A stretch of 64,000 bases of DNA from Candidatus Berkelbacteria bacterium RIFCSPLOWO2_01_FULL_50_28 (GTDB lineage: Bacteria > Patescibacteriota > UBA1384 > 2-12-FULL-50-11): positions 402,108 through 466,107 of the forward strand of contig MEZX01000002.1 in the NCBI GenBank assembly GCA_001774395.1, written 5' to 3'. The position numbers and the translations under genes were made by a program. Below the pieces are notes generated by a model. That model saw only the letters and a program-made list of their open reading frames with translations, was not told the origin of the DNA and ran no database searches. This document shows positions 1 through 64,000 of the stretch, piece after piece (within the stretch, counting starts at the first letter, position 1; every line of letters starts with the position of its first letter).

Positions 1-39
1 AATGCTAGGATTACTTACTAATGCCTCAAGGGAAAAAAG

Positions 40-1155
40 ATGAAATCTAGCCGCAGGCCGATTATTCTAGTTGGCGGTGGAAGCGGTGGGCATATTTTTC
101 CGCTGCTAGCTGTGGCGGAGGAGCTACAAGCGCGTCAGATTCCGTTTGTTTTTATAGGTAGCGCTTCCGGCAAGGAGAAATCTATTGTTGAATCCCAGAA
201 GTGGCCGTTTCGGGCAATTTCAGCTGGCAAATGGCGTCGCCATTTTTCACTGGCATCATTTGCGCAAAACATTATTGATATTTTCCGGTTTATTTGGGGA
301 TTCTTTCAGTCGCTCGCCTTGCTCATTTCTGTTCGGCCCTTGGCGGTATTTAGCAAGGGCGGTTTTGTGGCTCTGCCAGTGTGCTTAGCAGCCAAGCTTC
401 TTGGCGTAAGATTAATCGTTCACGAATCAGACTCGGTGATGGGCTTGACCAATCGTATATGTTCCAGATTCGCTCATAAGGTTTTAGTAGCGTTTGACCC
501 CGAGATGTACCCAACGCATTCGCCCCGTTACATTCAAGTGGGTGTACCGATGAAGCGTAATTTGCGCCAAGCGGCCAAACTTCCTACACCCAAAAAATCA
601 CGTCCGTTGATTGTGGTTATCGCAGGCATTCAAGGTTCGCAGTTCATAAACCAAATGGTTCGAGAGAACTTAGTAGGCCTCCTAAAAGAAGCCGATATTA
701 TTCACAGTACTGGCGATACCGATTATCTTCCTCATAAAGCCCTCGCCGCCAAACTCCCACCGGCGCTTAGGTCGGCCTACAAACCAATGAGCTTTATCGG
801 ACGTGAACTAGCCTACTACTATCAGGCGGCCGATCTAGTGATAAGTCGGGCAAGCATGACAGTAATTTGTGAAGCAGCTCTTTTTTCCAAGTCACTTTAC
901 TTGATACCGCTGCCGAGCGCCGCGGCTGACCATCAGACAAAGAACGCCTTGATTTTGGAAAGCGCTGGGGCAGCGGTAGCTAGCCGTCAGCAGTCGCTCA
1001 CCCGGGAGCAGTTTTTACACGATATTGTTGGGCTACTCCACACGCCGGAAAAACTATCGTCAATGGCGGGAGCGCTTCGAGGGTACTTCAACGAGAACGA
1101 CTCAATTGAAATAATTATTAACCTTCTCACAGATGGCAAAACCGAAGGAGAGTAA
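40..1155 (+). CDS. murG: UDP-N-acetylglucosamine--N-acetylmuramyl-(pentapeptide) pyrophosphoryl-undecaprenol N-acetylglucosamine transferase (MurG)
   Basis: N-terminal ILVGGGSGGHIFP glycine-rich motif and glycosyltransferase family 28 architecture. Sits immediately upstream of murC. Confidence 0.85.
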   Translation: MKSSRRPIILVGGGSGGHIFPLLAVAEELQARQIPFVFIGSASGKEKSIVESQKWPFRAISAGKWRRHFSLASFAQNIIDIFRFIWGFFQSLALLISVRPLAVFSKGGFVALPVCLAAKLLGVRLIVHESDSVMGLTNRICSRFAHKVLVAFDPEMYPTHSPRYIQVGVPMKRNLRQAAKLPTPKKSRPLIVVIAGIQGSQFINQMVRENLVGLLKEADIIHSTGDTDYLPHKALAAKLPPALRSAYKPMSFIGRELAYYYQAADLVISRASMTVICEAALFSKSLYLIPLPSAAADHQTKNALILESAGAAVASRQQSLTREQFLHDIVGLLHTPEKLSSMAGALRGYFNENDSIEIIINLLTDGKTEGE

Positions 1156-2527
1156 CGAGCTGCACTTTGTAGGTGTAAAAGGTGTGGCGATGTCTGGTAT
1201 GGCGGTGATGGCGCAAAAGCTTGGGTACATTGTCACTGGTAGCGATGTGGCAGAGGTATTCCCAACCGATGAGCTACTGCACAAAAACAAGATCGAAGTT
1301 TTCGAAGGGTTCCGTGCTGAAAATTTGAAAGGACGCCATCCGACCCTCATAGTTTCTGCTGCTTATGGAGATAGCAATCCCGAAGTTAAAGAGGCGCGTC
1401 GTCGCCGGTTACGAGTTAGAACGCAATCAGAACTGTTGGGTGAATTCTTACGTTCGTACGAAGGTATCGGTGTGTCCGGAGTCCACGGCAAAACAACAAC
1501 TTCCTCGATCCTGGCGTTCTTGCTGAAGGAATCTGGGTTCTCACCAAGCTACGTCATCGGCGCTCCTGACGTTCCGGGACTTCAAGGTAACAGCCATTTG
1601 GGTGATGGTAAGTTCTTCGTTGTTGAAGCTGACGAGTATCGAAAATCAGAAGCCGACAAGACACCAAAATTTCTCGATCTTTCACTAAAGCATGTGATTG
1701 TTACCAGCATCGAGTTTGATCATCCTGACGTCTTTGACAGCGCCGAAAGCGTTTATGTGGAGTTTTATAAATTACTTACCAAAGTCCCACGTGACGGAAC
1801 GATTATCGCTTGTATCGATTGGCAGCTGGTACGACGTTTGGTTAACCGTTTCGTGGATCGAGTCTGTCTAACGTACGGGTTTGATAGCGGTGCCGATTTT
1901 CAAATTGTTGATTTTACCGAAGATGCAGTCGGAATAAGTTTCGCTCTCAAAACGGGCGAGAAGAAGCTGGGACCGTTTACATCCTCGCTGCCTGGTCCTT
2001 ATAACGCCCAAAATATCGCCGCCGCCATAGTAATGGCTCTCAAACTTGGTGCCACGCAGAAGGCAATAATGAAAGCTTTGCCGAAATTCGTCGGTGCCAA
2101 GAGGCGGTTCGAACGTCTTGGCGAAGTGAACGGGGCTTTAGTGATTGACGACTACGCTCACCACCCCACAGCCGTCACGAATGTTATTGCTGCGGCGCAC
2201 CACAAATTTCCCGACAAAAAAATAACGATTGTCTTTCAACCCCACACCTACTCACGTACCGGTAAGTTCTTGCGAGAGTTCGCGAAGAGTCTTGTTGGTG
2301 CTGATCGCATAATACTGTTAGATATTTGGGCTTCAGCGAGGGAGAAAACTGGCTACGTGACGATTAACGACCTGTTAAGTGAAATAAAAGAAAATCGGCC
2401 CGATGTTGAGTTTAGGTCTAGCCTCGAGGAAGTGGCGAAATATATTAAGGGAACGGTCAGCGAGAGTGACGTGGTTCTACTAGTGGGGGCGGGCGATGTC
2501 TACAAAATCTTCGACTACTGCCAGTAG
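1133..2527 (+). CDS. murC: UDP-N-acetylmuramate--L-alanine ligase (MurC)
   Basis: Mur ligase motifs (GVKGVAMSGMA, GVHGKTTTSS P-loop). 464 aa; overlaps murG by 23 nt in the dcw-like cluster. Confidence 0.85.
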   Translation: MAKPKESNELHFVGVKGVAMSGMAVMAQKLGYIVTGSDVAEVFPTDELLHKNKIEVFEGFRAENLKGRHPTLIVSAAYGDSNPEVKEARRRRLRVRTQSELLGEFLRSYEGIGVSGVHGKTTTSSILAFLLKESGFSPSYVIGAPDVPGLQGNSHLGDGKFFVVEADEYRKSEADKTPKFLDLSLKHVIVTSIEFDHPDVFDSAESVYVEFYKLLTKVPRDGTIIACIDWQLVRRLVNRFVDRVCLTYGFDSGADFQIVDFTEDAVGISFALKTGEKKLGPFTSSLPGPYNAQNIAAAIVMALKLGATQKAIMKALPKFVGAKRRFERLGEVNGALVIDDYAHHPTAVTNVIAAAHHKFPDKKITIVFQPHTYSRTGKFLREFAKSLVGADRIILLDIWASAREKTGYVTINDLLSEIKENRPDVEFRSSLEEVAKYIKGTVSESDVVLLVGAGDVYKIFDYCQ

Positions 2528-3422
2528 TACTTTATCCCAGGACTTGAGTAAATTGTTTGGAGAAAGGTTCACCAGCCACGCCAACGTCTCGGAGCTATTT
2601 TCGAGCTGTACTGGCGGAACTGCGGACTGGCTAGTGGTTGCCAGTACGATCACGGATATCATTGAGGCAGTCAAGGCAGCTTGCCGTCACCGGATTCCTT
2701 GGCTAGTTATCGGTGGCGGGAGCGGGTCGTTGTTTAGTGATTATGGATTTGCCGGATTACTGATTGTTAACAGAACCTCGGGAATGCTTTTCGACGATCA
2801 GTCTCAGATTGTAGTTGAATCAGGGACCGGATTTAAGGAAATAATTAACTGGGCTTCGACGCGTGGCTACGGCGGTTTGGAAGATTTCTACCATCTACCC
2901 GGAACTGTGGCCGGGGCAATTGTGACCAACGCTGTGGGTGGCACGTCGAAAATATTGGATTACGTGAGAGAGCTGACAGTAATCTACGCCGACTCTCCGG
3001 GAGCGATCAGTTGCCGCACGATCTCATCCAACGAGTGGAGAGAATCGCCCTGCAGACCGCAATTGGTGATTCTGTCGATCAAACTTCAGCTAAGTTACCT
3101 AGGCCAGCCGGAGATATTACGGCGCTTGAGAGCTAGGGGAAAAGACGTAAGGGTGGGTCGGCACGGCTATCTGGGGCATTGGGCGCTGCCACAACTTCAA
3201 CCAAATATTATGTTATGGAGAAAGACTTGCCAGGAGCTATTCCGTTTTGATGAGAGACAGCCGAGCGTTCTTAATCTGCGGAAAAAGACTACCAGTGAAG
3301 CCATACTCCAGTGCTTACAAGCTTTGATGAGCCAATCGTTTGAACAGACAGGCGAGCGGCTTGAACTTAGAACGTCACTTTTGGGATACTGGCCTGACAA
3401 TGACGGAGCGACAAAAAAGTGA
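2496..3422 (+). CDS. murB: UDP-N-acetylenolpyruvoylglucosamine reductase (MurB)-like
   Basis: FAD-binding region (WLVIGGGSGSLFSD). Position after murC in the dcw-like order. The C-terminal part is divergent. Confidence 0.6.
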   Translation: MSTKSSTTASSTLSQDLSKLFGERFTSHANVSELFSSCTGGTADWLVVASTITDIIEAVKAACRHRIPWLVIGGGSGSLFSDYGFAGLLIVNRTSGMLFDDQSQIVVESGTGFKEIINWASTRGYGGLEDFYHLPGTVAGAIVTNAVGGTSKILDYVRELTVIYADSPGAISCRTISSNEWRESPCRPQLVILSIKLQLSYLGQPEILRRLRARGKDVRVGRHGYLGHWALPQLQPNIMLWRKTCQELFRFDERQPSVLNLRKKTTSEAILQCLQALMSQSFEQTGERLELRTSLLGYWPDNDGATKK

Positions 3423-4183
3423 GTAATCTGCGCTCTTCGGTTAAGTTGCTTGGTTCAAGCTATCTCCCACCGAAACCAAAACAAAGCGGCCCATCTCCAT
3501 GGCGGCCTGTTTTTTGGATAGTGCTGTTGATTGCTGGGTTGTTTCTTCTGGCTCGGTTGCCGATCTTTCGCATAAAGGAGATCAGCGTAAGTGGGAGTGC
3601 TAACAAATCGATTAGCGCAAAGTTAGAGCCTCTCCGTGGTGTTTCGATCTTTTCGTCCAAGATAGATGCGTTACAGCGACATGTTCAACGCGAAGATCCT
3701 GGCATCGGATCACTTAACTGTCGACGAGGGGTACCCAGTATCCTAAAGTGTACTGTGGCTTATCGTAAGCCAGTTCTAGCCTGGAAAAATGGGAAAGCGC
3801 AGCTGTTTGTTGATGAAGCGGGCTATGCCTTTGAACGATCGACGGAAGCTCCGTTGGATCTCCCGACCGTTATCGATAGAGCGAAGAGTTCGCCTAAGGC
3901 CGGGGATCGTGTGTTGAGCTCCCAGATCGTCGAGGCCTATCTTGAATTGGATTCGCTTCTTCGAAAATCCAGCCTTAATCCAACAGAATATTTCATTGGT
4001 GAGTCTCTTTTCCAAATTGGGGCTATAATCGAGATCGGCGGTAGAGAGGCACAGGTTTTGTTTAGTATTGCCTCTCCAGCCACCTGGCAAGTAAAGACAC
4101 TCCGAGCTGTCATTGCCAAAAAAGGGAAGACTGCTTTTAGTAACGTCGATCTACGGGTGCCGGGATACGTTTACTACTACTAA
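3419..4183 (+). CDS. ftsQ: cell division protein FtsQ-like (N-terminal TM + POTRA-like)
   Basis: Short cytoplasmic tail, one TM (VFWIVLLIAGLFLLA), then a POTRA-like IKEISVSG segment. Position after murB. Confidence 0.5.
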   Translation: MSNLRSSVKLLGSSYLPPKPKQSGPSPWRPVFWIVLLIAGLFLLARLPIFRIKEISVSGSANKSISAKLEPLRGVSIFSSKIDALQRHVQREDPGIGSLNCRRGVPSILKCTVAYRKPVLAWKNGKAQLFVDEAGYAFERSTEAPLDLPTVIDRAKSSPKAGDRVLSSQIVEAYLELDSLLRKSSLNPTEYFIGESLFQIGAIIEIGGREAQVLFSIASPATWQVKTLRAVIAKKGKTAFSNVDLRVPGYVYYY

Positions 4184-5853
4184 TGAAACAAGCAAAGTGG
4201 CGAGTTCACAACCGGCGAGGGACGCTAATCAACCATCTTCTGACCTTGCGAGGGTTCAATTCGAGCTCGCTCGAACCTGATTTCGTATCTGGTTTGCACG
4301 ACCCGAACTTACTGCCGGACATGGCCAAGGCACGCGAAATTGTGCGAAGAGCAGTTAAAGAAAATTGGCCCGTTGCCGTTTTTGGCGACTATGACGCTGA
4401 CGGCACTCCAGGAGCGGCCCTGCTCTACGAGCTGTTCGAACGTCTAGGCTTACATTGCACTGTTTTTTTGCCGACACGAGCTGAGGGCTACGGTTTAAAT
4501 ATTGAAGCAACCCAAAAAATTGGTAAATCTGCCAAGCTCCTTGTTCTTGTCGATACCGGGATCACTGCCGTTGAATCGATAGCAGAGCTAAAGAAGATGG
4601 GGGTGAAAACGATCATCCTTGACCATCACCTTCCAACGGAGACACTTCCCGACGCCGAGGCGATCATCGATCCATTTCTGTCAACTTCAACTTACCCTTT
4701 TACGGGACTCTGTGGTTGCGCCCTGGCCTATAAATTTGCCCAAGCGCTTTCGGCCGATTTTCCGCAGATCTCAGAGGGTTTCTTGAAATGGCAGCTTGAC
4801 CTAGTCGCCATATCGACAGTCGCCGATATGATGGAACTCACGGGAGAGAATCGAGTTCTGGTTTACTACGGCTTGAAGATTCTGCAGAAAAATCGTCGCT
4901 TGGGTTTGCGAGCGCTTCTCGCCAGAGCAGCGCTAGATCCAGACAAGGTAACCGCCGGCAGTATCGGATTTATTATCGGTCCACGTCTTAACGCCGCTGG
5001 TCGGCTATCCGACAACCGGCCGGCGTTCGAGCTGTTGGTCGCTAAGCAGTGGAGCGATGCAATAAAGTATGCCGAAGAAATAGAGCGCGCTAACGTCGCG
5101 CGTTTAGCATTGGTTGATTCGGTTATGGTAGAAGCGGAAGCTATTCTCCAGCAGCAAAACCGAGACGACGATTCTGTTATTGGGATTGTTGGTGAAGCGT
5201 GGCCAAGAGGTGTTATCGGGCTTGTGGCGGGTCGTCTGGCTGAGCGGCACGGGCGCCCAACAATAATCGGTAGCAAGATCGGCGATAGTATTCGGGCGAG
5301 CGGTCGGTCTGTTGGACAGTACCACCTGCTTGATGGCCTAACCGCCGTCGGGCGACTCCTTGACGGTTACGGCGGTCACGCGCAAGCGGCGGGAATGGAC
5401 CTGAAAACTCAAAACTGGGGTGAATTTATGACGGAACTAAAAGCTCACGCCAAGTCGATGATCGGCTCCAACGTTTGGCAGCCAATTCTGAAGGCCGATT
5501 GCTTTATTCAAGAACAAGAGCTCGGTTTGGACACAGCGCAGTCTTTGCTGAAACTCGAGCCGCACGGTCTCGGCAACCGGCGTCCCATGTTTATTATCGA
5601 AAACGCCACTCTGCGCAACGGCAAAACAGTTGGCAACGGCAAGCACCTGAAGGGGACGCTCTCGCTCGGCCAGAGCCAACTACCGTTTATCGGTTTTTCA
5701 CTCGGACTTCGCCAGGCTGACTTGCCGGATAACGCTGATCTGATCGGACATTTGACGATTAACGAGTGGAACGGTACCAAAGATGTACAATTTCAGCTGG
5801 TTGACATAAGAACCCCTGGGGATGATATTGAGGTCGTTGAAAATGCGTCATAA
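4183..5853 (+). CDS. recJ: single-stranded-DNA-specific exonuclease RecJ
   Basis: DHH motifs (VFGDYDADGTPGAA, ILDHHLP) and a DHHA1-like C-terminus. 556 aa. Confidence 0.85.
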   Translation: MKQAKWRVHNRRGTLINHLLTLRGFNSSSLEPDFVSGLHDPNLLPDMAKAREIVRRAVKENWPVAVFGDYDADGTPGAALLYELFERLGLHCTVFLPTRAEGYGLNIEATQKIGKSAKLLVLVDTGITAVESIAELKKMGVKTIILDHHLPTETLPDAEAIIDPFLSTSTYPFTGLCGCALAYKFAQALSADFPQISEGFLKWQLDLVAISTVADMMELTGENRVLVYYGLKILQKNRRLGLRALLARAALDPDKVTAGSIGFIIGPRLNAAGRLSDNRPAFELLVAKQWSDAIKYAEEIERANVARLALVDSVMVEAEAILQQQNRDDDSVIGIVGEAWPRGVIGLVAGRLAERHGRPTIIGSKIGDSIRASGRSVGQYHLLDGLTAVGRLLDGYGGHAQAAGMDLKTQNWGEFMTELKAHAKSMIGSNVWQPILKADCFIQEQELGLDTAQSLLKLEPHGLGNRRPMFIIENATLRNGKTVGNGKHLKGTLSLGQSQLPFIGFSLGLRQADLPDNADLIGHLTINEWNGTKDVQFQLVDIRTPGDDIEVVENAS

Positions 5854-7129
5854 AATTGCCTTTATCTGTTTGAGTTGCGGTTTGGAGTCGGCAAAATGGG
5901 CCGGACGATGTAGCGGCTGTGGGCAGTGGAATACAATCAGCGAAAAAGAGCGAGAAGCAACTGAGAGTAATTCGTCCCCGGCCGAAGTAACAAGTTTCAA
6001 AGAATTACCCACGGGGAAAATCAAACGTCTTCGTACCAAAGTTTCCGAATTCGATCGGGTATTGGGTAGTAATGATCCTGGAATTGTACCCGGCACTGTC
6101 ACGCTGATTAGCGGCAGTCCTGGGGTGGGCAAGAGTACGCTACTGCTCCAAGTAGCTAGCGGGGTAGAAAAGGCGGTGTATTTCTCCGCCGAAGAGTCGC
6201 TGGAACAGCTGCGGTTGCGCGGGGAGCGACTGGGTCTGTCTCAGTCTTCTTTACAGCTTTCGGCCCAACGCGACTTGGGGAGAATCTTAGCCGCTGTAAA
6301 CAAAATTCAGCCCAGCCTGGTGGTAATAGATTCTATCCAAACGCTATTTGACGAGACAGTCGCTGGCACGCCAGGGTCGTTAGTGCAAGTGCGAGAGATC
6401 TGCTGGCGCATTCAGCAAATGGCCAAAAACACCGACGTCGCTTTTCTGGTGGTTGGCCACGTTACGAAAGAGGGGATTATCGCCGGGCCGAAAGTTATGG
6501 AGCATCTTGTTGACGTGGTCTTGTATCTAGAAGGTGAGCGGCAGACTGGATTGCGGGTGCTTAGGTGCGAAAAAAATCGTTACGGTCCCACCGATGAGGT
6601 CGGAATCTGGAATTTGGAATCAGCCGGTTTCACCACTGTTGACGATCCAGGCAAACTATTCGCCTCGCTAATAGGCGACGACGTTCCGGGGAGGGCGTTG
6701 ACTGTAGCCGTCGAGGGTTCAAGGGCGTTTCTGGTGGAGGTTCAGGCTCTAACTGCCAGAACTACATTTGGCTATCCCAAGCGTACCTCGCAAGGCATCG
6801 AGCTAAATCGGTTGAACGTCATTCTTGCCGTTCTGGAGAACCGATTGGGAGTACCGATGAGCCAGTACGATGTTTTTCTTAATGTGGTTGGCGGTTTCCA
6901 GGTAAAAGACCCGGGAGTTGATCTGGCGATCGCTGGGGCGCTGCTTAGTAGCTACCACAAAAAAGCCCCACCGGATAAACTAATATTACTCGGTGAAGTA
7001 GGGTTGCTGGGCGAGATTAGGCCGCCGCTACTACTTGAGAGGCGCCAGAAGGAAGCCAAACGACTTGGCTATCAAACTTGGGAGACGTCAGGTACTCTGC
7101 AAAAACTTCACCAATCGTTTCTCAAGTAA
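5822..7129 (+). CDS. radA: DNA repair protein RadA/Sms
   Basis: N-terminal C4 zinc finger (CLSCGLESAKWAGRCSGCGQW), Walker A GSPGVGKSTLLLQ, and a Lon-protease-like C-terminal domain. Confidence 0.85.
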   Translation: MILRSLKMRHKIAFICLSCGLESAKWAGRCSGCGQWNTISEKEREATESNSSPAEVTSFKELPTGKIKRLRTKVSEFDRVLGSNDPGIVPGTVTLISGSPGVGKSTLLLQVASGVEKAVYFSAEESLEQLRLRGERLGLSQSSLQLSAQRDLGRILAAVNKIQPSLVVIDSIQTLFDETVAGTPGSLVQVREICWRIQQMAKNTDVAFLVVGHVTKEGIIAGPKVMEHLVDVVLYLEGERQTGLRVLRCEKNRYGPTDEVGIWNLESAGFTTVDDPGKLFASLIGDDVPGRALTVAVEGSRAFLVEVQALTARTTFGYPKRTSQGIELNRLNVILAVLENRLGVPMSQYDVFLNVVGGFQVKDPGVDLAIAGALLSSYHKKAPPDKLILLGEVGLLGEIRPPLLLERRQKEAKRLGYQTWETSGTLQKLHQSFLK

Positions 7130-9953
7130 CGGTGACGATACAAGAGGAACCGCTCGACTCATTTCCTGTCGTGTCAACCGACTTGACGGTAAATTGATAC
7201 GAACCCGCTGAGAGGGAGCTAATCGTGCTGCTATTGCCGGGTGCGGTAACTTCCACGGTGCTGTGCAGGTCAAGTGAGGGAAAGAGGAAAACGTAGATTC
7301 GCAGCAGCTTTAAGTCGGCATCAGCTGGATTTACCCAAGACAGCGCGACGGCACCGCCGCCCAGTTGCGGCAGGCAAACTAAATTACTGACGTTACCCGG
7401 CGGCGTAGTATCGTTGCTAACTTTTATGGTGATGCTAGAGGTTGAGGTGGCGCCGGTTTTGCTGACGACCGTGGCGGTGATTGTGTGATCGCCGTTGGAG
7501 AGAGATGAGACGTTGTAGGAAACTCGGTACGGAGCGCTACTGTCACTGTTAATTCCCACCTGATCAACAGAGAAATCCACTCTCTTTACGCCGCTTGGGG
7601 CTGAGGCACTTGCTCTAATAGATATTGCCCCGGAAACTGTTTGCCCGTTACTGGGCGCCGTAATGCTAACGGAGGGCTGGCTACTACCAGCTCGGCAGTT
7701 TGCTGTGGGCGGCGGGTTATTGAAACCGTGGCTTCGTGCCCAGGCTAATACCGGTCCTTCCCAATTGGGGTAATCTGGACGTTCGGAGCGAATGCTAACG
7801 AATGTTTTCATTCTAGCCAAGCTATCGGGAATCGAACTGTCAGCCAGCAAGCCGTTCTCTTTGCAAACTCGCAATCGCAGGTGAACGTTGTCGTTTTCAG
7901 TCGGGATCTGCCAGCTAGCAAAAATATCTTTTACCCGTTCGCTACCGTCTACTGGCAGACGGTTGGAAAGTCGATCAACAACGACATCTCTGATTCCAGA
8001 CGGCCGGGTGAAGTTCTTCACAGGCAGTCCTTTGTGGACTTTGGCCATGTAATCGTGCCAGATTGGGGCCGCCGCTAGGGATCCGCCAAAATTATTCATC
8101 GGGGTGTTGTCGTTATTACCAGCCCAAACGCCGGTGACGATTTGCGGCGTATAGCCAATAGTCCAGGCATCACGATACTCATCGGTGGTTCCGGTTTTTG
8201 TGGCGGCGGGTCGTCCGGGGAGGGTGAGGTTGCCTATAGAGAAGGCAAAAACGGGCATTTTGGCGTCCACGTCGCTAAGGATGCTGGTAATTTCATAAGC
8301 GATTTGCGGGTCGAGAACCTGACGTCCGGCGCGAGGATTCTCGTGCGAGTAAAGTTCTTTGCCCTTAGTGTCGGTGATCTTCAAGATGGGGGTGTTGGGC
8401 ATCAGGACGCCTTGGTTAGCAAAAACGCCGTAGGCCGTAGTCAGGTCGACTAGCTTAACTTCGCCGCCGCCCAGCACCAGCGACAATCCGTAGCGATCTC
8501 GGTCGTTCAAAGTAGTAATCCCCATATCGTGGGCAGTCTCGAGAGCTTTATCAACCCCGATGAGGGAGAGGACTTTGACGGCGGGGATATTCAACGAGTT
8601 GCCGAGGGCTTTGCGGATAGAAATTGGCCCCCGAAAGCCGCCGTCGTAGTTTTGGGGAACGTACGAACCGAAATCTGTGCGTAGATCGAAAAGGTTAGAA
8701 GATGGGCTGAACTTTTCTTTAAACGCCGTGGCGTAAACGATCGGCTTGAAACTACTACCTGGCTGCCGGTCGGCCGTGGTGACGTTAAAGGCGCCGAACT
8801 GTTTTTGGAAATAGTCGACTGAGCCGACCATCGCTAGAATCTCACCTCGTTTCGGATCGATGCTTACCAAACCGGCGTTGGACGCTCCGCCCAGAGCAAG
8901 GTTCGGTTTGGATCGAGCCACAGCCGCTTCAGCAGCTAACTGTTTTTCCAAATCCAAGGTGGTAACAACTGTCAATCCGCCCTCTTCCACGCGTTGCTCG
9001 GCTAGTTGAGCGTCGCCCAGCTCTTCGGTGAAATACTTAACGAGCCACTCTTTAACGTAGAGGACAAAGTGCGGCGCGGTAATATCATCGCGCTTGGGGC
9101 CAACTTTAATTTTTGAGGCAGTGGCAGATTTTGCTTCTTTGTCGTTAATGTACCCTTGCTCGAGCATCAAGCCGATTATGTAGTTACGCCTGGCGAGTAG
9201 AGCATCGACATTTGAGCCGTAGGGCGACAGTGTCGTTGGGGCCTGCGGCAACGAGGCGAGCGTCGCCGCCTCGGCGATAGTCAGTTTGGCCGCACTTTTT
9301 CCAAAGTATGAACGAGCGGCCGCCTCGATACCGTAATTATTACCGCCGTACGGAATCTCATTCAAGTACATCGTCAGGATCTCGTCTTTGCTATAAAGGG
9401 CTTCCAGCTCGACGGCGAGAATCGCCTCTTTCGCCTTGCGGACCAGGCTGTGCTGGCTGGAGAGAAGGGCGTTTTTCACAAACTGCTGGGTGATGGTTGA
9501 GCCGCCACCGCGTCGGCCGCCAAAGACGACTGCTCGGGCGACGCCGCGTAGATAAATACCGTGGTGTTTGTAAAAATCTTTATCTTCAATAGCGATGGTA
9601 GCTTCGCGGACTACCTCCGGTATATCTTTGCTCTCGATGATGATGCGCTTCTTCTCGCCCGATATGGTGTAAAGCGGTTTCATATTGCGATCAAACAGGC
9701 GTGTTGAACCGGCCGAAGCAAGGTTACGGATTTTGCCTGGGGTCGGCAGGTCTTTAGCAAACCACGCAAAGAGGAATACGACAAAGAGAATGAACAGCCC
9801 GAACGCCCAGAGAGTGAATCTCAGTGCCCGACGCCAGGTGATTTTTGGTCGGCGTCGATTAAAAAGACGACGCTGTAGGCGTTTGATATCTAACGGGTTA
9901 GCAAAAGGGCTGCGAAATTTCGGTAAAGGCCAGGATAGTTTTATTTTTGCCAT
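7122..9953 (-). CDS. class A penicillin-binding protein (transglycosylase + transpeptidase) with C-terminal Ig-like/Thr-Ser-rich repeats
   Basis: N-terminal TM. GT51 motifs (EDKDFYKHHGI, GGSTITQQFVKN). Transpeptidase module followed by a roughly 250-aa S/T-rich beta-rich tail. Confidence 0.8.
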   Translation of the reverse strand: MAKIKLSWPLPKFRSPFANPLDIKRLQRRLFNRRRPKITWRRALRFTLWAFGLFILFVVFLFAWFAKDLPTPGKIRNLASAGSTRLFDRNMKPLYTISGEKKRIIIESKDIPEVVREATIAIEDKDFYKHHGIYLRGVARAVVFGGRRGGGSTITQQFVKNALLSSQHSLVRKAKEAILAVELEALYSKDEILTMYLNEIPYGGNNYGIEAAARSYFGKSAAKLTIAEAATLASLPQAPTTLSPYGSNVDALLARRNYIIGLMLEQGYINDKEAKSATASKIKVGPKRDDITAPHFVLYVKEWLVKYFTEELGDAQLAEQRVEEGGLTVVTTLDLEKQLAAEAAVARSKPNLALGGASNAGLVSIDPKRGEILAMVGSVDYFQKQFGAFNVTTADRQPGSSFKPIVYATAFKEKFSPSSNLFDLRTDFGSYVPQNYDGGFRGPISIRKALGNSLNIPAVKVLSLIGVDKALETAHDMGITTLNDRDRYGLSLVLGGGEVKLVDLTTAYGVFANQGVLMPNTPILKITDTKGKELYSHENPRAGRQVLDPQIAYEITSILSDVDAKMPVFAFSIGNLTLPGRPAATKTGTTDEYRDAWTIGYTPQIVTGVWAGNNDNTPMNNFGGSLAAAPIWHDYMAKVHKGLPVKNFTRPSGIRDVVVDRLSNRLPVDGSERVKDIFASWQIPTENDNVHLRLRVCKENGLLADSSIPDSLARMKTFVSIRSERPDYPNWEGPVLAWARSHGFNNPPPTANCRAGSSQPSVSITAPSNGQTVSGAISIRASASAPSGVKRVDFSVDQVGINSDSSAPYRVSYNVSSLSNGDHTITATVVSKTGATSTSSITIKVSNDTTPPGNVSNLVCLPQLGGGAVALSWVNPADADLKLLRIYVFLFPSLDLHSTVEVTAPGNSSTISSLSAGSYQFTVKSVDTTGNESSGSSCIVTVT

Positions 9954-9971
9954 AATCTTTAGACTGATCTA

Positions 9972-11171
9972 TTGTACAAAGATATAATGGGTGTAGCAAT
10001 GAAGGAGTTAACACGAGATTTGTTATCGGTTGGGGTCGCAGAGCTTATCGATAAGACGAGCCTGGCAAAACGTTTAGCGAGCGGCAAGAAATTGATCGTT
10101 AAGTTTGGCGTCGATCCGACCAAACCCGACCTTCACTTCGGTCACGCGCTCAATCTTCACAAGCTACGACAGTTCCAAGAGCTTGGCCACGAGACGATCC
10201 TACTGATCGGTGATTTTACGACTAAAATCGGTGACCCTTCCGGTCGCAATAGCGCCCGACCAATTTTGACCGATCGTGAGATTAAATCCAATCTCAAAAC
10301 CTATATTGAGCAAGCTAAACTAATTATTGATCCTAAAAAGACGAAGATTCGCTTTAACTCAGAGTGGCTCTCTAAGTACTCTTACGCTGATTTTATTCAA
10401 GTGGCCATGCAAATTAGCGTTCAAACACTGCTCGAGCGAGAGGATTTTTCCGCTAGGATGACAGGCGGTCACTCCTTGGCACTTCATGAGCTTTTTTACC
10501 CAGTTACTCAGGCCATCGACTCGGTGGTCATGAAGGCCGATGTGGAGATCGGTGGCTGGGATCAGCGTCTAAATATGCTGATGGGTCGTGAACTCCAGAA
10601 AAAGTCTGGCCAATTGCCTCAAGAAGTTGTGGCGATGAAAGCCTTGATTGGCTTAGACGGTGAGCAAAAGATGAGCAAATCTCTGGGTAATTACGTGGGG
10701 TTAGCCGAATCACCAGATCAAATGTTTGGCAAACTAATGAGTATTCCCGATAATCTTACGGACCAATACGCAGATTTAGTAGCATTTCTCGATCCAAACG
10801 AAATTAAAACCCTTCCAGAGCATCCACGAGACCGCAAACAGGAAGTTGCTAAGAAGATTATCGAACGTTATCATGGCGTCTCGGCGGCCAACCAAGCAGC
10901 GGAATCATTTAAAGAAACGTTCCAAAATCGCCGGGTGACCGATAATATCGCCGCCGAGCAGAGTTATAGCGAAGGAAAGGTGGCATTGATTCAAGCGGTT
11001 GTTGACGCAGTTGGGTGTAGCCGTTCGCACGCGGTGCGGTTAGTAGAGCAGGGGGCGATTGAATTAGATGGCGAGCGTCAGACAAGCCCAACCGAACAAA
11101 TCGAACTCAGTAAGCAACGGTTGCTGAAGGTTGGTAAGCACACTTTTCGCCGCCTATCACGCCGACGTTAA
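9972..11171 (+). CDS. tyrS: tyrosyl-tRNA synthetase
   Basis: Class I HIGH (HFGH) and KMSKS motifs, with an S4-like C-terminus. The true start may be the internal Met at MKELT (about 10008). Confidence 0.85.
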   Translation: MYKDIMGVAMKELTRDLLSVGVAELIDKTSLAKRLASGKKLIVKFGVDPTKPDLHFGHALNLHKLRQFQELGHETILLIGDFTTKIGDPSGRNSARPILTDREIKSNLKTYIEQAKLIIDPKKTKIRFNSEWLSKYSYADFIQVAMQISVQTLLEREDFSARMTGGHSLALHELFYPVTQAIDSVVMKADVEIGGWDQRLNMLMGRELQKKSGQLPQEVVAMKALIGLDGEQKMSKSLGNYVGLAESPDQMFGKLMSIPDNLTDQYADLVAFLDPNEIKTLPEHPRDRKQEVAKKIIERYHGVSAANQAAESFKETFQNRRVTDNIAAEQSYSEGKVALIQAVVDAVGCSRSHAVRLVEQGAIELDGERQTSPTEQIELSKQRLLKVGKHTFRRLSRRR

Positions 11172-11206
11172 TTGCTTAATTCGGCTAATTTTTCCACAAT
11201 ATAAAT

Positions 11207-11746
11207 ATGAAGAAAGGTTTTACTCTTTTAGAGGCGTTGGTGGTGGTGGCTATAATTGGCATCTTAGCCAGCTTATCGATGTATGTATTTACTCAGGCCA
11301 GACGCGCCGCGCGCGATACGATCAGGAAATCTGATCTGACGTCGTTAAGTATTGCCTTTCGGGCTCGGCACGACGTCAAAACTTGCGATGACTTAAGCGA
11401 CATCGGTTACTATCCTGGCCGGCCGATATTTGGTGGCAACCTCTCCCAGTGGCTACCGGTGACCGATCTTACCAACAACGTCAACGACTGCGGCGCTTTT
11501 AGCGAATTTATGACCACAATTCCGACCGATCCTACCCAAGGCGCAACCCATCCCTACGTCTTTAACCTATCTCAACAGCCACCAACAGGTGTAATTAAAG
11601 CCAAACACTTTAGGATTACTGCTCGTCTGGAGAAGACGTCCTCTTCCCAAGAGCTCGACGATTTTGCTAGAATGAGTACGATTTGGGTCAGTACCTACGG
11701 CGGCGTGTCTTACCCGGAAGGGTATAATTTCGTTATTGGCGACTAA
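11207..11746 (+). CDS. type IV pilin-like protein (prepilin N-terminal methylation domain)
   Basis: MKKGFTLLEALVVVAIIGILASL class III signal: G|FTLLE with Glu at +5. Confidence 0.7.
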   Translation: MKKGFTLLEALVVVAIIGILASLSMYVFTQARRAARDTIRKSDLTSLSIAFRARHDVKTCDDLSDIGYYPGRPIFGGNLSQWLPVTDLTNNVNDCGAFSEFMTTIPTDPTQGATHPYVFNLSQQPPTGVIKAKHFRITARLEKTSSSQELDDFARMSTIWVSTYGGVSYPEGYNFVIGD

Positions 11747-11845
11747 CCGCTACCTAAGTCACCAGCAGTTGCATAATTATAGGAGTATTAGTAGAAGTAA
11801 AATGGGTTTTGAATTCGGAATATCGTTTGTGAATGGAGGTATGAG

Positions 11846-13444
11846 ATGATTTTTGGTGAGCTTCATCAAACTATACGTCAGGCGTATCGGAAAGCTTTTA
11901 GCGCCGAACCGCCACGTTTTGTAATTGAGCCGGCCCGTCACAAAATGTTCGGCGATTTTTCGTCGAACGTTGCCTTGCTCTGTGCTGCCCAACAAGGCGG
12001 TTCGGCGGTAGCGATCGCTCAAAAAATAGTCCAAGAGCTAGAAGGCTCAAAAATTTTTCGTAACGTCTCGGTAACTACGCCAGGATTCATTAATTTTACG
12101 ATTACCGATAGCCATCTTTTGGAAGTAGTGGGCGAGATAATCCGTTATCCGGAAGCTTTTGGACGTAGTGATTTGGGCAAGGAAATTCGCGTCTTAATCG
12201 AGTTTGTCTCTGCTAATCCAACGGGTCCGCTGACGTTATCTAACGGACGGGAAGCGTTTGTTGGTGAAACAATTGCCCGAGTCCTGGAGCTCTACGGCTG
12301 TGCTGTGGCTCGCGAGTATTTCGTCAGCGATCGTGGCGACCAGATAACTTCTTTGGGGCACGCTGTGCTTAAAGACAAGCCATCAGAGTTTAAGGGTGCT
12401 TATATCAACGAACTATCTAAGCGGATTAAAGAAACCAAGCCAGACGAAGCGGGCGGCAAAGCCGCAGTGATGATTCTCGAGGAGTCGATAAAGCCCACGT
12501 TGAAAAAAGCTGGGATCGATTTTCGTCAGTTCTTTTCGGAAAGGTCACTTTACCAAACGGGGGTATTCAAGCGGACCCTAGAGCTACTGAAGGTTAAGGG
12601 GCTTGTTTACGAAGCCGAAGGAGCAACTTGGCTCTCAACAACCAGATACGGCGACAGCGAAGATCGGGTACTCATCTCGGCCGCTGGCGTGGAGACCTAT
12701 TTTGCTTCTGACATTGCCTACCATTCCTTCAAACTGCAACGCGGTTACCACCGGCTGATAAATGTGTCGGGCGTCGAGGGCGCAACTTTTAGCAAGCAGT
12801 TGAATTTAGTGCTTGAGGGAGTTCTTCGAGGGGAGTACACCTGGGGTGGCCAAGTTGATTGGGCAATCACACAGCCGGTGAGCTTGGTGCAAAAGGGCCA
12901 AGCGGTCAAGCCGTCAAAACTTACCGGAACATATCTGACCCTACAAGAGGTTATCGAGGCGGTGGGATTAGATGTGGCGCGGTTTTTCTTAATCAGTCGC
13001 GATATCACGACGCCGCTAGAAATCGACCTAGACGTCGCGAAATCAAATTCGTTAAGCAACCCGGTATTTTATCTTCAATACGCTTACGCTCGCATATCTT
13101 CAATCTTCCGTGAGTACTCAAAAAATGGAGAGTTTGCCGTTCCCGAAACAATTGTCCTGACGCATCCAATTGAGCGACAGCTGTTACTGAGAATTTTGCA
13201 GTTTCCCGATTTAGTGGAAGAAGTTGTTGGAGATCTCATGGTGCACAAGTTGGCCAACTACGCCACCTTGCTGGCAACCGATCTCCACTCGTTCTATGAG
13301 AATTTGAAGATTGTCGGTGAACGGCCGGAGGTGACGCTGTCGCGTTTGGCAATCCTGAAGGCATCAAGTATTACGCTGAAGCGGGTGTTGGATCTTACCG
13401 GCATTAGCGCTCCATCGCGGATGATGCGCTCTCCTAAAGCTTGA
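11846..13444 (+). CDS. argS: arginyl-tRNA synthetase
   Basis: Class I catalytic core (ANPTGPLTLSNGR). 532 aa. DALR anticodon-binding-like C-terminus. Confidence 0.85.
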   Translation: MIFGELHQTIRQAYRKAFSAEPPRFVIEPARHKMFGDFSSNVALLCAAQQGGSAVAIAQKIVQELEGSKIFRNVSVTTPGFINFTITDSHLLEVVGEIIRYPEAFGRSDLGKEIRVLIEFVSANPTGPLTLSNGREAFVGETIARVLELYGCAVAREYFVSDRGDQITSLGHAVLKDKPSEFKGAYINELSKRIKETKPDEAGGKAAVMILEESIKPTLKKAGIDFRQFFSERSLYQTGVFKRTLELLKVKGLVYEAEGATWLSTTRYGDSEDRVLISAAGVETYFASDIAYHSFKLQRGYHRLINVSGVEGATFSKQLNLVLEGVLRGEYTWGGQVDWAITQPVSLVQKGQAVKPSKLTGTYLTLQEVIEAVGLDVARFFLISRDITTPLEIDLDVAKSNSLSNPVFYLQYAYARISSIFREYSKNGEFAVPETIVLTHPIERQLLLRILQFPDLVEEVVGDLMVHKLANYATLLATDLHSFYENLKIVGERPEVTLSRLAILKASSITLKRVLDLTGISAPSRMMRSPKA

Positions 13445-15275
13445 AGTTAAAACTGAACAGTTGTTTATCGCTGGTGAACCAAAGCGTACTATTGGCTTTC
13501 CACGCAATCTCGTCGATCGGCTCGTCGAGGGCAAGATAGAATGTTTTGATAATTTTGTTGTGGCGCAGAACCAGAATTGTCCTCCCGTTACTGACATAAA
13601 TATCGGTCGTGGTTTGGTCGGCCGTCAGACGTGATCTTGATGAGGCGTTTTTTATTTTGGCGTTGACGCTTCCGGATTGATTGTAGCGAAAGCTCTTTAT
13701 ACTGCCCGATTGTTCGAGGACGATCACCTCCCCGTTTATTGCCCAAGCAACGATCTTTTTCAGACCTAGCGTTGAGGCGTTCGAATATGAAGTGAGCGTA
13801 TTCAAACTCTTAATGAATTTCGCGGCTTTGAAGATATTGCCGGTCGGAACGTCCAGTAGGTATAAATTGTCGGCAAAATTCAACAGTAACTTTTTTCCAT
13901 TTGGCACACTCTGCGGCATCAACAAGGCGCGCGGCGTGATAGATTTTTTCTTCTTTAACCAAACGTTGCCGCTACTGTCGCCGAGAACCAGATCCTCGCC
14001 AAACCAGACAGCGCTCGTGCCACCGGTGATGTTTCGATTAAGCTCAATTTTTGCTAACAGTTTGTCTTTGTAACGCCAGACCGTTCCGCTTTGATCGATT
14101 AAAGTTAGTTGATCTTTTGTGGCACTCAATGAAACTGCGCTCGACGCCAGCTCGGCGGTCGGATCGCCTGGCTCAATCAAGGTGATTTTTGCTTCCGCCA
14201 GGGCCTTACTGAGCGACTTTTTTTCTACCTGGTCCAGTTTTTCGTAGCCAGCGACGGAGAAACGCTTCTCGAAATCTACTAAGCGACTTTCTTTTGGACT
14301 ATCTTGAGTAAAATCCAACAGGGTCTTGGGCGCAGGACCGGTATCCAGACTTTTCTTCAATCGTTTTTCAACGAGTACTACCCCAAAGATGATAGCTACG
14401 ACGAGGGCTAGGGCTGGTAGGGCAGTGAACCACTTCCAACCCAGGCGCAGACGAATGGACGGAGTCTTGGGCGGTCGGATTGTGCCCACTTTTAGCCAGT
14501 AACGACGAGTTATCGGTTCGGCCCGATGCAAGAGAAGCCGTAGTTTAGCCAGTATGGGCGAAATTTTGAAAGAAATTGGGGGGATTCGTAACTGTTTTGA
14601 AGCTTGTCGAACAACCGGCAGAAAAGATCGCTGATCTGGATTATTACTCGGAGAGAGTAGACAGCCCGATACCAACTCAAAGGAGCTGACAGGGAGGCTC
14701 TCTAGTCCAGCGAGTAAGGCGTCAGTGTTGCCGGAAGGGCGCCAAACCGAAGCGGGCAATTCGTCTATGAGGTCCTCTAAGTCTTGGGACCCAACAATTA
14801 GCCAGTCATCTTTGATAATTTTACCGCTGGAGATAGCGGTGAACTGGATTTTCCGCTTAGAAGTTGGCTTGAAAATTACATTTACTTTGCCATCGCGACA
14901 GAGCAGCGCTCGGCATTCCCCGGCGGCGGAAAAGTGGACAGTTTCGCCCTCCAAGACAGCCACAAAAATTGACAGCTCGGCGTCGGGCTTGTTGGCCAAA
15001 CTATCAAGAAGCCCGTTCGCCGATTTGAGTGCGGTCTCAAAACGGGTGGAGCTCGACAGACCTTCGTTGCGTGAAAGATCGGTTTCGATCTTGTGGATAG
15101 CGGCCGCCACTTCTTCTCTCTCAGCCAACGGCAAGCCGACAATATCGAGGTAAGTGATCAAACCTCTCATAACCGTTGTTCGGGGAATTATTTCAACTTT
15201 TGCTACGACCGTTCTGTCGTTAGAGCCGGTCGGGCCGGGAAGCAAGATAAAGCTGTAGGGGAGTTGTTGATGCAT
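13434..15275 (-). CDS. hypothetical membrane protein with an N-terminal PP2C/SpoIIE-like phosphatase-like region, one TM, and a C-terminal repeat-rich (beta-propeller-like) extracytoplasmic domain
   Basis: AVLEGETVHFSAAGECRALLCRDGK and DDWLIVGSQDLEDLIDE resemble PP2C motifs. Central TM is LPALALVVAIIFGVVLV. The C-terminus has repeated SG-x-VW / GEV-x-VL segments. Confidence 0.3.
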   Translation of the reverse strand: MHQQLPYSFILLPGPTGSNDRTVVAKVEIIPRTTVMRGLITYLDIVGLPLAEREEVAAAIHKIETDLSRNEGLSSSTRFETALKSANGLLDSLANKPDAELSIFVAVLEGETVHFSAAGECRALLCRDGKVNVIFKPTSKRKIQFTAISSGKIIKDDWLIVGSQDLEDLIDELPASVWRPSGNTDALLAGLESLPVSSFELVSGCLLSPSNNPDQRSFLPVVRQASKQLRIPPISFKISPILAKLRLLLHRAEPITRRYWLKVGTIRPPKTPSIRLRLGWKWFTALPALALVVAIIFGVVLVEKRLKKSLDTGPAPKTLLDFTQDSPKESRLVDFEKRFSVAGYEKLDQVEKKSLSKALAEAKITLIEPGDPTAELASSAVSLSATKDQLTLIDQSGTVWRYKDKLLAKIELNRNITGGTSAVWFGEDLVLGDSSGNVWLKKKKSITPRALLMPQSVPNGKKLLLNFADNLYLLDVPTGNIFKAAKFIKSLNTLTSYSNASTLGLKKIVAWAINGEVIVLEQSGSIKSFRYNQSGSVNAKIKNASSRSRLTADQTTTDIYVSNGRTILVLRHNKIIKTFYLALDEPIDEIAWKANSTLWFTSDKQLFSFNFKL

Positions 15276-15326
15276 AGAAACTTCTTAGTTCCTTTTAACA
15301 CACTTACCCTTTCTAAGTAAAAATTG

Positions 15327-15399
15327 TCGGGGTGGCGGGACTTGAACCCACGGTCTCATGACCCCCAGCCATGCGCTTTACCAACTAAGCTACACCCCG
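15327..15399 (-). tRNA. tRNA-Pro (anticodon GGG)
   Basis: Hand-folded cloverleaf on the minus strand: acceptor CGGGGTG/CACCCCG, anticodon loop CTGGGGG, T-loop TTCAAGT. CCA is not encoded. Confidence 0.8.
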
Positions 15400-15444
15400 A
15401 TAAGTGTTAATTTTAGCTTTTGCCCGGGTTAAAACAAGTCAGCG

Positions 15445-16107
15445 CTATATTGAAAGAAAAAGTCGCGTCAGATACTCGGTTGCCGAGAGGAGATAATTTC
15501 CAAGAAAACCGATGACCAGGAAGATTGCCGCAAACAGAAAAAGGGGATTGGAGGCCAGCGCGTAATAGAGCCTCTCACTCATAAAAAGCCGCAAGATCCT
15601 CGAGCCGTCTAGCGGCGGAATGGGCAGAAGGTTGAAAAACATCAGGAAGAGATTGATCGAGATAGCAATAACTAGCATCCCCACGCCAACGTCTGGCAGA
15701 TGAGTAAATTTTAATACTAGTGCTAGGAGAAGGGCAAAGATGAAATTACTCATCGGACCGGCGATAGCCGTTTGCAAACCGTGCCAGCGCGGGTTTTCGA
15801 AGTTCGACTCGTTAATTGGCACCGGCTTGCCCCAACCAAAAATAGGCAGCGTTGCCAGCCCGAGGGTATTGAGGGCAATTAAAACAACAAGGATTGTTGT
15901 GCCGATCGGATCCCAGTGGGCAGCTGGATTAATAGTTAGCCGCCCTTCATGTTTAGCTGTCGGGTCGCCAAACAAGTTGGCAATAAAAGCGTGAGCGAAT
16001 TCATGAACAGACAAACTTATTAAGATTATCGCAATCAGCACGACCGTAAGTAACAGGCTGGACCCTTGAATAGCCATATTTTTCAGTATATGATTAATCA
16101 GTCGCAA
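15445..16107 (-). CDS. site-2 protease family membrane metalloprotease (peptidase M50)
   Basis: HEFAHAF (HExxH) within a TM helix; polytopic membrane protein. Confidence 0.7.
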   Translation of the reverse strand: MRLINHILKNMAIQGSSLLLTVVLIAIILISLSVHEFAHAFIANLFGDPTAKHEGRLTINPAAHWDPIGTTILVVLIALNTLGLATLPIFGWGKPVPINESNFENPRWHGLQTAIAGPMSNFIFALLLALVLKFTHLPDVGVGMLVIAISINLFLMFFNLLPIPPLDGSRILRLFMSERLYYALASNPLFLFAAIFLVIGFLGNYLLSATEYLTRLFLSI

Positions 16108-16126
16108 TTCAAGGCGATATTAAACA

Positions 16127-16306
16127 ATGAAAAAAATCGATTCCTGCCAGCTATGCGGAAAATCACCTCAGGTTAGTTATAACCGCCCTAAATCTTTGCA
16201 CCGGACTAGTCGTTTGGTAAAACCGAATTTACAGAAATTCGACGGCGTTTTGATCTGCTCACGCTGCCGAAGAACTTTGGCGAAGAAAACTCCAGCGAAA
16301 GCCTGA
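16127..16306 (+). CDS. rpmB: 50S ribosomal protein L28 (zinc-ribbon type), 59 aa - not in the ORF track
   Basis: Translation MKKIDSCQLCGKSPQVSYNRPKSLHRTSRLVKPNLQKF...CSRCRRTL matches the L28 pattern (CxxCGK...N..S....T.R...PNLQ) with a second CxxC pair. Confidence 0.75.
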   Translation: MKKIDSCQLCGKSPQVSYNRPKSLHRTSRLVKPNLQKFDGVLICSRCRRTLAKKTPAKA

Positions 16307-16444
16307 AGTTTTATTCGCAATCATCAAATAACCCAATCTCCGAATCACCGAAGGATTACTAAGTATCCGAATTTCCTAATAATCTATTCGATTATTAGAT
16401 TATTTGAAGATTAGATGATTATTTAATCGCTTTGCTGTTTAAAT

Positions 16445-16768
16445 TTAGACTGGTTGAAGAAACTTCTTTTCGAAACAATTTTTGCAGAAGATTTCTGTTT
16501 CCGGATTGTTGGGCTTGAACAGTACTTCACCTACCTGCTTGCACTGGGCGCAAGTAACCTTATAGTACTCAGCTTCAACTTTAGTCCGGTTTTTTAACCG
16601 ACAGTCCTTACAACGAGCTGGCTTGTTGGTGAAACCTTTTTTGGAGAAAAACTCCTGTTCACCGGCGGTCCAAGTGAACTCTGCTGTGCAGTCCTTGCAC
16701 TTCAATTTTTTGTCTTCAAAGATGGATGCCATCTGTTGGATGGTAACAGAGCGAGTAGCGAAAGACAA
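16445..16768 (-). CDS. zinc-ribbon domain protein (tandem CxxC...CxxC, zf-trcl-like)
   Basis: CKDCTAEFTWTAGEQEFFSKKGFTNKPARCKDCR followed by a second CAQC...CKNC unit. The start may be the internal Met (MASIFEDKK). Confidence 0.5.
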   Translation of the reverse strand: MSFATRSVTIQQMASIFEDKKLKCKDCTAEFTWTAGEQEFFSKKGFTNKPARCKDCRLKNRTKVEAEYYKVTCAQCKQVGEVLFKPNNPETEIFCKNCFEKKFLQPV

Positions 16769-16819
16769 GCACTAAAGTGGTCTGGCTACTGAGGCGGAAA
16801 ACGATTAATATTCCAAGCG

Positions 16820-17419
16820 ATGCTTGAAAGTAAAGCCTACCTTGTTAGAGAGACGCTGAATAACCTGCTGGCTCGGTTGAAGAGCGTGGCTCAGATCGAT
16901 CGGCTGACTATTGATGGTGCGACGATTAAAGTTGGTGAGCTACGTTTGATTATCGCGCAGGTTTCCCAACGGTCGTTGGGAGATAGGCGAGTGTTGATTA
17001 TAGAGCGAGCCGAAGAGCTAGACGAGATCTGTCAGAGTACTTTACTAAAACTGCTTGAAGAACCGAACGAATCGTTGGCGATTTTCTTGCTTGTCTCCAA
17101 CCCCTCAAAGCTTCTCCCGACGATTACTTCCCGGTTGCACCAACTCGACGCGGAAAGCTCTGCGGCCATCCTCCAGAACGGTGAACGGCTGCAATCGAGC
17201 CCGCAAGAATTAGAGAGGCAGCTGGCGGCCTGTTCGTCGCGTGAGACGTTAATCGAGTTACTATCTAGCGAGCTGGAGAGCCAGCGACACGAGCTGCTGA
17301 GTTCGTACAATGCTCAAGCGCCGCAGCGAATAGAGACTCTAACCAAGGTAATAACTCGGTTGAAAAATAACGCAAATTTGAAGCTGACAGTAGACTATCT
17401 GAGGTTAAACTGGCATTAA
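16820..17419 (+). CDS. holB: DNA polymerase III delta-prime-like clamp-loader subunit (short form, no Walker A)
   Basis: LIIERAEELDEICQSTLLKLLEEPNESLAIFLLVSNPSKLLPTITSR is the clamp-loader sensor/SRC-type motif. Confidence 0.6.
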   Translation: MLESKAYLVRETLNNLLARLKSVAQIDRLTIDGATIKVGELRLIIAQVSQRSLGDRRVLIIERAEELDEICQSTLLKLLEEPNESLAIFLLVSNPSKLLPTITSRLHQLDAESSAAILQNGERLQSSPQELERQLAACSSRETLIELLSSELESQRHELLSSYNAQAPQRIETLTKVITRLKNNANLKLTVDYLRLNWH

Positions 17420-17483
17420 TCGCTCGAAGCTGTAATAATTACCGCTCTTGCACTGGTTGGGCAGTTAATATAATAAGGAGACA

Positions 17484-18119
17484 ATGCTTGCTCAAATAAT
17501 TTTCTTTCTCGCCTTAGCCCTCCTCGTAGTTCTTATCCTTCGCCGCGCCAACTTGTCGGCGGCATGGATGGAACAGCTGGCATCTCTGGCAATACGGTTC
17601 GGCCAGTTACTAGTTAAATTCGGAGCAAAAACCGGCAACCTGGTCGCGCAACGCGCCCGTCGGGCAACTGGTTTCCAGCGTCTCGGGGACGATAGAGCCA
17701 AACCAGCCGAGGCAAAGATTCCCGCGAACGGTTTCTGGCAGGAAGAAAGTCTGGACGAAAAGCCAGAGCTCTTCTCCAATTTTGACGAAGGCGATGCTCT
17801 TTTCAAGGCTGAAAAATACCAAGAAGCAGAGCGTTTTTTCCTCAAGGCGGCCGCGGCCAAGCCGAGCGATCCGCGAATTTACGCCCGTCTTGGGGTGATC
17901 TATCTTCACGAGAAGAATTACAATGACGCGATCGAATCACTGAAAGTCGCGGTCAAGCTGGATAAGTACAATCCCGGCCGTCATTATAATTTGTCGCTCG
18001 CTTACTGGGGTAACAAGGACAAACAAAAGGCTATTGCCAGTGTTCGCGAAGCGATCTCACTCGACCCGGTGACAGCTAAATACCGCCAATTCCTTGAGCA
18101 ACTGCTCGAAAGCAAGTAA
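17484..18119 (+). CDS. TPR-repeat membrane-anchored protein
   Basis: N-terminal TM, then three or more TPR-like repeats (AEKYQEAERFFLKAAAAKPSDPRIYARLGVIYLHEKNYNDAIESLKVAVKLD). Confidence 0.6.
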   Translation: MLAQIIFFLALALLVVLILRRANLSAAWMEQLASLAIRFGQLLVKFGAKTGNLVAQRARRATGFQRLGDDRAKPAEAKIPANGFWQEESLDEKPELFSNFDEGDALFKAEKYQEAERFFLKAAAAKPSDPRIYARLGVIYLHEKNYNDAIESLKVAVKLDKYNPGRHYNLSLAYWGNKDKQKAIASVREAISLDPVTAKYRQFLEQLLESK

Positions 18120-18214
18120 GGCCTTCGGGCAGCGAACGGCTCGCAACGACTTTGTCGTTGCTAACGGCTGTCAGCTTTCAGCTAGTTCCGGGGCGTGATC
18201 TAATTTGCCGAGAG

Positions 18215-18243
18215 TTGATAGCTGTCAAATCAAGAGCTAAAAT
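18215..18243 (+). promoter_or_regulatory. putative sigma70-type promoter for the tRNA array (TTGATA-17-TAAAAT)
   Basis: TTGATA at 18215-18220, a 17-nt spacer, TAAAAT at 18238-18243, about 55 nt upstream of tRNA-Thr. Confidence 0.4.
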
Positions 18244-18297
18244 GACAGCTTTCGGCTAGATTGCCTAGACAAAGAATGGTAAAATTTGATGGTTAAT

Positions 18298-18369
18298 GCC
18301 GCCTTAGCTCAGTGGTAGAGCAGTTGCTTTGTAAGCATCAGGTCGTCGGTCCGAATCCGACAGGCGGCT
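18298..18369 (+). tRNA. tRNA-Thr (anticodon UGU)
   Basis: Acceptor GCCGCCT/AGGCGGC, D-arm GCTCAGTGGTAGAGC, anticodon loop TTTGTAA, T-arm GTCGG-TCCGAAT-CCGAC. One U-U mismatch in the anticodon stem. Confidence 0.8.
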
Positions 18370-18392
18370 CGGCACATTATTATGGAAGATTT

Positions 18393-18475
18393 GCTGGGGT
18401 ACTCAAGTGGTCAACGAGGGCAGACTGTAAATCTGCTGGCTCCGGCCTTCGTAGGTTCGAATCCTACCCCCAGCA
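18393..18475 (+). tRNA. tRNA-Tyr (anticodon GUA) with long variable arm
   Basis: Acceptor GCTGGGG/CCCCAGC, anticodon loop CTGTAAA, 14-nt variable arm, T-arm GTAGG-TTCGAAT-CCTAC. Confidence 0.8.
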
Positions 18476-18477
18476 CT

Positions 18478-18511
18478 AATTCCAGTTTGGCACTTGTGCC
18501 AATGTGGAATT
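18478..18511. repeat. 34-bp near-perfect palindrome immediately 3' of tRNA-Tyr
   Basis: AATTCCAGTTTGGCACTTGTGCCAATGTGGAATT: 7-bp outer and 5-bp inner arms, no U-tract. Confidence 0.6.
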
Positions 18512-18633
18512 AGTATTGAGGGTCGAACCGCTGCCGCAAGGCAGGAGGTGCGCTAGCGACGAAGCGCAAGCGAAGGAGCTTTCCGGAGCCCGAAGGGCGG
18601 AGGCTTCCTACCCTCAGCACTTCTTGACCACCA

Positions 18634-18663
18634 TTGACTACCAATAGAGCTTCGTACTAATAT
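18634..18663 (+). promoter_or_regulatory. putative promoter of the homing-endonuclease-like gene (TTGACT-18-TAATAT)
   Basis: TTGACT at 18634-18639 and TAATAT at 18658-18663, 18 nt upstream of the ATG. Confidence 0.4.
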
Positions 18664-18680
18664 GTAGTAGGGTAACCAAT

Positions 18681-19340
18681 ATGATCCCAGAAGACTTACT
18701 AAAAGATCTCTACTACTCCAAGCGGAAGTCCTCCTTTGAGATTGGCGAGAGTCTTGGCTGTTCAGTACATAAAGTGAATTACTGGATGGACAAGTTTCAA
18801 CTAGTGCGTCGTTCTCAATCGGAAGCAACTTATGTAAAGAAAAACCCGAACGGGGATCCTTTTGTACTGCGTAAGCCTGGTTCAGTAGATGAGGGCGTCT
18901 TATATGGACTCGGACTAGGACTCTATTGGGGGGAGGGGACAAAAGCGTCAACCTGTGCGATCAGGCTTGGGAACACCGACCCAGAATTGTTAGCGCAGTT
19001 CATTAACTTTTTGTGTCACTTTTATTCCCTGAAAAAGGATACTTTACATTTTAGTCTTCAGCTCTTCCACGACAATAATGTCAACGAATCATTGGATTTT
19101 TGGTGTAAATCACTTAGAATTGATAGGAGGCAATTCTCGAAGCCTGTTTTCTCGCCCTCCCAGTCAAAGGGGACTTATAAACGGAAGGCGCGGTATGGTG
19201 TGGTTACGGTACAATTCAATAACACCAAGCTTCGTAAGATTATTTCTCAACAGCTTGCCAAGATAGCTCAGTTGGTAGAGCACGTCATTGGTAATGACGA
19301 GGTCACGGGTTCGATCCCCGTTCTTGGCTCAGAAAGGTAA
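18681..19340 (+). CDS. LAGLIDADG-like homing endonuclease-like protein with N-terminal HTH; ORF reads through into tRNA-Thr(GGU)
   Basis: The N-terminal SSFEIGESLGCSVHKVNYWMDKF is HTH-like. There is a single LYGLGLGLYWGEGTK motif followed by a DPELLAQFINFL helix. The last 25 codons are the tRNA-Thr sequence itself. Confidence 0.45.
   Translation: MIPEDLLKDLYYSKRKSSFEIGESLGCSVHKVNYWMDKFQLVRRSQSEATYVKKNPNGDPFVLRKPGSVDEGVLYGLGLGLYWGEGTKASTCAIRLGNTDPELLAQFINFLCHFYSLKKDTLHFSLQLFHDNNVNESLDFWCKSLRIDRRQFSKPVFSPSQSKGTYKRKARYGVVTVQFNNTKLRKIISQQLAKIAQLVEHVIGNDEVTGSIPVLGSER
19257..19329 (+). tRNA. tRNA-Thr (anticodon GGU)
   Basis: Acceptor GCCAAGA/TCTTGGC, anticodon loop TTGGTAA, T-arm ACGGG-TTCGATC-CCCGT. 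Confidence 0.8.
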
Positions 19341-19346
19341 AATTAA

Positions 19347-19511
19347 ATGGCAAAAAAATCAGCGCGCGAACAGATCAAAATGGAGTGCACAGTTTGTAAG
19401 ACTTGTAATTACCACTCCGAAAAGAACAAAACCAACACCACCACTCGGGTGGAATTGAAGAAGTTCTGCAAGCTCTGCAAAAAAGTTCAACCGCACAAAG
19501 AAGGAAAGTAA
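19347..19511 (+). CDS. rpmG: 50S ribosomal protein L33 (C4 zinc-binding type), 54 aa - not in the ORF track
   Basis: MAKKSAREQIKMECTVCKTCNYHSEKNKTNTTTRVELKKFCKLCKKVQPHKEGK matches the L33 pattern with two CxxC pairs. Lies directly after the tRNA array as in the canonical thrT-tyrU-...-rpmG neighbourhood. Confidence 0.75.
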   Translation: MAKKSAREQIKMECTVCKTCNYHSEKNKTNTTTRVELKKFCKLCKKVQPHKEGK

Positions 19512-19643
19512 TCATCGCTGAAATCCGGGCAAACCGCAGTAAGAGCCGGTAGTTTGCTTGTATAAAATATTTTTATCTCTATGTTGCTAGTATTAGCAAT
19601 CTTGCTACGTACATTGGCATATCAGCCAGTATAGGAGTTCATT

Positions 19644-21038
19644 TTGAGATTAAAAGCTACACTCGTTTCCATCTGTCCGACTGAGGCGGCTACGCAGGCC
19701 GGTAGGCCTTCGCTTACCCCCGAGCTATTGGCTGCCAGCGGTGCGCGATATTCCCGCAATAACGAAGGCTTGGATGCAATCTTGGCCAAAATCGACTGGA
19801 ACAATCTGGACAAATCCGTGGACGGCATCTTCAGGATGATCGACTACGGACATCAAAGCATTACCGATATGTCGCCAGTGGCGATATTCATCGACGGCGC
19901 GTCGCAATACCTTGTCTATCTGCTCTGGGCCATTTGCCAAGTAGTGGGAGGGCAGGAGTCATCGACTCGGTTTATCCTGATGAATCGAGAGGGTTTGATC
20001 GATCCGCAAACGCTGGGGATTCCCGAAGAGCTTCGTGCCGAATGGTCCGAATACAATGAGCGTGCCTTCAGTGCTTACCATCAAGCCTTGGCTTGTTGGG
20101 AGCACCGACTCGATGAAACCCCGCAGCTTGCTCGCATCCCAACGAGTTTGCTAGAGGCGACTGACGATAAATCGATCGCCGCCGTAGCTCGGATGAAGCG
20201 GAACTACGGTTTCGATCGATCGCGCTACTTCGTGCCGACCGGCATGGGAACCAACGTCATGATGATCATGCCGGCGCGTGAATGGGCTAAGCTCTGTCGG
20301 TATCTCCACTCACATATGCTCTCTGAAGCCCAGCAGCTCGGCGCAATGATCATGGAAGAGCTCAACCTCGTCATCCCGCGCTTGTTGAAACATGCCGTCT
20401 ACGATGACGAAACCGTGGATCAGATCTGGGACGAGTTTGATGAAGATCGGGAGAGTCTCGGTAATCCCAGTGATCTCCTGGAGGTCTACCCGACTCCTTA
20501 TCTCGATATCATGCCTGCTCGAGGTACGACCGAGGAAGATGTCGTCAAGGCGCTCAAACATCACAATAATCGCTACGGTCCATTTGGTCGAGCGATTAGG
20601 AGGATGTCAGTCAGATACGGTGTCGACGCCGTTACCCTTGGAGAAATCCGGGACTTCAACCGGCATCGGACGGGCGAGAAGTTCTGCCCACAGACACCTC
20701 TTGGATTCTATTGTGCTCTCGACCAGTGTCAAGACGACCCGGAGACTCTGAAGATCATCACCGAGCTTCATGAAGTCGGTGTTTCATCTACCAGACAGGC
20801 AGCCAAGCTGCTCAAGGCCGGTGACCCGACCTATGCGTACTGGCTGTTGCTTGGGACGCAGTTCCCTTTCGAACAAACGACCACCGGCAACAAAGCCATC
20901 TACACTTGGGAGCTACGGACCGGTCCGGGCGCGCACTATCGCTACGCCGACCACTTCCGTTGCATCCTCGAACTCTGGTATCAGCAATATCCTCAAACAA
21001 GAGGGCTGATCAAGGAGGGCTTGGCCGAGCCGGAATAA
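19644..21038 (+). CDS. thyX: flavin-dependent thymidylate synthase ThyX-like protein, long tandem-domain form
   Basis: Repeat 1 (AASGARYSRNNEG...IDYGHQSITDMSPVAIFIDGASQYLVYLLWA...ESSTRF) looks ThyX-like but lacks RHR. Repeat 2 carries RHRTGEKF (RHR-x7-S-type motif). TTG start with AGGAG SD 6 nt upstream. Confidence 0.5.
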   Translation: MRLKATLVSICPTEAATQAGRPSLTPELLAASGARYSRNNEGLDAILAKIDWNNLDKSVDGIFRMIDYGHQSITDMSPVAIFIDGASQYLVYLLWAICQVVGGQESSTRFILMNREGLIDPQTLGIPEELRAEWSEYNERAFSAYHQALACWEHRLDETPQLARIPTSLLEATDDKSIAAVARMKRNYGFDRSRYFVPTGMGTNVMMIMPAREWAKLCRYLHSHMLSEAQQLGAMIMEELNLVIPRLLKHAVYDDETVDQIWDEFDEDRESLGNPSDLLEVYPTPYLDIMPARGTTEEDVVKALKHHNNRYGPFGRAIRRMSVRYGVDAVTLGEIRDFNRHRTGEKFCPQTPLGFYCALDQCQDDPETLKIITELHEVGVSSTRQAAKLLKAGDPTYAYWLLLGTQFPFEQTTTGNKAIYTWELRTGPGAHYRYADHFRCILELWYQQYPQTRGLIKEGLAEPE

Positions 21039-21189
21039 GCCACGGCAACTATCGCACCCTTCGTGTCTCCGGACGCGAAGGGTGAATTTAATTAAAAAGC
21101 CCTTCGCAGGACAGGGGCGGTGATTAACCGCAGAAACAGCGCTCAACTTCTTATGGGGCATTTCGTTCCTATTTGCAAGACCAAGTTGA

Positions 21190-21750
21190 ATGACCTACAT
21201 TTGGAGGATGTTTCGTCTCGTCGCCGTTGTTGGTTTAACAGGTTCCGGTAAGTCAGAAGTAGTTAGTGAATTTGAAGGGGCTGGTTTCGCTAAGATTTAT
21301 TTTGGTAGCCTAACTCTGGAGAAACTCAACGAAGAAAAGCTTGAAGTAAACGAAGCTAACGAGCGAATGATGCGCGAAAAATTGCGCGCCGAGCACGGCA
21401 TGAGCGCCTATGCAAAATTGAATATTCCCAAAATCGAGGTCGAAATATCAAAAGGTGATGTGGTTATTGACGGCTTATACTCCTGGGAAGAATACACAGC
21501 TCTGAAAGAAAAGTTTCCTACGATGGAAGTTGTGGCCGTTTACTCTCCACCAGTTCTGCGCTACGAAAGACTTGCCAGCCGTCCCGTTCGTCCGCTCACC
21601 AATGCGGAAGCCCAAAGTCGTGACTCTGCCGAAATCGAAAATCTTCACAAAGCCGGGCCGATCGCGATGGCCGACTACACGATTAGTAACACCAGTACTG
21701 TTGTGGAGTTGAAAAATGCAGTACAACAGATTTTGAATGGCAACAACTAA
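21190..21750 (+). CDS. P-loop nucleotide kinase (dephospho-CoA kinase / dNMP kinase-like)
   Basis: VAVVGLTGSGKSEVVSEFEGAGFAKIY is a CoaE-like Walker A. Small size; context between ThyX and dCMP deaminase. Confidence 0.5.
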   Translation: MTYIWRMFRLVAVVGLTGSGKSEVVSEFEGAGFAKIYFGSLTLEKLNEEKLEVNEANERMMREKLRAEHGMSAYAKLNIPKIEVEISKGDVVIDGLYSWEEYTALKEKFPTMEVVAVYSPPVLRYERLASRPVRPLTNAEAQSRDSAEIENLHKAGPIAMADYTISNTSTVVELKNAVQQILNGNN

Positions 21751-22186
21751 AGACAAAAATAAAAGGGCGAGTTGGGACGAGTATTTCATGGCAATTGCCC
21801 GAGAGGTGGCTACTAGATCAACATGCGATCGTAAAAATGTTGGAGCGGTGCTGGTGCGCGACAAAATGATTCTTACCACCGGGTATAACGGTTCAATTCG
21901 TGGCTTGGCGCACTGCGACGAAGTTGGGCACGAGATCGTTAACGATCACTGCATCCGCACTGTGCACGCTGAAACAAATGCGATCGTTCAGGCCGCCCGC
22001 AACGGAGTTTCAATCGAAGGAGCTACACTCTACATTAACGCCAGCCCGTGCTGGGACTGCTTTAAACTACTGGCCAACGCCGGCATCAAAAAAATTGTCT
22101 TTGGCGAATTTTACCGCGAACAAAGAATTCACGATGTTTCGCTCGAGCTCGGCATCGCCCTGATCGACTTCTCGAAGAAGGTTTAG
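21737..22186 (+). CDS. deoxycytidylate (dCMP) deaminase
   Basis: Cytidine/deoxycytidylate deaminase zinc motifs HAETNAI and PCWDCFK. 149 aa. Confidence 0.8.
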   Translation: MATTKDKNKRASWDEYFMAIAREVATRSTCDRKNVGAVLVRDKMILTTGYNGSIRGLAHCDEVGHEIVNDHCIRTVHAETNAIVQAARNGVSIEGATLYINASPCWDCFKLLANAGIKKIVFGEFYREQRIHDVSLELGIALIDFSKKV

Positions 22187-22201
22187 TAAACTTGACCATA
22201 T

Positions 22202-22274
22202 AGGGGTGTAGCTCAGTTGGTAGAGCGCTTGTCTCCAAAACAAGAGGCCGCAGGTTCAATCCCTGTCACCCCTG
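22202..22274 (+). tRNA. tRNA-Trp (anticodon CCA)
   Basis: Acceptor AGGGGTG/CACCCCT, D-arm GCTCAGTTGGTAGAGC, anticodon loop CTCCAAA, T-arm GCAGG-TTCAATC-CCTGT. Confidence 0.8.
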
Positions 22275-22278
22275 CAAA

Positions 22279-22737
22279 ATGTTTCAAGACGAGCCTTTTC
22301 TTGCTTACGCAAATAATTCTTACGGCTTTTGGAACGCGTCTCAGCAATTAGACGAGAACCGTCACGCGTATGGTCATATAGTTAGTTTCTGGAACTTGCT
22401 TTTCAGTCTAGAGTTGAGCCTAAAGGGTCTGATAATGAAAAACACTAAATCATTATTGATTGGGCACGAACTTAAGAACCTCAGGGTAAAGTGTGCAAAT
22501 TACTTCAATTTTACTGAGCGTGAAAAAAAGGCCATCGACTTTTGGGATCCTTATTACTCTGGGTCGGGTGGATTCAAGTATCCTAACCCTAACTATGAGG
22601 CAAACTACTTTCCTCACGATTTTTCTATACTAAGTCGGCTAGTGCAGAGAATATTAGAGGAAGTCTATGGGGATAATGGACATTGGGAGTTTAAACTATC
22701 TAAAGAACTTGTTGGGTTAGAGCACATACCAGAATGA
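22279..22737 (+). CDS. hypothetical protein, possible HEPN-like helical domain
   Basis: SLELSLKGLIMKNTKSLLIGHELKNL resembles the HEPN helix-2/3 region, and an upstream RHAYGH fits Rx4H. Weak call. Confidence 0.25.
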   Translation: MFQDEPFLAYANNSYGFWNASQQLDENRHAYGHIVSFWNLLFSLELSLKGLIMKNTKSLLIGHELKNLRVKCANYFNFTEREKKAIDFWDPYYSGSGGFKYPNPNYEANYFPHDFSILSRLVQRILEEVYGDNGHWEFKLSKELVGLEHIPE

Positions 22738-23315
22738 AGATTTATCTTATACGTCACGGAGAAACTACTGGAGATCTAGAGAACCGTTACGGCGGCGATT
22801 ACGACGATTCACTAACTGAAGAAGGCTTAAAGCAGGCGGAACAACTCGCAGAAGAACTTAAGGACCTAGGTATCGAGGTAATCTACTCGAGTCCATTAAC
22901 GCGAGCTCGACTTACTACAAGCAAACTATGCGACAAACATCGCTGTAAAGTAGTCACGCTTCCTGGGGTGAAGGAACGTAACTTTTACGGCATTCTGACC
23001 GGAATGACGAAGGAAGAAGCGTTTCAAAAACACGCTGATATAGTTCATTTGCTCGAAGACCGGAACAATACATTGCCGGGTGGCGATTCCTACGGGGATT
23101 TTAGCAGCCGAGTCGAAGAGGCCTGGGATCAAATTACAGACCCTACTTACGAAACAGCGGCTGTTGTGACACACGCTGGTCCCATTCGGTGTATTTTCCG
23201 TGACATACTAGGTAAGGGTGAATTAGGAAAAATTGGTGACTGTTCTTATGTTTATCTTTCCGACGAGTCAGGCGACTGGGAGATTATGAGTGCTAAAGGC
23301 GTTCAGCTTCAGTAA
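22734..23315 (+). CDS. histidine phosphatase superfamily protein (phosphoglycerate mutase family)
   Basis: IYLIRHGETTGD catalytic RHG motif. Overlaps the upstream ORF by 4 nt. Confidence 0.7.
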   Translation: MKIYLIRHGETTGDLENRYGGDYDDSLTEEGLKQAEQLAEELKDLGIEVIYSSPLTRARLTTSKLCDKHRCKVVTLPGVKERNFYGILTGMTKEEAFQKHADIVHLLEDRNNTLPGGDSYGDFSSRVEEAWDQITDPTYETAAVVTHAGPIRCIFRDILGKGELGKIGDCSYVYLSDESGDWEIMSAKGVQLQ

Positions 23316-23380
23316 TTCAATGAACGAAGTGAATGAACCCGGGTATAATCAGTACGCAGTGAACACCTAATGGAGTACAA

Positions 23381-24031
23381 ATGAAACTTTTTCTCTCTTC
23401 TCTGGCTGTTCCTAAGTCCCAAACCGTTGAGTTCCTAAGCTTGGTTGGTAAGCCCGCAAGTGAAATACGGCTGGCACTAATTGAAAACGCTGCGGACGTC
23501 TACCCCGAAGAGCGGAAGAGTTTTATAGAGCGAGACCGCTCGATGCTAAAAGAAACCGGCGTACAAATTACCCGGGTCGACTTAAACAAGTTTAACGGCC
23601 CAGAGGAAGTAAGACAGGCGTTACAAGGATTCGATGTAATCTGGCTAGGCGGCGGCAATGCTTATTATCTTCGTTGGGTTTTGAAGAAATCCGGATTCGA
23701 CCAAGTTATTAGGTCGCTACTCGAAAGTGGAACCGTTTACGGCGGGGGCAGTGCGGGGGCAATTGTAGCTGGACCAACTTTGAAGCATTTTGATCTTGCT
23801 GACGAACCAGAGAAAGCGCCGGAACTTATTGAAGGTGGCTTAAGTCTCACGGACAAGGTAATCATCCCTCATTGGGGCCATTCTAGATTTGGCGAACCTA
23901 CCAGGCAAATTAAAGAACTCTTTTCGGACGGTGAATTTCAAACTATTGAGATAACAGACGAGCAGGCTGTGGTTATTAACGCTGACGAAGTCAAAATAAT
24001 CCCAACCAATAATGGAAAGCCTGCGAAATGA
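23381..24031 (+). CDS. peptidase S51 family protein (dipeptidase E-like)
   Basis: VIWLGGGNAYYL and GGGSAGAIVAG (Ser nucleophile in GxSAG). Confidence 0.6.
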   Translation: MKLFLSSLAVPKSQTVEFLSLVGKPASEIRLALIENAADVYPEERKSFIERDRSMLKETGVQITRVDLNKFNGPEEVRQALQGFDVIWLGGGNAYYLRWVLKKSGFDQVIRSLLESGTVYGGGSAGAIVAGPTLKHFDLADEPEKAPELIEGGLSLTDKVIIPHWGHSRFGEPTRQIKELFSDGEFQTIEITDEQAVVINADEVKIIPTNNGKPAK

Positions 24032-24519
24032 ACGAATCTGCGAAGAATTCTTTTCAGACTAGAAAAGCAAAGCCAAGTGATTTAGCTGCCATTAAATCTG
24101 GCCTAATCGATTCTTGGACAGAACATGCCAGACGCGAGCCCACGCTTCTGGACGAAGAACAGATGCGGAACGTTGGTGTCGAGTCATATTATAAAGACGC
24201 CTTCGAAAGCGATAAGACGTTCGTTTTTGTGGCAGAAGTTGACGGGAAATTCGCTGGCGTGCAAAGAGCTGACATTCAAGAAATCCCTCATTTCTATAAA
24301 GACAACAAGATTCTTTACCTAGATGATGCGTACGTCTCACCTGAATTTCGGGGCCAGGGAATTATTGGGGCTCTGATTAAGGAAGTCGAGAAAGTGGCTA
24401 AAGAGCGAGGAATAAAAAGAATTCAAACCCGGGTTTACACTTACAATAAGCCGATGCAGCGAGCCCTCGAAAAGCTGGGCTATCATATGCCGCACTCAAG
24501 TTGGGACAAGCTAGTTTAG
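24028..24519 (+). CDS. GNAT family N-acetyltransferase
   Basis: Acetyl-CoA binding-like VSPEFRGQGIIGALIKEVEKVAKERG. Confidence 0.65.
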   Translation: MNESAKNSFQTRKAKPSDLAAIKSGLIDSWTEHARREPTLLDEEQMRNVGVESYYKDAFESDKTFVFVAEVDGKFAGVQRADIQEIPHFYKDNKILYLDDAYVSPEFRGQGIIGALIKEVEKVAKERGIKRIQTRVYTYNKPMQRALEKLGYHMPHSSWDKLV

Positions 24520-24525
24520 CCACTC

Positions 24526-24954
24526 ATGAAGATCTCCATCGTTCGAAGAAAAACAATAGCTATCGAGGAATTCGAAGGAACTGAATGGCCGATTGCCGAT
24601 GTTGAGCACTACGGTAGGGATGATGTTGAGTTTAAGGCTAAACATTACTTCTTAAAGGCCGAACAAGACGGCACGATCTGGGGGATTTTGCAGATGAAAA
24701 TCCGAGCCGGAGTTTGTACCGTCAGCGATGTTTTGGTCTCGCACGAAAAGCGCGGGCAGGGGATCGGCAAAAAGCTGATGCATGAAGCGGAAAAAATTGC
24801 CACGAAGCAAGGTGCCCACAAAATTTTCCTCATCACCGGCAGAGACTGGAAAGCGGCCGATTTTTACAAATCCCTTGGCTATAAAGTTACCGGCGAAAGG
24901 CAAAACGACCTAGCCCACGCTGACTTTATTGAATTCGCGAAGTTTCTCGGTTAG
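24526..24954 (+). CDS. GNAT family N-acetyltransferase
   Basis: VSHEKRGQGIGKKLMHEAEKIA (Q/RxxGxG/A motif). Confidence 0.7.
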   Translation: MKISIVRRKTIAIEEFEGTEWPIADVEHYGRDDVEFKAKHYFLKAEQDGTIWGILQMKIRAGVCTVSDVLVSHEKRGQGIGKKLMHEAEKIATKQGAHKIFLITGRDWKAADFYKSLGYKVTGERQNDLAHADFIEFAKFLG

Positions 24955-25023
24955 CTACTTTGAGTGATTGGTCCGTATCCCCCTTGAGCTCGGGGGCGAA
25001 TATTTTCGTACGATGCCTGCCAA

Positions 25024-25890
25024 TTATGTCTGAACGAATGTTGGGTTAGATTTCCGGCTTAAAAGCGGGTAGTAGATCTGGTTCAGGAAAATTCCAACAT
25101 AGACGAGATTAATGATTACCAAATCTTGGCCGGTAAAGACAAAAATCAAGTTTACGGCGAAAGCTGAAGTCGTTAGAACTGACAATTGATGCAAGACATA
25201 GCCGTTACGATAGAGAATAACTGCCAGAGCAAAAAGCCAGAGCGGCAAAGTTACCGCCCAAGTGACGTTAAGGACTAAAGTTGTAACCAGAATCGTTACA
25301 AGAATCGCCACCGTGCTGAGAGTTTTTGCGATCGGTATTCCTAACACAACTGGCAAGGTCTGTTTGTTGATTTTGGCGTCATGTTTGACGTCACGGATAT
25401 CACCGACCAAGCTGCGGGCAAAAATTAATGACACAATTGCCCCAGCCAGCCACCAAATCTCGCCCGTTAGCGGGGCGTTATAAAACGCAATTGCAAAGAG
25501 TAGGTAAGAGGCCTGAATCAAGCCGCGAACAAGGTTATTTATCTGCCCAAAGAATCGAACCCGTTCTTTCAATAGATAAGCGACGACGAAAACCGTTGAG
25601 ATCACAACCCAAACTAAAGTGGTGTTGTTTCCTACGTAGCCAAGTACTACGGCGGTCAGTAAAGCGATTATAGCTGGAAAGACCGACATCGTTCCTCGTT
25701 CTTGATAGCCTTTCACGAGCTCCAGGAGGATATTATAGAAAGCCCAGAGTAGCAGGATAGCGGCGGCCAGATAGAAATCTTTTGTCTCGAAACCGAGCTG
25801 GTTGTTCACCCAGAACTTAGCTAGCCAACCCAGTAGAATAAAATCTACCCAAGAGTACGGTCGCAGGTTAAGTAGATAGTGTTTAAACAT
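25024..25890 (-). CDS. UbiA-family prenyltransferase-like polytopic membrane protein
   Basis: 8-9 TM helices; Asp-rich GDIRDVKHDAKINKQTLPV (DxxDxxxD) motif. Confidence 0.55.
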   Translation of the reverse strand: MFKHYLLNLRPYSWVDFILLGWLAKFWVNNQLGFETKDFYLAAAILLLWAFYNILLELVKGYQERGTMSVFPAIIALLTAVVLGYVGNNTTLVWVVISTVFVVAYLLKERVRFFGQINNLVRGLIQASYLLFAIAFYNAPLTGEIWWLAGAIVSLIFARSLVGDIRDVKHDAKINKQTLPVVLGIPIAKTLSTVAILVTILVTTLVLNVTWAVTLPLWLFALAVILYRNGYVLHQLSVLTTSAFAVNLIFVFTGQDLVIINLVYVGIFLNQIYYPLLSRKSNPTFVQT

Positions 25891-26383
25891 AGTGTTCTCG
25901 GTAAACTTCGTGGATCTGTTGATTTATCTCATCTAGATTATTAATAAAAACAACTTTCTTATCACGAAGAATCTCGTCGCTCTTGAGGGTCTTATAGCTT
26001 TGCGAATTGTTGGTGACAATGCGGGTCAGATTGCTCTTAATCATCCAGTCTCTCAACCAGTGGAGTTGGTCGTTCACAAAATAGACAAGTGGCTTGTTTT
26101 TGCCAGCGAACCAGCCGGTTTCAAATGAGCAGTCATTACCAAATTCCGGCAGAGCAAAACCGATATGAGCTTCTTGCATCGCATTTATATCAGTATTAAC
26201 CACGGGCTGAGGAATTTTCGGGTGCTCGAGATTATAGGGATTATGGTGATGAGGAATAAATATCTCAATAGGAGCTTTAAAGTGTGAGCACACTTCTTCA
26301 TTCCAGTCGTGCGCATCCTTGGAGATTCGAGCAATCAGGTAGAGTTTTGCTGTCTTTGGTTTCTTGGTGCCGAATAAACCCAT
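25883..26383 (-). CDS. nucleoside 2-deoxyribosyltransferase-like protein
   Basis: KLYLIARISKD...FIPHHHNPY...ALPEFGNDCSFETGWFAGKNKPLVYFVND pattern. Overlaps the UbiA-like gene by 8 nt (operon). Confidence 0.4.
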   Translation of the reverse strand: MGLFGTKKPKTAKLYLIARISKDAHDWNEEVCSHFKAPIEIFIPHHHNPYNLEHPKIPQPVVNTDINAMQEAHIGFALPEFGNDCSFETGWFAGKNKPLVYFVNDQLHWLRDWMIKSNLTRIVTNNSQSYKTLKSDEILRDKKVVFINNLDEINQQIHEVYREHYV

Positions 26384-26636
26384 ATGGCAACTATAGTGTT
26401 TTTTGGAGTTATTGTTAAGGTACGAGCCATCTTAAATAGTTGAGCCCCAGTAACTTGGTAATTGCTTCAAAATGGTTCGGATCTACCCCGTATTCTAGTG
26501 AGAGGCTGTGGATTGTGTCGTGCAAGGGATACAACGTAAGAAACGGCTCGCCCGCATGAATTTCACCCGTTTTAGGGCTGTTGACGTCTGCATAATTGCC
26601 ACGTATTGTAGATATAACAGAGTAAAAGGAGGGGAT

Positions 26637-27209
26637 TTGGAAACTCAAGCGCGCCCCGAGGCGCCAAGACAAACAGGAGAGATCGCTTCGCTTGCCGCTG
26701 GTAAGCGGGTGATTGATACGTTCGGCAGTATCATCTTTTTTGTTGTGGTTATCGAGATTATCGTCTTGATCGGGCTCAATGCCTTCCAGCGTTCGCAAAT
26801 TAGTGCGACTACAGAGAAACTCAACGGTAAGAAGGGCGAATTGGCTCAAGTTGCCAACCAAAAAATTAACACCCAAATCGAAGACGTTCTTAACGGCTAC
26901 GAAGCCCTGGACAGCGCCTTAAGTAGCAAAGTTAAATGGAGTAATTTTTACGACAAGCTCGGCGCGGTAACCCCACGCAACATTTGGTTCTCCACGATAT
27001 CTGTTAGCGAGGGTGGCACTTTTCGAGCCGATGGCTTTGCGCCGTCGCTCTCTGGGCTAGCCCGCGGTCTAGTGGCCTGGCAGAGCGGCAAAAATACACC
27101 GCTAAGTGACGTGGCTCTGGTAAGCAACGGTTTTGTGACCCAAGGAAGTTCAAGGTTGGTTGGTTTTTCCATTGCTGGCACGATTTCAACGGGGAGTCTA
27201 AATGAATAA
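26637..27209 (+). CDS. PilN-like type IV pilus assembly protein (TM + coiled coil + periplasmic domain)
   Basis: Single TM IIFFVVVIEIIVLIGL followed by a coiled-coil. Sits upstream of the PilO-like gene and pilB. TTG start chosen after the AAAGGAGGGG SD; the ORF track gives 26508. Confidence 0.45.
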   Translation: METQARPEAPRQTGEIASLAAGKRVIDTFGSIIFFVVVIEIIVLIGLNAFQRSQISATTEKLNGKKGELAQVANQKINTQIEDVLNGYEALDSALSSKVKWSNFYDKLGAVTPRNIWFSTISVSEGGTFRADGFAPSLSGLARGLVAWQSGKNTPLSDVALVSNGFVTQGSSRLVGFSIAGTISTGSLNE

Positions 27210-27711
27210 TAAACGTCGGTACGGTATTTTTCTGTTGCTCTTGGCTGTTGCCGGGTGGTTTATCGGCGTCCGACCGCAGATGGATCAGTTCAAGGAGCGA
27301 TCGCTTAGTTACAAAGTTGTTCGGGAAGAGCATCAGTCTTACGTTCAACGTCTGAGTGATATCGAGAAAATCAAATCCAGCGGTGCCGCCATGGAAAAAA
27401 GTCTGGAAGCGTTCTACCTGGCCTTCCCGAGCTCGAGCCAAATTCCGGAAGTGTTGGTCATGATCGAATCACTGGCGGCGCGAAGCGGTATTGTACTTAA
27501 TAGTTCGGTTATCGGTTCGGCCGATGGCAACCAAGTGCCGGTTTCGCTGGCTTTTAGCGGTAATCTTAAAACGATGAAGAAGTTTTTGACGGCAATTTAT
27601 AATAATGTTCGAACGGCTTCTGTAAAATCCCAGACCGTTACTAGCGATGCCAGCGGTAACCTGAATGTGTCTCTACAATTGGGGCTGCTTTATTACGGAG
27701 GAGGCAAATAA
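27202..27711 (+). CDS. PilO-like type IV pilus assembly protein
   Basis: N-terminal TM YGIFLLLLAVAGWFIGV followed by a coiled-coil (QMDQFKERSLSYKVVREEHQSYVQRLSDIEKIK). Confidence 0.45.
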   Translation: MNNKRRYGIFLLLLAVAGWFIGVRPQMDQFKERSLSYKVVREEHQSYVQRLSDIEKIKSSGAAMEKSLEAFYLAFPSSSQIPEVLVMIESLAARSGIVLNSSVIGSADGNQVPVSLAFSGNLKTMKKFLTAIYNNVRTASVKSQTVTSDASGNLNVSLQLGLLYYGGGK

Positions 27712-27986
27712 TGGGTAACCGATTTATGGATAGGGTAGAAACTTTTGTTGGAATCGGCCTGTTACTTTTAGTAATCCTAGGATTCATCCTGCTACTAGTG
27801 ACCAACCTGCCAACTTCTTCCGACGTTGAAGCGAGAGCCAAATTGTTGAAACCTGTTCCGAGCGAAATCTTTGACGGCAGCAGCGAGATCAACCAGAAAA
27901 TTCGCCGTCTGACGGTACCAAGCGGAGTGCCAGTTGAAGTTAGCGGTGGGTCACTCGGCAAAACCGATGTTTTCAAGGGCCGTTAA
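27711..27986 (+). CDS. small membrane protein in the pilus locus (PilP-like?)
   Basis: TM VGIGLLLLVILGFILLLV. Translationally coupled to its neighbours. Confidence 0.3.
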   Translation: MGNRFMDRVETFVGIGLLLLVILGFILLLVTNLPTSSDVEARAKLLKPVPSEIFDGSSEINQKIRRLTVPSGVPVEVSGGSLGKTDVFKGR

Positions 27987-27989
27987 TGC

Positions 27990-30428
27990 ATGGCTCTAAA
28001 CACTTTATCAGCAGTTCGTAGCCCAAGTCGCCGGCTTTTAGAGATTCTGGTTCGTAAAGGCCAACTCAAACCCGGCTTTGAAAGTATCATCGGTGGTAAG
28101 AGCTTGACCGAAGTGGAGCAGTACTTGCTTGAAAAAAAACTAGTTTCCACGGAGCTGCTCGCCAAAGCTTTTGGCGATCTATACGGTTTACCGTTCATCC
28201 GCCTTGTTGATCGGCCGATTGCGCCGAACACAATTCGGCTGCTACCTCTGGAAATAGCTAAACGCTATAGCGTCGTGGTTTATCGGCTTGATGGTCTCAA
28301 TTTGTTTTTGGCAATTGGTGACCCGGCGCGTTTAGCGCAGAATGCGCCCCAGGTTCTGGTAGGTCTGCGACGGGAGCGGGGACTGAAAATAAACCTGGCC
28401 GTCACGTTGCCGGAAGACGTCGAAGCGGTTCTGAATAAACTGGATGACCAAGCGAAACCATTAATTCCGCCTGCTCCCGCACCTCCACCACAAGTGCAGG
28501 GACCAGAGACTCCACCACCGCCACCTCCCCCACCAGCCAAACACCTAGTAAAGCAAGTAGAGATGGTCGCCAAACCGATCGATCTAACTAGCCTAACTCT
28601 AAAGTCAGAGGATTTAAGAAAGATCCCGATCGACGTGGCCCGTCGCTACAAGATGCTGGTTTTCGAACAAGTACCCAAGCGTGGCGAGTACGAGCTACCG
28701 TTAATAAAACTTGCCGCGGTAAACCCGGAAGATCATCACGTCCGTGAAATAATTAACTACATCGAGGCTCGCAACAAGGTGCTGGTGGAACGCTACACGG
28801 TAAGTGTAGAAGGCTTTGAGACTGCGTTGAAGCAGTACACAGACCTCGACAAATCCATACCCAAAGTAGAGAAGGAGCAGCCCGTTATCCGTGAAGAAAA
28901 ACCGGTTATACCGTTAGAACAACCGCCTTCTCCACCGCCAAGCTCACCAATCGAGATACCCACAGTGAAGACTGAAATTCCCCAGTCGACCTCAAAAGAA
29001 TCTACCCAGCCTGACGAGCGCCCTTCAACGATGAAGTTTGACGAGGGAATCTCACTAAGCTCTGCCGATATCATCAGCCGGCCCAGTGCCAGCGACTCCC
29101 CGGAGGAGCTGAAGCGTCTCGCTCGAGAGCAAGAGTCCACTCTGGAAGATCAGGATCTCGACAAACTGCTTCAAGAACCAGTAACGTCGGTAGAGATTCT
29201 GGCTAAAGTTTTCCGCTCCGGTGTCATTCCGGAGATCGTTGCCGCGATGCTATTTCTGGGTATCCGCATGAAAGCGAGCGATGTTCATATCGAAGCTCAA
29301 GACAATATGGTTCGCTTGCGCTACCGAATTGACGGTATTTTGCACGACGTTATCCGCGTGCCCGGATTCTTGCTAGCGCCGCTTACTTCGCGCATCAAAA
29401 TTCTTTCCAAGATGAAAATTGACGAGCAAAGAATTCCCCAAGACGGTCGGTTCGATGTCGTAATCGACCATCGCCAGGTGGATTTACGTGTTTCGACGCT
29501 ACCGACGGTGCACGGCGAAAAAGTGGTGATGCGTCTTCTCGATAAATCGTCGGGTGTCTTAACGTTGGAGCAGCTCGGAGTAACGGGAAGCAACTTTGAT
29601 AACCTGATTGCCAACATCAACAAGCCTTACGGTGTTATTCTCTCTACCGGCCCAACCGGATCCGGTAAGTCAACGACACTGTATGCGATTCTCTCCCGCA
29701 TTAGTAAACCCGGCGTTAACATCATCACCCTGGAAGATCCGGTCGAGTACGAGCTGTCGGGAATTAACCAGTCGCAGGTTAAACCCCAGATTGGTTTTAC
29801 TTTTGCGGAAGGGCTCAGATCGGTTTTGCGTCAAGACCCGAACGTTATCATGGTGGGGGAGATTCGCGATTTGGAAACAGCGGCCATGGCTACCCATGCG
29901 GCTTTAACAGGTCACCTCGTGCTTTCCACCCTTCACACCAACGATGCGGCCGGTGCCCTGCCACGACTTATCAACATGGGCGTTGAGCCGTTCCTTATTA
30001 CTTCTTCGGTCAACGCTGTTATCGGTCAGAGATTAGTGCGCAAAGTGTGCGACAAATGCCGGGCTCGGACCACGATTCCGCCGGCAATCCTTACTTTCAT
30101 CAAAAAAGAGCTTGCGGCCATTCCTTCCACCCAAATGCGCCACATCGACCTCGATCAGCTCGTTTTTTATCACGGTACAGGTTGCGCAGAATGTGATAAT
30201 GGTTACTCCGGGCGGTTTGGAATTTTCGAAGTTCTGCCGATGAGCGATAAAATCGAGGAACTGGCGGTCCGCAAGGCGCCAACTTCGCAAATTAAGCATG
30301 CCGCAATCGCGGAGGGGATGATAACTATGACACAAGATGGTTTAATAAAGGCATTGAAGGGAATTACCACCGTTGACGAAGTTATCCGGGTGACGACGAC
30401 GGAAATTAAGGAAGTTCCCGGCGTATGA
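27990..30428 (+). CDS. pilB: type IV pilus assembly ATPase PilB (GspE family) with two N-terminal GspE_N domains and a Pro-rich linker
   Basis: Walker A GPTGSGKSTT, Asp/His boxes, a tetracysteine CDKC...CAEC motif, and a PPAPAPPPQVQGPETPPPPPPPP linker. 812 aa. Confidence 0.85.
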   Translation: MALNTLSAVRSPSRRLLEILVRKGQLKPGFESIIGGKSLTEVEQYLLEKKLVSTELLAKAFGDLYGLPFIRLVDRPIAPNTIRLLPLEIAKRYSVVVYRLDGLNLFLAIGDPARLAQNAPQVLVGLRRERGLKINLAVTLPEDVEAVLNKLDDQAKPLIPPAPAPPPQVQGPETPPPPPPPPAKHLVKQVEMVAKPIDLTSLTLKSEDLRKIPIDVARRYKMLVFEQVPKRGEYELPLIKLAAVNPEDHHVREIINYIEARNKVLVERYTVSVEGFETALKQYTDLDKSIPKVEKEQPVIREEKPVIPLEQPPSPPPSSPIEIPTVKTEIPQSTSKESTQPDERPSTMKFDEGISLSSADIISRPSASDSPEELKRLAREQESTLEDQDLDKLLQEPVTSVEILAKVFRSGVIPEIVAAMLFLGIRMKASDVHIEAQDNMVRLRYRIDGILHDVIRVPGFLLAPLTSRIKILSKMKIDEQRIPQDGRFDVVIDHRQVDLRVSTLPTVHGEKVVMRLLDKSSGVLTLEQLGVTGSNFDNLIANINKPYGVILSTGPTGSGKSTTLYAILSRISKPGVNIITLEDPVEYELSGINQSQVKPQIGFTFAEGLRSVLRQDPNVIMVGEIRDLETAAMATHAALTGHLVLSTLHTNDAAGALPRLINMGVEPFLITSSVNAVIGQRLVRKVCDKCRARTTIPPAILTFIKKELAAIPSTQMRHIDLDQLVFYHGTGCAECDNGYSGRFGIFEVLPMSDKIEELAVRKAPTSQIKHAAIAEGMITMTQDGLIKALKGITTVDEVIRVTTTEIKEVPGV

Positions 30429-30600
30429 TTAGGGCAATGATCAAATCCTCAAATCAACAAATTTTCAAAGATTATCTAGTAAGCATCATTTTTGATGATT
30501 TGGTTATTTGGTTATTCGATGATTGGTTCCCTCGTCGCTGGGTGGAAACTTTACGAGATGGTCACAACAAACTATATTTAATGCAGGGGGGAGAATACTG

Positions 30601-31668
30601 ATGGCTGAAGCAATGACAACCGAAATGAAGAAACTACTCGACCTGGCGATCGAGAAGTCAGCCAGTGACCTTCATATAACAGTTGGTGTATCGCCAATTC
30701 TGCGTATTGACGGAAAGATGCTGCCGTTGGTTGATATTGCGGTAGTTACTCCTGAAATCTCCGAGCGGCTACTGATGAGCATTATGACCGCCGAACAGAT
30801 TGAGCGGCTGCATCAACGTCGAGAGCTCGACTTTTCGTTCGGTTACGGGAAGATGCGTTTTCGTACCAACGCCTTTTATCAAAAGGGAAATCTTTCCGCG
30901 GCTTTGCGGTTGATTCCTGTTCTTATCAAATCTATGGAGGAGCTTGGCGTGCCGCCAATTCTGGAGCGTTTTACCGAACCAAGCCAGGGGTTCGTTATTA
31001 TTACTGGCCCAACTGGCCACGGGAAATCAACGACGCTCGCGGCCTTAATCCAATCGATTAACGAGAAACGGGCCGAGCACATTATTACCATTGAAGATCC
31101 GATCGAATATCTGTTCGAACACAAAAAGTCGATCGTGGAGCAGCGCGAAGTTGGGTCGGATACCAACTCGTTTGCTCGAGCGTTGCGCTCGGCCTTGCGC
31201 GAGGACCCGAACGTTATTCTGGTCGGCGAGATGCGCGATCTGGAAACTATCGAAGCCGCCCTCACGCTGGCTGAAACGGGGCACTTGGTTTTCACAACGC
31301 TCCACACCAACTCCGCGGCGCAGACCGCGGATCGTATCGTTGACGTTTTTCCGCCACATCAACAGCAGCAGGTACGAATGCAGTTGGCCAACGTCCTCTT
31401 GGGCGTTGTGAGCCAGCGGCTGCTACCGCGCGTTCAGGGCGGGCGAGTGCTAGCCACCGAGATAATGATGGCCAACTCAGCCGTTCGTAACACCATTCGC
31501 GAAGGCAAAACCCACCAGCTGCCAAATATCATTCAAACTTCAGCGTCCGAAGGAATGATTGCGCTCGACAAGGTTTTGGCCGAGCTCGTGAGCCGAGGCG
31601 AAATCACCATTGATACCGCGTTAGCCTGGGCGATCGATCCCAAAGCCTTTAAGATGATGGTGTACTAA
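30601..31668 (+). CDS. pilT: twitching motility ATPase PilT
   Basis: GPTGHGKSTT Walker A, AIRNTIREGK PilT motif. Start set at the ATG preceded by a GGGGGGAG SD; the ORF track gives 30523. Confidence 0.8.
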   Translation: MAEAMTTEMKKLLDLAIEKSASDLHITVGVSPILRIDGKMLPLVDIAVVTPEISERLLMSIMTAEQIERLHQRRELDFSFGYGKMRFRTNAFYQKGNLSAALRLIPVLIKSMEELGVPPILERFTEPSQGFVIITGPTGHGKSTTLAALIQSINEKRAEHIITIEDPIEYLFEHKKSIVEQREVGSDTNSFARALRSALREDPNVILVGEMRDLETIEAALTLAETGHLVFTTLHTNSAAQTADRIVDVFPPHQQQQVRMQLANVLLGVVSQRLLPRVQGGRVLATEIMMANSAVRNTIREGKTHQLPNIIQTSASEGMIALDKVLAELVSRGEITIDTALAWAIDPKAFKMMVY

Positions 31669-31804
31669 TGCTTCGCAAATTATCAATTTTCAGTTTTCAA
31701 TTTCCAAACGAGGTCAAATGCTCAAATTTTGAAAATTGTTTAATTGAAAATTCAATAAAAATTATTAATTGTAAATTGATAACTTTCCGAGCTTTGCGAG
31801 GAGC

Positions 31805-32884
31805 TTGGTAATGGCCACAACGTACGATTTCTATTCGGCGGTTTTTCGTCGAGTTAGCACCAAAGAGAGATCGTTTGCCAGCCGACAGCTGGCGGTAATG
31901 CTCGAGTCGGGCCTGCCAATCTCTCAAGCTGTACGTTCGTTAACCGAACAAACAAGCAACCCAACGCTGCAGGCGGTAATGAGCCAGATCCTGACGGATT
32001 TGGAGAACGGCTACAAGTTTTCTGACGCCATAAAAAAGCACCCGAAAGTTTTTAACGGCGTGTATACTTCAGTCATCGCTGCTGGTGAAGCAACCGGCAA
32101 GCTTGATGTCACCATGAACCTGATGGCCGACGAACAAGAACGCGATCTAGGTTTCACCCGACGGATCATCGGAGCGCTACTTTACCCGGCGTTCATCGTT
32201 GCGGCAATGATCGTGGTGGGCATTGTAATGGTGACCAAAATTGTCCCAGCCCTGGAGCAGGTTTTCACCGAGTCGAACGCTGTACTGCCCTGGACGACGC
32301 GCACCGTCGTGGCCATTACCAATAGCCTAATTAATTACTGGTGGGTTTACATCGGAGTTATCGCCGTGTTGGTTTTTCTTGTCGCCCGCTATCTGGCCAG
32401 TAACGAAGGACGGCGATCCTTCAACGCCGTACTTTTAAAAGTTCCAGTGTTCGGCACTTTAATCCGAAACTTAGAGATGGCGCGTTTCACCCGTATTTTG
32501 GGGATGATGATGCAGGCTGGTGTTCCGATCATTCAGGCGATCGATTCGGTCTCGCAGGTGATGGAAAATGAACTTTACAAAGAGGCCTTAGCGCAAGTGG
32601 CACGTAACGTTGAACGCGGCGCGCCTATCTCACAGTCTTTAGTGCGCGACAAAATGTTCCCCACCATTGTCACCCAAATGGTCGCAGTCGGGGAGCAGAC
32701 AGGACGGCTCGAAGCTGTGCTGCAGAAGCTGGCCTCATACTACGAGGAGGAAACCAACCAATCGATCAAAAATATCACCGCGCTGGTGGAGCCGGTCGTT
32801 TTTGTAATTGTCGGCTTGGGCGTGGCATTTCTGGTTTTTTCGATAATCGTGCCAATTTACGGCATTGCGAATATAATCAACTAA
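31805..32884 (+). CDS. pilC: type IV pilus inner-membrane platform protein PilC (T2SS F domain)
   Basis: Two GspF-like repeats with three TM segments. 359 aa. Confidence 0.75.
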   Translation: MVMATTYDFYSAVFRRVSTKERSFASRQLAVMLESGLPISQAVRSLTEQTSNPTLQAVMSQILTDLENGYKFSDAIKKHPKVFNGVYTSVIAAGEATGKLDVTMNLMADEQERDLGFTRRIIGALLYPAFIVAAMIVVGIVMVTKIVPALEQVFTESNAVLPWTTRTVVAITNSLINYWWVYIGVIAVLVFLVARYLASNEGRRSFNAVLLKVPVFGTLIRNLEMARFTRILGMMMQAGVPIIQAIDSVSQVMENELYKEALAQVARNVERGAPISQSLVRDKMFPTIVTQMVAVGEQTGRLEAVLQKLASYYEEETNQSIKNITALVEPVVFVIVGLGVAFLVFSIIVPIYGIANIIN

Positions 32885-32899
32885 TAAGGAGGAGGAAGA

Positions 32900-34135
32900 A
32901 TGAAGACTTACATTAAACATGTTCGCACGTTCGCCGGGCATCAACACGGCGCAGGTTTTACTTTAATCGAGTTGCTGATGGTGATCGCCATCATTGGAAT
33001 ACTTGCTACATTAGCGATTGTTTCCGTCCAGGGGGCGCAGAAAAAAGCCAGGGACACTAAACTCAAAACCAATGGGAATGCTATTACTAAGGCGTTAGCT
33101 CAGTATGAAGTTGATAACAGTAAATATTATGTGAGTGCGACTAACACCACATTCAACATAAATAGTGGCGGTAACGAGCTAGACACCGCTCTCTCTCAAT
33201 ACGTTAAGAGTACGGTTTACTCCAGTGGCAATGCGGCAAAATATACAAGTCCGGCCGATGGTTCCTCTTTCGCTCAGGCTTGGCAGCTAGAATCTACTGG
33301 TGAGGCGCCGATTACCAGCGGACCAGGTGTGTACGCCACCAATGCGGGTAACCTCGCTGGAGCAGTAGATGCGGGCAATGGCACAAGCTCAAGCGCTCTA
33401 AGTTTTGACGGCACAAACGACTTTGCGAGCATACCTAATAACGCTGCCTTCAACCCAGCTGGCAACTTCACAGTCTCGTTCTGGGTTAAGCCTTCCGGGG
33501 CTCTGGTGAATGACGCTGGATTAGTTGAAAAATGGAGTGGGCTTGGGGCGTATCCGTTTGCTTTTCGCATAAATAGTGCCACTAGTAGCGTGAAATTCTT
33601 ACGTTTTGACGGTGTGGCTACTACGGTTACCGCGACAGGAACGACGAATATTACCAGCGGTGGCAATAACGGATGGCATCACATTGTTGCGATAAAGAAT
33701 GGAGCATCGGACTCGTTGATCATCAATAATGGTACGGCAGTGACGGCAGCGGACAATTTAATACCACCAACGAACGCCACGGCAATCTTTTTGGGTTCTC
33801 GGGGTGGTGCGAGTAACTTCTTCAAGGGGCAAATTGACGATCTGCGAGTTTATAATACCAATCTAACCACTGGTATTGGATCTCAAGTAGAGGCACTCTA
33901 TAAACTGGGCTTAGGTACTTACGGCGCTAGCGGTATCGCTAACTTAGTGGGGTTATGGAGATTGGACGAAGGGCTAGGAACCACCATCGCTGACGGATCC
34001 ACGACTGCTGTAAACGGGTCTCTAGCAGCCCCAACCGCCACTCCAACATGGGTAGCTGGAAACGCACCCCTAGGCTTCACAGGAATTGGTTCCTCACTAA
34101 CCGGCCGCGCTTTTGTAACTTTCGGAATCCGTTAG
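32900..34135 (+). CDS. large pilin with prepilin leader and C-terminal LamG/concanavalin-A-like domain
   Basis: Leader ...GHQHGAG|FTLIELLMVIAIIG. The C-terminal region (NFTVSFWVKP...GQIDDLRVYN) is LamG-like. Confidence 0.65.
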   Translation: MKTYIKHVRTFAGHQHGAGFTLIELLMVIAIIGILATLAIVSVQGAQKKARDTKLKTNGNAITKALAQYEVDNSKYYVSATNTTFNINSGGNELDTALSQYVKSTVYSSGNAAKYTSPADGSSFAQAWQLESTGEAPITSGPGVYATNAGNLAGAVDAGNGTSSSALSFDGTNDFASIPNNAAFNPAGNFTVSFWVKPSGALVNDAGLVEKWSGLGAYPFAFRINSATSSVKFLRFDGVATTVTATGTTNITSGGNNGWHHIVAIKNGASDSLIINNGTAVTAADNLIPPTNATAIFLGSRGGASNFFKGQIDDLRVYNTNLTTGIGSQVEALYKLGLGTYGASGIANLVGLWRLDEGLGTTIADGSTTAVNGSLAAPTATPTWVAGNAPLGFTGIGSSLTGRAFVTFGIR

Positions 34136-34151
34136 TAGGCTTGACAGATTC

Positions 34152-34179
34152 TTGACAAGAGTGGGATGGGGGTTAATAT
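34152..34179 (+). promoter_or_regulatory. putative strong sigma70 promoter of the major pilin gene (TTGACA-16-TAATAT)
   Basis: TTGACA at 34152-34157 and TAATAT at 34174-34179. A roughly 150-nt structured leader, then AGGAGGAATAATG. Confidence 0.45.
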
Positions 34180-34336
34180 TAGAGTTAATGGCTTTCACCA
34201 GTCGTGGATACGGAGGGGTGGTCGACGGAGGCTCAAATGATGGGCAAGCGAAAGCTTGCCATGACAGGCGTTCGCTTGCCGCTTGGTTGTTTAAAAGCAG
34301 CGGCAAAGCACGCTCATCATAAGAATAGGAGGAATA

Positions 34337-34870
34337 ATGAAATTAAGAAAAATGAAGGGTTTTACCCTTATTGAACTGTTGGTCGTTATCGCGATCATCG
34401 GTATCCTAGCGGCGCTCGTTATTGTGTCGCTATCAGGTGCCCGAAATAAAGCAAACGACACGAAGTACAAGAGCAACCTGCGAACCCTCGCGGGTGCGGT
34501 AGAGCAGTACTCATTGGACCAGACCAACCCAGCTGATTATCCGGAAAATGCTGTATCCAACAATGGCGTTGACGAAGCTTTCACTGCGGCTCTCCTTGGA
34601 GCCGAGCTCAACGCGTATCTTGGTCAGGGCGGTACTTCTGCTGCTTGGGACTTTGGCACGCAGACAACGGGTTACGAAGAGGGTAGCACCAACGCCCCAT
34701 CTGAAACATGGGCTAGCTATGTAAAGTTGCTTAATACCAACGACAGCAGCACCGGCGTTCTTGCCGTAACATCAGCGGGAACCGTAACCGTAAATAGTAT
34801 TGTTATGAACCGACTCGGAAATGGTCTAGCGGTTAACGATAAGCTGTTCACGTTCTTCGGTCCGCAGTAG
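34337..34870 (+). CDS. pilA: type IV major pilin candidate
   Basis: MKLRKMKG|FTLIELLVVIAIIGILAAL. Has its own consensus promoter and a tandem terminator. Confidence 0.75.
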   Translation: MKLRKMKGFTLIELLVVIAIIGILAALVIVSLSGARNKANDTKYKSNLRTLAGAVEQYSLDQTNPADYPENAVSNNGVDEAFTAALLGAELNAYLGQGGTSAAWDFGTQTTGYEEGSTNAPSETWASYVKLLNTNDSSTGVLAVTSAGTVTVNSIVMNRLGNGLAVNDKLFTFFGPQ

Positions 34871-34927
34871 CCTGCATTCGATTCAAGATTAGAAACTAAG
34901 AAATCAGATCGATTAGATAGGAGCAAG

Positions 34928-34956
34928 AAAAGCCCCGAGAGGGGGCTTTTCTTGTT
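34928..34956 (+). terminator. rho-independent terminator after the major pilin gene
   Basis: AAAAGCCCCGAGAGGGGGCTTTTCTTGTT. Confidence 0.7.
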
Positions 34957-34986
34957 ACCCCAATTTTTCTTCAACCCCCACAGGTT

Positions 34987-35032
34987 AAGGCCTGCCCTCT
35001 ACCTGTACGTTAACTGGTAGAGGGCAGGCCTT
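34987..35032. repeat. 17-bp perfect inverted repeat with 12-nt loop between pilin and pilD
   Basis: AAGGCCTGCCCTCTACC tgtacgttaact GGTAGAGGGCAGGCCTT. Confidence 0.6.
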
Positions 35033-35085
35033 CAGGGACGGTTTACATGTTTGAAATGCGGTGAATGAAAGGCTAATCTATTCTT

Positions 35086-35871
35086 ATGGAGGCGATAATC
35101 GTTTTTATCTTTGGGTTGATCTTCGGCTCATTTCTGAATGTCGTTATTCTTCGTTTTGATGACTGGCTATCTATTCTGAAGGGTCGTTCGCAGTGCCCAA
35201 AGTGCAAAACGAACCTGGGGTGGTACGACCTGGTTCCGCTGGTCAGCTATATTACGTTGCGTGGCAAGTGTCGTTACTGCACCAAACCAATCTCCTGGCA
35301 ATATCCAGTCGTGGAATTTGCCACGGCCGCCCTGCTTACATCGGGCTACGCCACAATTCTTGCTAACCCGGTTCTGCCCTTGTGGCAAGCCTGGGTGGAG
35401 GTGGCGCTCTTTGCTCTAATCCTCGGTGTGATATTGGTGATTTTCTTTCATGACTTGTACGAAATGATGATTCCCGAGGTCCTGTCATATATTCTGGTTA
35501 TCGCGGCGCTAGCCTTCTCGTTGATCTACTATAATGACGCCCTAGGGACGCTTTACGCCGCTCTGACGGGCTTTTTGCCGATTGCCCTGCTCGTATTTGC
35601 TGGCGGCGGTAAATGGATGGGAGAGGGCGATATAAAGCTCTCTGCAGGTTTGGCGCTATTGGTTGGCTGGCCGTCGGCGGTGGCGTACCTAGCGTTCTCA
35701 TTTATAGGTGGCGGACTCTTCGGTGTAGCAGCGATCGCGGCCGGTCGAGCGAAGCTGAAATCTGCTATTCCCTTTGCGCCGTTTCTAATTCTGGCGGCCT
35801 TTGTCACCTTCTTCTACGGACCACGAATCGTTGGCTGGTATCTGGGCATTTTGGGTTATGGCTACTATTAA
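35086..35871 (+). CDS. pilD: prepilin peptidase PilD (peptidase A24) with N-terminal zinc finger
   Basis: CPKCKTNLGWYDLVPLVSYITLRGKCRYC tetracysteine motif plus polytopic A24 domain (GEGDIKL). Confidence 0.8.
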   Translation: MEAIIVFIFGLIFGSFLNVVILRFDDWLSILKGRSQCPKCKTNLGWYDLVPLVSYITLRGKCRYCTKPISWQYPVVEFATAALLTSGYATILANPVLPLWQAWVEVALFALILGVILVIFFHDLYEMMIPEVLSYILVIAALAFSLIYYNDALGTLYAALTGFLPIALLVFAGGGKWMGEGDIKLSAGLALLVGWPSAVAYLAFSFIGGGLFGVAAIAAGRAKLKSAIPFAPFLILAAFVTFFYGPRIVGWYLGILGYGYY

Positions 35872-36610
35872 GTCAGCAATTAGGCGGGGCTTTACGCTAA
35901 TTGAACTTCTCCTCGTGATAGCTATTATCGGCTTACTTACTGGGCTACTTGTGCCTTCGGTTGAGCGCAGTATGTCAAAGAACCGCGTGGCTAATGACAT
36001 CGAAGTTCTTCGCTCCAAGCTGGAGGAAGTTCGTCTGTTGGCTGGTTCGGCTCGTGACGCCGACGAAGCTTCCAGTGTTACCGAGCGGCCAGATACGGAC
36101 AGAGCTGGCTACTACGGAATCTATTTCCCGCCAACCGATCAGCTGCTCGGCCAGAAGCATTTCTATGCGTTAATTCGTTTGTCTTGGCCGGTCAACGGCT
36201 GGGATCCGGCCGACCCGGGCAACACGGCGAAAAGGCGCTTTGACCCAAATACACCCGGCTACTGTACCCCAGGTCAGGCGGCGCAAGACGCTCGCAACGG
36301 CTCGGGCGACTGCCTCGTGGAACGAGTAAACCTATCTAGCGGCGTTACTTTCACCCTCTTGCCGTACATGTGGCGCAACCGCGTCATCGCTTACCGGGCT
36401 CCTAGCCAACAACTTGTTGAATTATTATGCGAGCGGCCTTGCGAGAACGGTGCCAACCATTGGCAGGAGAACCCGAGCGGTCCGAAGTTCGATCAAGCCG
36501 GAGTCAGCAACGCCAACGGTATCTATTTTGAGCTAAATTTCAGCCTCAAGACGGCAAGAGTGAAATATGCGCCTTATTCGGCTAAGCTAACTGTAGACTA
36601 CTCACTATGA
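35858..36610 (+). CDS. pseudopilin / minor pilin
   Basis: MATIKSAIRRG|FTLIELLLVIAIIGLL. Start set at the internal ATG; overlaps pilD by 14 nt. The ORF track gives 35801. Confidence 0.6.
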   Translation: MATIKSAIRRGFTLIELLLVIAIIGLLTGLLVPSVERSMSKNRVANDIEVLRSKLEEVRLLAGSARDADEASSVTERPDTDRAGYYGIYFPPTDQLLGQKHFYALIRLSWPVNGWDPADPGNTAKRRFDPNTPGYCTPGQAAQDARNGSGDCLVERVNLSSGVTFTLLPYMWRNRVIAYRAPSQQLVELLCERPCENGANHWQENPSGPKFDQAGVSNANGIYFELNFSLKTARVKYAPYSAKLTVDYSL

Positions 36611-37326
36611 AGACATCTCCCCGAGCCTTTTCCCTGCTGGAAACTTTGATTGCCGCCGGGATTTTAATTATCGTCGTTAGCGCTATCACCGCGCTTTCAA
36701 ACTCGCTGGTTGCCGGGACGGTTAACAGCTCCGATCGCGCCGTCACTAACCGTTGGGCCGCTGAAGCACTCGAGCTTACCAAGAAAATTCGTGACGACTC
36801 AGTGAAATCTAGTCAACCGATCTGGTTCTCTCAAGCGGAGAACATCAACAAGTACGGCTGGTACGTTCTGCAAAAAAATATGAGCACCCAACGCTGGGAG
36901 TTGAAAACTTCAACGCTACCCAGTGCGAACGCATTAACCACTTCTCAGGTGATTAATAACGCCGAACCGTTAACGGCTGATGTTTTAAAAGGCTATCGTC
37001 TGATTTGTGTTGAAGCCGTTGGCGCGGTATCGGATCGAAGCAACGAATTCGATCAAGACAGGATTTACTGCAATACTGACCAGTCAAACACCGTCATAAG
37101 TTCTGACGGTAATCGTAGCAACCTAGAAGCTCCTTGCGATGCCGCAGATGTATTTTGCGATCTAACAATGAATTCTGTTCAGAAAAATCACTTCGACCAA
37201 ACAAAAATTATTCCCGCTGGTAGCGCCGTGAAAATCCGCGCTGTAGTACTCTGGCCAGATAAAGACGGCTTCAAAACCACTAGCATTTCAACGATGCTAA
37301 CTAACTGGAAGACAAATGGTTATTAA
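36607..37326 (+). CDS. pseudopilin / minor pilin (PilW/GspJ-like)
   Basis: MKTSPRA|FSLLETLIAAGILIIVVSAI prepilin-type N-terminus. Confidence 0.55.
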   Translation: MKTSPRAFSLLETLIAAGILIIVVSAITALSNSLVAGTVNSSDRAVTNRWAAEALELTKKIRDDSVKSSQPIWFSQAENINKYGWYVLQKNMSTQRWELKTSTLPSANALTTSQVINNAEPLTADVLKGYRLICVEAVGAVSDRSNEFDQDRIYCNTDQSNTVISSDGNRSNLEAPCDAADVFCDLTMNSVQKNHFDQTKIIPAGSAVKIRAVVLWPDKDGFKTTSISTMLTNWKTNGY

Positions 37327-37990
37327 AAAAAGCGGTTACACTCTGCTGGAAATGCTTGTGGCGGTAACCATATTTTCTGGGTTGCTGATAATAGTACTCG
37401 GATCGGTTGCCTCATCGAGCTCGTCGGCGGCGCGCACCTCAGTTCTACGAGAAAAAACAGAAGCCGCTCGTTCGCTTATCGACCAGGTTAGTAACGACTT
37501 TCGTTACATTTATACCGATACTAGCACTGGGGATACAAATGGCGGACCAACTTTTACGGGCTACTATTTTACAACTAATGGCATGGTGATGCTCCTGAAG
37601 TTTCCAAGCACTTCCAGTACCGAGTTTGTGCGCAAAGAGTACTCTGTTAAGACAATAGACAACCGTCTCACTTTAGCGGTTGATGAAAACCGCAGCTGCG
37701 AACTTCGGGGCAATAATAACAACGTCCACTGTGATCCCAACGGCCGAGCTGGAGAGCGCGACCTGCTCTCGGGGCAGTTTGCCCTTAACGGTGGAGCGAC
37801 CGACTTTCTTAGTGATCTTAGTGGCTTAACAATTCCGGACGGTGCAGCCACCGAGCAAAACGGTTGGCTGAAGATCAACTTTACGGTCAAACCAATCGAC
37901 TACGCACCGCTCAACTGTGAGAATTCCACCCAAGTGCCGGAGGGAACATGCTACGAGATTGCCACAACCTTAGTTCCAAACAATCAATAA
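37316..37990 (+). CDS. pseudopilin / minor pilin
   Basis: MVIKKSG|YTLLEMLVAVTIFSGLLII. Confidence 0.55.
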   Translation: MVIKKSGYTLLEMLVAVTIFSGLLIIVLGSVASSSSSAARTSVLREKTEAARSLIDQVSNDFRYIYTDTSTGDTNGGPTFTGYYFTTNGMVMLLKFPSTSSTEFVRKEYSVKTIDNRLTLAVDENRSCELRGNNNNVHCDPNGRAGERDLLSGQFALNGGATDFLSDLSGLTIPDGAATEQNGWLKINFTVKPIDYAPLNCENSTQVPEGTCYEIATTLVPNNQ

Positions 37991-37991
37991 A

Positions 37992-38855
37992 ATGAAAAAA
38001 GGCAGCAGCCTAATCTTAGTGGCAATTATTATGGCCGGAATCATCGCGGTGGTTTTTGGCTCCTACCGTTTAGCACTGGTGCAATTCAACCAATCAACGC
38101 GTGATGAAGACAAGATGTTCGCCTACTACGCCGCGAATGCCGGTATTGAGGACGGGCTGATTCGTTTTCGCTACAACCGCGACGCCGAAACACCTGTAGA
38201 TAAGTTTTCGCGGCTCAATCTAACTACTGGCCATCCTTACGGCGATACCGATCAACCGCTAAAACAGATGAACGATTACGAACCGACGGATCAGTATTAC
38301 GACCTGCAGTTGAAGTTCAAGGTTGACGCGATCGGATTTGACGGCGTGGCCCCGGGCAGGCTGACTAAGGATAGTACCTTACAACTTTCGGGTTTCTCGT
38401 CGCAAAGTAACCCGTATTATTTACGCTATAAGTTCAGATTCTTGAATTCTTGCACAGGGGGAGTGGTGCAGATTCAACAGTTGCGTGAAACGCCGTCCGG
38501 TGCTCAAGTGCTTTACAGCCAAAAAACAATTCGCCAGACAGCAGGCGATACGTACGATTCTAAAGATGTAGAGAACATGCTTGTCGGTGCCGCGAACGAA
38601 CTAACTAGTGTGTTCCGTCTGCGGAACTACAGCTGTCCGATCGACTTCTCCTTTCAGACCGTTACTGGTATCACCAACGAGGTTAAGGCGAATGTACAAT
38701 TTGACGGCTTAAAAACCTATGCTATTTCAACTGGCTACTTCGCCGGAACGAAACGGACTCTTGTAGCCGAGATTGATCGACGATCAGGGCAGCTTATCTC
38801 AATTTACGACTTCAATTTATACGCCGGGCAAGGTTCAATCAGTCCGAATCCGTAG
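37992..38855 (+). CDS. PilX-like minor pilin (hydrophobic N-terminus, no Glu+5)
   Basis: MKKGSSLILVAIIMAGIIAVVFGS. Last gene of the pilus operon. Confidence 0.4.
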   Translation: MKKGSSLILVAIIMAGIIAVVFGSYRLALVQFNQSTRDEDKMFAYYAANAGIEDGLIRFRYNRDAETPVDKFSRLNLTTGHPYGDTDQPLKQMNDYEPTDQYYDLQLKFKVDAIGFDGVAPGRLTKDSTLQLSGFSSQSNPYYLRYKFRFLNSCTGGVVQIQQLRETPSGAQVLYSQKTIRQTAGDTYDSKDVENMLVGAANELTSVFRLRNYSCPIDFSFQTVTGITNEVKANVQFDGLKTYAISTGYFAGTKRTLVAEIDRRSGQLISIYDFNLYAGQGSISPNP

Positions 38856-38889
38856 ACAAAACCGGAGTCTTGAGGCATATTGAACCGAC

Positions 38890-39306
38890 ATGTTGACTAT
38901 AACCGTGCACACCGATGGTGCCTCACGAGGTAACCCCGGCCCATCAGCTGTCGCTTATGTAATTCAAGGCGTAAATCAGGAACCAATAAAGTTTTCGCAG
39001 ACGGTTGGAATTTTACCCAACAACCAAGCGGAGTACCGGGCGCTTATCTCTGCGCTCGAAAAGATGTTGGAAATAAACCCAAAAGATGCGGTGATCAGCT
39101 TTTTTGCCGATTCTGAGCTTATGGTACGTCAGATAAAAGGGGAGTATCGAGTGAAAAACGCCGGCATCGCCTCGCTCTATCATCAGGTTACCGACGGCTT
39201 GGACTCGCTTCGACGCGGGGGCAATAGCTACTCGTTTACGGCAATTCCCCGGGAAGAGAACAAAGAGGCCGACCGTCTCTGCAACAAGGCGCTTGATTCG
39301 GTTTAA
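38890..39306 (+). CDS. rnhA: ribonuclease HI
   Basis: TDGASRGNPGPSAVAYV. Catalytic D-E-D-D residues are plausible. 138 aa. Confidence 0.75.
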   Translation: MLTITVHTDGASRGNPGPSAVAYVIQGVNQEPIKFSQTVGILPNNQAEYRALISALEKMLEINPKDAVISFFADSELMVRQIKGEYRVKNAGIASLYHQVTDGLDSLRRGGNSYSFTAIPREENKEADRLCNKALDSV

Positions 39307-40426
39307 ATCAATGTGGCGACGACTTGCAAATCTGCCCATAGATTGGCTACTGTTGCTACTGCCAATTCTCCTGTCGGTAACCGGGATAGTGACGGTTTAT
39401 ACGATTACCTACAGCCAGGCAGGCGGTGATTTTGCTCCCGACCAAATAAAGTTTGCCTTAATTGGGCTGGTATTAATGCTGACACTGACGTTTTACGATT
39501 ACCGTTTTTTGCGGAGCTACGGCGTCATATTCTACGTTCTGGGTTTGGCGTTACTTCTCACACTGTTACCGTTTATTGCCCCGAGCTTACCTTTTACGCT
39601 CAAGATATACGGCGCCTATCGCTGGTTGGATTTTGGAGCATTTCAACTCCAGCCGTCAGAGTTATTCAAGTTTATCGCAGCAGTGTTTGGTGCGGCAGTC
39701 TTGGCTAACTATATCGGACGGATAAACTGGAGGAGAGCCACTGCATTCATCGTCTTGGCACTCGTTCCTGTGCTACTGACCGCAGTTCAGCCAGATTTAG
39801 GTACGGCCTCAGTTCTATTTATTATATTTTTGGGCATATTCTTTGCGGCCCTACCGCCGGGGAAGATCGTCATCGCCCTTATCTTGGCAACTCTAGTTCT
39901 TGTGCCGATAGGTTGGAGTAACCTCCAGGGTTACCAGAAGCAACGAATTGAAACGTTCCTAAACCCAAGTGCTAGTCCGTCGGCTGAGGGGTATAACGTG
40001 CGGCAGTCTGTAATTGCGATTGGCTCAGGAGGATTGACCGGCCGAGGTTTTGGCCAAGGCTCACAAACCGCCCTTAGTTTTCTGCCGGTGGCTTATACCG
40101 ACTTTGTCTTTGCCGGGTTCGCCGAAGCTACGGGACTTGTCGGTTCGTCGGTTCTGCTATTGTTATACGGTATTCTCATCTGGCGTATCATCATGATTGC
40201 CAGAGAAACAACGGACCCCTTCGCTCAGCTATTAGCTATTGGTTTTGCGAGCAAATTTCTGTTTCAAATGACTGTGCACGTCGGGATGAACATGGGGCTT
40301 CTCCCCGTAACTGGCATTCCGTTACCATTTATGTCTTACGGCGGTACCGCTCTTGTCATCGACTTGGCTGCGATCGGTATTCTGCAAAGCATACATATCA
40401 GGCACAAAAAGATTAATTTTAGGTAA
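39293..40426 (+). CDS. SEDS-family peptidoglycan polymerase (RodA/FtsW)
   Basis: About 10 TM helices. The C-terminal GMNMGLLPVTGIPLPFMSYGGTAL motif is SEDS-specific. Confidence 0.8.
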   Translation: MIRFKSMWRRLANLPIDWLLLLLPILLSVTGIVTVYTITYSQAGGDFAPDQIKFALIGLVLMLTLTFYDYRFLRSYGVIFYVLGLALLLTLLPFIAPSLPFTLKIYGAYRWLDFGAFQLQPSELFKFIAAVFGAAVLANYIGRINWRRATAFIVLALVPVLLTAVQPDLGTASVLFIIFLGIFFAALPPGKIVIALILATLVLVPIGWSNLQGYQKQRIETFLNPSASPSAEGYNVRQSVIAIGSGGLTGRGFGQGSQTALSFLPVAYTDFVFAGFAEATGLVGSSVLLLLYGILIWRIIMIARETTDPFAQLLAIGFASKFLFQMTVHVGMNMGLLPVTGIPLPFMSYGGTALVIDLAAIGILQSIHIRHKKINFR

Positions 40427-40528
40427 CAGCGTTTTCAAGGTTTGTTCGATTTGAGTGAATACCTCGTCCGCTTGCGGCGAGGATGAAAGCCTTCATTCGA
40501 CGAACGCTCCTCGATCCAACCCAGTCGG

Positions 40529-40690
40529 CTTGCCGCGGGGTGCCGAGGGGTGTTTGATTTTTCAAACAAACAACCCTCAATCATACTGTTGACTTGCCGC
40601 GGGGTGCCGAGGGGTGTTTGATTTTTCAAACAAACAACCCTCAATCATACTGTTGACTTGCCGCGGGGTGCCGAGGGGTGTTTGATTTTT
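40529..40690. repeat. 64-bp direct tandem repeat, 2.5 copies, upstream of rplU
   Basis: Unit CTTGCCGCGGGGTGCCGAGGGGTGTTTGATTTTTCAAACAAACAACCCTCAATCATACTGTTGA: identical copies at 40529-40592 and 40593-40656, partial third copy 40657-40690. Confidence 0.9.
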
Positions 40691-40698
40691 TCGGCTGA

Positions 40699-41106
40699 AT
40701 GATGTACTATTTCCTCTGTTACATCATGGCAAACAAGATCGATAATTGGACAATAATTGAATTGGGCGGCAAGCAACATCTGGTGCGGCCCGGCAGCCGT
40801 GTGAGTGTAAACCGCTTAGATCGAGCGGAAGGGGATCTATTCGAGCTACCGAATATGCTTGATGGCAGCCCGGTCGCCGTGAAGGTTTTGAGTCACGAAA
40901 AGGGCGAAAAAATCCGTGGTCTGAAATTCAAAAACAAAGTTCACTACTTGCGTCATTACGGTCATCGGCAGCAACTTAGCATTGTTGAAGTCCTGCCCAC
41001 GGCGCCGAAATCAGAGAAGGCTGCAACCGTAGCCAAAGCCACCAAGCCAAAAGTAACTCCAGTTAAGAATATCACGACCAAAAAAGTCAGCGTAAAGAAA
41101 AAGTGA
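40699..41106 (+). CDS. rplU: 50S ribosomal protein L21 with Lys/Ala-rich C-terminal extension
   Basis: ELGGKQHLVRPG...GEKIRGLKFKNKVHYLRHYGHRQ matches L21. Confidence 0.8.
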   Translation: MMYYFLCYIMANKIDNWTIIELGGKQHLVRPGSRVSVNRLDRAEGDLFELPNMLDGSPVAVKVLSHEKGEKIRGLKFKNKVHYLRHYGHRQQLSIVEVLPTAPKSEKAATVAKATKPKVTPVKNITTKKVSVKKK

Positions 41107-41294
41107 TGGTAAATCTTTCACCGGCTAAGTTTATTGGGACAACCGTTGAGGAGGGTAAAAAAGTTATCTGGCCGAACCGGGAGTTAGTTATACGCCACAC
41201 TGTTATGGTTGTAGTGACGATTGGAATCGGGGTTTTAATATTCGCCGGAGTTGATTTTGGCTTTCAGAAGCTGGTACTATTAGCGATCAAATAA
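41103..41294 (+). CDS. secE: preprotein translocase subunit SecE
   Basis: 63 aa with a single C-terminal TM. Immediately upstream of nusG. Confidence 0.7.
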   Translation: MMVNLSPAKFIGTTVEEGKKVIWPNRELVIRHTVMVVVTIGIGVLIFAGVDFGFQKLVLLAIK

Positions 41295-41902
41295 TGGACA
41301 ACGATAAAGACCTTAAAAACGATACACCGACCAACGATTTGGCAAACGCTGCCGAAACCGGGGTGAATCGTCAGGCCGGACAAGCGGGTTGGTATGTAAT
41401 CCACACCTACGCTGGCTACGAAGACCAAGTAGCCGACAATATCAAACAGCGCACGACGAATCTGAAGATGCAGGATTTTATCTTTGACGTGATCGTACCG
41501 AAAGAAAAACAAATTGAAATTAAAAATGGCAAGCGCCGCACAGTAGAAAAGCGGAGTTTCCCCGGGTACGTCTTTGTGAATATGATTGTTACTGACGAGT
41601 CCTGGTACGTTGTCCGTAACACTCCTTCTGTAACTGGGTTCTTAGGTTCCGGCGTTCGTCCGACACCAATTCCGCAGTCGGAAGTGGATACTATTAAAGC
41701 TCGCATGGCTAAAGACGAGCCCGAACATAAGGTTGACCTCAAGACTGACGATTTGGTGCGCATTTCCGACGGCCCCCTAAAGGGTTACGAAGGAAAGGTC
41801 ACCGAAGTTGATCCGGAAAAGGGCAAGATTAAAGTATCGGTCTCAATGTTCGGTCGTGAGACACCCGTGAACTTAGATTTTCTTCAAGTGAAGAAAATGT
41901 AA
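41294..41902 (+). CDS. nusG: transcription termination/antitermination factor NusG
   Basis: NGN domain (WYVIHTYAGYEDQV) and C-terminal KOW (DLVRISDGPLKGYEGKVTEVD). Confidence 0.85.
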   Translation: MDNDKDLKNDTPTNDLANAAETGVNRQAGQAGWYVIHTYAGYEDQVADNIKQRTTNLKMQDFIFDVIVPKEKQIEIKNGKRRTVEKRSFPGYVFVNMIVTDESWYVVRNTPSVTGFLGSGVRPTPIPQSEVDTIKARMAKDEPEHKVDLKTDDLVRISDGPLKGYEGKVTEVDPEKGKIKVSVSMFGRETPVNLDFLQVKKM

Positions 41903-41956
41903 GTAATAACCAAATCACCAAATAATCCAATAATCAAAAGTAACTACTAATAAAAA

Positions 41957-42382
41957 ATGGCTAAGAAAATAAAGACAATCGTAAAACTTCAAGCACAAGC
42001 AGGCAAGGCCACCCCGGCGCCACCAGTTGGTACCGCTCTCGGTCCGCACGGCATTGCGCTGATGGATTTCGTGACCCAATTCAACGAGCGGACGAAGCCG
42101 ATGGGCGACACCGTCGTGCCGGTGGAAGTAACAATTTACGAAGATCGAACGTTTAGCTTTATCACCAAAACTCCGCCCGCTGCCAATCAGCTACTTAAAG
42201 CTGCCAAGATTGAAAAAGGTTCCGGGAATCCCAAAAAGGAAAAAGTCGGCAAGGTGTCCAAAGCCGACGTTCGCGCGATCGCCGAAAACAAAATGGACGA
42301 CCTGAACGCCCGCACAATAGAGCAAGCCATGAAGATTGTCGAGGGCACCGCCCGCTCGATGGGCATTGAAGTCGAAAAGTAA
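41957..42382 (+). CDS. rplK: 50S ribosomal protein L11
   Basis: [33 protein letters not shown]. Confidence 0.9.
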
Positions 42383-42701
42383 AATGAGCCTATCTTTCTA
42401 CATCGTGGCTTTGCTGATCATTGGAATGGTGCTTTGGGCTATCAATCGCAAGAAGAATAGTCGAGTTCTGTATTGGGCTTCGATTACTTGCTTTGTTTTT
42501 GATATATTTGGACTTCTCTTAGTGATCTTTCACATAGGTTCGTGATTTTTATTTTTGAGGATACGGAAAAAGCCACCGCTTACGCAGTGGCCTTTCCCTT
42601 AACCTCCCAAACGCTTGGCGACCTCCTTGTAGAATTGTGCGCGGTCATATTTTAAGCCGCGGGTGCCAAGCCATTTCGAAGTTCTAGAAATTTAGCATAA
42701 T

Positions 42702-43802
42702 ATGGGGAGGATGTCAAGAGTAAAATCGTGGTTTAAAGGCTCGAGCGTTGAGGACATCCTCTCGGTGGGTGATCTGGAGCCGATCGGGCCGATCAGCTGG
42801 CAGAAACTTTACCGAAGCTTCCCGAGTTTTGTGAATCTTCTTACTGCCCCAAAAAGCAAACTCTTGCAGGCCGGTCTTACCGATCACCAAGCAAATGTTC
42901 TGAGCCGTCGTCCGAAAAATCTTGAAGCGCAAAAGCATTTGCTAACAAGCAAGAGTATATCACTTCTCAGCATTGACGATAAAAACTATCCACCGTTATT
43001 GAGGGAGATTAACGATCCGCCGCTCTGGCTCTATTATCGAGGCGATGTCTCGGCACTCTCCACCACAACCCTCACGGTGGTCGGCACGCGCAAACCATCG
43101 CCGTACGCCCTGCAAGCGATAAAGAGATTGTTGCCTGACTTTGTGGTCAGTAACCTTACAATTGTCTCTGGGCTAGCATATGGCATAGATAAACAGGCGC
43201 ATATGCTTTCTTTAGAAAATAACCATCCGACTGTCGCTGTGTTAGCTGGTGGGTTAGACTCAATTTACCCGGCCGATCACTCGCAATTAGCGCAAAAAAT
43301 AATTGACGGCGGTGGAGTGTTAGTAAGTGAGTATCCGCCGCTCTCGCGTCCGCGTCCGGCGCGGTTTCCAGTGCGTAATCGCATTATCGCCGGACTGTCG
43401 CGACTCACAGTCGTTATCGAAGCGGCAATTAGATCCGGCTCGCTCACAACGGCCAAGTCTGCCCTCGACTATAACCGCGAAATTTTTGCCGTCCCGGCTG
43501 ATATCTTGCGACGAGATGCAGACGGAACAAATTTCTTAATTAAGCACGGGGCGACGTTGTTGGATAATCCCAGTCAGATTGCTGAGTTTTACGGTTTCAA
43601 AGCCAATACACTTGACGACGTGGCAGTTGACAGCGCTAACGGTAAACTCTTAGACTTGATAATTAAGGCTCCTCTGTCGGTGGACACGTTAGTTGAACTA
43701 ACCGGATCCCCAATCGAGGAAGTCTTAGGAATCCTGACCGAACTGGAAATCGGCGGTCAGGTTTTTCAGCCGCAAAATGGCTACTATCAGAGAAGAAAAT
43801 AA
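42702..43802 (+). CDS. dprA: DNA processing protein DprA (Smf)
   Basis: Rossmann-like core TVVGTRKPSPYA...IVSGLAYGID...AGGLD. 366 aa. Confidence 0.8.
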   Translation: MGRMSRVKSWFKGSSVEDILSVGDLEPIGPISWQKLYRSFPSFVNLLTAPKSKLLQAGLTDHQANVLSRRPKNLEAQKHLLTSKSISLLSIDDKNYPPLLREINDPPLWLYYRGDVSALSTTTLTVVGTRKPSPYALQAIKRLLPDFVVSNLTIVSGLAYGIDKQAHMLSLENNHPTVAVLAGGLDSIYPADHSQLAQKIIDGGGVLVSEYPPLSRPRPARFPVRNRIIAGLSRLTVVIEAAIRSGSLTTAKSALDYNREIFAVPADILRRDADGTNFLIKHGATLLDNPSQIAEFYGFKANTLDDVAVDSANGKLLDLIIKAPLSVDTLVELTGSPIEEVLGILTELEIGGQVFQPQNGYYQRRK

Positions 43803-43930
43803 CCCAATAACCAAATCATCGAATAATCGAAACATGATAGAATCGCCAAATTACCAAACTTTGAACATTTCGTCATTCAAAAATTCTTTGAAGATTTGGA
43901 TATTTGATGATTCGATAATTAATTTTTCAG

Positions 43931-46216
43931 ATGTCTAAGAATTTAGTCATCGTTGAAAGCCCGGCCAAAGCCAGAACTATCAATCAGTATCTGGGCAGTG
44001 ACTACGTAGTTAAAGCCTCATTTGGGCACATCCGTGATCTGCCAAAAACAAAGCTAGGCATTGAACCGGAGCACGATTTTGCCGTCCAGTACCAGGCAAT
44101 TCCCAGAGCAAAGTCCGTGATTAAGGAGCTTCAAACAGAACTCTCCACAGCCGATGCGCTCTATCTGGCACCCGATCCTGATCGCGAAGGTGAGGCGATC
44201 GCCTGGCATCTGGTGGCTCAGCTCAAACCAAAGGTTCCCGTGCATCGCATCTCTTTTCACGAAATTACCAAGCCGGCAATTGAGGCGGCGATAAAAAATC
44301 CACGCGATATCTCGATCAATCTAGTTGATGCTCAACAAGCCAGGCGAATTCTTGACCGATTAGTTGGTTACAAATTGTCGCCGTTCTTGTGGAAAAAAGT
44401 TTATCGAGGGCTGTCGGCTGGTCGCGTGCAGTCAGTCGCCGTCCGGCTCATTGTTGAACGCGAGCGCGAAATTAAGGCGCATAAAGTTCGTGAATTCTGG
44501 ACTATCGAAGCAGTGATGAAAACAAAAGACGGACTTGCCCACCGAAGCCCTCGCCTTGCCGAAGCCGTCGGCGAAGCGCAGGCCGGCGAAGGTGGAGAGT
44601 TCAAGGCCTATCTTGCCGACTCGAAAACCGCCGTCAAGGCCGAGTTTGGCAGTGACGCCGAAGCGCAAAAAGTTGTCCATCAAATCCAGAAGGCTTCACT
44701 CACGGTAACTTCGCTTGAAGTGACGCAGTCGCAGATTAAGCCTTCCGCTCCGCTCATCACATCAACTCTGCAACAAGCGGCGGCACGAGCGTTGAATTTT
44801 TCTGCCAAGCGAACGATGAAAATTGCCCAGGACCTTTACGAAGGAATTGACATCGGGGGCAAAGGAACGGTGGCTCTTATAACGTATATGCGAACTGATT
44901 CCTACCAGATGTCGCAGACTGCCAAAAAGGCAGGCAATGAGCTGATCGCCAAAAACTACGGCGCCAAGTACTTGCCTGAAACCGCCAACGTCTTCGGCCG
45001 TAAGGTGAAGGGTGCTCAAGAAGCACACGAGGCCATTCGCCCGACAGACTTTACGATTAAACCCGAGGATATCAAGGACAAAGTGAATCGTGATTATTAC
45101 GGTCTTTACAAGCTAATTTGGCAGTCTGCGCTATCGTCGCTGATGAGCCCTTCCATTGTTGAATCCACCACAGCCGTTATTGACGGTGCAACTAAAAATC
45201 GCCTCATTGCTCGTGGCCGCAAGCTGCTGTTCGACGGCCACCTAAAATTGAATGCTAACAACGATGAGCGTTTTGAAGCCCTGCCAAAACTTACTAAGGG
45301 CGAAGGCGTGAAGGTGAAACAAATTTTGCCGGAGCAACACTTCACTGAACCGCCCGCTCGTTACTCAGAAGCTAGCCTTGTTAAAGAACTGGAAAAGCGG
45401 GGGATTGGGCGACCGTCCACTTACGCCCCAATAATGTCGACCATTGTTGATCGCGGTTACGTTCTGCGTCAAACCGGGCGCTTCGTGCCGCAAAGCGTGG
45501 CGGAGGTAGTGACAGATCTCTTGGTCGAAAACTTTCCGAAAATTGTCGACTACGATTTCACAGCCGAAATGGAAGACGACCTAGACGATATCGCCGAAGG
45601 CAGTAAAAAGATGGTGCCGGTGTTGCACGCATTTTACGATCCATTTGCCGCATTGTTGGAAGAAAAAACTAAGACCGTCAAAAAAAGTGAGATTACAGAA
45701 GAGGCGACCGACCAGAAATGTCCGAAATGCGCAAAACCGGTGGTCATAAAACTTGGCCGTTTCGGCAAGTTCTACTCCTGCACTGGTTTTCCGGAGTGTA
45801 AATACACCGCGCCGTACTTGGATGACAAGTTCAACAAGGAAGAAGAAAAGGAGCTGGCCCAAGAAGTAAAGGGTAAGTGTGAAAAATGTGGCGGAGAGTT
45901 AGTCCTAAAGCAAAGCCGGTTCGGCACATTTATTGGCTGCGCCAATTACCCAAAGTGCAAGTTCACCAAAAGCATCATCATCGGATCAGGGGTTAAATGC
46001 CCCGACTGCGGTAAAGAGATCATTCGCCGCTCGTCGCGCCGCGGCAAAGTTTTCTGGGGCTGTTCCGGCTATCCGAAATGTAAGAAGGCCTTCTGGGATG
46101 AGCCGTTAAACGAGAAGTGTCCTGATTGTGGCAACCTTCTCATCAATAAAAAATCCGGCATCGCGTGCAGCCAGTGCGACTTTACGAAGGAAGAAAAGGT
46201 TTCTTCCACGAAGTAG
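43931..46216 (+). CDS. topA: DNA topoisomerase I
   Basis: Toprim N-terminus (LVIVESPAKARTI), active-site Tyr region (GLYEGIDIGGKGTVALITYMRTDS), four C-terminal C4 zinc ribbons. Confidence 0.9.
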   Translation: MSKNLVIVESPAKARTINQYLGSDYVVKASFGHIRDLPKTKLGIEPEHDFAVQYQAIPRAKSVIKELQTELSTADALYLAPDPDREGEAIAWHLVAQLKPKVPVHRISFHEITKPAIEAAIKNPRDISINLVDAQQARRILDRLVGYKLSPFLWKKVYRGLSAGRVQSVAVRLIVEREREIKAHKVREFWTIEAVMKTKDGLAHRSPRLAEAVGEAQAGEGGEFKAYLADSKTAVKAEFGSDAEAQKVVHQIQKASLTVTSLEVTQSQIKPSAPLITSTLQQAAARALNFSAKRTMKIAQDLYEGIDIGGKGTVALITYMRTDSYQMSQTAKKAGNELIAKNYGAKYLPETANVFGRKVKGAQEAHEAIRPTDFTIKPEDIKDKVNRDYYGLYKLIWQSALSSLMSPSIVESTTAVIDGATKNRLIARGRKLLFDGHLKLNANNDERFEALPKLTKGEGVKVKQILPEQHFTEPPARYSEASLVKELEKRGIGRPSTYAPIMSTIVDRGYVLRQTGRFVPQSVAEVVTDLLVENFPKIVDYDFTAEMEDDLDDIAEGSKKMVPVLHAFYDPFAALLEEKTKTVKKSEITEEATDQKCPKCAKPVVIKLGRFGKFYSCTGFPECKYTAPYLDDKFNKEEEKELAQEVKGKCEKCGGELVLKQSRFGTFIGCANYPKCKFTKSIIIGSGVKCPDCGKEIIRRSSRRGKVFWGCSGYPKCKKAFWDEPLNEKCPDCGNLLINKKSGIACSQCDFTKEEKVSSTK

Positions 46217-46240
46217 GATTTTAGGTATACTCCCATAGTA

Positions 46241-46876
46241 ATGAAAAGCATTTTGCCAAAGTCCGTTGAGAAACTCTCCGAGGTCCTTGCCTCGCTTCCT
46301 GGCGTCGGCCCCAAAACCGCCAACCGTTTAACGTTCTATTTACTCGGTCGCAACGACGAGGAGCTGAAAAAATTCGGTGAGGCTTTTGGAACGCTTAAAG
46401 ATAATCTCACCATTTGTTCGCAGTGTTTTATTGTTACAGAAACTGACCCGTGCCCAATCTGTGCCGATGACACGCGTGAGAGAACTAAGATGGCGGTAGT
46501 CGAGGAACCACTTGATGTTCTGGCGCTTGAGAAAGCCCATTTCAATGGGATATATCATGTTTTGGGCGGGCAGATTTCACCAATCAATAACGTCGGTCCA
46601 GAAGATCTGAAGATTAAAGAATTACTGGAGCGATTGACCACGGATGATTTCAAGGAAGTGATCTTGGCGATGGACCCGACGTTGGAAGGGGAAGCAACCG
46701 TAATGTATGTGGACGAGAAAATTGCCGAGGCTCGCCATGGAAGAAAAGGCGCCGCAAAGCTCATTGTTTCTCGCTTAGCTCGAGGACTTCCCGTGGGGGG
46801 AGACTTGGAGTACGCCGACGAACTAACACTCACTCGCGCCCTAGAAGGTCGGCGCAGCTACTCCTCGCCCGACTAA
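46241..46876 (+). CDS. recR: recombination protein RecR
   Basis: HhH (LPGVGPKTANRL), C4 zinc finger (CSQC...CPIC), Toprim. Confidence 0.85.
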   Translation: MKSILPKSVEKLSEVLASLPGVGPKTANRLTFYLLGRNDEELKKFGEAFGTLKDNLTICSQCFIVTETDPCPICADDTRERTKMAVVEEPLDVLALEKAHFNGIYHVLGGQISPINNVGPEDLKIKELLERLTTDDFKEVILAMDPTLEGEATVMYVDEKIAEARHGRKGAAKLIVSRLARGLPVGGDLEYADELTLTRALEGRRSYSSPD

Positions 46877-46881
46877 GTATC

Positions 46882-47169
46882 TTGTCATCTAATGTTCAAA
46901 ACAATAAAGTAGACACAATGAAGCCAGATCACACCGAAGAATACATCTGCAACAACTGCGGTTACACCAGCCCGGTGGCTAATGATGCTTGTCCCGAATG
47001 CAAATCACCGATGGCAAAACTCGACGACGGCGAAGCCCACCGTGGCACTTCGACGCAAGAGGGCGATGAAGTGGACGACTCTCATTACAACAGTGACGGT
47101 ATGGAATCGTTAGAAGCCTTACGGGCCAAGGAAGATAGCGAAGACGACCCTCCGTTTGACGACGCGTAA
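46882..47169 (+). CDS. small acidic zinc-ribbon protein
   Basis: CNNCGYTSPVANDACPECKSP ribbon followed by a 60-aa D/E-rich tail. Confidence 0.45.
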   Translation: MSSNVQNNKVDTMKPDHTEEYICNNCGYTSPVANDACPECKSPMAKLDDGEAHRGTSTQEGDEVDDSHYNSDGMESLEALRAKEDSEDDPPFDDA

Positions 47170-47346
47170 TAAAGTATTTCTCAAGATTAAATAGTTGAAT
47201 ATTTTGTGGCAAACACTGCCACGCATTTATGGGTACAAAAAACGGGCCCGGCGTTGCCGCCAGGCCCAAGATGTTTCAACTTACCGCCCTTTCCTTCCAC
47301 CTATGTGTTCGGTAGGAATCACGGTTTACGGTCAGTTGAGGGACCG

Positions 47347-49182
47347 TTAGTCCTTGCGCATCAGCTTGTCACCGTGACGAATGGTGGTGCTGTACGCCAG
47401 GGACTGCAATGCAGCCTCCTCAGCTAGCCTCGCTGCTTCAAGCACTTGCTCGTATGCAACTTGCGGCTGAGTGTGACGGATCCGTAGCTCGTTAAGCTTG
47501 TCCTGCTCGTCAAGCGTGAGACAACCGTTCGTTTCAAACGAGCGGTACAGATCTTGCACATCGGTGAGCCCATTTTGGTACGCGAGTTTCCTGAAGTCGC
47601 TCCAGTCTTGGGATCCGGGAAGCACGATCTCGATGAAGTTTCCCCAGGAGAGGATGGTGTTGCCACCAAACTCGTCTAGAGTTGCTTTCACATAACGCGG
47701 GAGTTCTTCGATGTTATCCAGAGTTAAGCCAGAGCCGATAACCATCGATGTTCGAATAAATATTCCATTGTCGCGAGCCAGCTGGAGCATCCGACGGTCG
47801 TTTGTGACCTGTTTGCCTAGTGCTCGCTTTGTCTCCTTATCCCAGCCGTCGATGCCAACGTAAGCGACCTTCACCCCTGTCTGGGGGAGAAGGGGAGCGG
47901 TGTGCTCGTTGATCGAGCCGGCCGTCAAATAGACGTACCGTCCAACCTCCGGCCCACCGTACTTCTTTTTCGCTTTGATGTAGCTTTCGAGCCACATCCG
48001 TTGAGCCGACCCCATCTCCGGGATCCACTGGTTGCTGACATCAAAGAGCCAGTTCGCTCCGTATTTCTCGACCAGCTCGCGTTCAATCGCGAAGTGATCT
48101 TCGAAGTTCCGGAAGCGCGCTATCCACTCAACCCCCTGCAGACTGCAGAAAGGGCAAGCGGCACCAACGGCATTGGCCCAGGCGCAACCGCGACACGACT
48201 CAGTGATGAGCATGCGCGGGGCAACCATCGGTCCAAAGTCGTAGTGACTCATCTCTGTTAACCGTTCAGGGAGGGCTAGCAAGTTGTCGTAGTGAGGCAA
48301 AGCGTAGTGATCCTCACGGGTCACCGGCTTGTATCCCTCTGCAAACTTCTTGCCGTTGAGAAGCAACTCGCCAAGCACCGCCTCAGCATCGCCCACACCG
48401 ACGTGGTCGATGTAAGGCTGACTCAGGTACGCGCTCGGGCAGACCCGGACCAGCTGACCGCCCACACCCGTTCTCAGCTTGTCGCCGAAGTCCGCTTTCA
48501 ACTGCCGAAGCAGATCAAGCGAACCGCAAGCGTTGTAGCTAAGCAACGTGCAAAAGATGACAGGCTCATCGCCGGCATCGAGCACCTCTTGGATGTGGTT
48601 GCGAAGGTAGTTGAGCAGCCAAGGCCGCTCTTCACCTTCCGCAACGTCGGAGCTAACGAACGTCTCGTCGATTGCCAAGCCGGGATACCCCAGCAAGTCG
48701 ATGGTGACCTGGTTTAAGACAGCGACGCTGCCGTTAACCATCAAGAGCGTATCGAAGCGCTCTTCGTACGCGCGATCAGGGCGCGCGTGCACGTAGATCG
48801 GGCGAAGTGTCGCCATACCAACCAAGAATAACGGCCAAGCTCTTCGCCACATCGGGCCGTTCGGCCTAAATGTGATATTGAGCTGCTCTTTAGCTGGAAC
48901 GCGTTTGAAGCAACCTGGGTGGGTGTTGGGTATAACGTCGCCAGATGCCCGCCACATGGCGAGACCAGGGTCGTTGTTCACGAACTCGTTGGTTGAAGCG
49001 TCGTAATGGATAAACTCCGCCGAGCCGTACATTTTGTACTCAGGGACAACGGTGTTCACCTGAAACAGGCTACACACCACAACAACTGCAAGAAGAATAT
49101 GGAAAATGGTTCTCATGGCGGTAACCTCCGAAATCAAATTGTTTAGGGACAATTCCCTTTTAAGGCGTTGCCATACTATCAT
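47347..49182 (-). CDS. radical SAM-like (B12-binding-domain-like + Fe-S core) protein with N-terminal signal/TM anchor and atypical Cys motif
   Basis: N-terminal MRTIFHILLAVVVVCSLF. Central ITESCRGCAWANAVGAACPFCS (C-x2-C-x9-C-x2-C instead of CxxxCxxC). C-terminal rSAM-like TIM-barrel signatures (YVYLTAGSINE, GIFIRTSMVIGSGLT). Confidence 0.35.
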   Translation of the reverse strand: MIVWQRLKRELSLNNLISEVTAMRTIFHILLAVVVVCSLFQVNTVVPEYKMYGSAEFIHYDASTNEFVNNDPGLAMWRASGDVIPNTHPGCFKRVPAKEQLNITFRPNGPMWRRAWPLFLVGMATLRPIYVHARPDRAYEERFDTLLMVNGSVAVLNQVTIDLLGYPGLAIDETFVSSDVAEGEERPWLLNYLRNHIQEVLDAGDEPVIFCTLLSYNACGSLDLLRQLKADFGDKLRTGVGGQLVRVCPSAYLSQPYIDHVGVGDAEAVLGELLLNGKKFAEGYKPVTREDHYALPHYDNLLALPERLTEMSHYDFGPMVAPRMLITESCRGCAWANAVGAACPFCSLQGVEWIARFRNFEDHFAIERELVEKYGANWLFDVSNQWIPEMGSAQRMWLESYIKAKKKYGGPEVGRYVYLTAGSINEHTAPLLPQTGVKVAYVGIDGWDKETKRALGKQVTNDRRMLQLARDNGIFIRTSMVIGSGLTLDNIEELPRYVKATLDEFGGNTILSWGNFIEIVLPGSQDWSDFRKLAYQNGLTDVQDLYRSFETNGCLTLDEQDKLNELRIRHTQPQVAYEQVLEAARLAEEAALQSLAYSTTIRHGDKLMRKD

Positions 49183-49336
49183 ATCCTTGGTTAAAAGTCA
49201 ACGGTTACGGGCTGAAAAACCAAATACCGAAAACCGGCAACTGCCAAAAATATCAATACCGAAAATTCTCCGATTCGCTCCGCGAACCTTCCGGAAGGGA
49301 GGCGAATATTCTCCATACCTCTGTGAGAAGCGTGCT

Positions 49337-49363
49337 GGGGTATGGGGTGTGGGGAGGTAGGGG
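49337..49363 (+). other. canonical G-quadruplex-forming motif in the divergent cysS / rSAM-like promoter region
   Basis: GGGGTATGGGGTGTGGGGAGGTAGGGG (four G4 runs, loops 3/3/5). Overlaps a GC hairpin, with a 12-bp palindrome CCTTCCGGAAGG 45 nt upstream. Confidence 0.5.
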
Positions 49364-49456
49364 CGGGCTTCAAGACTCCGAGCCCCTCCTCCCCACAATA
49401 ATGTGTCTAAAGCCGTAGGCTTTATCAATCAAACTTTTTCCTGTAAAAATTAAGTA

Positions 49457-50794
49457 ATGTTATCTCTCTACAGCACTCTTGAAGGCAAGAAGGAAGAGTT
49501 CAAGCCCATTACACCCAAAAAAGTGGGTATGTACGTCTGTGGGCCAACGGTTTACGATTACGGTCACTTGGGTCATGCCCGCACTTACCTGGCCTTCGAC
49601 CTCTTGCATCGTTTGCTGCGTTACCAGGGTTACGAGGTAAACTACGTTCAGAATATCACCGATGTTGGACACCTGGTTAACGACAGCGAATCAGGGGTAG
49701 ATAAGATAAAACAGAAGGCCCAGGAAACTGGCGAGAGTCCTGGCGACATTGTGCGACGTTATACCGAGGCCCATTTCAAGGACTTAAGGGATCTAAACAT
49801 CTTACAGCCAACAACCTCTCCAAAAGCCTCCGAAAATATTAAAGAAATCATCGATTTTGTCGAAGTACTTCTGCATAAGAAATTCGCATATGTGACCGAC
49901 CTGGGAAACGTCTACTTCTCGGTGGCCCGCAAATCTGATTACGGTAAACTTTCAAGGAGGGGAGTGGCAGAAATTCTTACCGGTACCAGGGTAGAATCGG
50001 CACAAGACAAGCGATCGTCAACTGATTTTGCGCTTTGGAAAGCGGCACCGCACGGCAATACCGAGATGACTTGGGAGTCGCCCTGGGGGCGTGGTTTCCC
50101 AGGCTGGCATATCGAGTGTTCGGCGATGAGCCAGAAATATTTAGGCGATACCTTTGATATTCACGGTGCGGCAGTTGAACACGTTTTTCCCCATCACGAA
50201 AACGAAATCGCCCAATCCGAGGCGGCCACCGATAAACCGATGGCTAACTACTGGGTTCACTCCGGAATGTTGACCATAAACGGCTCAAAGATGAGTAAAT
50301 CGACCCGTAACACTGTTACCGTCCAAGACGCTTTAAAAACATATTCTTCTAACGAGATAAGGCTGGCAATGTATCTCACTCATTACCGAAAGCCTTTCGA
50401 CTTTACCAAGCAAGCGATGCAACAAGGGGTAGCGCTCCGCGGCAAGCTATTTAGCGCCTATGCCAGTGATCTGCCAGAGAAAACTGCTCCAGAGGTGTTG
50501 GAAGAGGTGATAGCGGCTTTAGAGGACGATCTTGATAGCCCACGAGCTCTGCAGGTTTGGTCGGAAGGTGCACTCAAGTTCAACCGAGCCGATTCCGATC
50601 AGCTCTTTGCAATATTCGGTCTTTCCTATATAAGGATTGAAGAGATACCCAGAGCCAAGCAACTGGCCCAAGAGCGCGAGCAAGCCAGAAGCAGTAAGGA
50701 TTTTCTGACGGCAGACAACCGTAAAGCAGAAATCGCACAGATGGGTTTCGAGGTTCTCGACGCCGAAGGCGGCACAGTTTACCTCCCGCATTAA
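49457..50794 (+). CDS. cysS: cysteinyl-tRNA synthetase
   Basis: HLGH and KMSKS motifs, zinc-binding Cys residues. 445 aa. Confidence 0.9.
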   Translation: MLSLYSTLEGKKEEFKPITPKKVGMYVCGPTVYDYGHLGHARTYLAFDLLHRLLRYQGYEVNYVQNITDVGHLVNDSESGVDKIKQKAQETGESPGDIVRRYTEAHFKDLRDLNILQPTTSPKASENIKEIIDFVEVLLHKKFAYVTDLGNVYFSVARKSDYGKLSRRGVAEILTGTRVESAQDKRSSTDFALWKAAPHGNTEMTWESPWGRGFPGWHIECSAMSQKYLGDTFDIHGAAVEHVFPHHENEIAQSEAATDKPMANYWVHSGMLTINGSKMSKSTRNTVTVQDALKTYSSNEIRLAMYLTHYRKPFDFTKQAMQQGVALRGKLFSAYASDLPEKTAPEVLEEVIAALEDDLDSPRALQVWSEGALKFNRADSDQLFAIFGLSYIRIEEIPRAKQLAQEREQARSSKDFLTADNRKAEIAQMGFEVLDAEGGTVYLPH

Positions 50795-50844
50795 TTCCGT
50801 TTTTGACAACTGATAACTGGAAACTGAAAATTGTTCTCTGTCCC

Positions 50845-50873
50845 TTGACAGAGAAGGTGGCATATGCTAATAT
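50845..50873 (+). promoter_or_regulatory. consensus sigma70 promoter (TTGACA-17-TAATAT) at the left edge of the GC-rich island
   Basis: Exact -35 and near-exact -10 hexamers with a 17-nt spacer. The -35 sits in a 9-bp hairpin (TTCTCTGTC/GACAGAGAA). Confidence 0.55.
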
Positions 50874-50903
50874 CCAGTCGTACGTTAAACGAGTATTAAT
50901 TTT

Positions 50904-51010
50904 GTAAGCGCCGTCTCGGCTGGGATTTGGGAGAGCTGCCATTATGTCTTTCCCTTGTGGATTGACGGCAGTTTCCCTCCTTCCCTTTTCCTGGCTGAGA
51001 CGGCGCTTAC
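50904..51010 (+). other. long imperfect inverted repeat (about 20-bp stem, 66-nt loop) in the about 200-nt leader upstream of the first island gene
   Basis: GTAAGCGCCGTCTCGGCTGG ... CCTGGCTGAGACGGCGCTTAC: 14 Watson-Crick pairs plus G-U pairs. The loop contains its own CTGCC/GGCAG stem and a 25-codon mini-ORF. Confidence 0.6.
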
Positions 51011-51084
51011 AATATGTATGAGACTCGCAAAACGCGTTTCGTTAACATTTGTAAGATGACTACTATTTCGCGCAGAGGTGCAAA

Positions 51085-52245
51085 ATGAGAAAGTATGCAA
51101 TCGGAATTCTGTTGGTCGTCATGCTGGGTGTTGCGCCTTTGGCGCAGGCCCAGCTACTGGAAGGGTTGGTCTGGGCTGCTGCAAGCAGTTTTGTCAACAA
51201 CGCGCTGGCCAGGGGCCAGCAAAAGACGGTTTCGGCCGTCAAGGTCATGTGCGACATCCTCACCGAGGACGTCGACGGGAAGTTCTCGCCGACGCCGTTC
51301 GGTTGGGATCCTACCACTCAGACGTCGATCTTCATGGTCGACGGACTGGCGCTAAGGGTTGCCGCGTTCACAAACGGCCCGCCGCCCCACGGTTTGACCT
51401 ATTACCTCAATGATGCGAAGCTCGCGTTTCGCAAGGTTGAGGGAGACAGAGGTGGCAAGGACGGCAAGGGACTCGGAGTGATCGGAGACTATCCGGTCAT
51501 CAAGCCCAGCCAGATGAGATACGGGATCAACCAAATCAAGGTCTACGCCGGAGGGAAGCAGTGGGGCGACTGCACGTTCTGGCGATTACGGTCCGTTAAG
51601 GACGTTCTTGCTGCTATGGGGGACCCAGAGCTTCGCGAGAAGTTGTATGGTTTCGGCGGGGCAACCTACCCTTCGATGCCAACCTTGGTGACGCAGATGC
51701 CGGATGGTTCGCTTGCGACGTTTCATTCGAAAGAGGAAATGGAAGCGACGTTTGCCAAGCTGAATCAGCAGGGCATGCAGGGTGGAAGGTCAACTCCGCC
51801 GCAAGGCGGCAAGATCGATCCGCCGCAACCGCCCGCCGCAGGGCAGACGGTTGATGTCGCAACAACGGCCTCGCCGTTCACGGTGCAGACGCACCTGTAC
51901 GATCTAGCCGAAACGCGCTTCGGTGACAAAGACGCGATCCGGCTGGACTTGGCCACGAAGGCGAGCCAAGCTGGAGCGTTCACTGGCGAAATCCTGTCAA
52001 TTCCTTCGAAGAAAGGGCAGGCGGTCCTCATCAGGGCCGATAGTGAGTTCACTGCGGAGCTCGTTCGCCCTGACGGAACAATCGCAAGGAAGTACAACGT
52101 CGCGCCATTCGAATTCGGGGGCGTGACGCATTATTCAACTATCGTATTGCTGTCCAACGATGGCAAACCGATGTTGAATCAACTCACTCTGCGCTCGGGT
52201 AACGAGCGCCGCATCATCACGTTCACGAAGGAGGAACTACGATGA
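51085..52245 (+). CDS. secreted hypothetical protein (signal peptide), GC-rich island gene 1
   Basis: MRKYAIGILLVVMLGVAPLAQA|QLL signal peptide. About 59% GC against about 48% for flanking genes. Confidence 0.6.
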   Translation: MRKYAIGILLVVMLGVAPLAQAQLLEGLVWAAASSFVNNALARGQQKTVSAVKVMCDILTEDVDGKFSPTPFGWDPTTQTSIFMVDGLALRVAAFTNGPPPHGLTYYLNDAKLAFRKVEGDRGGKDGKGLGVIGDYPVIKPSQMRYGINQIKVYAGGKQWGDCTFWRLRSVKDVLAAMGDPELREKLYGFGGATYPSMPTLVTQMPDGSLATFHSKEEMEATFAKLNQQGMQGGRSTPPQGGKIDPPQPPAAGQTVDVATTASPFTVQTHLYDLAETRFGDKDAIRLDLATKASQAGAFTGEILSIPSKKGQAVLIRADSEFTAELVRPDGTIARKYNVAPFEFGGVTHYSTIVLLSNDGKPMLNQLTLRSGNERRIITFTKEELR

Positions 52246-52880
52246 AACGACTCTGCATTTCGGCTCTCTTGACACTCGTCGCGGCGCTGGGCTTTGCCCA
52301 GTACACTCAGCTCGGTCGGGATCCAATGGTCCCCGGCGGGGTGACTCCAGAGCAGGCAGTTGCCAAGGGGCATCGTCTGTTCAACCTGCCAGTTGATACT
52401 CACTGCAGAATGGGCAGCGGCAGCGGCAAGTGGGTTAACGCTTTCTTGCCCAAGGGGTTGGCGATGGCGGTTCGGCCAGACGGTCGCGCCTATATCCTGT
52501 TCTGCGGCAACGACTCAGACATTCCGGTGGTTTTCGTGAAGGTCCCTGGACCAACCATCCAGCTGCCCGGAAAGCCGTACCCCGTTCCTGGACCAACCAT
52601 TCAGCTGCCCGGAAAGCCGTTTCCCGTGCCCGGGCCGACGGAGTACGTTGATCGATGGTCACTGGTGCTGGCTCCCCAGCAGCAGTACATCGCGAACCTA
52701 CCCTCGCCAACGGTGATCGCGCCGGTCCTGGGCGGAATCACCGCCGTCATCGGCGGCGGGACGAAGATCAACGTATCGAGCACGAATACGTTGGCCCAGT
52801 ACCAGCAACAGGTCGCCGAAGCGGCGGCCGCAGCGGCCGCCGCAGCAGCGGCAGCAGCAGCTGCAGTCGGCGGCCACTAG
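52242..52880 (+). CDS. secreted repeat protein (signal peptide, tandem 14-aa Pro-rich repeats, C-terminal poly-Ala), island gene 2
   Basis: MKRLCISALLTLVAALGFAQ signal. VPGPTIQLPGKPYP repeated 2.3 times. The protein ends ...EAAAAAAAAAAAAAAAVGGH. Overlaps gene 1 by 4 nt. Confidence 0.5.
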   Translation: MKRLCISALLTLVAALGFAQYTQLGRDPMVPGGVTPEQAVAKGHRLFNLPVDTHCRMGSGSGKWVNAFLPKGLAMAVRPDGRAYILFCGNDSDIPVVFVKVPGPTIQLPGKPYPVPGPTIQLPGKPFPVPGPTEYVDRWSLVLAPQQQYIANLPSPTVIAPVLGGITAVIGGGTKINVSSTNTLAQYQQQVAEAAAAAAAAAAAAAAAVGGH

Positions 52881-53002
52881 CCGCCGAACGTATCCAACTG
52901 AGGAGGTGCGGGCCACAAGCCCCACCTCCTCACATCCCTTCTTGAACTAACAGTCGAATTGGTTTAAGAAGTAGATGTGGAAAATTAATAGAAAGGATAA
53001 AT

Positions 53003-53572
53003 ATGAAAGTATTTATAATCTCTTTGGCGACACTTGCGGCCGTGCTACTTATTAGCCCAGCCGTCCTTGCTTCCAGCTCTTCCAGCTCAAGCTCTTCGTC
53101 CGCTGCTGCTTCGGCAGCTGCTGGCGGATCGGCTGCGGCTTCGGGCTCGGCAGGGTCAAGTGCGTCCAGTGCGGGTGGTTCGGGTTCTAGCTCGTCCAGC
53201 TCTTCTGCGGCTTCGGCTGCGGCTGCTGCTGCGGCTTCGGGCTCAAACGGTAGCACGGGTAATACCGTGATCGTTAAGAAACAAGCTACCTGCAAGGCAG
53301 CTTCGGCTGCCGCGGCTGCTGCCGCTGCCGCTTCTGGAACAGGCGCCGATGTATCAACATCTGCTTCTGGTTCCGCTGCTGCCGCTGCTGCTGCTAGCGC
53401 TGTTGCGGTCTGCCCGGCTCGTACAGTTAAGGTTGCGAAAGTAACTAAAACTGTTACCGAGCTACCAGCAACCGGTGCCGAAACGGCACTATTGCCTGGC
53501 TTCGCGACTGCGTTTGCTTTCGCTCTTCGCAAGTATTCACTTGCTAAGCACGAGGCATCGCTTCTTGCTTAA
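53003..53572 (+). CDS. Ser/Ala-rich low-complexity surface protein with LPATG sortase-type sorting signal, island gene 3
   Basis: Signal peptide MKVFIISLATLAAVLLISPAVLA. Long S/A/G tracts. C-terminal LPATG + hydrophobic AETALLPGFATAFAFAL + basic tail RKYSLAKHEASLLA. Confidence 0.5.
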   Translation: MKVFIISLATLAAVLLISPAVLASSSSSSSSSSAAASAAAGGSAAASGSAGSSASSAGGSGSSSSSSSAASAAAAAAASGSNGSTGNTVIVKKQATCKAASAAAAAAAAASGTGADVSTSASGSAAAAAAASAVAVCPARTVKVAKVTKTVTELPATGAETALLPGFATAFAFALRKYSLAKHEASLLA

Positions 53573-53712
53573 GAAGCAGCTCTCTTGGCCTAACCGTCTT
53601 GAGGCTAAAAAACACCCTATTTGGGTGTTTTTTAGTTGCTCTTTTTACTTTAAGTACACCCGTCTAATGACTTTATTGTCCTATAGCACTAAAGTCATTA
53701 AGGTATTAGGTA

Positions 53713-54084
53713 ATGAAAAAAATTGAGATTGATTTAGAAGCGCTTTTCGATGAGCTACCTTTGGGCCCTAAGTCTGGTGTCTTTTGGAAAGAGCGAAGTG
53801 TTCGTCTTGAACGCCGAGCCAAGGCTCGTCATCGAGCCGAAGAGAGGTCTGTGCCAAGGCCAGAACCACCAGATTTTATTAAGGCAATCATTCTACGACG
53901 AGCCCAGCTTAACATTTCCCAAGCGGGGTTGGCCCAAAAGCTCCACACCCATCAAGCCGTCATCTCTCGCCTCGAAACTGGACAAGGCAAGCACCGTTTG
54001 GAATTTCTGATCCGTGTTTATGCCGCATTAGGGTTGAAGTTAAAACTGAGCCTGGAGCTTCCTAATGACAGTAAAGTTATATAG
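53713..54084 (+). CDS. XRE-family helix-turn-helix transcriptional regulator
   Basis: C-terminal HTH ILRRAQLNISQAGLAQKLHTHQAVISRLETGQ (HipB/HigA-like). Confidence 0.6.
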   Translation: MKKIEIDLEALFDELPLGPKSGVFWKERSVRLERRAKARHRAEERSVPRPEPPDFIKAIILRRAQLNISQAGLAQKLHTHQAVISRLETGQGKHRLEFLIRVYAALGLKLKLSLELPNDSKVI

Positions 54085-54165
54085 CAATAACATCATAAGA
54101 CCAACACTGGTCATTCTGGATTAATTACTGGTGAACAGGAGGGGGTAATGAGGTATGATTAACCG

Positions 54166-55146
54166 ATGGAGTCAACTGAGCGTAAAGAAGAGCTACGGCG
54201 ATTACTAAGAATTGACGCAAAGGAATCTCGCGTTAGCGAAATTGAAGTCCTAATGAAGGACGCGCATTTTTGGGATGATCACCGAGCAGCTGCTAAAGTT
54301 GCGCAGGAGCTAAAACACTTGAACGACTTCTTAGTCGAATTCGAGCTGGCGGAAAACGAAACAGAGCTTGAGAAACTGGAGCTGGAAATATTTTTCACCG
54401 GGCCGCACGATGAGGCATCGGCGTTTTTGGCCGTTCATTCCGGCTCCGGCGGGGTTGAAGCCCAAGATTGGGCGGAGATGCTACTGCGAATGTACGAACG
54501 CTGGGCGGAGGGGGAGGGCTACAAAACTGTACTCCTAGACGAAACTCGAGCCGATGAGGCGGGAATTAAATCTGCCACATTACAGATAGAGGGTTTTCGC
54601 GCCTACGGTCGTCTCAAGGGCGAGAACGGCGTTCACCGTTTGGTGAGGATCTCGCCGTTTGATGGTGACAAATCACGTCACACCTCGTTTGCGTTAGTGG
54701 AAGTGGTGCCGGAATTAGAAAAAAGCGAAGTCACGATTAGCCCCGACGAGATAAAGATCGACGTGTTTCGTTCTGGTGGCGCGGGCGGGCAGTCCGTTAA
54801 CACTACAGACTCGGCCGTGCGTATCACCCACTTGGCCTCAAAAATTGTTGTCACCTGCCAGAACGAGCGATCACAATTGCAAAATAGGCTACAAGCTCTT
54901 AAAATACTTCAAGGTAAGTTGCAGCTGCTCTCCGACGAGAAACATCGTATCGCCAACGAAAACCTAAAAGGCGAGCCGGTGTTGGCAAGTTGGGGCAATC
55001 AGATTCGTTCCTATGTTTTGCAGCCGTACCAGCTCGTGAAAGATTTACGCAGCGGTTTTGAAACCACCGCGGTAGACAAAGTGTTGAATGGCGAGTTGAA
55101 TAATTTTATCGAAGCATATGCGAAATATCTAGCAAGGAGTAAATAA
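54166..55146 (+). CDS. prfB: peptide chain release factor 2 (no programmed frameshift)
   Basis: SPF motif (RISPFDGDKSRHTSFA) and GGQ (SGGAGGQSVNTTDSAVRITH). The N-terminus aligns to both pre- and post-frameshift RF2 segments in a single frame. Confidence 0.85.
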   Translation: MESTERKEELRRLLRIDAKESRVSEIEVLMKDAHFWDDHRAAAKVAQELKHLNDFLVEFELAENETELEKLELEIFFTGPHDEASAFLAVHSGSGGVEAQDWAEMLLRMYERWAEGEGYKTVLLDETRADEAGIKSATLQIEGFRAYGRLKGENGVHRLVRISPFDGDKSRHTSFALVEVVPELEKSEVTISPDEIKIDVFRSGGAGGQSVNTTDSAVRITHLASKIVVTCQNERSQLQNRLQALKILQGKLQLLSDEKHRIANENLKGEPVLASWGNQIRSYVLQPYQLVKDLRSGFETTAVDKVLNGELNNFIEAYAKYLARSK

Positions 55147-55458
55147 ATGGGATTACCACAGTTCGGACAGATGCGTGATATGTATCAAATGGCCAAAAAA
55201 GCCAAGCAGATGCAGAAGGAGCTGAAGAATCTGGAGATCGAGGCTAATTCGCCCGATGGACTTATTCATGTTGTCGTAAGCGGCGAAATGAAAGTCAGCT
55301 CCATTAATATTGCTGAAGAGCTACTGAGCCCCGATAAAAAGCGCGAGCTCGAAATGTCGCTCAAAGAAACAATCGTTCAAGCCATGAGCCGGGCGCAGAG
55401 CGAGTCGGCCGCGCGAATGCAGCCGCTACTGAAGGATATGAATTTCCCGGGAATGTGA
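55147..55458 (+). CDS. ybaB: nucleoid-associated protein YbaB/EbfC
   Basis: MGLPQFGQMRDMYQMAKKAKQMQKELKNLEIEA...GLIHVVVSGEMKV pattern. Confidence 0.75.
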   Translation: MGLPQFGQMRDMYQMAKKAKQMQKELKNLEIEANSPDGLIHVVVSGEMKVSSINIAEELLSPDKKRELEMSLKETIVQAMSRAQSESAARMQPLLKDMNFPGM

Positions 55459-55790
55459 TGAAGGGCCAGAAGGTTAAGCTGGTTGTTTTTGTTCCGCCAA
55501 CACACGTCGAAGCGGTTTTGCGGGCGATGGGGGATGCCGGTGCCGGAAAAATTGGGAATTACGATTACTGCACCTATTCCAGTGTTGGTGTGGGCAGATT
55601 TCTACCGAAAGAGGGTGCCAATCCAACCGTCGGTCAAGTCGGTAAGCTAGAAGAGGTTGAAGAGATAAAAATCGAAACTATCTGCGAGAAAAATCTTATC
55701 ACAAAGGTGATTGAGGCGGTCAAGAAAGTTCACCCATATGAAGAAGCACCCTTCGATGTCTACCTGCTCTTGGAGGTGACGAAGCTATGA
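55455..55790 (+). CDS. conserved hypothetical protein (possible PII-like / Nif3-C-terminal-like fold)
   Basis: KLVVFVPPTHVEAVLRAMGDAGAGKIGNYDYCTYSSVGVGRF. Translationally coupled between ybaB and pth. Confidence 0.3.
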   Translation: MMKGQKVKLVVFVPPTHVEAVLRAMGDAGAGKIGNYDYCTYSSVGVGRFLPKEGANPTVGQVGKLEEVEEIKIETICEKNLITKVIEAVKKVHPYEEAPFDVYLLLEVTKL

Positions 55791-56350
55791 TCGTCATTGT
55801 TGGATTGGGTAATCCTGGGCAGAAATACGATAAGAGTAGGCACAATTTGGGCTTTGTAACGATCGGGGCAACGACAAATAAGCTGGAGCTAGAATTAAAA
55901 AAGAGCAAGTTCACATCAACGATGTATGCGAGGGGTGACGATTTCGAACTAATAGCACCCTTAACATATGTCAATGAATCTGGTCTGGCGGTGGCGAAGG
56001 TTCAGCAGAAACATGGTGTGGACATCAACGATATCTGGGTTATTCACGACGATACTGAAATTCCGTTCGGCGAAGTTCGGGTCAAGCGAGGCGGCACCAG
56101 CGGTGGCCACAACGGCATCAAATCGATTGACGAGGCGATCGGGACGGATTATTGGCGCATTCGTGTTGGTGTTGGCCGACCAGAAAACCATGAGTACGAT
56201 CTGGCAGATTACGTCCTGGCCGAGTTTAGTGCCGAAGAATCAAAACTTATTCCGGCTATCGTTGACCGAGTCAGTGACTTCCTGGTACAATCCATACACA
56301 ACAAGGAATTATCAGCTCAAACATTTAATGCTAAAAATGAAGACAAATAA
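55787..56350 (+). CDS. pth: peptidyl-tRNA hydrolase
   Basis: [23 protein letters not shown] and GGHNGIKS motifs. Confidence 0.9.
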   Translation: [187 protein letters not shown]

Positions 56351-57245
56351 CGATCCAGTAGCCGAAGAGAAACTAGCCGAACAAGAGTCGGAAGTGTTGG
56401 CGCACCACGGAACCGAACCTTCCGCGGAGGAAGCCGCGACTTCGCCCGACGAAGAAGCCCAAAAGTCGGCTGAGGTTGCCGAGATGACAGACACTGACGA
56501 AGTGATGCCGGCCGAAATTGCCGCTATCCACGAGGTGATTGAGCCTGAGTCCAAACTTGAACGAAAAAAGGCAAAGAAAGTCGAGCGTAAAACTGCTCGC
56601 GAATCAAAGCCGGAAAAATCTAAGTCTAAAAAAACCGGCCATCGTTCGGCAAAATATTTGGAAGCAAAGAAACTACTTGAAGCAGGTAAACTCTATCCGC
56701 TAACTGACGCCATCGAGTTAGTGAGAAAACTTTCGTTAAGCAAGTTTGACGGCGCGATCGAGCTTCATCTGCGCCTAACCGCCAAAAAAGCCAAAGGTTC
56801 AACTGAATCACAGCGAGGCATCTTTCATCTGCCTCACGGCACGGGCAAAGACAAAAAGATCGTGGTGTTGGACGAAAAAGCAATCGAAGAAATCGCCAAG
56901 ACCAAAAAAATCAATTTTGATATTGCCATCGCTTCGCCAGAACTGATGCCGAAAGTTGCCAAAATTGCCAAGATTCTAGGGCCGCGTGGTTTGATGCCTG
57001 ATCCAAAATCCGGCACTGTCACTAACGACCCGAAACACGTTATGGACGAGATTAGTTCTGGTAAGACGCAGTATCGCGTTGACGCTTCAAACAATGTTCA
57101 CCAAACAATCGGCCGAGTCTCATGGGAAACCGACAAACTGACAGAAAATGCCAAAGTTGTTCTGGCCGTTTTTCCTAAAACTCGCCTAGCTTCGGCGCAC
57201 CTCGGCGCCAGCATCGGTCCAGCAATTCCGCTTGAACTAAAGTAA
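56337..57245 (+). CDS. rplA: 50S ribosomal protein L1, with an apparent about 90-aa acidic N-terminal extension (start uncertain)
   Basis: The L1 core begins around AKYLEAKKLLEAGKLYPLTDAIELVRKL. The upstream in-frame region is E/A/K-rich with several candidate ATGs. The ORF is open back to 55968. Confidence 0.7.
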   Translation: MKTNNDPVAEEKLAEQESEVLAHHGTEPSAEEAATSPDEEAQKSAEVAEMTDTDEVMPAEIAAIHEVIEPESKLERKKAKKVERKTARESKPEKSKSKKTGHRSAKYLEAKKLLEAGKLYPLTDAIELVRKLSLSKFDGAIELHLRLTAKKAKGSTESQRGIFHLPHGTGKDKKIVVLDEKAIEEIAKTKKINFDIAIASPELMPKVAKIAKILGPRGLMPDPKSGTVTNDPKHVMDEISSGKTQYRVDASNNVHQTIGRVSWETDKLTENAKVVLAVFPKTRLASAHLGASIGPAIPLELK

Positions 57246-57763
57246 TGACGGCGCGCCTCGTCGGGCCCGTCGCGTTTCTGGCTTTGGTCGCAGTAGGTTT
57301 TTTGATGTTTGGTGCTAGTGATTCGACGGGCAACAAGCAGCTAACTCCCGCCGAAACCATCGCGCCTTATGCGACGAATGTTGCGATTCCCAACATTCAG
57401 ATTACTGACGCGGCAGGCAAGGAAACTTGGCTGAATAAATTGCGTGGCCCGATCCTTATCACGCTCTGGAGCGGCGAATGTCCGGAGTGTAAAGAGGGGC
57501 TCAAAGATATTGAGACATTCGTAAAAGGGAACACCCAATTCAAAGTGATGCTTGTAAATCATCTCCAGAATCCCGAAACCGCCAATGCGGTGCTGAAAAA
57601 GAATAGTGTAACGTTGCCGACGTATTTCGATCACAACGGTGATGCGTTCCGCGCGCTCTCTGCAACCATGCCCGCCTCCTATTATATAATTGAGGGACGA
57701 ATTCGCTACTTCTTCCCGGGTCGAATTTCCACCGAACATCTGCAAGCGCTGTTAACGCAGTAA
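57245..57763 (+). CDS. TlpA-like thiol-disulfide oxidoreductase (thioredoxin fold, membrane-anchored)
   Basis: N-terminal TM, WSGECPECKEG CxxC active site. Confidence 0.65.
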   Translation: MTARLVGPVAFLALVAVGFLMFGASDSTGNKQLTPAETIAPYATNVAIPNIQITDAAGKETWLNKLRGPILITLWSGECPECKEGLKDIETFVKGNTQFKVMLVNHLQNPETANAVLKKNSVTLPTYFDHNGDAFRALSATMPASYYIIEGRIRYFFPGRISTEHLQALLTQ

Positions 57764-57820
57764 TAAAAAAACCGCGCCGGGAGCTTGGGGGCTCCAGGCG
57801 CGAAGGGGTGGGGTTGGTAC

Positions 57821-58213
57821 TTATTCGTAAACGCATATTGTTTCACCTTGCCAGACGGCGTCCCAGAATCTCACACCCCTATGTCCGCTGTAGCGTTTCG
57901 AGGTCAAGAATTCGACCCCAAGTAAACCGGAGAGAATTTGCTTGGCGGCTTCGACGTCGGTAACTTCCATTTCGAGGATGGGGCAGGATCGTGTCTTCCC
58001 ACGCCCAATGCTTTCTTCGCATTGCTCGGGAATCGCTTCGTTGAGAATCTTAGAGAAAGCTCTCTTTTCTTTCGGATTACACTCGAGCAGCTTGTCCAAC
58101 GCCTCGAGCAAAGCGATAGACCGTTCGTGATATTGAAGACAGTCCCGACAGTCGTTGATCTGTGACCGTAATATCTGCATGTGCGCCCTCCCGCGAAAAT
58201 TCGCTTGAGGCAA
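57821..58213 (-). CDS. hypothetical protein (C-terminal glyoxalase/VOC-like segment?)
   Basis: VTDVEAAKQILSGLLGVEF resembles VOC-family beta-alpha-beta units. Weak. Confidence 0.25.
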   Translation of the reverse strand: MPQANFRGRAHMQILRSQINDCRDCLQYHERSIALLEALDKLLECNPKEKRAFSKILNEAIPEQCEESIGRGKTRSCPILEMEVTDVEAAKQILSGLLGVEFLTSKRYSGHRGVRFWDAVWQGETICVYE

Positions 58214-58246
58214 TTATATTCTTTCCTCGGTTTCTATCAACCAGTG

Positions 58247-58276
58247 TTGACGGTCTAGTTAGTTTTTGCAATAATG
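58247..58276 (+). promoter_or_regulatory. putative promoter and long leader of the rplJ-rplL operon
   Basis: TTGACG-18-ATAATG about 200 nt upstream of rplJ. The leader may correspond to the L10-leader autoregulatory element. Confidence 0.3.
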
Positions 58277-58473
58277 TTTGAGCTACGAAGAAAGTAGGTG
58301 ACCCCTTCGACTTCGCTCAGGGTAAACCCCGACAAGTTGAAGCAAGTCTTAATTTCCTACCGAGGGCAAAACGATTTAATCGTCCTTGCTTTGTGGGCGG
58401 TTTTTAAATTTTCGGAGAATTGGAAATTGAAAACTGCAAAATGAAAATTGTTAAATCCGGAGGATTTAAGATA

Positions 58474-59172
58474 ATGCCAATACTACGAGCCCAAAAAGTT
58501 GATCTAGTCGCCAAGCTAACAGAGGAGTTGCAAAACTCCCGGGTAGCGCTGGTTTTTGCTTACACTGGTTTGAATATGTCGGCCAACGACAAGCTGCGCA
58601 CGGCGGCTTTTGAAGCTGGCGCCAAGATCAAGATGATTTCAAATAATCTGTTGAGGCTGATCTTAAAAAACACCAAACGCGAGCTGGAAATTCCCGAAAA
58701 AACTTTAGCCTTGGCGTATGGATTTGAGGACGAAGTTGTCGCCGCCAAAACTTTGGTGGAATTTGCCAAAGAGACTGAAACGCTGGAAGTTTTGGGTGGG
58801 TGGATCGATGGTAATTTCTTCGACGCCTCGCAGATCAAAACCCTGTCCGCACTGCCAAACAAAGAAACTTTACAGGCGCAGCTGGTAGGCCGTTTGAATG
58901 GAATAATCGCTGGTTTGGCATATTCTTTGAACTTCCCGATTCAGAAGTTGGCGTTTGTTGTTGAAGCAGTCAAGAACGCCCAACCGGCAGCCGAAGTAAA
59001 GGTAGAGGAAAAACCAGTCGCAGAAGATCCCAAGGCAGAGGAGCCCTCTGAATCAGCGGAAACTCCTACTGAGGAATCAAAAGAAGAAACTAAAACCGAA
59101 GAAGTAGAGGTGTCGGACTTGTCCGACGGAGCTTTAGCGAAGTCGGAAGAAGTTAAAGAAGAAGATAAATAA
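58474..59172 (+). CDS. rplJ: 50S ribosomal protein L10 with acidic E/K-rich C-terminal extension
   Basis: MPILRAQKVDLVAKLTEEL...; GGAGGA SD 9 nt upstream; about 60-aa E/K/P-rich tail. The ORF track gives 58420. Confidence 0.8.
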   Translation: MPILRAQKVDLVAKLTEELQNSRVALVFAYTGLNMSANDKLRTAAFEAGAKIKMISNNLLRLILKNTKRELEIPEKTLALAYGFEDEVVAAKTLVEFAKETETLEVLGGWIDGNFFDASQIKTLSALPNKETLQAQLVGRLNGIIAGLAYSLNFPIQKLAFVVEAVKNAQPAAEVKVEEKPVAEDPKAEEPSESAETPTEESKEETKTEEVEVSDLSDGALAKSEEVKEEDK

Positions 59173-59225
59173 TATAGTAAAACCCATTATCGGTTAGAGC
59201 CGATAATGTAAAAGAAAGGAATAAT

Positions 59226-59609
59226 ATGGCAGATAAAGTAGACAAATTGATTGATCAGATTGCCGAGTTATCGGTAATGGAATTGAGTGAGTTAGTAAAA
59301 GCCGTTGAAGAGAAGTTCGGTGTTAGCGCTATGCCTGTCATGGCTGCTGGCGCTCCTGCTCCAGCCGCCGGTGGCGCTGCCGAAGCCGCCGAGGAAAAGA
59401 GTGAGTACAACGTTGTACTGACCGCTTCGGGCGAGCAGAAGATTGCCGTCATCAAGGCCGTTCGTGAGATTAAACAGGACTTGGGCTTGAAAGAAGCCAA
59501 GGATCTCGTTGACGCCGCTCCTAAAGAACTCGGTGTCATGAAGAAAGCCGACGCTGAAGAAGCGAAGAAAAAGCTCGAAGAAGCCGGCGCTACGGTTGAG
59601 CTAAAATAG
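59226..59609 (+). CDS. rplL: 50S ribosomal protein L7/L12
   Basis: Ala-rich hinge and C-terminal domain [39 protein letters not shown]. Confidence 0.9.
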
Positions 59610-59690
59610 CTCAACACGAGCAACCCCGAGCGTAGTCGAGGGGCGCGACTGTTGAATTGAAGTAATAATTCTTAAATTCTAAATGCGAGA

Positions 59691-59713
59691 GCCGCCCAAC
59701 CGGGCGGTTTTTG
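59691..59713 (+). terminator. rho-independent terminator after rplL
   Basis: GCCGCCCAACCGGGCGGTTTTTGC. Confidence 0.65.
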
Positions 59714-60163
59714 CTAACCACCTAATATTTTTCTGATTTTTGGCAGAACGCGTTGATGGTTTGGCCAGGTTAAGGCCTCTTCGAGCTTGTCGAGTGTGTA
59801 CCAACCGTGCTCTTCGTTGCCCTCTAAATAATGCACATCAGTATTAGGAATTTCGATCAAAAATGCCCATTCGGTTGAGAGTTTGTTTTGGGCTTTAAGA
59901 TCTACTACTTCTTTATGATTCAGATTTGTTACCGAAATCGGTTCAACACCAAACTCTTCGACGGTTTCGCGCCGAGCAGCTTGCTCCAGGGTTTCGTCCG
60001 GAATATTGTCGCCGACGTGCCCACTCAAAACATTTTTGTAGCCGTCGTGATGATGCTGAACAAAGAACTCAATTCGCCCGTTATTGTTGCGGTAAGCGAA
60101 CATTAAGATTTTGGTGACCTTTTTCATTGCAAACAGTATTACAAATTCAGTCGGTAGTTCCAA
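59714..60163 (-). CDS. NUDIX hydrolase
   Basis: NUDIX box GHVGDNIPDETLEQAARRETVEEFGV (GX5EX7REUXEEXGU). Confidence 0.75.
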   Translation of the reverse strand: MELPTEFVILFAMKKVTKILMFAYRNNNGRIEFFVQHHHDGYKNVLSGHVGDNIPDETLEQAARRETVEEFGVEPISVTNLNHKEVVDLKAQNKLSTEWAFLIEIPNTDVHYLEGNEEHGWYTLDKLEEALTWPNHQRVLPKIRKILGG

Positions 60164-60233
60164 CCGATTTGCAGTAAATCATGCTTGCTGTGTCGACATT
60201 TTGAGATGATTGCGCTAAACTAGCGCTGGAGGA

Positions 60234-60725
60234 TTGAACATGACTTGTCGGTACTGCAAAAAAGATCCCAAGGCTTTCATGCTGATTCCTGAGGGCCTGG
60301 AAGCGGTTGACGTGAACCAGTCACCCTTTGCTTGTTTTGATTGTGCGATTAGGGAAGGCATTCTCTGCGTCAAGCACAATAGGGCTCATCAGTGTTTCGG
60401 CCTTGGTAAGCATGCTTGTTGGGGTTGTGTTGACGAGGCGCGCCAGCATCTGGCGCCGCACACTGAGCGGGTGTTGGCGCTAGTGTTGAAACTGCTGGAG
60501 AGGCTGCCGAAAGACCTTCGTGTGCAATTCTTTGAACAGGGGGCGATTGATGTTGCACCGGTCGGAGGAGGCAAAGGTCGCATCTGCTTTGAGTTCCTGG
60601 CGCGCGAGATCGCGATCAACAAACTCGATCCCGGCGAGTTCGTCAAAAAGTACTTTCTCGAGAACCGTGAGCAAGGCGAGATCTTCGCGCTTCTCAAGCC
60701 GTTTCCACGGCATGTCGGCGCCTAG
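60234..60725 (+). CDS. Cys/His-rich hypothetical protein
   Basis: CRYC...CFDC...C..H..H.C...H.CWGC spacing suggests metal-binding sites. No recognisable family. Confidence 0.3.
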   Translation: MNMTCRYCKKDPKAFMLIPEGLEAVDVNQSPFACFDCAIREGILCVKHNRAHQCFGLGKHACWGCVDEARQHLAPHTERVLALVLKLLERLPKDLRVQFFEQGAIDVAPVGGGKGRICFEFLAREIAINKLDPGEFVKKYFLENREQGEIFALLKPFPRHVGA

Positions 60726-60738
60726 CGCGCCACCACCC

Positions 60739-60771
60739 AAAAGCCGCATGGGGCCCGCCCCAGCGGCTTTT
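60739..60771 (+). terminator. hairpin terminator-like element, copy 1 (AAAAGCCGC-loop-GCGGCTTTT)
   Basis: CCAAAAGCCGCATGGGGCCCGCCCCAGCGGCTTTTGA: 9-bp stem flanked by an A-tract and a T-tract. Confidence 0.6.
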
Positions 60772-60913
60772 GAACTACAACTGATTGATCTCTAGCGCAA
60801 ATAGCGGTAGTATTCTCTACGAAGTAGATCTTTCTGTCAGACCGTCGGTCTAATAGGAATTACCTCAAGTTCGGGCTCTAAGCCCGCGCAAATTTATTTT
60901 CGGGAGCAGTAAC

Positions 60914-61843
60914 GTGAATGAACTATTTGATAGGGATATCTTGAGCGGTGAGCAGTTCACGCTCGATGAGATTCAGACAGTCATGGGCGTGGCGCATGAT
61001 ATGCGTCGGCGCGTAGCCCATGGCACTCATCTCGACAACTGTCACGGAAAAGTCCTCGCCTCGCTCTTCTTTGAGCCAAGCACGCGGACGCGGCTGTCGT
61101 TTGAGACGGCAATGTTGCGGCTCGGCGGCCAGGTGATCGGCTTCTCTTCGGCGGAGTCGACTTCTGTGAGCAAGGGCGAGACGCTATCAGACACGATTCA
61201 GATGGCGGATCAGTTCGCCAACGTAATTGCGATGCGCCATCCGCGAGTTGGATCGGCGCACGAGGCAGCGGCAGTCGCCGTGCGGCCGGTGATCAACGGC
61301 GGCGATGGAATTGGCCAGCACCCAACCCAGGCGCTTCTGGATCTGTTCACTCTCCAACAAGAACTTGGCGACTTTGACGGAAGGACGATCGCACTGGTCG
61401 GTGATCTGCGGCACGGTCGGACGGTCCACTCGGCGGTTGAGATATACAAGCATTTCAACTGTAGGCTGATCCTGGTTTCGCCTGAGCAGCTTATGCTTCA
61501 GCGTCCAATGGTGGAATCGCTGCACAAGAGTGGCGTGGCCGTCACAGAGACGACAGATCTGGAATCGGCGCTTTCCGCTTCTGACGCGGTCTACATGACC
61601 CGCATCCAGAAGGAACGCTTCGCTGATCCGAGTGAGTACGAAAAGGTGAAGGGCTGCTACGTGCTTAACCGCGAGCTGATCATGCGGACCAATTCGCGCA
61701 TCGTTGTACTTCATCCGCTGCCGCGCGTGGACGAAATTTCCACCGACGTGGACGACCTGCCCGGCGCGGCGTACTTCCGCCAAGCCCAAAACGGGGTTTA
61801 CGTGCGCATGGCGCTAATCGCGATGGTGCTCGGCAAGGCCTGA
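60914..61843 (+). CDS. pyrB: aspartate carbamoyltransferase catalytic subunit
   Basis: STRTRLSFE carbamoyl-phosphate binding motif, HPTQALLD and HPLP motifs. Confidence 0.9.
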   Translation: MNELFDRDILSGEQFTLDEIQTVMGVAHDMRRRVAHGTHLDNCHGKVLASLFFEPSTRTRLSFETAMLRLGGQVIGFSSAESTSVSKGETLSDTIQMADQFANVIAMRHPRVGSAHEAAAVAVRPVINGGDGIGQHPTQALLDLFTLQQELGDFDGRTIALVGDLRHGRTVHSAVEIYKHFNCRLILVSPEQLMLQRPMVESLHKSGVAVTETTDLESALSASDAVYMTRIQKERFADPSEYEKVKGCYVLNRELIMRTNSRIVVLHPLPRVDEISTDVDDLPGAAYFRQAQNGVYVRMALIAMVLGKA

Positions 61844-61873
61844 CGCCAAGCTCGCTCGTCTCCCGCACAACCA

Positions 61874-61907
61874 AAAAGCCGCATGGGGCCCCTGCCCAGC
61901 GGCTTTT
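61874..61907 (+). terminator. hairpin terminator-like element, copy 2 (near-identical to 60739-60771)
   Basis: CCAAAAAGCCGCATGGGGCCCCTGCCCAGCGGCTTTTGA. Confidence 0.6.
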
Positions 61908-62341
61908 GAAAAATACTCAAAATCGAAAAATCAAATAAAAAAAGAAGTCCCGCATATTTGCGTATACGGGAACTTCTTTCCACACTTGCACCAAAAGGAT
62001 GTATCTGCAGGCAACCTACGTTTCGCCTTCTTGAACGTCGCAAAACGCTCAACCATCACTCCAAACACATTTGCCTTGTGGAAGGACAGGGCTGTGTTTT
62101 TAACGATCTCACGATCTCGAACACAAGCGAACAATCACACACTACCTAACACTTATCGCTTTGATGCGCCTAACGAACGAACTACACCACGGAAGGACAG
62201 TATCCTATCCATGAGCCCATGAGGGCTATATTCAATATACGCCTTTTTTGCTATTTTTGGTCAAGCCCTAGCTCTAGCGCGGCACGCATTTTATTGCTAA
62301 CGATTAAGTAAAGACTTAGATATGGGAAGGAGGTGAAGAAG

Positions 62342-62509
62342 ATGGGAACGCATTATGTTTGCCGCGGTGAATGCAAAGCGGTTTCAGATGAAGAGGGGAG
62401 CTGCAGCAGTGATAGCTGCTCGATGCACGGTCAGAAGCTAGAGATCTGTCCTTGCACAGATGGCTCGCACAGTACTAGTCCGATGGAGATGGGCGCTGAT
62501 GAAGCATAA
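62342..62509 (+). CDS. small Cys-rich protein (55 aa), probable metal-binding - not in the ORF track
   Basis: Strong SD GGAAGGAGGTG 7 nt upstream. MGTHYVCRGECKAVSDEEGSCSSDSCSMHGQKLEICPCTDGSHS with 8 Cys. Confidence 0.45.
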   Translation: MGTHYVCRGECKAVSDEEGSCSSDSCSMHGQKLEICPCTDGSHSTSPMEMGADEA

Positions 62510-62735
62510 CGCCGTCAATGTTGTTGGCTGGTTAGGGGTGATTGCGATTGTCCTGGCTTACGGGCTCAATATTGCAGGAGTTGTCGCGGTTAGTTCCTAC
62601 GTCTACCTGCTGCTAAATGGGCTCGGTGCAGTTGCTTTGATTTGGGAATCATCAACCAAAAAAGACTGGCAGTTGGTGGTGCTTAATATAGTTTGGGCTC
62701 TTATTGCCATTTACGGTGTGCTAAGTGCCCTCTAA
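62498..62735 (+). CDS. small two-TM membrane protein
   Basis: MKHNAVNVVGWLGVIAIVLAYGLNIAG...VVLNIVWALIAIYGVLSAL. The ORF track gives 62460. Confidence 0.35.
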
Positions 62736-62752
62736 CTGGTAGAATAACCAAA

Positions 62753-63271
62753 ATGAGCAAGTTGCAGACTGTTGTCTTTTTAGTGCGCCACGGCGAGACC
62801 GACCATTTTTATAGTGTTGATGAGAGTATAGATAAGCAACGGCAGCTAACCGGTCGTGGCCGAGCTCAAGCCACGGTAGTGGGTAAGTATCTGGCACAGT
62901 TTATGCCCGAGATAATTTACTCCAGTCCGCTGGAGCGTTGCCGTGAAACGGCCGCATTAATCGCCAAAGAAATAGGCGATCCCAAGATTGAGACAACGGC
63001 GAAACTCGCGGAAATATACTCTCCAGAACCGAGGAATGAAGCAGGGGAGAGGGGAGAGTCAATTTTTTCACGCATCTTGACCAAGCATGCTGGTGAACAG
63101 GTGGTTTGCGTGACCCACCAATATATTATCCGTTATGCTGTGGCTGATTTTCGACACTCGGAGTACGAACACATTCCATGTGATTCTGCCGACGTTTATC
63201 GCTTCGTTTTTGCCGGCAAGATTCTGGTTGAGGTCACCCACTTACGTCCGGCCCATGAAATTCACAGTTGA
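62753..63271 (+). CDS. histidine phosphatase superfamily protein (phosphoglycerate mutase family), second copy
   Basis: MSKLQTVVFLVRHGETDHF catalytic RHG motif. Paralog of the gene at 22734-23315. Confidence 0.7.
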   Translation: MSKLQTVVFLVRHGETDHFYSVDESIDKQRQLTGRGRAQATVVGKYLAQFMPEIIYSSPLERCRETAALIAKEIGDPKIETTAKLAEIYSPEPRNEAGERGESIFSRILTKHAGEQVVCVTHQYIIRYAVADFRHSEYEHIPCDSADVYRFVFAGKILVEVTHLRPAHEIHS

Positions 63272-64000
63272 TCATTCTCTGGCTGGTTCATTCGCGCGTA
63301 CCGGAACGCTAGACACAGCGCACGGTAGGGTCGTTACCCCAGCTTTTATGCCAGTTGGTACGATGGGCGCCGTAAAAACCTTAGCGCCGTGGGAGCTGGA
63401 GGAGCTTGGCAGTGAAATTATTTTAGGAAACACGTACCATCTGCACTTGCGCCCGGGCGAAAACGTCATCCAAAAAACCGGCGGCCTGCAGAAGTGGACG
63501 GGTTGGAATAAGCCGATTCTAACCGATTCCGGTGGCTATCAGGCTTTTTCGCTCGGCAAGACCAAAGCCAACATGGCCAAAACCACCGATCGTGGTGTGC
63601 AATTTTATTCACATCTAGATGGTAAGAAGCTTTTCTTTACGCCCGAGAGTGTTATCGATATCCAACTTAAACTCGGTTCAGACATCGTGATGGTTTTAGA
63701 CGACTGCGCGCCTTACCCTTCCACTACGGCGCGTCTTCAAGAAGGAGTGGCCAGAACAGGGGAGTGGGCGAAAAAATCGGTTGATTATTGGCAGCAGATT
63801 CACAACTTGGACCTGAAGGCCTGCCCTTCAGGGAAGATTTGCGGAAAGGCCTTGTTTGGAATCGTGCAGGGTGGTACGGACAAGAGCCTACGGCAACAAT
63901 CGCTAAACGACATTCAGAGTTTGCCATTTGATGGTATTGCTATTGGCGGCGTGTCGGTGGGGGAGGGGAAGGAAAATATGCTCTCAGCGGTGGACTTTAT
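63255..64000 (+). CDS. tgt: queuine tRNA-ribosyltransferase (tRNA-guanine transglycosylase), 5' partial at window edge
   Basis: MKFTVDHSLAGSFARTGTLDTAHGRVVTPAFMPVGTMGAVK...ILGNTYHLHLRPG...LTDSGGYQAFSL. Not in the ORF track because it runs off the window. Confidence 0.85.
   Translation, partial: MKFTVDHSLAGSFARTGTLDTAHGRVVTPAFMPVGTMGAVKTLAPWELEELGSEIILGNTYHLHLRPGENVIQKTGGLQKWTGWNKPILTDSGGYQAFSLGKTKANMAKTTDRGVQFYSHLDGKKLFFTPESVIDIQLKLGSDIVMVLDDCAPYPSTTARLQEGVARTGEWAKKSVDYWQQIHNLDLKACPSGKICGKALFGIVQGGTDKSLRQQSLNDIQSLPFDGIAIGGVSVGEGKENMLSAVDF

What the first reader, a model, noticed from the sequence alone, without database searches (positions are those of the whole stretch)
18298..19511. tRNA-Thr/Tyr/Thr array interrupted by a free-standing LAGLIDADG-like homing-endonuclease gene, with a 34-bp palindrome and a degenerate tRNA-Tyr 3' copy
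- **Context.** In the canonical bacterial arrangement (thrU-tyrU-glyT-thrT-tufB / rpmG-secE-nusG), tRNA-Tyr and the second tRNA-Thr are separated only by tRNA-Gly.
- **What replaces it.** That slot (18476-19256) here holds three elements:
  - a perfect 34-bp hairpin abutting the tRNA-Tyr 3' end;
  - a 17-nt degenerate copy of the tRNA-Tyr T-arm/acceptor 3' end (18605-18621, TTCCTACCCTCAGCACT, 15/17 identical to 18459-18475);
  - a 219-aa ORF with an N-terminal HTH and a single LAGLIDADG-like motif (LYGLGLGLYWGEG), with its own TTGACT-18-TAATAT promoter.
- **Read-through.** The ORF has no stop until after the downstream tRNA-Thr(GGU), so its last 25 codons are the tRNA gene itself.
- **Why it stands out.** Single-motif LAGLIDADG enzymes are normally intron- or intein-encoded. 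A promoter-bearing copy lodged between intact tRNAs, with an att-like partial tRNA duplication, suggests a homing or integrative event at the tRNA-Tyr 3' end and possible loss of tRNA-Gly from this array.
- **Alternative.** It could instead be a degenerate group I intron remnant.
Basis: partly seen in the sequence, partly recalled or inferred. Interest (0 to 1): 0.7.

Follow-up and report, generated by a model that had tools for sequence, protein, structure and literature searches.

The report
Mobile nuclease gene abutting tRNA-Thr
The gene between the tRNAs belongs to a large, unnamed family from tiny "candidate phyla" bacteria: probable selfish DNA-cutting enzymes that always insert exactly in front of one tRNA gene, were recently copied into this genome, and may also spread the tRNA's intron.

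Summary
The three tRNAs and the 219-aa ORF that reads through tRNA-Thr(GGU) are real.

**What the ORF is**
- The YWGEG motif is invariant.
- Pfam matches are sub-threshold only.

**The family**
- More than 1500 Patescibacteria proteins.
- In 77 of 80 species genomes the gene lies directly 5' of tRNA-Thr(GGU), usually with its stop codon inside the tRNA.
- Sister subfamilies abut tRNA-Tyr and tRNA-Met.

**Evidence for mobility**
- A syntenic relative (L204) has Tyr-3 nt-Thr and no ORF.
- The window's cassette (~18622-19256) is 95% identical in DNA to L011, while adjacent rpmG is 70% identical with saturated dS.
- dN/dS is 0.09-0.18.
- 57 of 77 neighbouring tRNA-Thr genes carry an ORF-less intron, and ORF plus intron form one identity island (L029/L056).

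**What is not supported**
- tRNA-Gly loss: the ORF-less Patescibacteria arrays also lack Gly.
- The tRNA-Tyr 3' copy as the footprint of ORF arrival: in close relatives the real tRNA-Tyr ends there, so the extra 144 bp is a later, lineage-specific scar.
- A perfect hairpin: it is imperfect.
- A group I remnant: none was found.

**Verdict:** a free-standing homing-endonuclease-type gene, a new variant of a known kind. Cleavage is untested.

The parts
18298..18370 (+). tRNA-Thr(UGU), first gene of the tRNA array
   Evidence: ARAGORN; Rfam tRNA 67.8 bits. A promoter-like TTGATA-17-TAAAAT lies at 18215-18243.
18393..18477 (+). tRNA-Tyr(GUA), intact and intron-less
   Evidence: ARAGORN; Rfam 58.4 bits. 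It resembles the L009/L010 type of tRNA-Tyr, not the L011 type. In relative L004 this tRNA carries a group I intron (Rfam 61.7 bits).
18475..18514 (+). Imperfect hairpin (10 bp + 6 bp, 2x2 internal loop). It is part of a 28-nt-arm inverted repeat that includes the tRNA-Tyr 3' end.
   Evidence: Fold; inverted repeat I1. It is weakly alignable to the ORF leader of L009. No T-run follows, so it is not a canonical terminator.
18515..18604 (+). G+C-rich structured segment of unknown origin. With the flanking tRNA-Tyr-like bases (18515-18621, 107 nt) G+C is 64%, against 50% for the window.
   Evidence: Composition. MFE -71.4 kcal/mol, z = -3.8 for 18470-18640. Absent from L009, L010, L007, L011 and L012. 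No homologue in 218 fetched loci. No Rfam match.
18605..18621 (+). Degenerate copy of the tRNA-Tyr T-arm/acceptor 3' end. It lies at the position of the real tRNA-Tyr 3' end in close relatives.
   Evidence: 15 of 17 matches, 0.08 expected by chance. Direct repeat D4. Alignments A4/A5 place the real tRNA-Tyr end of L010/L007/L011/L012 here.
18622..19256 (+). Mobile cassette: leader with promoter plus the conserved part of the ORF. It exactly fills the tRNA-Tyr/tRNA-Thr(GGU) spacer.
   Evidence: 90-100% nt identity to L011 here, against 40-75% in the flanks. ORF 94% aa identity against TPR 54%, pol III delta' 38%, L33 72%. ORF dS 0.146 against saturated dS in rpmG. The syntenic empty site in L204 has 3 nt here.
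18634..18663 (+). Promoter-like TTGACT-18-TAATAT of the cassette
   Evidence: Consensus scan (9 of 12). Conserved in L010, L011 and L012. Function not shown.
18681..18845 (+). ORF codons 1-55: helix-turn-helix DNA-binding module
   Evidence: AF2 helices 4-13, 18-25, 29-38 and 46-54. HTH_23 matches in 66 of 87 family members. PHROG 'HNH endonuclease' families match residues 4-52, E about 1e-6.
18876..19265 (+). ORF codons 66-195: single LAGLIDADG-fold domain. Motif G76-L-G-L-G-L-Y-W-G-E85-G86, of which G76, G78 and G80-G86 are invariant.
18681..19340 (+). Whole ORF as it reads in the window (219 aa). The last 25 codons plus the stop are the tRNA-Thr(GGU) gene and 10 nt beyond it.
   Evidence: The same read-through occurs in L007, L010, L011, L012, L035 and L039. 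In most relatives the stop is the TAG at tRNA nt 8-10.
19257..19330 (+). tRNA-Thr(GGU), intron-less. It is the constant 3' neighbour of the family.
   Evidence: ARAGORN; Rfam 72.8 bits. Identical to the tRNA of the ORF-less locus L204 over the 76 nt compared. It differs at about 8 positions from the L011/L010/L012 tRNA.
19347..19511 (+). rpmG (ribosomal protein L33), host flank
   Evidence: ORF. PF00471 on the orthologue in L010. 70-74% aa identity to relatives.

Best explanation
The ORF at 18681-19265(-19340) is a free-standing homing-endonuclease-type gene. It encodes an N-terminal helix-turn-helix DNA-binding module and one LAGLIDADG-fold domain, which would act as a homodimer.

**Family**
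- It belongs to a large Patescibacteria-specific family without a Pfam model.
- Family members insert, together with their own leader and promoter, exactly at the 5' edge of the tRNA-Thr(GGU) gene.
- In the window's clade the cassette fills the 3-nt spacer between tRNA-Tyr and tRNA-Thr(GGU).

**Proposed mechanism (inferred, not shown)**
1. The enzyme recognises the highly conserved tRNA-Thr(GGU) gene or the junction just upstream of it.
2. It cuts ORF-less alleles.
3. Recombinational repair copies the cassette in. This is 'intronless homing'.
4. Insertion replaces the upstream half of the site, which protects the carrier.
5. [quoted passage not shown]

**Expression (inferred)**
- The ORF has no room for its own stop or terminator, so ORF and tRNA must be co-transcribed.
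- RNase P cleavage at the tRNA 5' end would leave a non-stop mRNA. That would keep expression of the nuclease low.

**The window's copy and the extra 144 bp**
- The window's copy arrived recently from an L011/L010-like donor.
- The 144 bp at 18478-18621 (hairpin, G+C-rich segment, partial tRNA-Tyr 3' end) are a recombination scar of that or a later event.
For: **Fold and motif**
- AF2 model with pLDDT 91.
- 25 of 87 members give weak LAGLIDADG_3 matches in the same register.
- Y-W-x-E-G is kept in three subfamilies that share less than 32% identity.
- The HTH is of a type shared with phage HNH endonuclease families.

**Site specificity**
- In 77 of 80 GTDB species loci the ORF is followed on the same strand by tRNA-Thr(GGU), whatever lies upstream.
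- In roughly half of those loci the stop codon is the TAG at tRNA nt 8-10.
- Subfamily 2 abuts tRNA-Tyr (L080, L218). Subfamily 3 abuts tRNA-Met.

**Mobility**
- L204 is syntenic (pol III delta'-TPR-Thr-Tyr-Thr-rpmG-Trp), has an identical tRNA-Thr(GGU) and has no ORF.
- Other empty sites: L120, L126, L185, L206, L209.
- Window against L011: ORF 95% nt and 94% aa identity, dS 0.146. Flanks: TPR 54%, delta' 38%, L33 72% aa; rpmG 70% nt with saturated dS.
- A second island in L029/L056 spans the ORF plus the intron-containing tRNA.
- L164 holds a truncated copy.
- In L175 a GIY-YIG nuclease (Pfam E 2e-16) occupies the same slot with the same stop-in-tRNA layout.

**Selection**
- dN/dS 0.08-0.18.

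**Intron link**
- 57 of 77 ORF-adjacent tRNA-Thr(GGU) genes carry a 171-229-nt intron.
- By comparison, PMC13011429 reports three tRNA-Thr introns in its survey of 95 complete Patescibacteria genomes.

**Concepts**
- Intronless and collaborative homing: PMC3984707, PMC2790892, PMC6083498.
Against: - No cleavage activity or target site is shown.
- No Pfam, NCBIfam or PDB sequence match reaches threshold. hhalign against I-CreI gave nothing.
- All 80 best copies are intact and under purifying selection, which also fits a host function.
- The window's tRNA-Thr(GGU) is identical to that of the ORF-less L204. A target lying wholly inside the tRNA would therefore be cut in the carrier too, so the junction-target idea is an inference made to resolve this.
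- The identity island could have arisen by ordinary homologous recombination using the conserved tRNA genes as arms, without any nuclease.
- The non-stop-mRNA idea is untested.
Confidence: 0.6

Rival explanations
1. A domesticated HTH-LAGLIDADG DNA-binding protein (WhiA-like logic) that serves the host, for example by regulating the tRNA/rpmG-secE-nusG region. On this reading it is inherited mostly vertically and only occasionally exchanged.
For: - An HTH is present.
- dN/dS is 0.08-0.18 and there are no internal stops in 80 loci.
- The position next to a translation-related gene cluster is fixed.
Against: - Distribution is patchy. Syntenic ORF-less relatives exist (L204, L120, L126, L185, L206, L209), and only 432 loci were found among GTDB species genomes.
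- The cassette is far younger than its flanks.
- The acidic residue of the motif is invariant across subfamilies. WhiA has lost it (my knowledge of WhiA; not tested here).
- The constant neighbour is the tRNA, not the downstream operon (L005 and L218 contexts).
- Another nuclease family uses the same slot.
Confidence: 0.15
2. A trans-acting maturase that helps the 'divergent' group I intron of tRNA-Thr(GGU), and perhaps other tRNA introns, to splice. On this reading its position next to the tRNA reflects co-expression with its RNA substrate.
For: - 57 of 77 neighbouring tRNA-Thr(GGU) genes have the intron.
- These introns are too divergent for RF00028 (PMC13011429).
- A LAGLIDADG maturase is known in bacteria (Thermotoga, cited in PMC3984707).
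- ORF and intron travel together.
Against: - The window and its whole clade (L007, L009, L010, L011, L012) have intron-less tRNA-Thr and tRNA-Tyr. Even so, the ORF is intact, under purifying selection and recently transferred without an intron.
- There is no group I intron anywhere in the 64-kb window.
- An N-terminal HTH and the sister subfamilies next to intron-less tRNAs (L218, L110) point to DNA recognition.
- The two roles are not exclusive: many LAGLIDADG proteins are both endonuclease and maturase.
Confidence: 0.1
3. The region 18478-18621 is the remnant of an integrative element that recombined site-specifically with the 3' end of tRNA-Tyr (an attL/attR-like 16-17-nt direct repeat). 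On this reading the ORF is an unrelated neighbour.
For: - A direct repeat of the tRNA-Tyr 3' end with 144-nt spacing, beyond chance.
- The intervening DNA is foreign in composition, absent from relatives and without homologues.
Against: - No integrase or any other gene lies between the repeats, which are separated by only 127 nt.
- The downstream copy also lacks 4 nt of the T-loop, judged by eye.
- The left part of the insert is an inverted duplication of the tRNA end itself. That looks more like aberrant break repair or template switching than att recombination.
- This rival explains only the scar, not the ORF.
Confidence: 0.1
4. A degenerate group I intron, or a disrupted tRNA gene, whose ORF has been left stranded.
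For: - Relatives carry group I introns in both flanking tRNAs (L004: Rfam 61.7 bits in tRNA-Tyr).
- The segment at 18515-18604 is strongly structured.
Against: - Rfam at E <= 10 finds no intron core in 17500-23000, and nothing across the whole window.
- Both flanking tRNAs are intact.
- Across the family the ORF lies outside the tRNA exons, 5' of exon 1, and never within the intron.
Confidence: 0.02

Closest known systems
Free-standing homing endonucleases of T4-like phages and cyanophages (SegB in the T4 tRNA gene cluster, mobE/I-TevIII, F-CphI next to intron-containing psbA): 'intronless' and 'collaborative/trans' homing
   Same: - The gene lies between conserved genes, not in an intron or intein.
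- It has its own leader.
- Presence/absence polymorphism with a precise empty site.
- An island of high identity in diverged flanks.
[quoted passage not shown]
- Distant relatives sit in tRNA arrays of 100-500-kb phage contigs.
   Different: - The catalytic fold is LAGLIDADG-type, not GIY-YIG, HNH or EndoVII-type.
- The host is a cellular chromosome (Patescibacteria).
- The ORF is welded to the 5' end of a tRNA gene and borrows its stop codon from the tRNA.
- Cleavage and target are not demonstrated.
Single-motif (homodimeric) LAGLIDADG homing endonucleases such as I-CreI, I-CeuI, I-Vdi141I, I-CvuI
   Same: - The motif helix ends in an invariant acidic residue followed by Gly (G-E85-G).
- The domain size is similar.
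   Different: - Those enzymes are intron-encoded and lack an extra HTH.
- There is no significant sequence similarity.
- The strand topology in the model is less clearly alpha-beta-beta-alpha-beta-beta-alpha.
- Pfam LAGLIDADG_3 matches are only sub-threshold (12-16 bits in the ten members listed, against a cut-off of 22.5).
WhiA/DUF199 (domesticated LAGLIDADG + HTH transcription factor)
   Different: - WhiA has two degenerate LAGLIDADG domains followed by a C-terminal HTH. It is near-universal in Gram-positive bacteria and has lost the catalytic acidic residues (my knowledge of the family).
- Here there is one domain, an N-terminal HTH, a conserved acidic residue, patchy distribution and lateral transfer.
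LAGLIDADG endonucleases in rRNA introns of CPR/Patescibacteria (Tsurumaki et al. 2024, cited in PMC13011429)
   Same: Same phylum, same enzyme superfamily, and a target in a stable-RNA gene.
   Different: - Those are intron-encoded and detectable by Pfam.
- PMC13011429 states that most tRNA introns lack endonuclease genes and infers limited mobility.
- The gene described here lies outside the intron, upstream of exon 1, so an intron-internal search would miss it.
Mitochondrial 'tRNA punctuation' (mRNA ends defined by excision of an abutting tRNA)
   Same: The ORF abuts a tRNA with no spacer, and tRNA 5' processing would define the 3' end of the mRNA.
   Different: - Here processing would remove the stop codon rather than create it.
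- This is purely an inference from the gene layout.

Membership tests
LAGLIDADG homing endonuclease superfamily | LAGLIDADG (alpha-beta-beta-alpha-beta-beta-alpha) fold | tested here: met
   [not shown]
LAGLIDADG homing endonuclease superfamily | Motif helix ending in a conserved acidic residue (metal ligand) followed by Gly | tested here: met
   G76, G78 and G80-L-Y-W-G-E85-G86 are invariant in 87 sequences. Y-W-[GSA]-E-G is kept in subfamilies 2 and 3. Register with Pfam LAGLIDADG_3 positions 9-47.
LAGLIDADG homing endonuclease superfamily | Significant match to a curated LAGLIDADG profile (Pfam LAGLIDADG_1/2/3) | tested here: not met
   No hit for the window protein. 25 of 87 relatives hit LAGLIDADG_3 only below threshold (best E 9.6e-4; 12-16 bits in the ten members listed, against a cut-off of 22.5). 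No PDB sequence hit.
LAGLIDADG homing endonuclease superfamily | Site-specific double-strand cleavage of a long (14-40 bp) target leaving 4-nt 3' overhangs | not testable with these tools
   This needs purified protein and substrate DNA (the L204-type junction and tRNA-Thr(GGU) genes with and without the intron).
Free-standing homing endonuclease gene (intronless homing) | Located outside any intron or intein, between host genes | tested here: met
   No intron model in or around the ORF. The ORF lies between intact tRNAs. The same holds in 80 loci.
Free-standing homing endonuclease gene (intronless homing) | Presence/absence polymorphism at one precise site among related genomes | tested here: met
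   L204 is syntenic, has an identical tRNA-Thr(GGU), and has a 3-nt Tyr/Thr spacer instead of the cassette. Also L120, L126, L185, L206 and L209.
Free-standing homing endonuclease gene (intronless homing) | Evidence of lateral spread (gene younger than its flanks; co-conversion of adjacent markers) | tested here: met
   Window/L011: ORF 95% nt identity with dS 0.146, against rpmG 70% nt identity with saturated dS. L029/L056: the island covers the ORF plus the intron-containing tRNA. Nuclease-independent recombination is not excluded.
Intron-encoded homing endonuclease / group I intron remnant | ORF embedded in a group I intron (ribozyme core on both sides) | tested here: not met
   Rfam Intron_gpI is absent at E <= 10 in 17500-23000. 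In relatives the intron lies downstream, inside the tRNA, and holds no ORF.
tRNA-targeting integrative element (integrase + att repeats) | Tyrosine or serine integrase gene next to a direct repeat of the tRNA 3' end | tested here: not met
   A direct repeat is present, but only 127 nt lie between the copies and they hold no ORF. The duplication is absent from close relatives that already have the ORF.
WhiA-like domesticated LAGLIDADG regulator | Two tandem degenerate LAGLIDADG domains plus a C-terminal HTH; broad vertical conservation | tested here: not met
   The model shows one domain and an N-terminal HTH. Distribution is patchy, with empty sites and lateral transfer.

The most novel reading that the evidence does not exclude
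A previously unrecognised superfamily of HTH-LAGLIDADG endonucleases parasitises tRNA genes of Patescibacteria, with distant relatives in the tRNA arrays of large phage contigs.

- Each subfamily is welded to the 5' end of 'its' tRNA gene (Thr-GGU, Tyr-GUA or Met-CAU).
- Each borrows its stop codon from the tRNA's conserved TAG at nt 8-10 or from a TAG in the D-loop.
- RNase P processing would therefore convert its mRNA into a non-stop message, which throttles the nuclease.
- The tRNA-Thr subfamily would be the missing mobility factor, and possibly the maturase, for the ORF-less 'divergent' group I introns of tRNA-Thr(GGU). That would explain how introns thought to be immobile spread in these reduced genomes.
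Probability: 0.3. Interest if true: 0.8.

Novelty: new variant of a known kind. Interest (0 to 1): 0.62.

Why it matters
**A large unnamed family.** It names a function for a protein family of more than 1500 clusters in a major, poorly understood bacterial lineage. The family has no Pfam or NCBIfam model and is annotated 'hypothetical'.

**Intron mobility in Patescibacteria.** A recent survey (PMC13011429) concluded that Patescibacteria tRNA introns mostly lack endonuclease genes and are therefore rarely mobile. Here the tRNA-Thr(GGU) intron is usually accompanied by a LAGLIDADG-type gene just outside exon 1, and the two move together. That would be a chromosomal example of collaborative homing, so far known from phages.

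**An unusual gene layout.** A protein gene whose stop codon lies inside a tRNA gene makes a testable prediction about coupling between tRNA processing and nuclease expression.

**Possible applications.** Compact HTH-plus-LAGLIDADG enzymes that recognise near-universal tRNA gene sequences could be useful meganuclease scaffolds.

**Annotation.** The read-through tails (for example the 25 extra codons here) are artefacts of the layout and should not be taken as protein sequence.

Tried and rejected
**Sequence and profile searches on the window ORF**
- Pfam and NCBIfam: nothing.
- PDB sequence search with the single protein and with the family profile: nothing relevant.

**Structure search**

**RNA searches**
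- Rfam for a group I intron or tRNA remnant in 18476-18680 and across the whole window: none.
- Rfam also fails on the tRNA-Thr introns of 12 relatives and gives only 26.9 bits in L004. Their group I nature therefore rests on PMC13011429.

**Homologues of the G+C-rich insert (18478-18625)**
- None elsewhere in the window (on the overlapping 18477-18680).
- None in 218 loci apart from L008, which is the window's own sequence.

**Idea: the cassette is bounded by inverted copies of the tRNA D-arm (18638-18651 against 19265-19278)**
- Not above shuffled controls, and not general across loci.
- Only L005/L006/L030, L039 and L065 have a real inverted copy of the tRNA-Thr 3' end upstream.

**Idea: tRNA-Gly was displaced**
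- Rejected. Gly is absent from ORF-less Patescibacteria arrays.

**Paralogues in the window**
- None. The ORF next to tRNA-Pro looks like a polytopic membrane protein (translation only), and its syntenic orthologues in L001 and L008 carry Pfam Peptidase_M50.

**Limits on what could be measured**
- Prevalence among all Patescibacteria could not be measured. The genome scan is pattern-based and lists at most 80 loci.
- The metagenome scan required an uninterrupted anticodon arm, so it is biased towards intron-less alleles.
Full report
**1. What is in the window**

ARAGORN and Rfam agree on tRNA-Thr(UGU) at 18298-18370, tRNA-Tyr(GUA) at 18393-18476 and tRNA-Thr(GGU) at 19257-19330. A 54-aa rpmG-like ORF follows at 19347-19511.

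An ATG ORF starts at 18681 and has no stop until 19340. Its last 84 nt (25 codons plus the stop) overlap the tRNA-Thr(GGU) gene.

A consensus promoter match, TTGACT-18-TAATAT, lies at 18634-18663.

The 17-nt copy of the tRNA-Tyr 3' end at 18605-18621 is real. It matches 15 of 17 positions and is the only other match in 64 kb, against 0.08 expected by chance. Its true partner is 18461-18477.

The 'perfect 34-bp hairpin' is imperfect: 10 bp + 6 bp with a 2x2 internal loop, at 18475-18514. It is part of a 28-nt-arm inverted repeat that includes the tRNA-Tyr end.

**2. What the protein is**

Profile and sequence searches find little.
- Pfam and NCBIfam find nothing.
- PHROGs matches only the N-terminal 50 residues, to the HTH part of phage 'HNH endonuclease' families.
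- PDB sequence searches, the family profile, and hhalign against I-CreI all fail.

Homologue searches show a large family.
- The first search returned 1518 proteins, with named sources all Patescibacteria. They are typically 194-200 aa and 45-55% identical to the query.
- Invariant residues include G76, G78 and G80-L-Y-W-G-E85-G86, together with N98, P101, Q127, W141 and G173.

Structure prediction gives the clearest assignment.
- With an 87-sequence alignment, AlphaFold2 gives a confident model (pLDDT 91, pTM 0.78). It has a three-helix HTH at residues 4-38 and an alpha/beta domain at residues 69-194.
- Foldseek against the PDB is uninformative.

Weak sequence signals agree with this.
- 25 of 87 family members give sub-threshold Pfam LAGLIDADG_3 matches.
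- These always align residues ~80-115 (YWGEG...RLGNTDPxL) to profile positions 9-47.

I therefore accept 'HTH + one LAGLIDADG-type domain'. The similarity is remote and catalysis is untested.

**3. The genomic rule of the family**

The read-through into the tRNA is not a peculiarity of this window.
- Many homologues end in tRNA-encoded residues, for example ...AQLVEH...GS, or LPM* from cTG-CCG-ATG-TAG.
- A scan of one genome per GTDB species found 432 loci.

In the 80 best loci:
- The ORF is followed on the same strand by tRNA-Thr(GGU) in 77. The other three are at contig ends or unresolved.
- The ORF stop lies exactly 10 nt inside the tRNA in roughly half of them. It is the TAG formed by tRNA nt 8-10.
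- In several loci the stop is 21 nt inside (the D-loop TAG). In the window's clade the frame misses both and runs through the tRNA.
- The upstream neighbour varies: Thr-UGU, Tyr, Phe, Leu, Asp, protein genes, or inverted tRNAs.

The conserved unit is therefore ORF plus tRNA-Thr(GGU).

Two sister subfamilies obey the same rule at other tRNAs.
- A ~206-aa group (369 hits, 32% identical to the window protein) abuts tRNA-Tyr in L080 and, in an unrelated context, in L218.
- A third group, with an ALYWSEGSK motif, abuts tRNA-Met(CAU) with the same 10-nt or a 23-nt overlap.

Distant relatives (23-29% identity) lie inside tRNA arrays of 100-500-kb viral contigs.

**4. Link to tRNA introns**

- In 57 of 77 loci the adjacent tRNA-Thr(GGU) is split after GGT (position 36/37) by a 171-229-nt intron.
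- ARAGORN mislabels many of these tRNAs as Arg(GCG) or His(GUG), as PMC13011429 describes.
- Rfam's group I model does not detect these introns. PMC13011429 classifies them as 'divergent group I introns'. It reports three tRNA-Thr introns in its survey of 95 complete Patescibacteria genomes, and notes that most tRNA introns lack endonuclease genes.
- The intron is therefore strongly enriched next to this ORF.
- The window's tRNAs are intron-less, and the 64-kb window holds no group I intron.

**5. Evidence that the cassette is mobile**

(a) Empty sites.
- A metagenome scan for the tRNA-Thr(GGU) anticodon arm recovered Patescibacteria-type arrays without the ORF.
- L204 is fully syntenic with the window: pol III delta', TPR protein, Thr-UGU, Tyr, Thr-GGU, rpmG, Trp.
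- Its tRNA-Thr(GGU) is identical to the window's over the 76 nt compared, and it has only 'CAA' between tRNA-Tyr and tRNA-Thr.
- L120, L126, L185, L206 and L209 are similar.

(b) Identity island.

| Window against L011 | aa identity | nt identity | dS |
|---|---|---|---|
| ORF | 94% | 95% | 0.146 |
| TPR protein | 54% | - | - |
| pol III delta' | 38% | - | - |
| L33 / rpmG | 72% | 70% | saturated |

- The island runs from about 18625 to the ORF/tRNA junction.
- The window's tRNA-Thr is of the L204 type and differs at about 8 positions from the L011 type.
- The window's tRNA-Tyr and tRNA-Thr(UGU) are L009-like, not L011-like.

(c) A second island. L029/L056 are 85-100% identical across the ORF plus the whole intron-containing tRNA, with unalignable upstream DNA. 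ORF and intron therefore move together.

(d) Decay and competition.
- L164 retains only the C-terminal half of the ORF.
- In L175 a GIY-YIG nuclease (Pfam E 2e-16) fills the same Tyr/Thr slot and also stops at the tRNA's TAG.

(e) Selection. The ORF is under purifying selection, with dN/dS 0.08-0.18.

**6. The tRNA-Tyr copy, the hairpin and tRNA-Gly**

- In L010 (92% aa identity), L007 and L012 (82%) and L011 (94%), the real tRNA-Tyr ends exactly where the window has the degenerate copy. The same leader, promoter and ORF follow.
- The 144 bp at 18478-18621 are therefore a lineage-specific addition between an intact tRNA-Tyr and the cassette. They are not the footprint of ORF arrival.
- The addition has three parts:
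  - An inverted duplication of the tRNA-Tyr end plus 16 nt (the hairpin).
  - A G+C-rich structured segment with no homologue anywhere I could search.
  - A partial tRNA-Tyr 3' end that lacks 4 nt of the T-loop.
- I read it as a recombination or repair scar. It may have been made when an L011/L010-like cassette with a piece of donor tRNA-Tyr replaced an older resident. This reading is an inference.
- tRNA-Gly is absent from the ORF-less Patescibacteria arrays. The Thr-Tyr-Gly-Thr order appeared only in other contexts (L094, L123, L135, L161).

**7. Mechanism proposed**

Shown:
- The fold class, the invariant motif, the fixed insertion point at the tRNA 5' edge, the empty sites, the recent lateral transfer, the co-transfer with the intron, and the purifying selection.

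Inferred:
- The protein is an active homodimeric LAGLIDADG endonuclease with an auxiliary HTH. It recognises the conserved tRNA-Thr(GGU) gene or its upstream junction and cuts ORF-less alleles. Repair then copies the cassette in (intronless homing; PMC3984707).
- The carrier and the empty allele share an identical tRNA. Part of the site must therefore lie upstream of tRNA +1 and be destroyed by insertion. In intron-bearing lineages the intron may interrupt the site instead.
- The ORF-less intron hitch-hikes by co-conversion. This is the trans or collaborative homing known from T4 mobE/I-TevIII and cyanophage F-CphI (PMC2790892, PMC6083498).
- No spacer separates the ORF from the tRNA, so they must be co-transcribed. 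RNase P cleavage would then remove the stop codon and yield a non-stop mRNA, which would limit nuclease expression.

None of the inferred steps is demonstrated. The identity islands could also arise by ordinary recombination through the conserved tRNA flanks.

**8. Comparison and verdict**

- The element works like the free-standing homing endonuclease genes of phages, and it belongs structurally to the LAGLIDADG superfamily.
- It fails curated-profile membership and is not intron-encoded. It is not WhiA-like in architecture and is not an integrase-type island.
- I found no paper describing this family or its tRNA-abutting layout. PMC13011429, the closest paper, does not mention it.
- I rate it a new variant of a known kind. 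The att-like, tRNA-Gly-loss and intron-remnant ideas are not.

Noticed in passing
L175 (metagenome contig Ga0210057-type locus; spacer between tRNA-Tyr and tRNA-Thr(GGU), oriented coordinates ~1138-1523): A 97-aa GIY-YIG nuclease gene (Pfam GIY-YIG E 2e-16, on the 91 residues from its first Met) occupies the same Tyr/Thr(GGU) slot as the LAGLIDADG-type ORF. It also ends ...AMPL* with its stop at the TAG of tRNA nt 8-10. The slot looks like a hot spot for different nuclease families.
   Followed up: partly
L080 3303-3956; L218 1501-2133; L110, L165, L200 (oriented coordinates): Sister subfamilies of the HTH-LAGLIDADG protein sit directly 5' of tRNA-Tyr(GUA) (369 database hits) and of tRNA-Met(CAU). 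Their stop codons again lie 10-23 nt inside the tRNA.
   Followed up: partly
L211-L216 (IMG/VR contigs of 100-500 kb): Distant relatives (23-29% identity) of the protein lie inside tRNA gene arrays of very large viral contigs. Examples: between the Asn and Glu tRNAs (L211/L212), and between Thr(GGU) and Gly in a 12-tRNA array (L216).
   Followed up: no
L005/L006/L030 ~3937-3960; L039; L065 (40-70 nt upstream of the ORF start): In these loci the ORF is preceded by an inverted 17-23-nt copy of the 3' end (acceptor and T-arm) of the downstream tRNA-Thr(GGU). This is far above shuffled controls. Other loci, including the window, lack it.
   Followed up: partly
L004 3632-3926 (GCA_004321885.1): tRNA-Tyr(GUA) just upstream of the ORF is split in the anticodon loop by a ~212-nt canonical group I intron (Rfam Intron_gpI 61.7 bits). 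In this genome both tRNAs flanking the ORF carry introns.
   Followed up: partly
window 19512-22200: In syntenic relatives (L007, L009, L204) tRNA-Trp follows tRNA-Thr(GGU)/rpmG within ~300-450 nt. In the window ~2.7 kb intervene. They hold a 464-aa ThyX-like ORF (Pfam Thy1 E 1e-9, 19644-21038) and a 186-aa P-loop kinase-like ORF (AAA_18, 21190-21750). Neither has a counterpart in any fetched locus. This may be a second insertion into the same tRNA/ribosomal-protein cluster.
   Followed up: partly
L008 3585-3760 versus window 19265-19350: A metagenome contig is identical to the window for more than 3.6 kb and then diverges inside the T-arm of tRNA-Thr(GGU). It continues into a tRNA-Thr(CGU) instead of rpmG. 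This is either strain-level rearrangement at the tRNA or an assembly chimera.
   Followed up: no
window 18515-18604: A 90-nt G+C-rich segment with GNRA-like hairpins (for example CUGCC-GCAA-GGCAG). It folds strongly (z = -3.8 for 18470-18640). It has no Rfam match and no homologue in the window or in 218 related loci. Its origin and function are unknown.
   Followed up: partly

What the first reader, a model, noticed from the sequence alone, without database searches (positions are those of the whole stretch)
19644..22186. dTMP-synthesis module (tandem ThyX-like + P-loop kinase + dCMP deaminase) wedged between the tRNA array/rpmG and tRNA-Trp
- **Genes.** Three co-directional genes sit exactly where tufB is expected between rpmG/tRNA-Thr and tRNA-Trp:
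  - a 464-aa ThyX-like protein that looks like two fused ThyX-type repeats; the first lacks the RHR flavin/dUMP motif (ESSTRF), the second retains RHRTGEKF;
  - a CoaE-like P-loop kinase;
  - a zinc dCMP deaminase.
- **Function.** Together they form a dCMP -> dUMP -> dTMP (-> dTDP?) route.
- **Why it stands out.** Such compact thymidylate modules bounded by tRNA genes are typical of phage- or MGE-derived auxiliary metabolic cassettes. The pseudo-dimeric ThyX with one degenerate active-site half is itself unusual.
Basis: partly seen in the sequence, partly recalled or inferred. Interest (0 to 1): 0.55.

Follow-up and report, generated by a model that had tools for sequence, protein, structure and literature searches.

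The report
Thymidylate-synthesis genes with a double-domain ThyX
This is an ordinary chromosomal gene cluster for making the DNA base thymine in a tiny-genome (Berkelbacteria) bacterium, whose one unusual part is a double-length ThyX enzyme sitting where its closest sampled relative carries a normal ThyX gene.

Summary
The three genes are real and read as described: a 464-aa ThyX-like protein, a P-loop kinase and a zinc dCMP deaminase, between rpmG and tRNA-Trp. The window is from a Candidatus Berkelbacteria (CPR) chromosome.

Both halves of the long protein are ThyX folds. The N-half matches Pfam Thy1. The C-half matches only by predicted structure. The canonical ThyX residues are split between the halves.

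This architecture is not unique. It is a large family of 415-520 aa proteins in Armatimonadota, Verrucomicrobiota and relatives, in another contig with the same kinase-deaminase pair, and in Microcystis phages.

The phage/mobile-element reading is not supported. rpmG-kinase-deaminase-tRNA-Trp is conserved in related Berkelbacteria-type contigs. Only the slot between rpmG and the kinase varies:
- empty in two relatives;
- tmk in one;
- a canonical 276-aa thyX on the opposite strand in the closest relative;
- the tandem thyX here.

The kinase-deaminase pair also recurs next to thyA, tmk, SHMT or ribonucleotide reductase in other lineages.

Verdict: a housekeeping dCMP -> dUMP -> dTMP cluster with a gene-for-gene difference at the thymidylate synthase slot (direction not established). 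The kinase's substrate is unknown. It is not CoaE, and the pair is not a DcdV-type defence enzyme. Interest is modest.

The parts
18298..18476 (+). tRNA-Thr(TGT) 18298-18370 and tRNA-Tyr(GTA) 18393-18476. These form the conserved start of the tRNA array.
   Evidence: ARAGORN and Rfam. L081, L095, L096 and L097 have the same array.
19257..19330 (+). tRNA-Thr(GGT)
   Evidence: Conserved in relatives.
19347..19511 (+). rpmG (ribosomal protein L33). This is the left anchor of the variable slot.
   Evidence: Pfam Ribosomal_L33 E 4e-14. The stretch is 92% identical in DNA to L094 up to the stop codon, and homology then ends.
19512..21133 (+). Lineage-specific 1,622-nt segment carrying the tandem thyX. 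At the same place the closest relative has an unrelated 927-nt segment (L094 180-1106) with a canonical thyX on the opposite strand.
   Evidence: blastn and pairwise alignments of window against L094. Gene content of L094.
19644..21038 (+). Tandem-domain ThyX (464 aa, TTG start).
   Evidence: ORF. The full-length family alignment has conserved ends. AF2 model pLDDT 87, pTM 0.88. Foldseek matches ThyX structures and, over the full length, the 491-aa Microcystis phage thymidylate synthase.
19719..20378 (+). N-terminal ThyX domain (residues 26-245). It keeps the His (H70), the E-x-S-x-R-Y/F loop (E105, S107, R109, F110) and the Arg-147 equivalent (R194). It has lost RHR (I97-C98-Q99) and the Arg-174 equivalent (L221).
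   Evidence: Pfam Thy1 E 1.4e-9, above cut-off. Residue alignment to M. tuberculosis ThyX. Invariant columns.
20457..21035 (+). C-terminal ThyX domain (residues 272-464). It keeps R340-H341-R342 and the R425/H431 pair (R174/H178 equivalents). It has lost the Ser/Arg loop (K346-F-C-P).
   Evidence: There is no sequence signal. A separate AF2 model has pLDDT 85.6, and its top 50 Foldseek PDB hits are all ThyX (E 5e-8, TMq 0.67). A collinear but non-significant hhalign to canonical ThyX places RHR on RHR.
21055..21084 (+). 13-bp GC-rich hairpin just after the thyX stop, inside the lineage-specific segment. It is a possible terminator.
   Evidence: I8. The tail is AT-rich rather than a clean T-run, so function is inferred only.
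21134..21207 (+). Conserved leader of the kinase-deaminase operon. Homology with the closest relative resumes here.
   Evidence: It is near-identical to L094 over about 75 nt upstream of the kinase start.
21208..21750 (+). P-loop kinase of the UPF0200 / AdkA-like type (Walker A GLTGSGKS). The ORF can be read from 21190, but 21208 is the likely start.
   Evidence: Pfam AAA_18 and AAA_17. PDB 3lw7 and 3h0k E 1.6e-11 over the full length. 3,603 homologues. A dCMP deaminase gene lies next to and downstream of it in every context read.
21737..22186 (+). Zinc dCMP deaminase (HAE ... PCWDC; GYNG).
   Evidence: PF00383 E 9e-28. TIGR02571 147 bits. S. mutans dCD 2hvv E 7e-39 and T4 dCD.
22202..22275 (+). 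tRNA-Trp(CCA). This is the right anchor of the conserved block.
   Evidence: It follows the deaminase in L081, L082, L094, L096 and L097. In L095 one extra 222-aa ORF lies in between.

Best explanation
This is a housekeeping thymidylate-synthesis cluster on a Candidatus Berkelbacteria chromosome.

**The conserved core.** The core is a two-gene operon, a P-loop kinase and a dCMP deaminase whose reading frames overlap. It is inherited in place between rpmG and tRNA-Trp.

**The pathway.** The deaminase converts dCMP to dUMP. The gene just upstream converts dUMP to dTMP, using FAD, NAD(P)H and methylene-tetrahydrofolate.

**The ThyX gene.** In this genome that gene is a tandem-domain ThyX, that is, two ThyX folds in one chain. 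Each canonical active-site element survives in only one of the halves:
- N-half: the His, the Glu/Ser/Arg loop and the Arg-147 equivalent.
- C-half: RHR and the Arg-174/His-178 equivalents.

Canonical ThyX is a homotetramer whose sites are built at subunit interfaces. I therefore infer that the tandem protein forms a dimer that mimics the tetramer, with about two complete sites.

**The variable slot.** The tandem gene occupies the slot where the closest sampled relative has a canonical thyX. The two genomes differ by a gene-for-gene swap of the thymidylate synthase; which state is ancestral was not established.

**The kinase.** I infer that it works on (deoxy)cytidine nucleotides to supply or sense the deaminase's substrate. 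Its substrate is not shown.

**Shown versus inferred.** Shown: gene identities, folds, motif partition, synteny and the swap. Inferred: enzyme activity, oligomer, number of sites and the kinase's role.
For: **Organism and chromosomal setting.**
- The kinase is 100% identical to a protein of Candidatus Berkelbacteria RIFCSPLOWO2_01_FULL_50_28.
- The window carries murC, recJ, radA, a PBP, argS, topA, cysS and pilB.

**Synteny.**
- L081 (complete genome CP066697) and L096 have holB-TPR-tRNA Thr/Tyr/Thr-rpmG-kinase-dcd-tRNA-Trp followed, directly or after one gene, by pil genes, with no thyX. L095 shows the same order, with no rpmG gene called and one extra ORF before tRNA-Trp.
- L097 has tmk in the slot.
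- L094 is the closest relative (kinase 84% identical, rpmG 52 of 54 residues). It has a canonical 276-aa thyX with RHRTARLNEVSGRY in the slot, on the opposite strand.
- DNA homology between window and L094 stops at the rpmG stop codon and resumes at 21134.

**Functional linkage of the kinase-dcd pair elsewhere.**
- With tandem thyX, tmk, a DCD-family gene and dUTPase (L084/85).
- With thyA, tmk and SHMT (L086/87).
- With canonical thyX and SHMT (L098-100).
- With NrdR and an RNR (L105).
- As a fused kinase-deaminase protein (P0196).

**Tandem ThyX.**
- Pfam Thy1 on the N-half.
- ThyX fold for the C-half alone.
- Motif partition seen in invariant columns.
- Family of more than 1,217 proteins at about 50-55% identity, and 199 50%-identity clusters at E<=1e-30.

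**No other candidate in the window.** No canonical thyX, thyA, tmk or SHMT lies elsewhere in the 64 kb.
Against: - No enzyme activity is shown for any tandem ThyX that I could find.
- The protein scores far below the TIGR02170 equivalog cut-off (16.3 against 87.9).
- The contiguous RHRx7S motif that defines ThyX is not present in either domain.
- The two halves show no detectable sequence similarity to each other (hhalign E 0.57). C-half homology rests on a predicted structure.
- Only 64 kb of the genome was visible, so a second thymidylate synthase elsewhere cannot be excluded.
- The kinase's role is a guess. Its nearest solved relatives have no known function.
- The direction of the thyX swap was not tested.
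Confidence: 0.75

Rival explanations
1. One reading: the three genes together are a phage- or MGE-derived auxiliary thymidylate cassette that integrated next to tRNA genes.
For: - The thyX segment (19512-21133) is lineage-specific and differs cleanly from the closest relative.
- Its GC3 (0.63) is above that of the kinase (0.48) and most neighbours.
- Tandem ThyX proteins exist in Microcystis phages and on six IMG/VR contigs.
- A homing-endonuclease-like ORF and a variable block after tRNA-Trp lie nearby.
Against: - The kinase, the deaminase, rpmG and all flanking tRNAs are syntenic in related chromosomes.
- No integrase, transposase or convincing flanking repeat was found. The one 15-nt pair is at chance level.
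- Viral homologues are 22-47% identical against 55% for cellular ones.
- In a neighbour-joining tree without support values, the window protein pairs with the tandem ThyX of another kinase-dcd contig, not with viral sequences.
- A GC3 of 0.63 is within the window's range; the radical-SAM gene has 0.67.
Confidence: 0.07
2. The kinase and deaminase are a split version of the anti-phage dCTP deaminase (DcdV type: P-loop kinase plus deaminase) that depletes dCTP on infection. On this view thyX is merely adjacent.
For: - Both proteins hit the PADLOC dCTPase model in the same order as its domains. The kinase matches model positions 155-330 (E 5.5e-12) and the deaminase matches from position 437 (E 3.6e-30).
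- There are weak hits to NCBIfam antiphage_deaminase.
- DcdV is described as a PLK plus DCD protein (bioRxiv 10.1101/2021.03.31.437871).
Against: - Scores are far below the NCBIfam cut-off (15 and 81.7 bits against 400).
- The deaminase is much closer to housekeeping dCMP deaminases (2hvv E 7e-39; ComEB 147 bits).
- The pair holds a fixed chromosomal position beside ribosomal and tRNA genes across related genomes.
- It travels with thyX, thyA, tmk, SHMT or RNR, not with defence genes.
Confidence: 0.05
3. The tandem ThyX is not a dTMP synthase. On this view it is a diverged flavin-dependent pyrimidine-modifying enzyme with a different substrate or product, or a catalytically dead scaffold.
For: - The defining motif is split and each domain is degenerate.
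- TIGR02170 gives 16.3 bits against 87.9.
- In 80 loci from other phyla it is not next to the kinase and is rarely near a deaminase.
- No biochemical study was found in the searchable library.
Against: - It sits exactly where the closest relative has a canonical thyX.
- In L084 it lies beside tmk, kinase-dcd, a DCD-family gene and dUTPase.
- Every canonical catalytic element is kept once per chain and is invariant across the family. That pattern fits conserved catalysis rather than decay.
- No other thymidylate synthase is in the window.
Confidence: 0.12

Closest known systems
Canonical flavin-dependent thymidylate synthase ThyX (Pfam Thy1 PF02511; T. maritima TM0449, M. tuberculosis ThyX)
   Same: - Both halves have the same fold.
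- The same catalytic residues are present once per chain.
- The gene occupies the genomic slot where the closest relative has a canonical thyX.
   Different: - It is two domains in one 464-aa chain rather than about 220-280 aa.
- The RHRx7S motif is split between the domains.
- It is below the TIGR02170 cut-off.
- About two rather than four active sites per assembly are inferred.
Long 'thymidylate synthase' of Microcystis phages (Ma-LMM01 gp020, 491 aa; PHROG 36506)
   Same: - The two-domain length is similar.
- The full-length structural match has TMq 0.57, E 2.6e-12.
- There is sequence similarity over 73-93% of the query.
   Different: - Identity is only 22-28%.
- It is viral rather than chromosomal.
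- No kinase or dCMP deaminase is annotated among its neighbouring genes, many of which are unnamed.
DcdV / anti-phage dCTP deaminase (P-loop kinase fused to a dCMP-deaminase-like domain)
   Same: The kinase is followed by the deaminase, collinear with the fused protein (paper read).
   Different: - Here there are two separate small genes.
- Scores are far below family cut-offs.
- The context is housekeeping, linked to thymidylate genes, not a defence island.
UPF0200 / AdkA-like protein SSO1041 (PDB 3h0k, 3lw7)
   Same: Full-length sequence match to the kinase, E 1.6e-11.
   Different: It is an archaeal protein of unknown function. No link to a deaminase was examined there.
Housekeeping dCMP deaminase (ComEB type; S. 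mutans 2hvv, T4 cd)
   Same: - HAE/PCxxC zinc site and GYNG segment.
- E 7e-39.
   Different: - It is below the ComEB equivalog cut-off (147 bits against 219).
- It is always paired with the small kinase in the lineages read.

Membership tests
ThyX / FDTS (PF02511, TIGR02170) | Thy1 domain detectable by the Pfam model above its gathering score | tested here: met
   38.5 bits against 24.8, on residues 26-245 only. The C-half alone has no Pfam hit in 17 members.
ThyX / FDTS (PF02511, TIGR02170) | ThyX fold | tested here: met
   The full-length and C-half AF2 models match T. maritima, PBCV-1 and M. tuberculosis ThyX structures.
ThyX / FDTS (PF02511, TIGR02170) | Contiguous ThyX motif RHRxxxxxxxS within one domain | tested here: not met
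   The N-half has I-C-Q ... ESSTRF. The C-half has RHRTGEKFCP with no Ser/Arg loop.
ThyX / FDTS (PF02511, TIGR02170) | Equivalog-level score (TIGR02170) | tested here: not met
   16.3 bits against a cut-off of 87.9.
ThyX / FDTS (PF02511, TIGR02170) | FAD-dependent conversion of dUMP to dTMP; homotetramer with interface active sites | not testable with these tools
   The only support is context: it occupies a canonical thyX slot and is linked to tmk, dcd and dUTPase in L084.
dCMP deaminase (PF00383; ComEB type) | Zinc-binding HAE and PCxxC motifs, and similarity to solved dCMP deaminases | tested here: met
   VHAE and PCWDC are in the sequence. PF00383 E 9e-28. 2hvv E 7e-39. TIGR02571 gives 147 bits, below its 219 cut-off.
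Dephospho-CoA kinase CoaE | Match to TIGR00152 / PF01121 at the family threshold | tested here: not met
   TIGR00152 gives 17.3 bits against 65.55. There is no PF01121 hit for the window protein.
Thymidylate kinase (Tmk) | PF02223 domain; sole dTMP kinase of the cluster | tested here: not met
   There is no PF02223 hit. Relatives carry a separate tmk next to the same kinase.
Anti-phage dCTP deaminase / DcdV | Single polypeptide with kinase and deaminase domains, scoring at the family threshold | tested here: not met
   There are two genes. NF041025 gives 15 and 81.7 bits against 400. The PADLOC model is hit collinearly but weakly.
Anti-phage dCTP deaminase / DcdV | Defence-island or variable genomic context | tested here: not met
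   The position beside rpmG and tRNA-Trp is fixed in related genomes.
Phage/MGE-borne auxiliary metabolic cassette | Block absent from related chromosomes, with integration hallmarks (integrase, att repeats) or closest relatives in phages | tested here: not met
   Kinase-dcd is conserved in place. No integrase was found. The flanking repeat is at chance level. Phage homologues are more distant than cellular ones. Only the thyX segment itself is variable.
UPF0200 / AdkA-like P-loop kinases | Full-length sequence similarity and a Walker A motif | tested here: met
   3lw7 and 3h0k E 1.6e-11, over residues 9-181. GLTGSGKS is present.

The most novel reading that the evidence does not exclude
The tandem ThyX may represent an undescribed architectural class of flavin-dependent thymidylate synthase. 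It would be a single-chain pseudo-heterodimer in which the two ancient halves have divided the catalytic residues between them. A dimer would then rebuild only about two composite active sites.

The swap with a canonical thyX between sister genomes would be natural evidence that the two forms are interchangeable.

A second thread concerns the small kinase. It may be an obligate partner of dCMP deaminase across CPR, DPANN and Chloroflexi, and the housekeeping ancestor of the kinase-deaminase anti-phage enzymes.
Probability: 0.4. Interest if true: 0.5.

Novelty: new member of a known kind. Interest (0 to 1): 0.3.

Why it matters
For genome annotation, this locus should be read as core nucleotide metabolism of a CPR bacterium, not as a mobile cassette.

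Two points have wider use.
- **A natural experiment on ThyX.** A canonical and a tandem ThyX occupy the same slot in sister genomes. This argues that the large, uncharacterised tandem family really makes dTMP. It also offers a single-chain system for studying how ThyX interface active sites are assembled, which is relevant because ThyX is an antibacterial target.
- **An unassigned kinase.** A very common small kinase of unknown function is almost invariably paired with dCMP deaminase. That gives a concrete, testable hypothesis for its role and for the origin of kinase-deaminase defence enzymes.

Tried and rejected
- **Sequence evidence that the C-half is a Thy1 repeat.** hhalign of N-half against C-half gave E 0.57. 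A profile search of PDB and Pfam on 17 C-halves found nothing. hhalign to a canonical ThyX profile was collinear but not significant. Only the structure-based test worked.
- **Exact-sequence look-up of the window's ThyX contig.** Not on record.
- **Close relatives of the window ThyX in JGI metagenome contigs.** None found.
- **Conservation of the three-gene module in other phyla.** In 80 genome loci with tandem ThyX the kinase is never within 6 kb, and a deaminase is nearby in only 3. The module is therefore specific to the CPR-type lineages.
- **Literature on tandem, fused or duplicated ThyX.** Four searches found nothing relevant. PMC409905 is not held. From memory, Chlamydia ThyX is also about twice the normal length and is active. 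I could not check this, because the AFDB library was unavailable.
- **UPF0200/SSO1041 literature.** Nothing on function.
- **Rfam on the intergenic regions.** Only tRNAs were found.
- **The 15-nt direct repeat flanking the thyX segment.** About two such pairs are expected by chance in 2 kb (my estimate, on the repeats listed), so I rejected it as an integration scar.
- **The composition argument for horizontal transfer.** thyX GC3 of 0.63 is high but within the window's range, so this is inconclusive.
Full report
**What is there**

- tRNA-Thr(TGT) 18298-18370
- tRNA-Tyr 18393-18476
- tRNA-Thr(GGT) 19257-19330
- rpmG 19347-19511
- a 464-aa ORF 19644-21038 (TTG start)
- a P-loop kinase 21190/21208-21750
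- a deaminase 21737-22186, overlapping the kinase by 14 nt
- tRNA-Trp 22202-22275

Pfam gives Thy1 for the long protein, AAA_18/AAA_17 for the kinase and dCMP_cyt_deam_1 for the deaminase.

The window is a bacterial chromosome carrying murC, recJ, radA, a class A PBP, argS, topA, cysS and pilB. The kinase is 100% identical to a protein of Candidatus Berkelbacteria bacterium RIFCSPLOWO2_01_FULL_50_28. The organism is therefore a CPR bacterium.

**The long ThyX is two ThyX folds**

Pfam Thy1 covers only residues 26-245 (38.5 bits; cut-off 24.8).

The C-terminal part gives no sequence signal:
- hhalign of the two halves gave E 0.57.
- A profile of 17 C-halves against PDB found nothing relevant.
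- Pfam on 17 C-halves found nothing relevant.

Structure prediction settles the question:
- The full-length model is confident (pLDDT 87, pTM 0.88) and matches ThyX structures.
- A separate model of residues 272-464 (pLDDT 85.6) has ThyX structures as all of its top 50 Foldseek PDB hits (best E 5e-8, TMq 0.67).
- The order of secondary-structure elements is the same in both halves.

**The catalytic residues are partitioned**

The evidence is the 32-sequence family alignment, the HMMER alignment of the N-half to M. tuberculosis ThyX and a collinear, non-significant hhalign of the C-half to canonical ThyX.

| Element (T. maritima numbering, from my own knowledge of the enzyme) | N-half | C-half |
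|---|---|---|
| His 53 | kept (H70) | not assigned |
| RHR (78-80) | lost (I97-C98-Q99) | kept (R340-H341-R342) |
| Glu/Ser/Arg/Tyr loop (86-91) | kept (E105, S107, R109, F110) | lost (K346-F-C-P) |
| Arg 147 | kept (R194) | not assigned |
| Arg 174 / His 178 | Arg lost (L221) | kept (R425, H431) |

All the retained residues are invariant in the family.

Canonical ThyX is a homotetramer whose active sites lie between subunits. This is established knowledge; the paper title cited places the site at the interface of three monomers. I therefore infer that the tandem protein dimerises into a pseudo-tetramer with about two complete sites. The oligomer and the number of sites were not tested.

**The architecture is a large family, not a peculiarity of this locus**

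- A word-indexed search found 1,217 homologues among 8,000 scored candidates. The best 120 are 456-571 aa (nearly all 456-495), 47-55% identical over the full length, and several are named 'FAD-dependent thymidylate synthase' by NCBI or JGI.
- An exhaustive profile search of 1.84 billion cluster representatives found 199 clusters at E<=1e-30 and 915 at E<=1e-10. Full-length matches were 415-520 aa.
- In species-representative genomes it occurs in Armatimonadota, Verrucomicrobiota, Kiritimatiellia, Lentisphaerota, Chlorobiota-like MAGs and Desulfuromonadales MAGs.
- Long homologues also occur in Microcystis phages: Ma-LMM01 gp020 'thymidylate synthase' (491 aa) and a 472-aa protein of Mvi-JY20, at 22-28% identity. 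These match the full-length model structurally (TMq 0.57-0.61).
- I found no paper describing the tandem form.

**Synteny decides the origin question**

I fetched contexts of kinase homologues.

| Locus | Relation to window | Content of the rpmG-kinase slot |
|---|---|---|
| L081 (complete Berkelbacteria genome CP066697) | kinase 63% identical | empty |
| L096 (804-kb contig) and L095 | kinase 60% identical | empty (rpmG not called in L095) |
| L097 | kinase 64% identical | tmk on the minus strand |
| L094 | closest relative: kinase 84% identical, L33 52 of 54 residues | canonical 276-aa thyX (RHRTARLNEVSGRY) on the minus strand |
| Window | - | tandem thyX on the plus strand |

L081 and L096 share the order holB, TPR protein, tRNA-Thr, tRNA-Tyr, tRNA-Thr, rpmG, kinase, deaminase, tRNA-Trp, then the pilus genes. 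L097 has the same order with one extra ORF inside the tRNA array. L095 has it too, with one extra ORF before tRNA-Trp.

At the DNA level, window and L094 are 92% identical through rpmG up to its stop codon. They are unrelated for 1,622 nt (window) against 927 nt (L094). They are again 83% identical from window 21134 through the kinase leader, kinase and deaminase.

The kinase-deaminase operon and its tRNA/rpmG frame are therefore inherited in place. The slot in front of it is variable and always holds a thymidylate gene or nothing. In this genome a tandem thyX stands where the closest relative has a canonical one. Which state came first was not tested.

Other close relatives of that canonical ThyX (79-80% identity) also sit beside the kinase-deaminase pair, with SHMT next door.

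**Functional linkage beyond this clade**

- On an unclassified soil contig, the kinase-deaminase pair lies next to a tandem thyX, tmk, a DCD-family gene, dUTPase and fpg (L084/85).
- Elsewhere the pair lies next to thyA, tmk and SHMT (L086/87).
- In a Woesearchaeota MAG it follows NrdR and a ribonucleotide reductase (L105).
- In a Chloroflexi-labelled contig the pair is also intact.
- A fused 324-aa kinase-deaminase protein exists (P0196).

In 80 loci from other phyla, by contrast, tandem thyX stands alone. Within the 64-kb window there is no other thyX, thyA, tmk, SHMT, dCTP deaminase or dUTPase.

**What the kinase is and is not**

- It is not CoaE. TIGR00152 gives 17.3 bits against 65.55, and there is no PF01121 hit.
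- It is not the cluster's dTMP kinase, since relatives have tmk as well.
- Its nearest solved relatives are the Sulfolobus UPF0200/AdkA-like protein (3h0k, 3lw7; E 1.6e-11), which has no known function.
- Kinase and deaminase hit the PADLOC dCTP-deaminase model in domain order, and weakly hit NCBIfam's anti-phage deaminase (15 and 81.7 bits against 400). The pair is thus homologous in layout to DcdV-type defence enzymes.
- Its fixed housekeeping position, its metabolic neighbours and the deaminase's much stronger match to ordinary dCMP deaminases (2hvv E 7e-39) argue that it is the metabolic version.
- My best guess is a (deoxy)cytidine-nucleotide kinase or nucleotide-sensing partner that supplies or tunes dCMP for the deaminase. 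This is inference only.

**Phage or mobile-element origin**

Not supported for the block:
- There is no integrase or transposase around it.
- The one flanking 15-nt repeat is at chance level.
- Viral homologues are more distant than cellular ones.
- In a neighbour-joining tree without support values, the window protein pairs with the tandem ThyX of the other kinase-deaminase contig (L084) rather than with viral sequences.

The thyX segment alone may well have been acquired or exchanged. It is lineage-specific, carries its own hairpin (21055-21084) and has a somewhat higher GC3 (0.63 against about 0.48-0.58). The donor and the direction of exchange are unresolved.

**Verdict**

- The metabolic reading and the tandem-ThyX reading are supported.
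- The mobile-cassette reading and the CoaE/dTDP suggestion are not supported.
- The locus is a new member of known kinds.
- Two modestly interesting leads remain: the residue-partitioned tandem ThyX that swaps with canonical thyX between sister genomes, and the uncharacterised kinase that partners dCMP deaminase.

Noticed in passing
window 18681-19340 (+): A 219-aa ORF lies between tRNA-Tyr and tRNA-Thr(GGT). Its N-terminus hits PHROG 'HNH endonuclease' families (E about 1e-6), and it has a LAGLIDADG-like 'LGLGLYWGEGTK' segment. Its reading frame runs straight through the tRNA-Thr gene to a stop at 19340. It is absent from relatives, which have 130-nt (L081) or 14-nt (L095, L096) spacers there. 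L097 has a PDDEXK_5 ORF elsewhere in the same array. It looks like a free-standing homing endonuclease in the tRNA array.
   Followed up: partly
window 18477-18680 (+), core 18513-18620: A strong hairpin follows tRNA-Tyr directly, and then comes a GC-rich multi-stem element. The fold energy z-score is -3.3, and none of 200 shuffles folded as well. Sixty-four nt of it (18546-18609) are 77% identical to a stretch just downstream of tRNA-Trp in L081-L083. There is no Rfam match. This may be a small repeated structured element or an ncRNA.
   Followed up: partly
window 22279-26400: About 4 kb directly after tRNA-Trp holds ORF152 (no hits), a histidine phosphatase, an S51 peptidase, two GNAT acetyltransferases, a UbiA prenyltransferase and a sub-threshold nucleoside 2-deoxyribosyltransferase-like ORF. 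Relatives L081 and L097 lack this block. There, a small ORF, pilO and pilB follow tRNA-Trp. It is a variable region next to the tRNA, with no integrase seen.
   Followed up: partly
window 19532-19546 and 21126-21140: An imperfect 15-nt direct repeat (AACCGCAGTAAGAGC / AACCGCAGAAACAGC) lies near both ends of the lineage-specific thyX segment. About two such pairs are expected by chance in 2 kb, so it is probably meaningless.
   Followed up: yes
window 21134-21210: About 75 nt upstream of the kinase are almost identical to the closest relative L094, which suggests a conserved promoter or leader for the kinase-deaminase operon. The ATG at 21190 is out of frame in L094, so the kinase probably starts at 21208.
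   Followed up: partly
L086 3192-4718 (-) and 2518-3192 (-): In another kinase-deaminase context the thymidylate synthase is a 508-aa ThyA fused to a pterin-binding DUF4346 domain. It lies next to a small NAD_binding_1 (FNR-like) protein. This unusual ThyA architecture may recycle its own folate.
   Followed up: no
L088-L093 (IMG/VR contigs of 63-441 kb): Tandem ThyX genes (36-47% identity) lie on six large contigs classed as viral. I did not check whether these are huge phages or misbinned cellular DNA.
   Followed up: no

Follow-up and report, generated by a model that had tools for sequence, protein, structure and literature searches.

The stretch of DNA analysed here (the window, 64,000 nucleotides) carries on its minus strand a 611-aa ORF that had been reported in the initial annotation, and the coordinates of this ORF and of the features in and around it are given in Table 1. 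The ORF is genuine and well beyond a chance reading frame, with 45 homologs at E-values of 1e-39 to 1e-169 and an AF2 model with a mean pLDDT of 92.3. However, it is a maximal ORF, and the product starting MRTIF, which is also the NCBI-annotated form (P0001, 100% identical), has 589 aa and starts at ATG 49116. This is the likely translation start. A Shine-Dalgarno sequence is located 8 nt 5' of it, the upstream ATG at 49182 is without a good Shine-Dalgarno sequence and is overlapped by the -10 box of a promoter-like site, and none of the 45 homologs aligns to the 22 extra upstream residues. The peptides quoted in the initial annotation were all found in the translation, including MRTIFHILLAVVVVCSLF (49116-49063) and CRGCAWANAVGAACPFC (48195-48145).

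Table 1. Features of the radical SAM gene and its surroundings, in window coordinates.
Feature	Position	Strand	Basis or detail
95-aa CxxC...CxxC acidic ORF	46882-47169	+	ORF list
Intrinsic terminator 3' of radical SAM gene	47233..47268	-	11-bp stem with 9 G-C pairs, then T-run; terminator scan
Maximal ORF, 611 aa	47347..49182	-	ORF list
Likeliest coding sequence, 589 aa + stop, B12-domain-type radical SAM protein	47347..49116	-	Stop codon 47349-47347
C-terminal helical domain, about residues 503-589	47350..47610	-	AF2 helices 503-570, pLDDT >94
Radical SAM partial TIM-barrel core	47701..48192	-	PF04055, residues 331-494 of 611-aa ORF
Cluster motif C-AWANAVGAA-C-PF-C	48145..48186	-	Translation and invariant columns
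Rossmann-type B12-binding-like domain, about residues 104-262 of 589-aa protein	48331..48807	-	Pfam sub-threshold and fold matches
Rest of ~100-aa N-terminal extension domain, residues 19-103	48808..49062	-	Homologous in 12-13 long-form members
Hydrophobic N-terminal helix MRTIFHILLAVVVVCSLF, residues 1-18 of 589-aa protein	49063..49116	-	Translation; AF2 helix 2-15
In-frame upstream stretch of 611-aa ORF	49117..49182	-	Probably 5' UTR, not coding
Shine-Dalgarno GGAGG, 8 nt 5' of ATG 49116	49125..49129	-	Direct sequence reading
Sigma-70-like promoter candidate TTGACT-17 nt-(TG)TAGTAT	49173..49201	-	Consensus scan
12-bp palindrome CCTTCCGGAAGG	49287-49298		Upstream region
G4 motif	49337-49363		Upstream region
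Hairpin	49348-49397		Upstream region

The promoter candidate matches the consensus at 9 of 12 positions and has an extended -10 TG; such sites occur at chance number in this region. The terminator is a strong one and folds at -29.3 kcal/mol (z -2.9 against shuffles), and the flanking genes lie on the opposite strand, leaving the radical SAM gene with no same-strand neighbour. With its own promoter-like site and its own terminator the gene is predicted to be a stand-alone unit, and this forms part of the overall explanation that we consider the probable one.

The initial annotation had also paired the gene with a small acidic zinc-ribbon neighbour. This ORF exists, but its link to the radical SAM gene did not hold. 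It is located 5 nt behind recR, on the opposite strand to the radical SAM gene and separated from it by the terminator, it was absent from 12 of 12 distinct homolog loci, and it had no homologs besides itself in 5.8 billion proteins. A functional link was rejected on these grounds. The G-quadruplex (G4), hairpin and palindrome described in the upstream region are all present, but the G4 motif (1 observed vs 1.2 in shuffles) and 12-bp palindromes (13 observed vs 15.5 in shuffles) occurred at chance frequency and both were rejected as signals; the hairpin alone exceeded the shuffled sequences in stability (-35.6 kcal/mol, z -4.4). Rfam and tRNA scans detected no RNA genes in the intergenic regions, and five tRNAs are found elsewhere in the window.

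An exhaustive profile search of 1.84 billion representatives returned 46 clusters, and the family was present in 8 of 185,579 species genomes, mostly Patescibacteria. By these sequence searches the family is small, rare and essentially restricted to the Patescibacteria (CPR), in agreement with the initial view that this is not a standard housekeeping gene. Literature searches on radical SAM, B12 and CPR or Patescibacteria returned nothing specific. About a quarter of family members, including the window protein, have a ~100-aa N-terminal extension with a short hydrophobic helix (long forms), whereas short-form orthologs with 50-55% identity are without this module and have no upstream room for one. 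When gene neighbourhoods were compared across the 12 distinct homolog loci, the sole conserved neighbour of the short forms was a divergent TrmB-type regulator, and the long-form neighbourhoods gave no substrate clue. Tblastn found no TrmB regulator in the 64-kb window. Short-form relatives pair TrmB with a conserved palindromic element, TGTCAA-N-TTGACA, and elements of this TGTCAA...TTGACA type were absent from the window.

The radical SAM TIM-barrel recognised in the initial annotation was confirmed by Pfam Radical_SAM (PF04055), with 33.8 bits against a gathering cut-off of 29.5, and fold matches agreed. The structure prediction that had been proposed as a check gave a very confident whole model (pTM 0.82), and its top Foldseek matches in the PDB were AprD4 (7e-15), TsrM (2e-14), OxsB (1e-13), MgmA (6e-13) and CysS (8e-10), all B12-domain radical SAM enzymes. 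There were 55 PDB matches at E<=1e-3, and among the matches listed almost all were radical SAM enzymes; Elp3 gave a weak match confined to the barrel (E ~1e-4). TsrM, OxsB, TokK, CysS and MgmA (class B, or SFLD subgroup 5) share the three-part architecture and fold of the window protein (Foldseek E 2e-14 to 8e-10), and the cobalamin-dependent structures likewise have an N-terminal Rossmann domain followed by a radical SAM barrel. The sequence similarity of the window protein to class B enzymes is insignificant, with best profile matches to TokK (E 0.05) and TsrM (0.43), and the query reached no cut-off of curated NCBIfam models. A profile search of PDB sequences gave marginal matches only, to TokK and to the RimO-like protein TM_1862, with which the barrel motifs align. 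G-alpha matches from a single-sequence PDB search were dismissed as spurious. The C-terminal helical domain is kept across the family and has no Pfam assignment. Together, the profile match and the modelled fold identify the protein as a member of the radical SAM superfamily, with a probable B12-type (class B) architecture.

The textbook radical SAM cluster motif is CX3CX2C. The initial annotation had read the corresponding site of this protein either as a lengthened loop separating cluster cysteines one and two or as a four-Cys site, C-x2-C-x9-C-x2-C. Across 46 sequences the invariant columns of the motif were C, W, C and C, that is, exactly three cysteines and one tryptophan, the latter two residues after the first cluster Cys. 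The three cysteines are C311, C321 and C324 (589-aa numbering; C333, C343 and C346 in the 611-aa numbering), and their conservation in 46 of 46 sequences supports the first of the two readings. Every member has a C-x8-10-C-x2-C arrangement, in which the first spacer is 8 (n=22), 9 (n=21, including the window protein) or 10 residues (n=3) rather than 3, and the C-x-(F/M)-C end of CX3CX(phi)C is retained. The last two cysteines align with the C-x2-C of RimO.

In a four-Cys site the cluster, or a zinc ion, would be fully ligated and the protein would not cleave SAM. Four cysteines at the claimed spacing are indeed present in the window protein, owing to an additional, non-conserved Cys (C308, or C330 in the longer numbering; 48195-48193) in "SCRGC", which is shared by two further members (P0032 and P0048). 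However, this position is Val or another residue, mostly Val, in 43 of 46 sequences. With the first Cys present in just 3 of the 46, the site is not of the four-Cys kind; the family has no more than three invariant cysteines, and its conserved spacing, like the aromatic residue that precedes the final Cys, suits a SAM-cluster loop. We regard this alternative as the least probable of those considered. Nor is the motif exceptional, as had been proposed. The nearest B12-type relatives as a rule have spacers of 7-10 residues, and such spacers are also present in curated TIGR03975 members; variants from CX4- to CX11-CX2C exist within the radical SAM superfamily (PMC9477430). Judged by these sequence comparisons the odd cysteine spacing is variation of a known kind, and so is a modest curiosity and no new type of system.

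The middle region had been described as B12-binding-domain-like. The fold matches (TsrM, OxsB, CysS, MgmA and AprD4) upheld this, whereas the Pfam check did not: B12-binding (PF02310) matched the query in the expected place, but scored 18.4 bits where the gathering cut-off is 32.1. The same model has precomputed matches on 18 of 45 homologs. The domain contains the family-invariant residues H110, D150, Y194-N195, G219-G220, G242-D243 and E245, and has more invariant residues than the barrel. In a profile alignment the invariant Tyr194-Asn195 after strand 3 aligns with Trp76-Asn77 of TokK, and TokK Trp76 is the residue under the cobalt (PMC13331322). A conserved residue at this position is a feature that the window protein shares with cobalamin-dependent class B enzymes.

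Cobalamin binding is nevertheless uncertain because the best structural match, the 1,2-diol dehydratase AprD4, is not known to require cobalamin. An alternative with the same fold and cluster is therefore a Rossmann domain without cobalamin that serves substrate binding, with cobalamin-independent chemistry that might dehydrate or rearrange a small sugar-like compound. AprD4 (PDB 6fd2) had the highest target-normalised TM (0.66) as well as the lowest E-value, and resembles the window protein in core size and in its B12-like N-domain; the sub-threshold Pfam match and the TrmB-type neighbour of the short forms, from a family that Pfam describes as sugar-specific, point the same way. However, the E-values of the cobalamin-binding TsrM, OxsB and MgmA lie within roughly a hundredfold of that of AprD4. 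AprD4 has 13% identity to the window protein, and its NCBIfam model (NF033070) did not match the query at E<=1. There is no aminoglycoside cluster context. AprD4 is not known to use cobalamin, whereas in the window family conservation is highest in the Rossmann domain, which has an invariant Tyr-Asn at the TokK position under the cobalt. We consider the cobalamin-free alternative possible but doubtful, and the chance that the Rossmann domain holds cobalamin appears to be roughly even.

The best NCBIfam match was to the TIGR03975 RiPP C-methyltransferases, which are B12-type, at 28.4 bits against a cut-off of 281.85. Four true members (456-678 bits) have SRGCWWG-x4-C-x-F-C, which is CX7CX2C with a Trp after the first Cys, and proteins of this family have ~600-670 aa, compared with 589 aa for the window product. 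This match and the shared extended C-x-W...C-x2-C loop would suit a RiPP maturase related to TIGR03975 and acting on a small precursor peptide, and there are small unannotated ORFs upstream of some family genes (110 aa at L001, 98 aa at L003 and 46 aa at the P0011 locus). These ORFs, however, are mutually non-homologous and none is conserved across loci; no conserved precursor-peptide gene was found beside the family across 12 distinct loci, and the neighbours in the loci examined include neither an RRE-like domain nor a peptidase or transporter. In addition to scoring below the TIGR03975 cut-off, the window gene is bracketed alone by its promoter and terminator, with flanks on the opposite strand. 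A RiPP maturase is thus improbable here. The family is followed in the exhaustive profile search, at E 1e-20 to 1e-11, by B12-binding radical SAM proteins of ~450 aa (e.g. P0095, P0098 and P0102) with GC-x-W-R-x4-5-G-C-x-F-C, a CX7-9CX2C loop like that of the window family. P0095 passes both PF02310 and PF04055. These proteins are distant, lack the N-terminal module, differ in the C-terminal region, and had sub-threshold matches only to HpnJ, BchE and PhpK. RadicalSAM.org megaclusters (including ELP3/YhcC subgroup 8) also have lengthened spacers, but are not of the B12-binding subgroup. Compared with class B structures, the window family is set apart by its C-x8-10-C-x2-C loop and the additional N-terminal hydrophobic module.

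This module had been taken as a signal or transmembrane anchor of a possibly extracytoplasmic enzyme. The hydrophobic N-terminus is real and is common to the long forms, which start with equivalent M-[KR]-hydrophobic(12-13)-[RKQ]-[VI]-[DEN] segments; within their extension P25 and P74 are invariant and W55 and K77 near-invariant. The extension has no Pfam match, and the N-terminal domain modelled alone (AF2 pLDDT 74, moderate) matched no PDB fold at E<2. The basic n-region, the h-region of 12-16 residues and the acidic residues that follow are signal-peptide-like, and would suit a true export signal that places the enzyme or its N-domain outside the cytoplasmic membrane. By the positive-inside rule, too, this charge layout would put most of the protein on the extracellular side. 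However, folded cofactor-bearing proteins normally need a twin-arginine motif for export, and none was found in the N-terminal segment of the long forms. An A-x-A-type cleavage site is missing in most members, and the long forms do not consistently have small residues at -3 and -1, whereas clearly secreted proteins of the same window do carry cleavage sites (e.g. APLAQA/Q, with the putative cut at the slash, at 51085). SAM and the low-potential reductant are cytoplasmic. An extracytoplasmic site is unlikely because close orthologs (50-55% identical) are wholly without the segment and there is no Tat motif, and we consider export of this radical SAM protein very improbable. The same low standing applies to the more specific version in which the N-terminus is an export signal or signal-anchor and the catalytic domain sits on the outward side of the membrane of an episymbiotic CPR bacterium, as an extracytoplasmic radical SAM enzyme; in a milder version, a tethered B12-type radical SAM enzyme would remodel scavenged host lipids or envelope precursors. 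From its sequence the short hydrophobic helix is probably a membrane tether, a provisional assignment since the charge layout favours the outside and the helix has only 12-16 residues.

We therefore favour, as the likely explanation, a cytoplasm-facing class B radical SAM enzyme of a small, mostly Patescibacteria family. For this enzyme we infer cluster and SAM chemistry, cobalamin use and membrane tethering. One [4Fe-4S] cluster would be held by C311, C321 and C324, in a loop 6 residues longer than CX3CX2C. The fourth iron would be the binding site for SAM, whose reductive cleavage would yield a 5'-deoxyadenosyl radical that takes a hydrogen from the substrate. Cobalamin would most likely be carried by the Rossmann domain, given its strong conservation, and the protein would then be a B12-dependent radical SAM enzyme that transfers methyl groups or catalyses rearrangements. 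In about a quarter of the family, the window protein included, the hydrophobic helix probably tethers the enzyme to the inward side of the membrane, a hint that the substrate is membrane- or envelope-associated.

The finding leaves the general understanding of radical SAM enzymes unchanged and has as yet no wider significance. For genome mining, an entire branch within the B12-type radical SAM proteins carries C-x7-10-C-x2-C, so filters that demand CX3CX2C miss such proteins. The patchy N-terminal hydrophobic module, and TrmB with its palindromic element in relatives, offer handles on localisation and regulation. The small, delimited family and its very confident model make this a bounded target for enzymology that could reveal a new reaction in bacteria with a metabolism known largely by inference.

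The window encodes a radical SAM protein in a minus-strand ORF of 611 aa, whose translation contains all the peptides quoted in the initial annotation. An identical protein in public databases is the 589-aa "hypothetical protein A3A71_02005" of Candidatus Berkelbacteria bacterium RIFCSPLOWO2_01_FULL_50_28, which places the window in a CPR/Patescibacteria genome. From sequence features, the probable start is ATG 49116 (MRTIF..., 589 aa; the residue numbering used here), with 611 aa as the maximal ORF. GGAGG lies 8 nt 5' of this ATG, a promoter-like site (TTGACT-17-TG-TAGTAT) contains the upstream ATG 49182, and the first 22 residues of the 611-aa ORF have no aligned homolog in our 46-sequence alignment. 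A terminator-like stem lies 78 bases beyond the stop (11 bp, 9 of them GC, then a T-run; -29.3 kcal/mol, z -2.9). The promoter-like site, ribosome-binding sequence and downstream stem therefore mark the gene as a self-contained minus-strand unit, among genes that are mostly on the plus strand.

Coordinates of features in the window and, where a locus (L) is named, at homolog loci
Feature	Position	Strand	Remark
topA	43931-46216	+	identity read from translation
recR	46241-46876	+	identity read from translation
95-aa CxxC...CxxC acidic ORF (zinc ribbon)	46882-47169	+	
Terminator-like stem	47268..47233		
Radical SAM ORF	47347..49182	-	maximal form
Promoter-like site	49201..49173		
GC-rich hairpin	49348-49397		
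cysS	49457-50794		divergent from radical SAM gene; identity read from translation
386-aa ORF	51085-52245	+	
212-aa ORF	52242-52880	+	
200-aa ORF	52930-53532	-	
481-aa radical SAM gene	L003:26-1471	-	
TrmB regulator	L003:1666-2439	+	
DsbD-like fusion gene	L009:6021-7700	+	
TrmB/radical SAM intergenic region with element	L004:7798-8000		
As above	L005:4746-4935		
As above	L007:7810-8000		
As above	L008:7792-8000		
As above	L013:953-1111		

Pfam Radical_SAM matched at 33.8 bits (gathering score 29.5), and B12-binding matched below threshold (18.4 versus 32.1 bits), exactly over the segment that the initial annotation had named. All NCBIfam matches were far sub-threshold, the best being TIGR03975 (28 versus 282 bits). 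An AlphaFold2 model from the 46-sequence alignment (mean pLDDT 92.3, pTM 0.82) gave as its best Foldseek PDB matches AprD4 (7e-15), TsrM (2e-14), OxsB (1e-13), MgmA (6e-13) and CysS (8e-10), all radical SAM proteins with an N-terminal B12-type Rossmann domain, followed by MiaB and then barrel-only matches. The best hits of a profile search against solved structures were a RimO-like protein (E 0.014) and TokK (E 0.05); judged by sequence, no solved structure is close to the family.

Cobalamin use has about even odds; the top structural match, AprD4, is not known to use cobalamin. A cobalamin-independent, AprD4-like enzyme is a possible but less favored reading; it draws on that match, but the Rossmann domain hints otherwise. 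Many invariant residues of the family lie in this domain (H110, D150, Y194-N195, G219-G220, G242-D243 and E245), and profile alignment places Y194-N195 opposite Trp76-Asn77 of TokK. TokK Trp76, in the loop that follows strand 3, fills the space under the cobalt, as does TsrM Arg69 (review, PMC13331322). This is a weak but positive indication that a cobalamin site is retained.

Across the 46-sequence alignment, the only invariant residues in the cluster region were C311, W313, C321 and C324 (C333, W335, C343 and C346 in the 611-aa form). The initial annotation had described C-x2-C-x9-C-x2-C, read as either a lengthened loop separating cluster cysteines one and two or a four-Cys site. The longer loop stands, with a spacer of 8 (n=22), 9 (n=21) or 10 (n=3) residues. 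The four-Cys reading does not hold: most homologs have Val in place of the first Cys of "SCRGC", which is kept in only three sequences (the window protein P0001, P0032 and P0048). With only three Cys invariant, a four-Cys non-SAM site is scarcely credible, and since no further Cys is conserved, a single cluster is expected. Nor is the motif exceptional, as had been proposed. In an exhaustive profile search, most ~450-aa B12-type relatives had GC-x-W-R-x4-5-G-C-x-F-C (CX7-9CX2C), the same loop type, and one of them (P0095) was above threshold for both PF02310 and PF04055. Four TIGR03975 proteins at 456-678 bits have a similar long loop (SRGCWWG-x4-C-x-F-C), and CX4- to CX11-CX2C variants occur in other radical SAM subgroups (RadicalSAM.org paper, PMC9477430). 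Such spacing thus belongs to a type of variation already known.

The hydrophobic N-terminus seen earlier is real. Thirteen family members including the window protein (long forms) carry ~100 extra N-terminal residues, starting M-[KR]-hydrophobic(12-13)-[RKQ]-[VI]-[DEN] and continuing into a small beta-rich region with P25 and P74 invariant and W55 and K77 near-invariant; this common pattern and these conserved residues identify one homologous module. The module has no Pfam match and, modelled alone (pLDDT 74), no PDB fold match. Members without it (short forms) are genuine; at L007, for example, a divergent gene upstream leaves just 191 bp. Long forms were dispersed among short forms on a rough NJ tree, and the window protein shares 50-55% identity with short forms, against 39-44% with most other long forms, which suggests that the module has been lost repeatedly. 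Its helix resembles the h-region of a signal peptide or a short anchor, and the charge pattern around it is at odds with a simple N-out anchor. The initial annotation had allowed an extracytoplasmic enzyme. We consider export of the catalytic domain highly unlikely, because the segment lacks a twin-arginine motif, the long forms share no consistent cleavage site, close orthologs wholly lack the hydrophobic segment, and SAM and reductant are cytoplasmic. The most economical reading is that the module is probably a membrane tether.

The family is rare. A word-indexed search of 5.8 billion proteins recovered 46 clusters, and an exhaustive profile search of 1.84 billion representatives gave 46 at E<1e-30, followed by generic B12-type radical SAM proteins. 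Only 8 genomes in a set of 185,579 species representatives contained a relative; their labels are Berkelbacteria, Uhrbacteria, Gracilibacteria, "Patescibacteria group", one "Udaeobacter" and three "uncultured Gammaproteobacteria" MAGs; in our judgement the gene content of these three looks CPR-like. Distant members P0075, P0077, P0084, P0087 and L017 (a Gracilibacteria contig) are unusually Trp-rich at precisely the positions of conserved Gly in the family (e.g. GQWGPWCS versus GPGGPGCS), which suggests genes of genetic code 25 (UGA=Gly) that source databases translated with UGA=Trp.

At 12 distinct homolog loci, the sole recurrent neighbour was a divergent TrmB-family regulator (~263-270 aa), 160-210 bp upstream at L004, L005, L007, L008, L011 and L013, with a shorter copy farther away at L016; the remaining neighbours were unrelated housekeeping genes. 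Every locus with the regulator encodes a short form; none was found beside the long-form loci (window, L003, L006) or the Uhrbacteria locus, and the window contains no TrmB homolog. The DNA between the TrmB and radical SAM genes contains a conserved element close to the TrmB start (e.g. TTTTGTCAATTTTTACGAACAAAA), of the form TTTTGTCAAT-N-ACGAACAAA, which at L008 is a perfect palindrome, TGTCAATTTTAATTGACA. This element, a candidate operator for the regulator, is absent from the window. The L003 MAG, which has a long-form member, also encodes a canonical CX3CX2C B12-type radical SAM protein (481 aa) divergently paired with a homologous TrmB regulator; TrmB/B12-radical-SAM pairs thus recur in CPR genomes. 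At L009 and the P0011 locus, a DsbD-like membrane domain fused to thioredoxin/AhpC domains is found, immediately upstream of one distant member (50-nt gap, same strand) and two genes downstream of another member, which may be coincidence.

The zinc-ribbon ORF, previously included in the feature, does not belong to it: it lies on the opposite strand with a terminator between, and has no counterpart at the homolog loci. Its start is 5 nt past the recR stop, it gave only sub-threshold rubredoxin-like/zinc-ribbon Pfam matches, and it matched only itself among 5.8 billion proteins; it may be an orphan gene at the tail of the topA-recR operon. Of the signals described upstream towards cysS, the G4 motif (1 in 64 kb versus 1.2 in shuffles) and 12-bp palindromes (13 versus 15.5 expected) are at chance level, but the hairpin is stronger than chance (-35.6 kcal/mol, z -4.4 on the minus strand; z -2.65 on the plus). 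Situated between cysS and the promoter-like site of the radical SAM gene, it overlaps the window's only G4 motif and has no T-run or Rfam match. Three unannotatable ORFs are also clustered at 51085-53532: the 386-aa product has a classical signal peptide (...APLAQA before Q) and no Pfam match, the 212-aa product has repeated PGPTIQLPGKP units and a terminal 15-Ala run, and the 200-aa ORF, on the opposite strand, is Ala/Glu-rich and of low complexity.

The evidence best supports a radical SAM enzyme of B12 architecture that faces the cytoplasm and has a single cluster; SAM would be cleaved at this cluster, ligated by C311, C321 and C324, and the N-terminal module would probably act as a membrane tether. 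That it is instead a RiPP maturase seems improbable. The original observation is confirmed and its interpretation partly supported: this is a rare, uncharacterised family-level variant inside a very large, well-known enzyme class. Its main value is that it offers enzymologists a target in CPR bacteria and serves as a reminder that filters for CX3CX2C overlook one branch of the B12-type radical SAM proteins.
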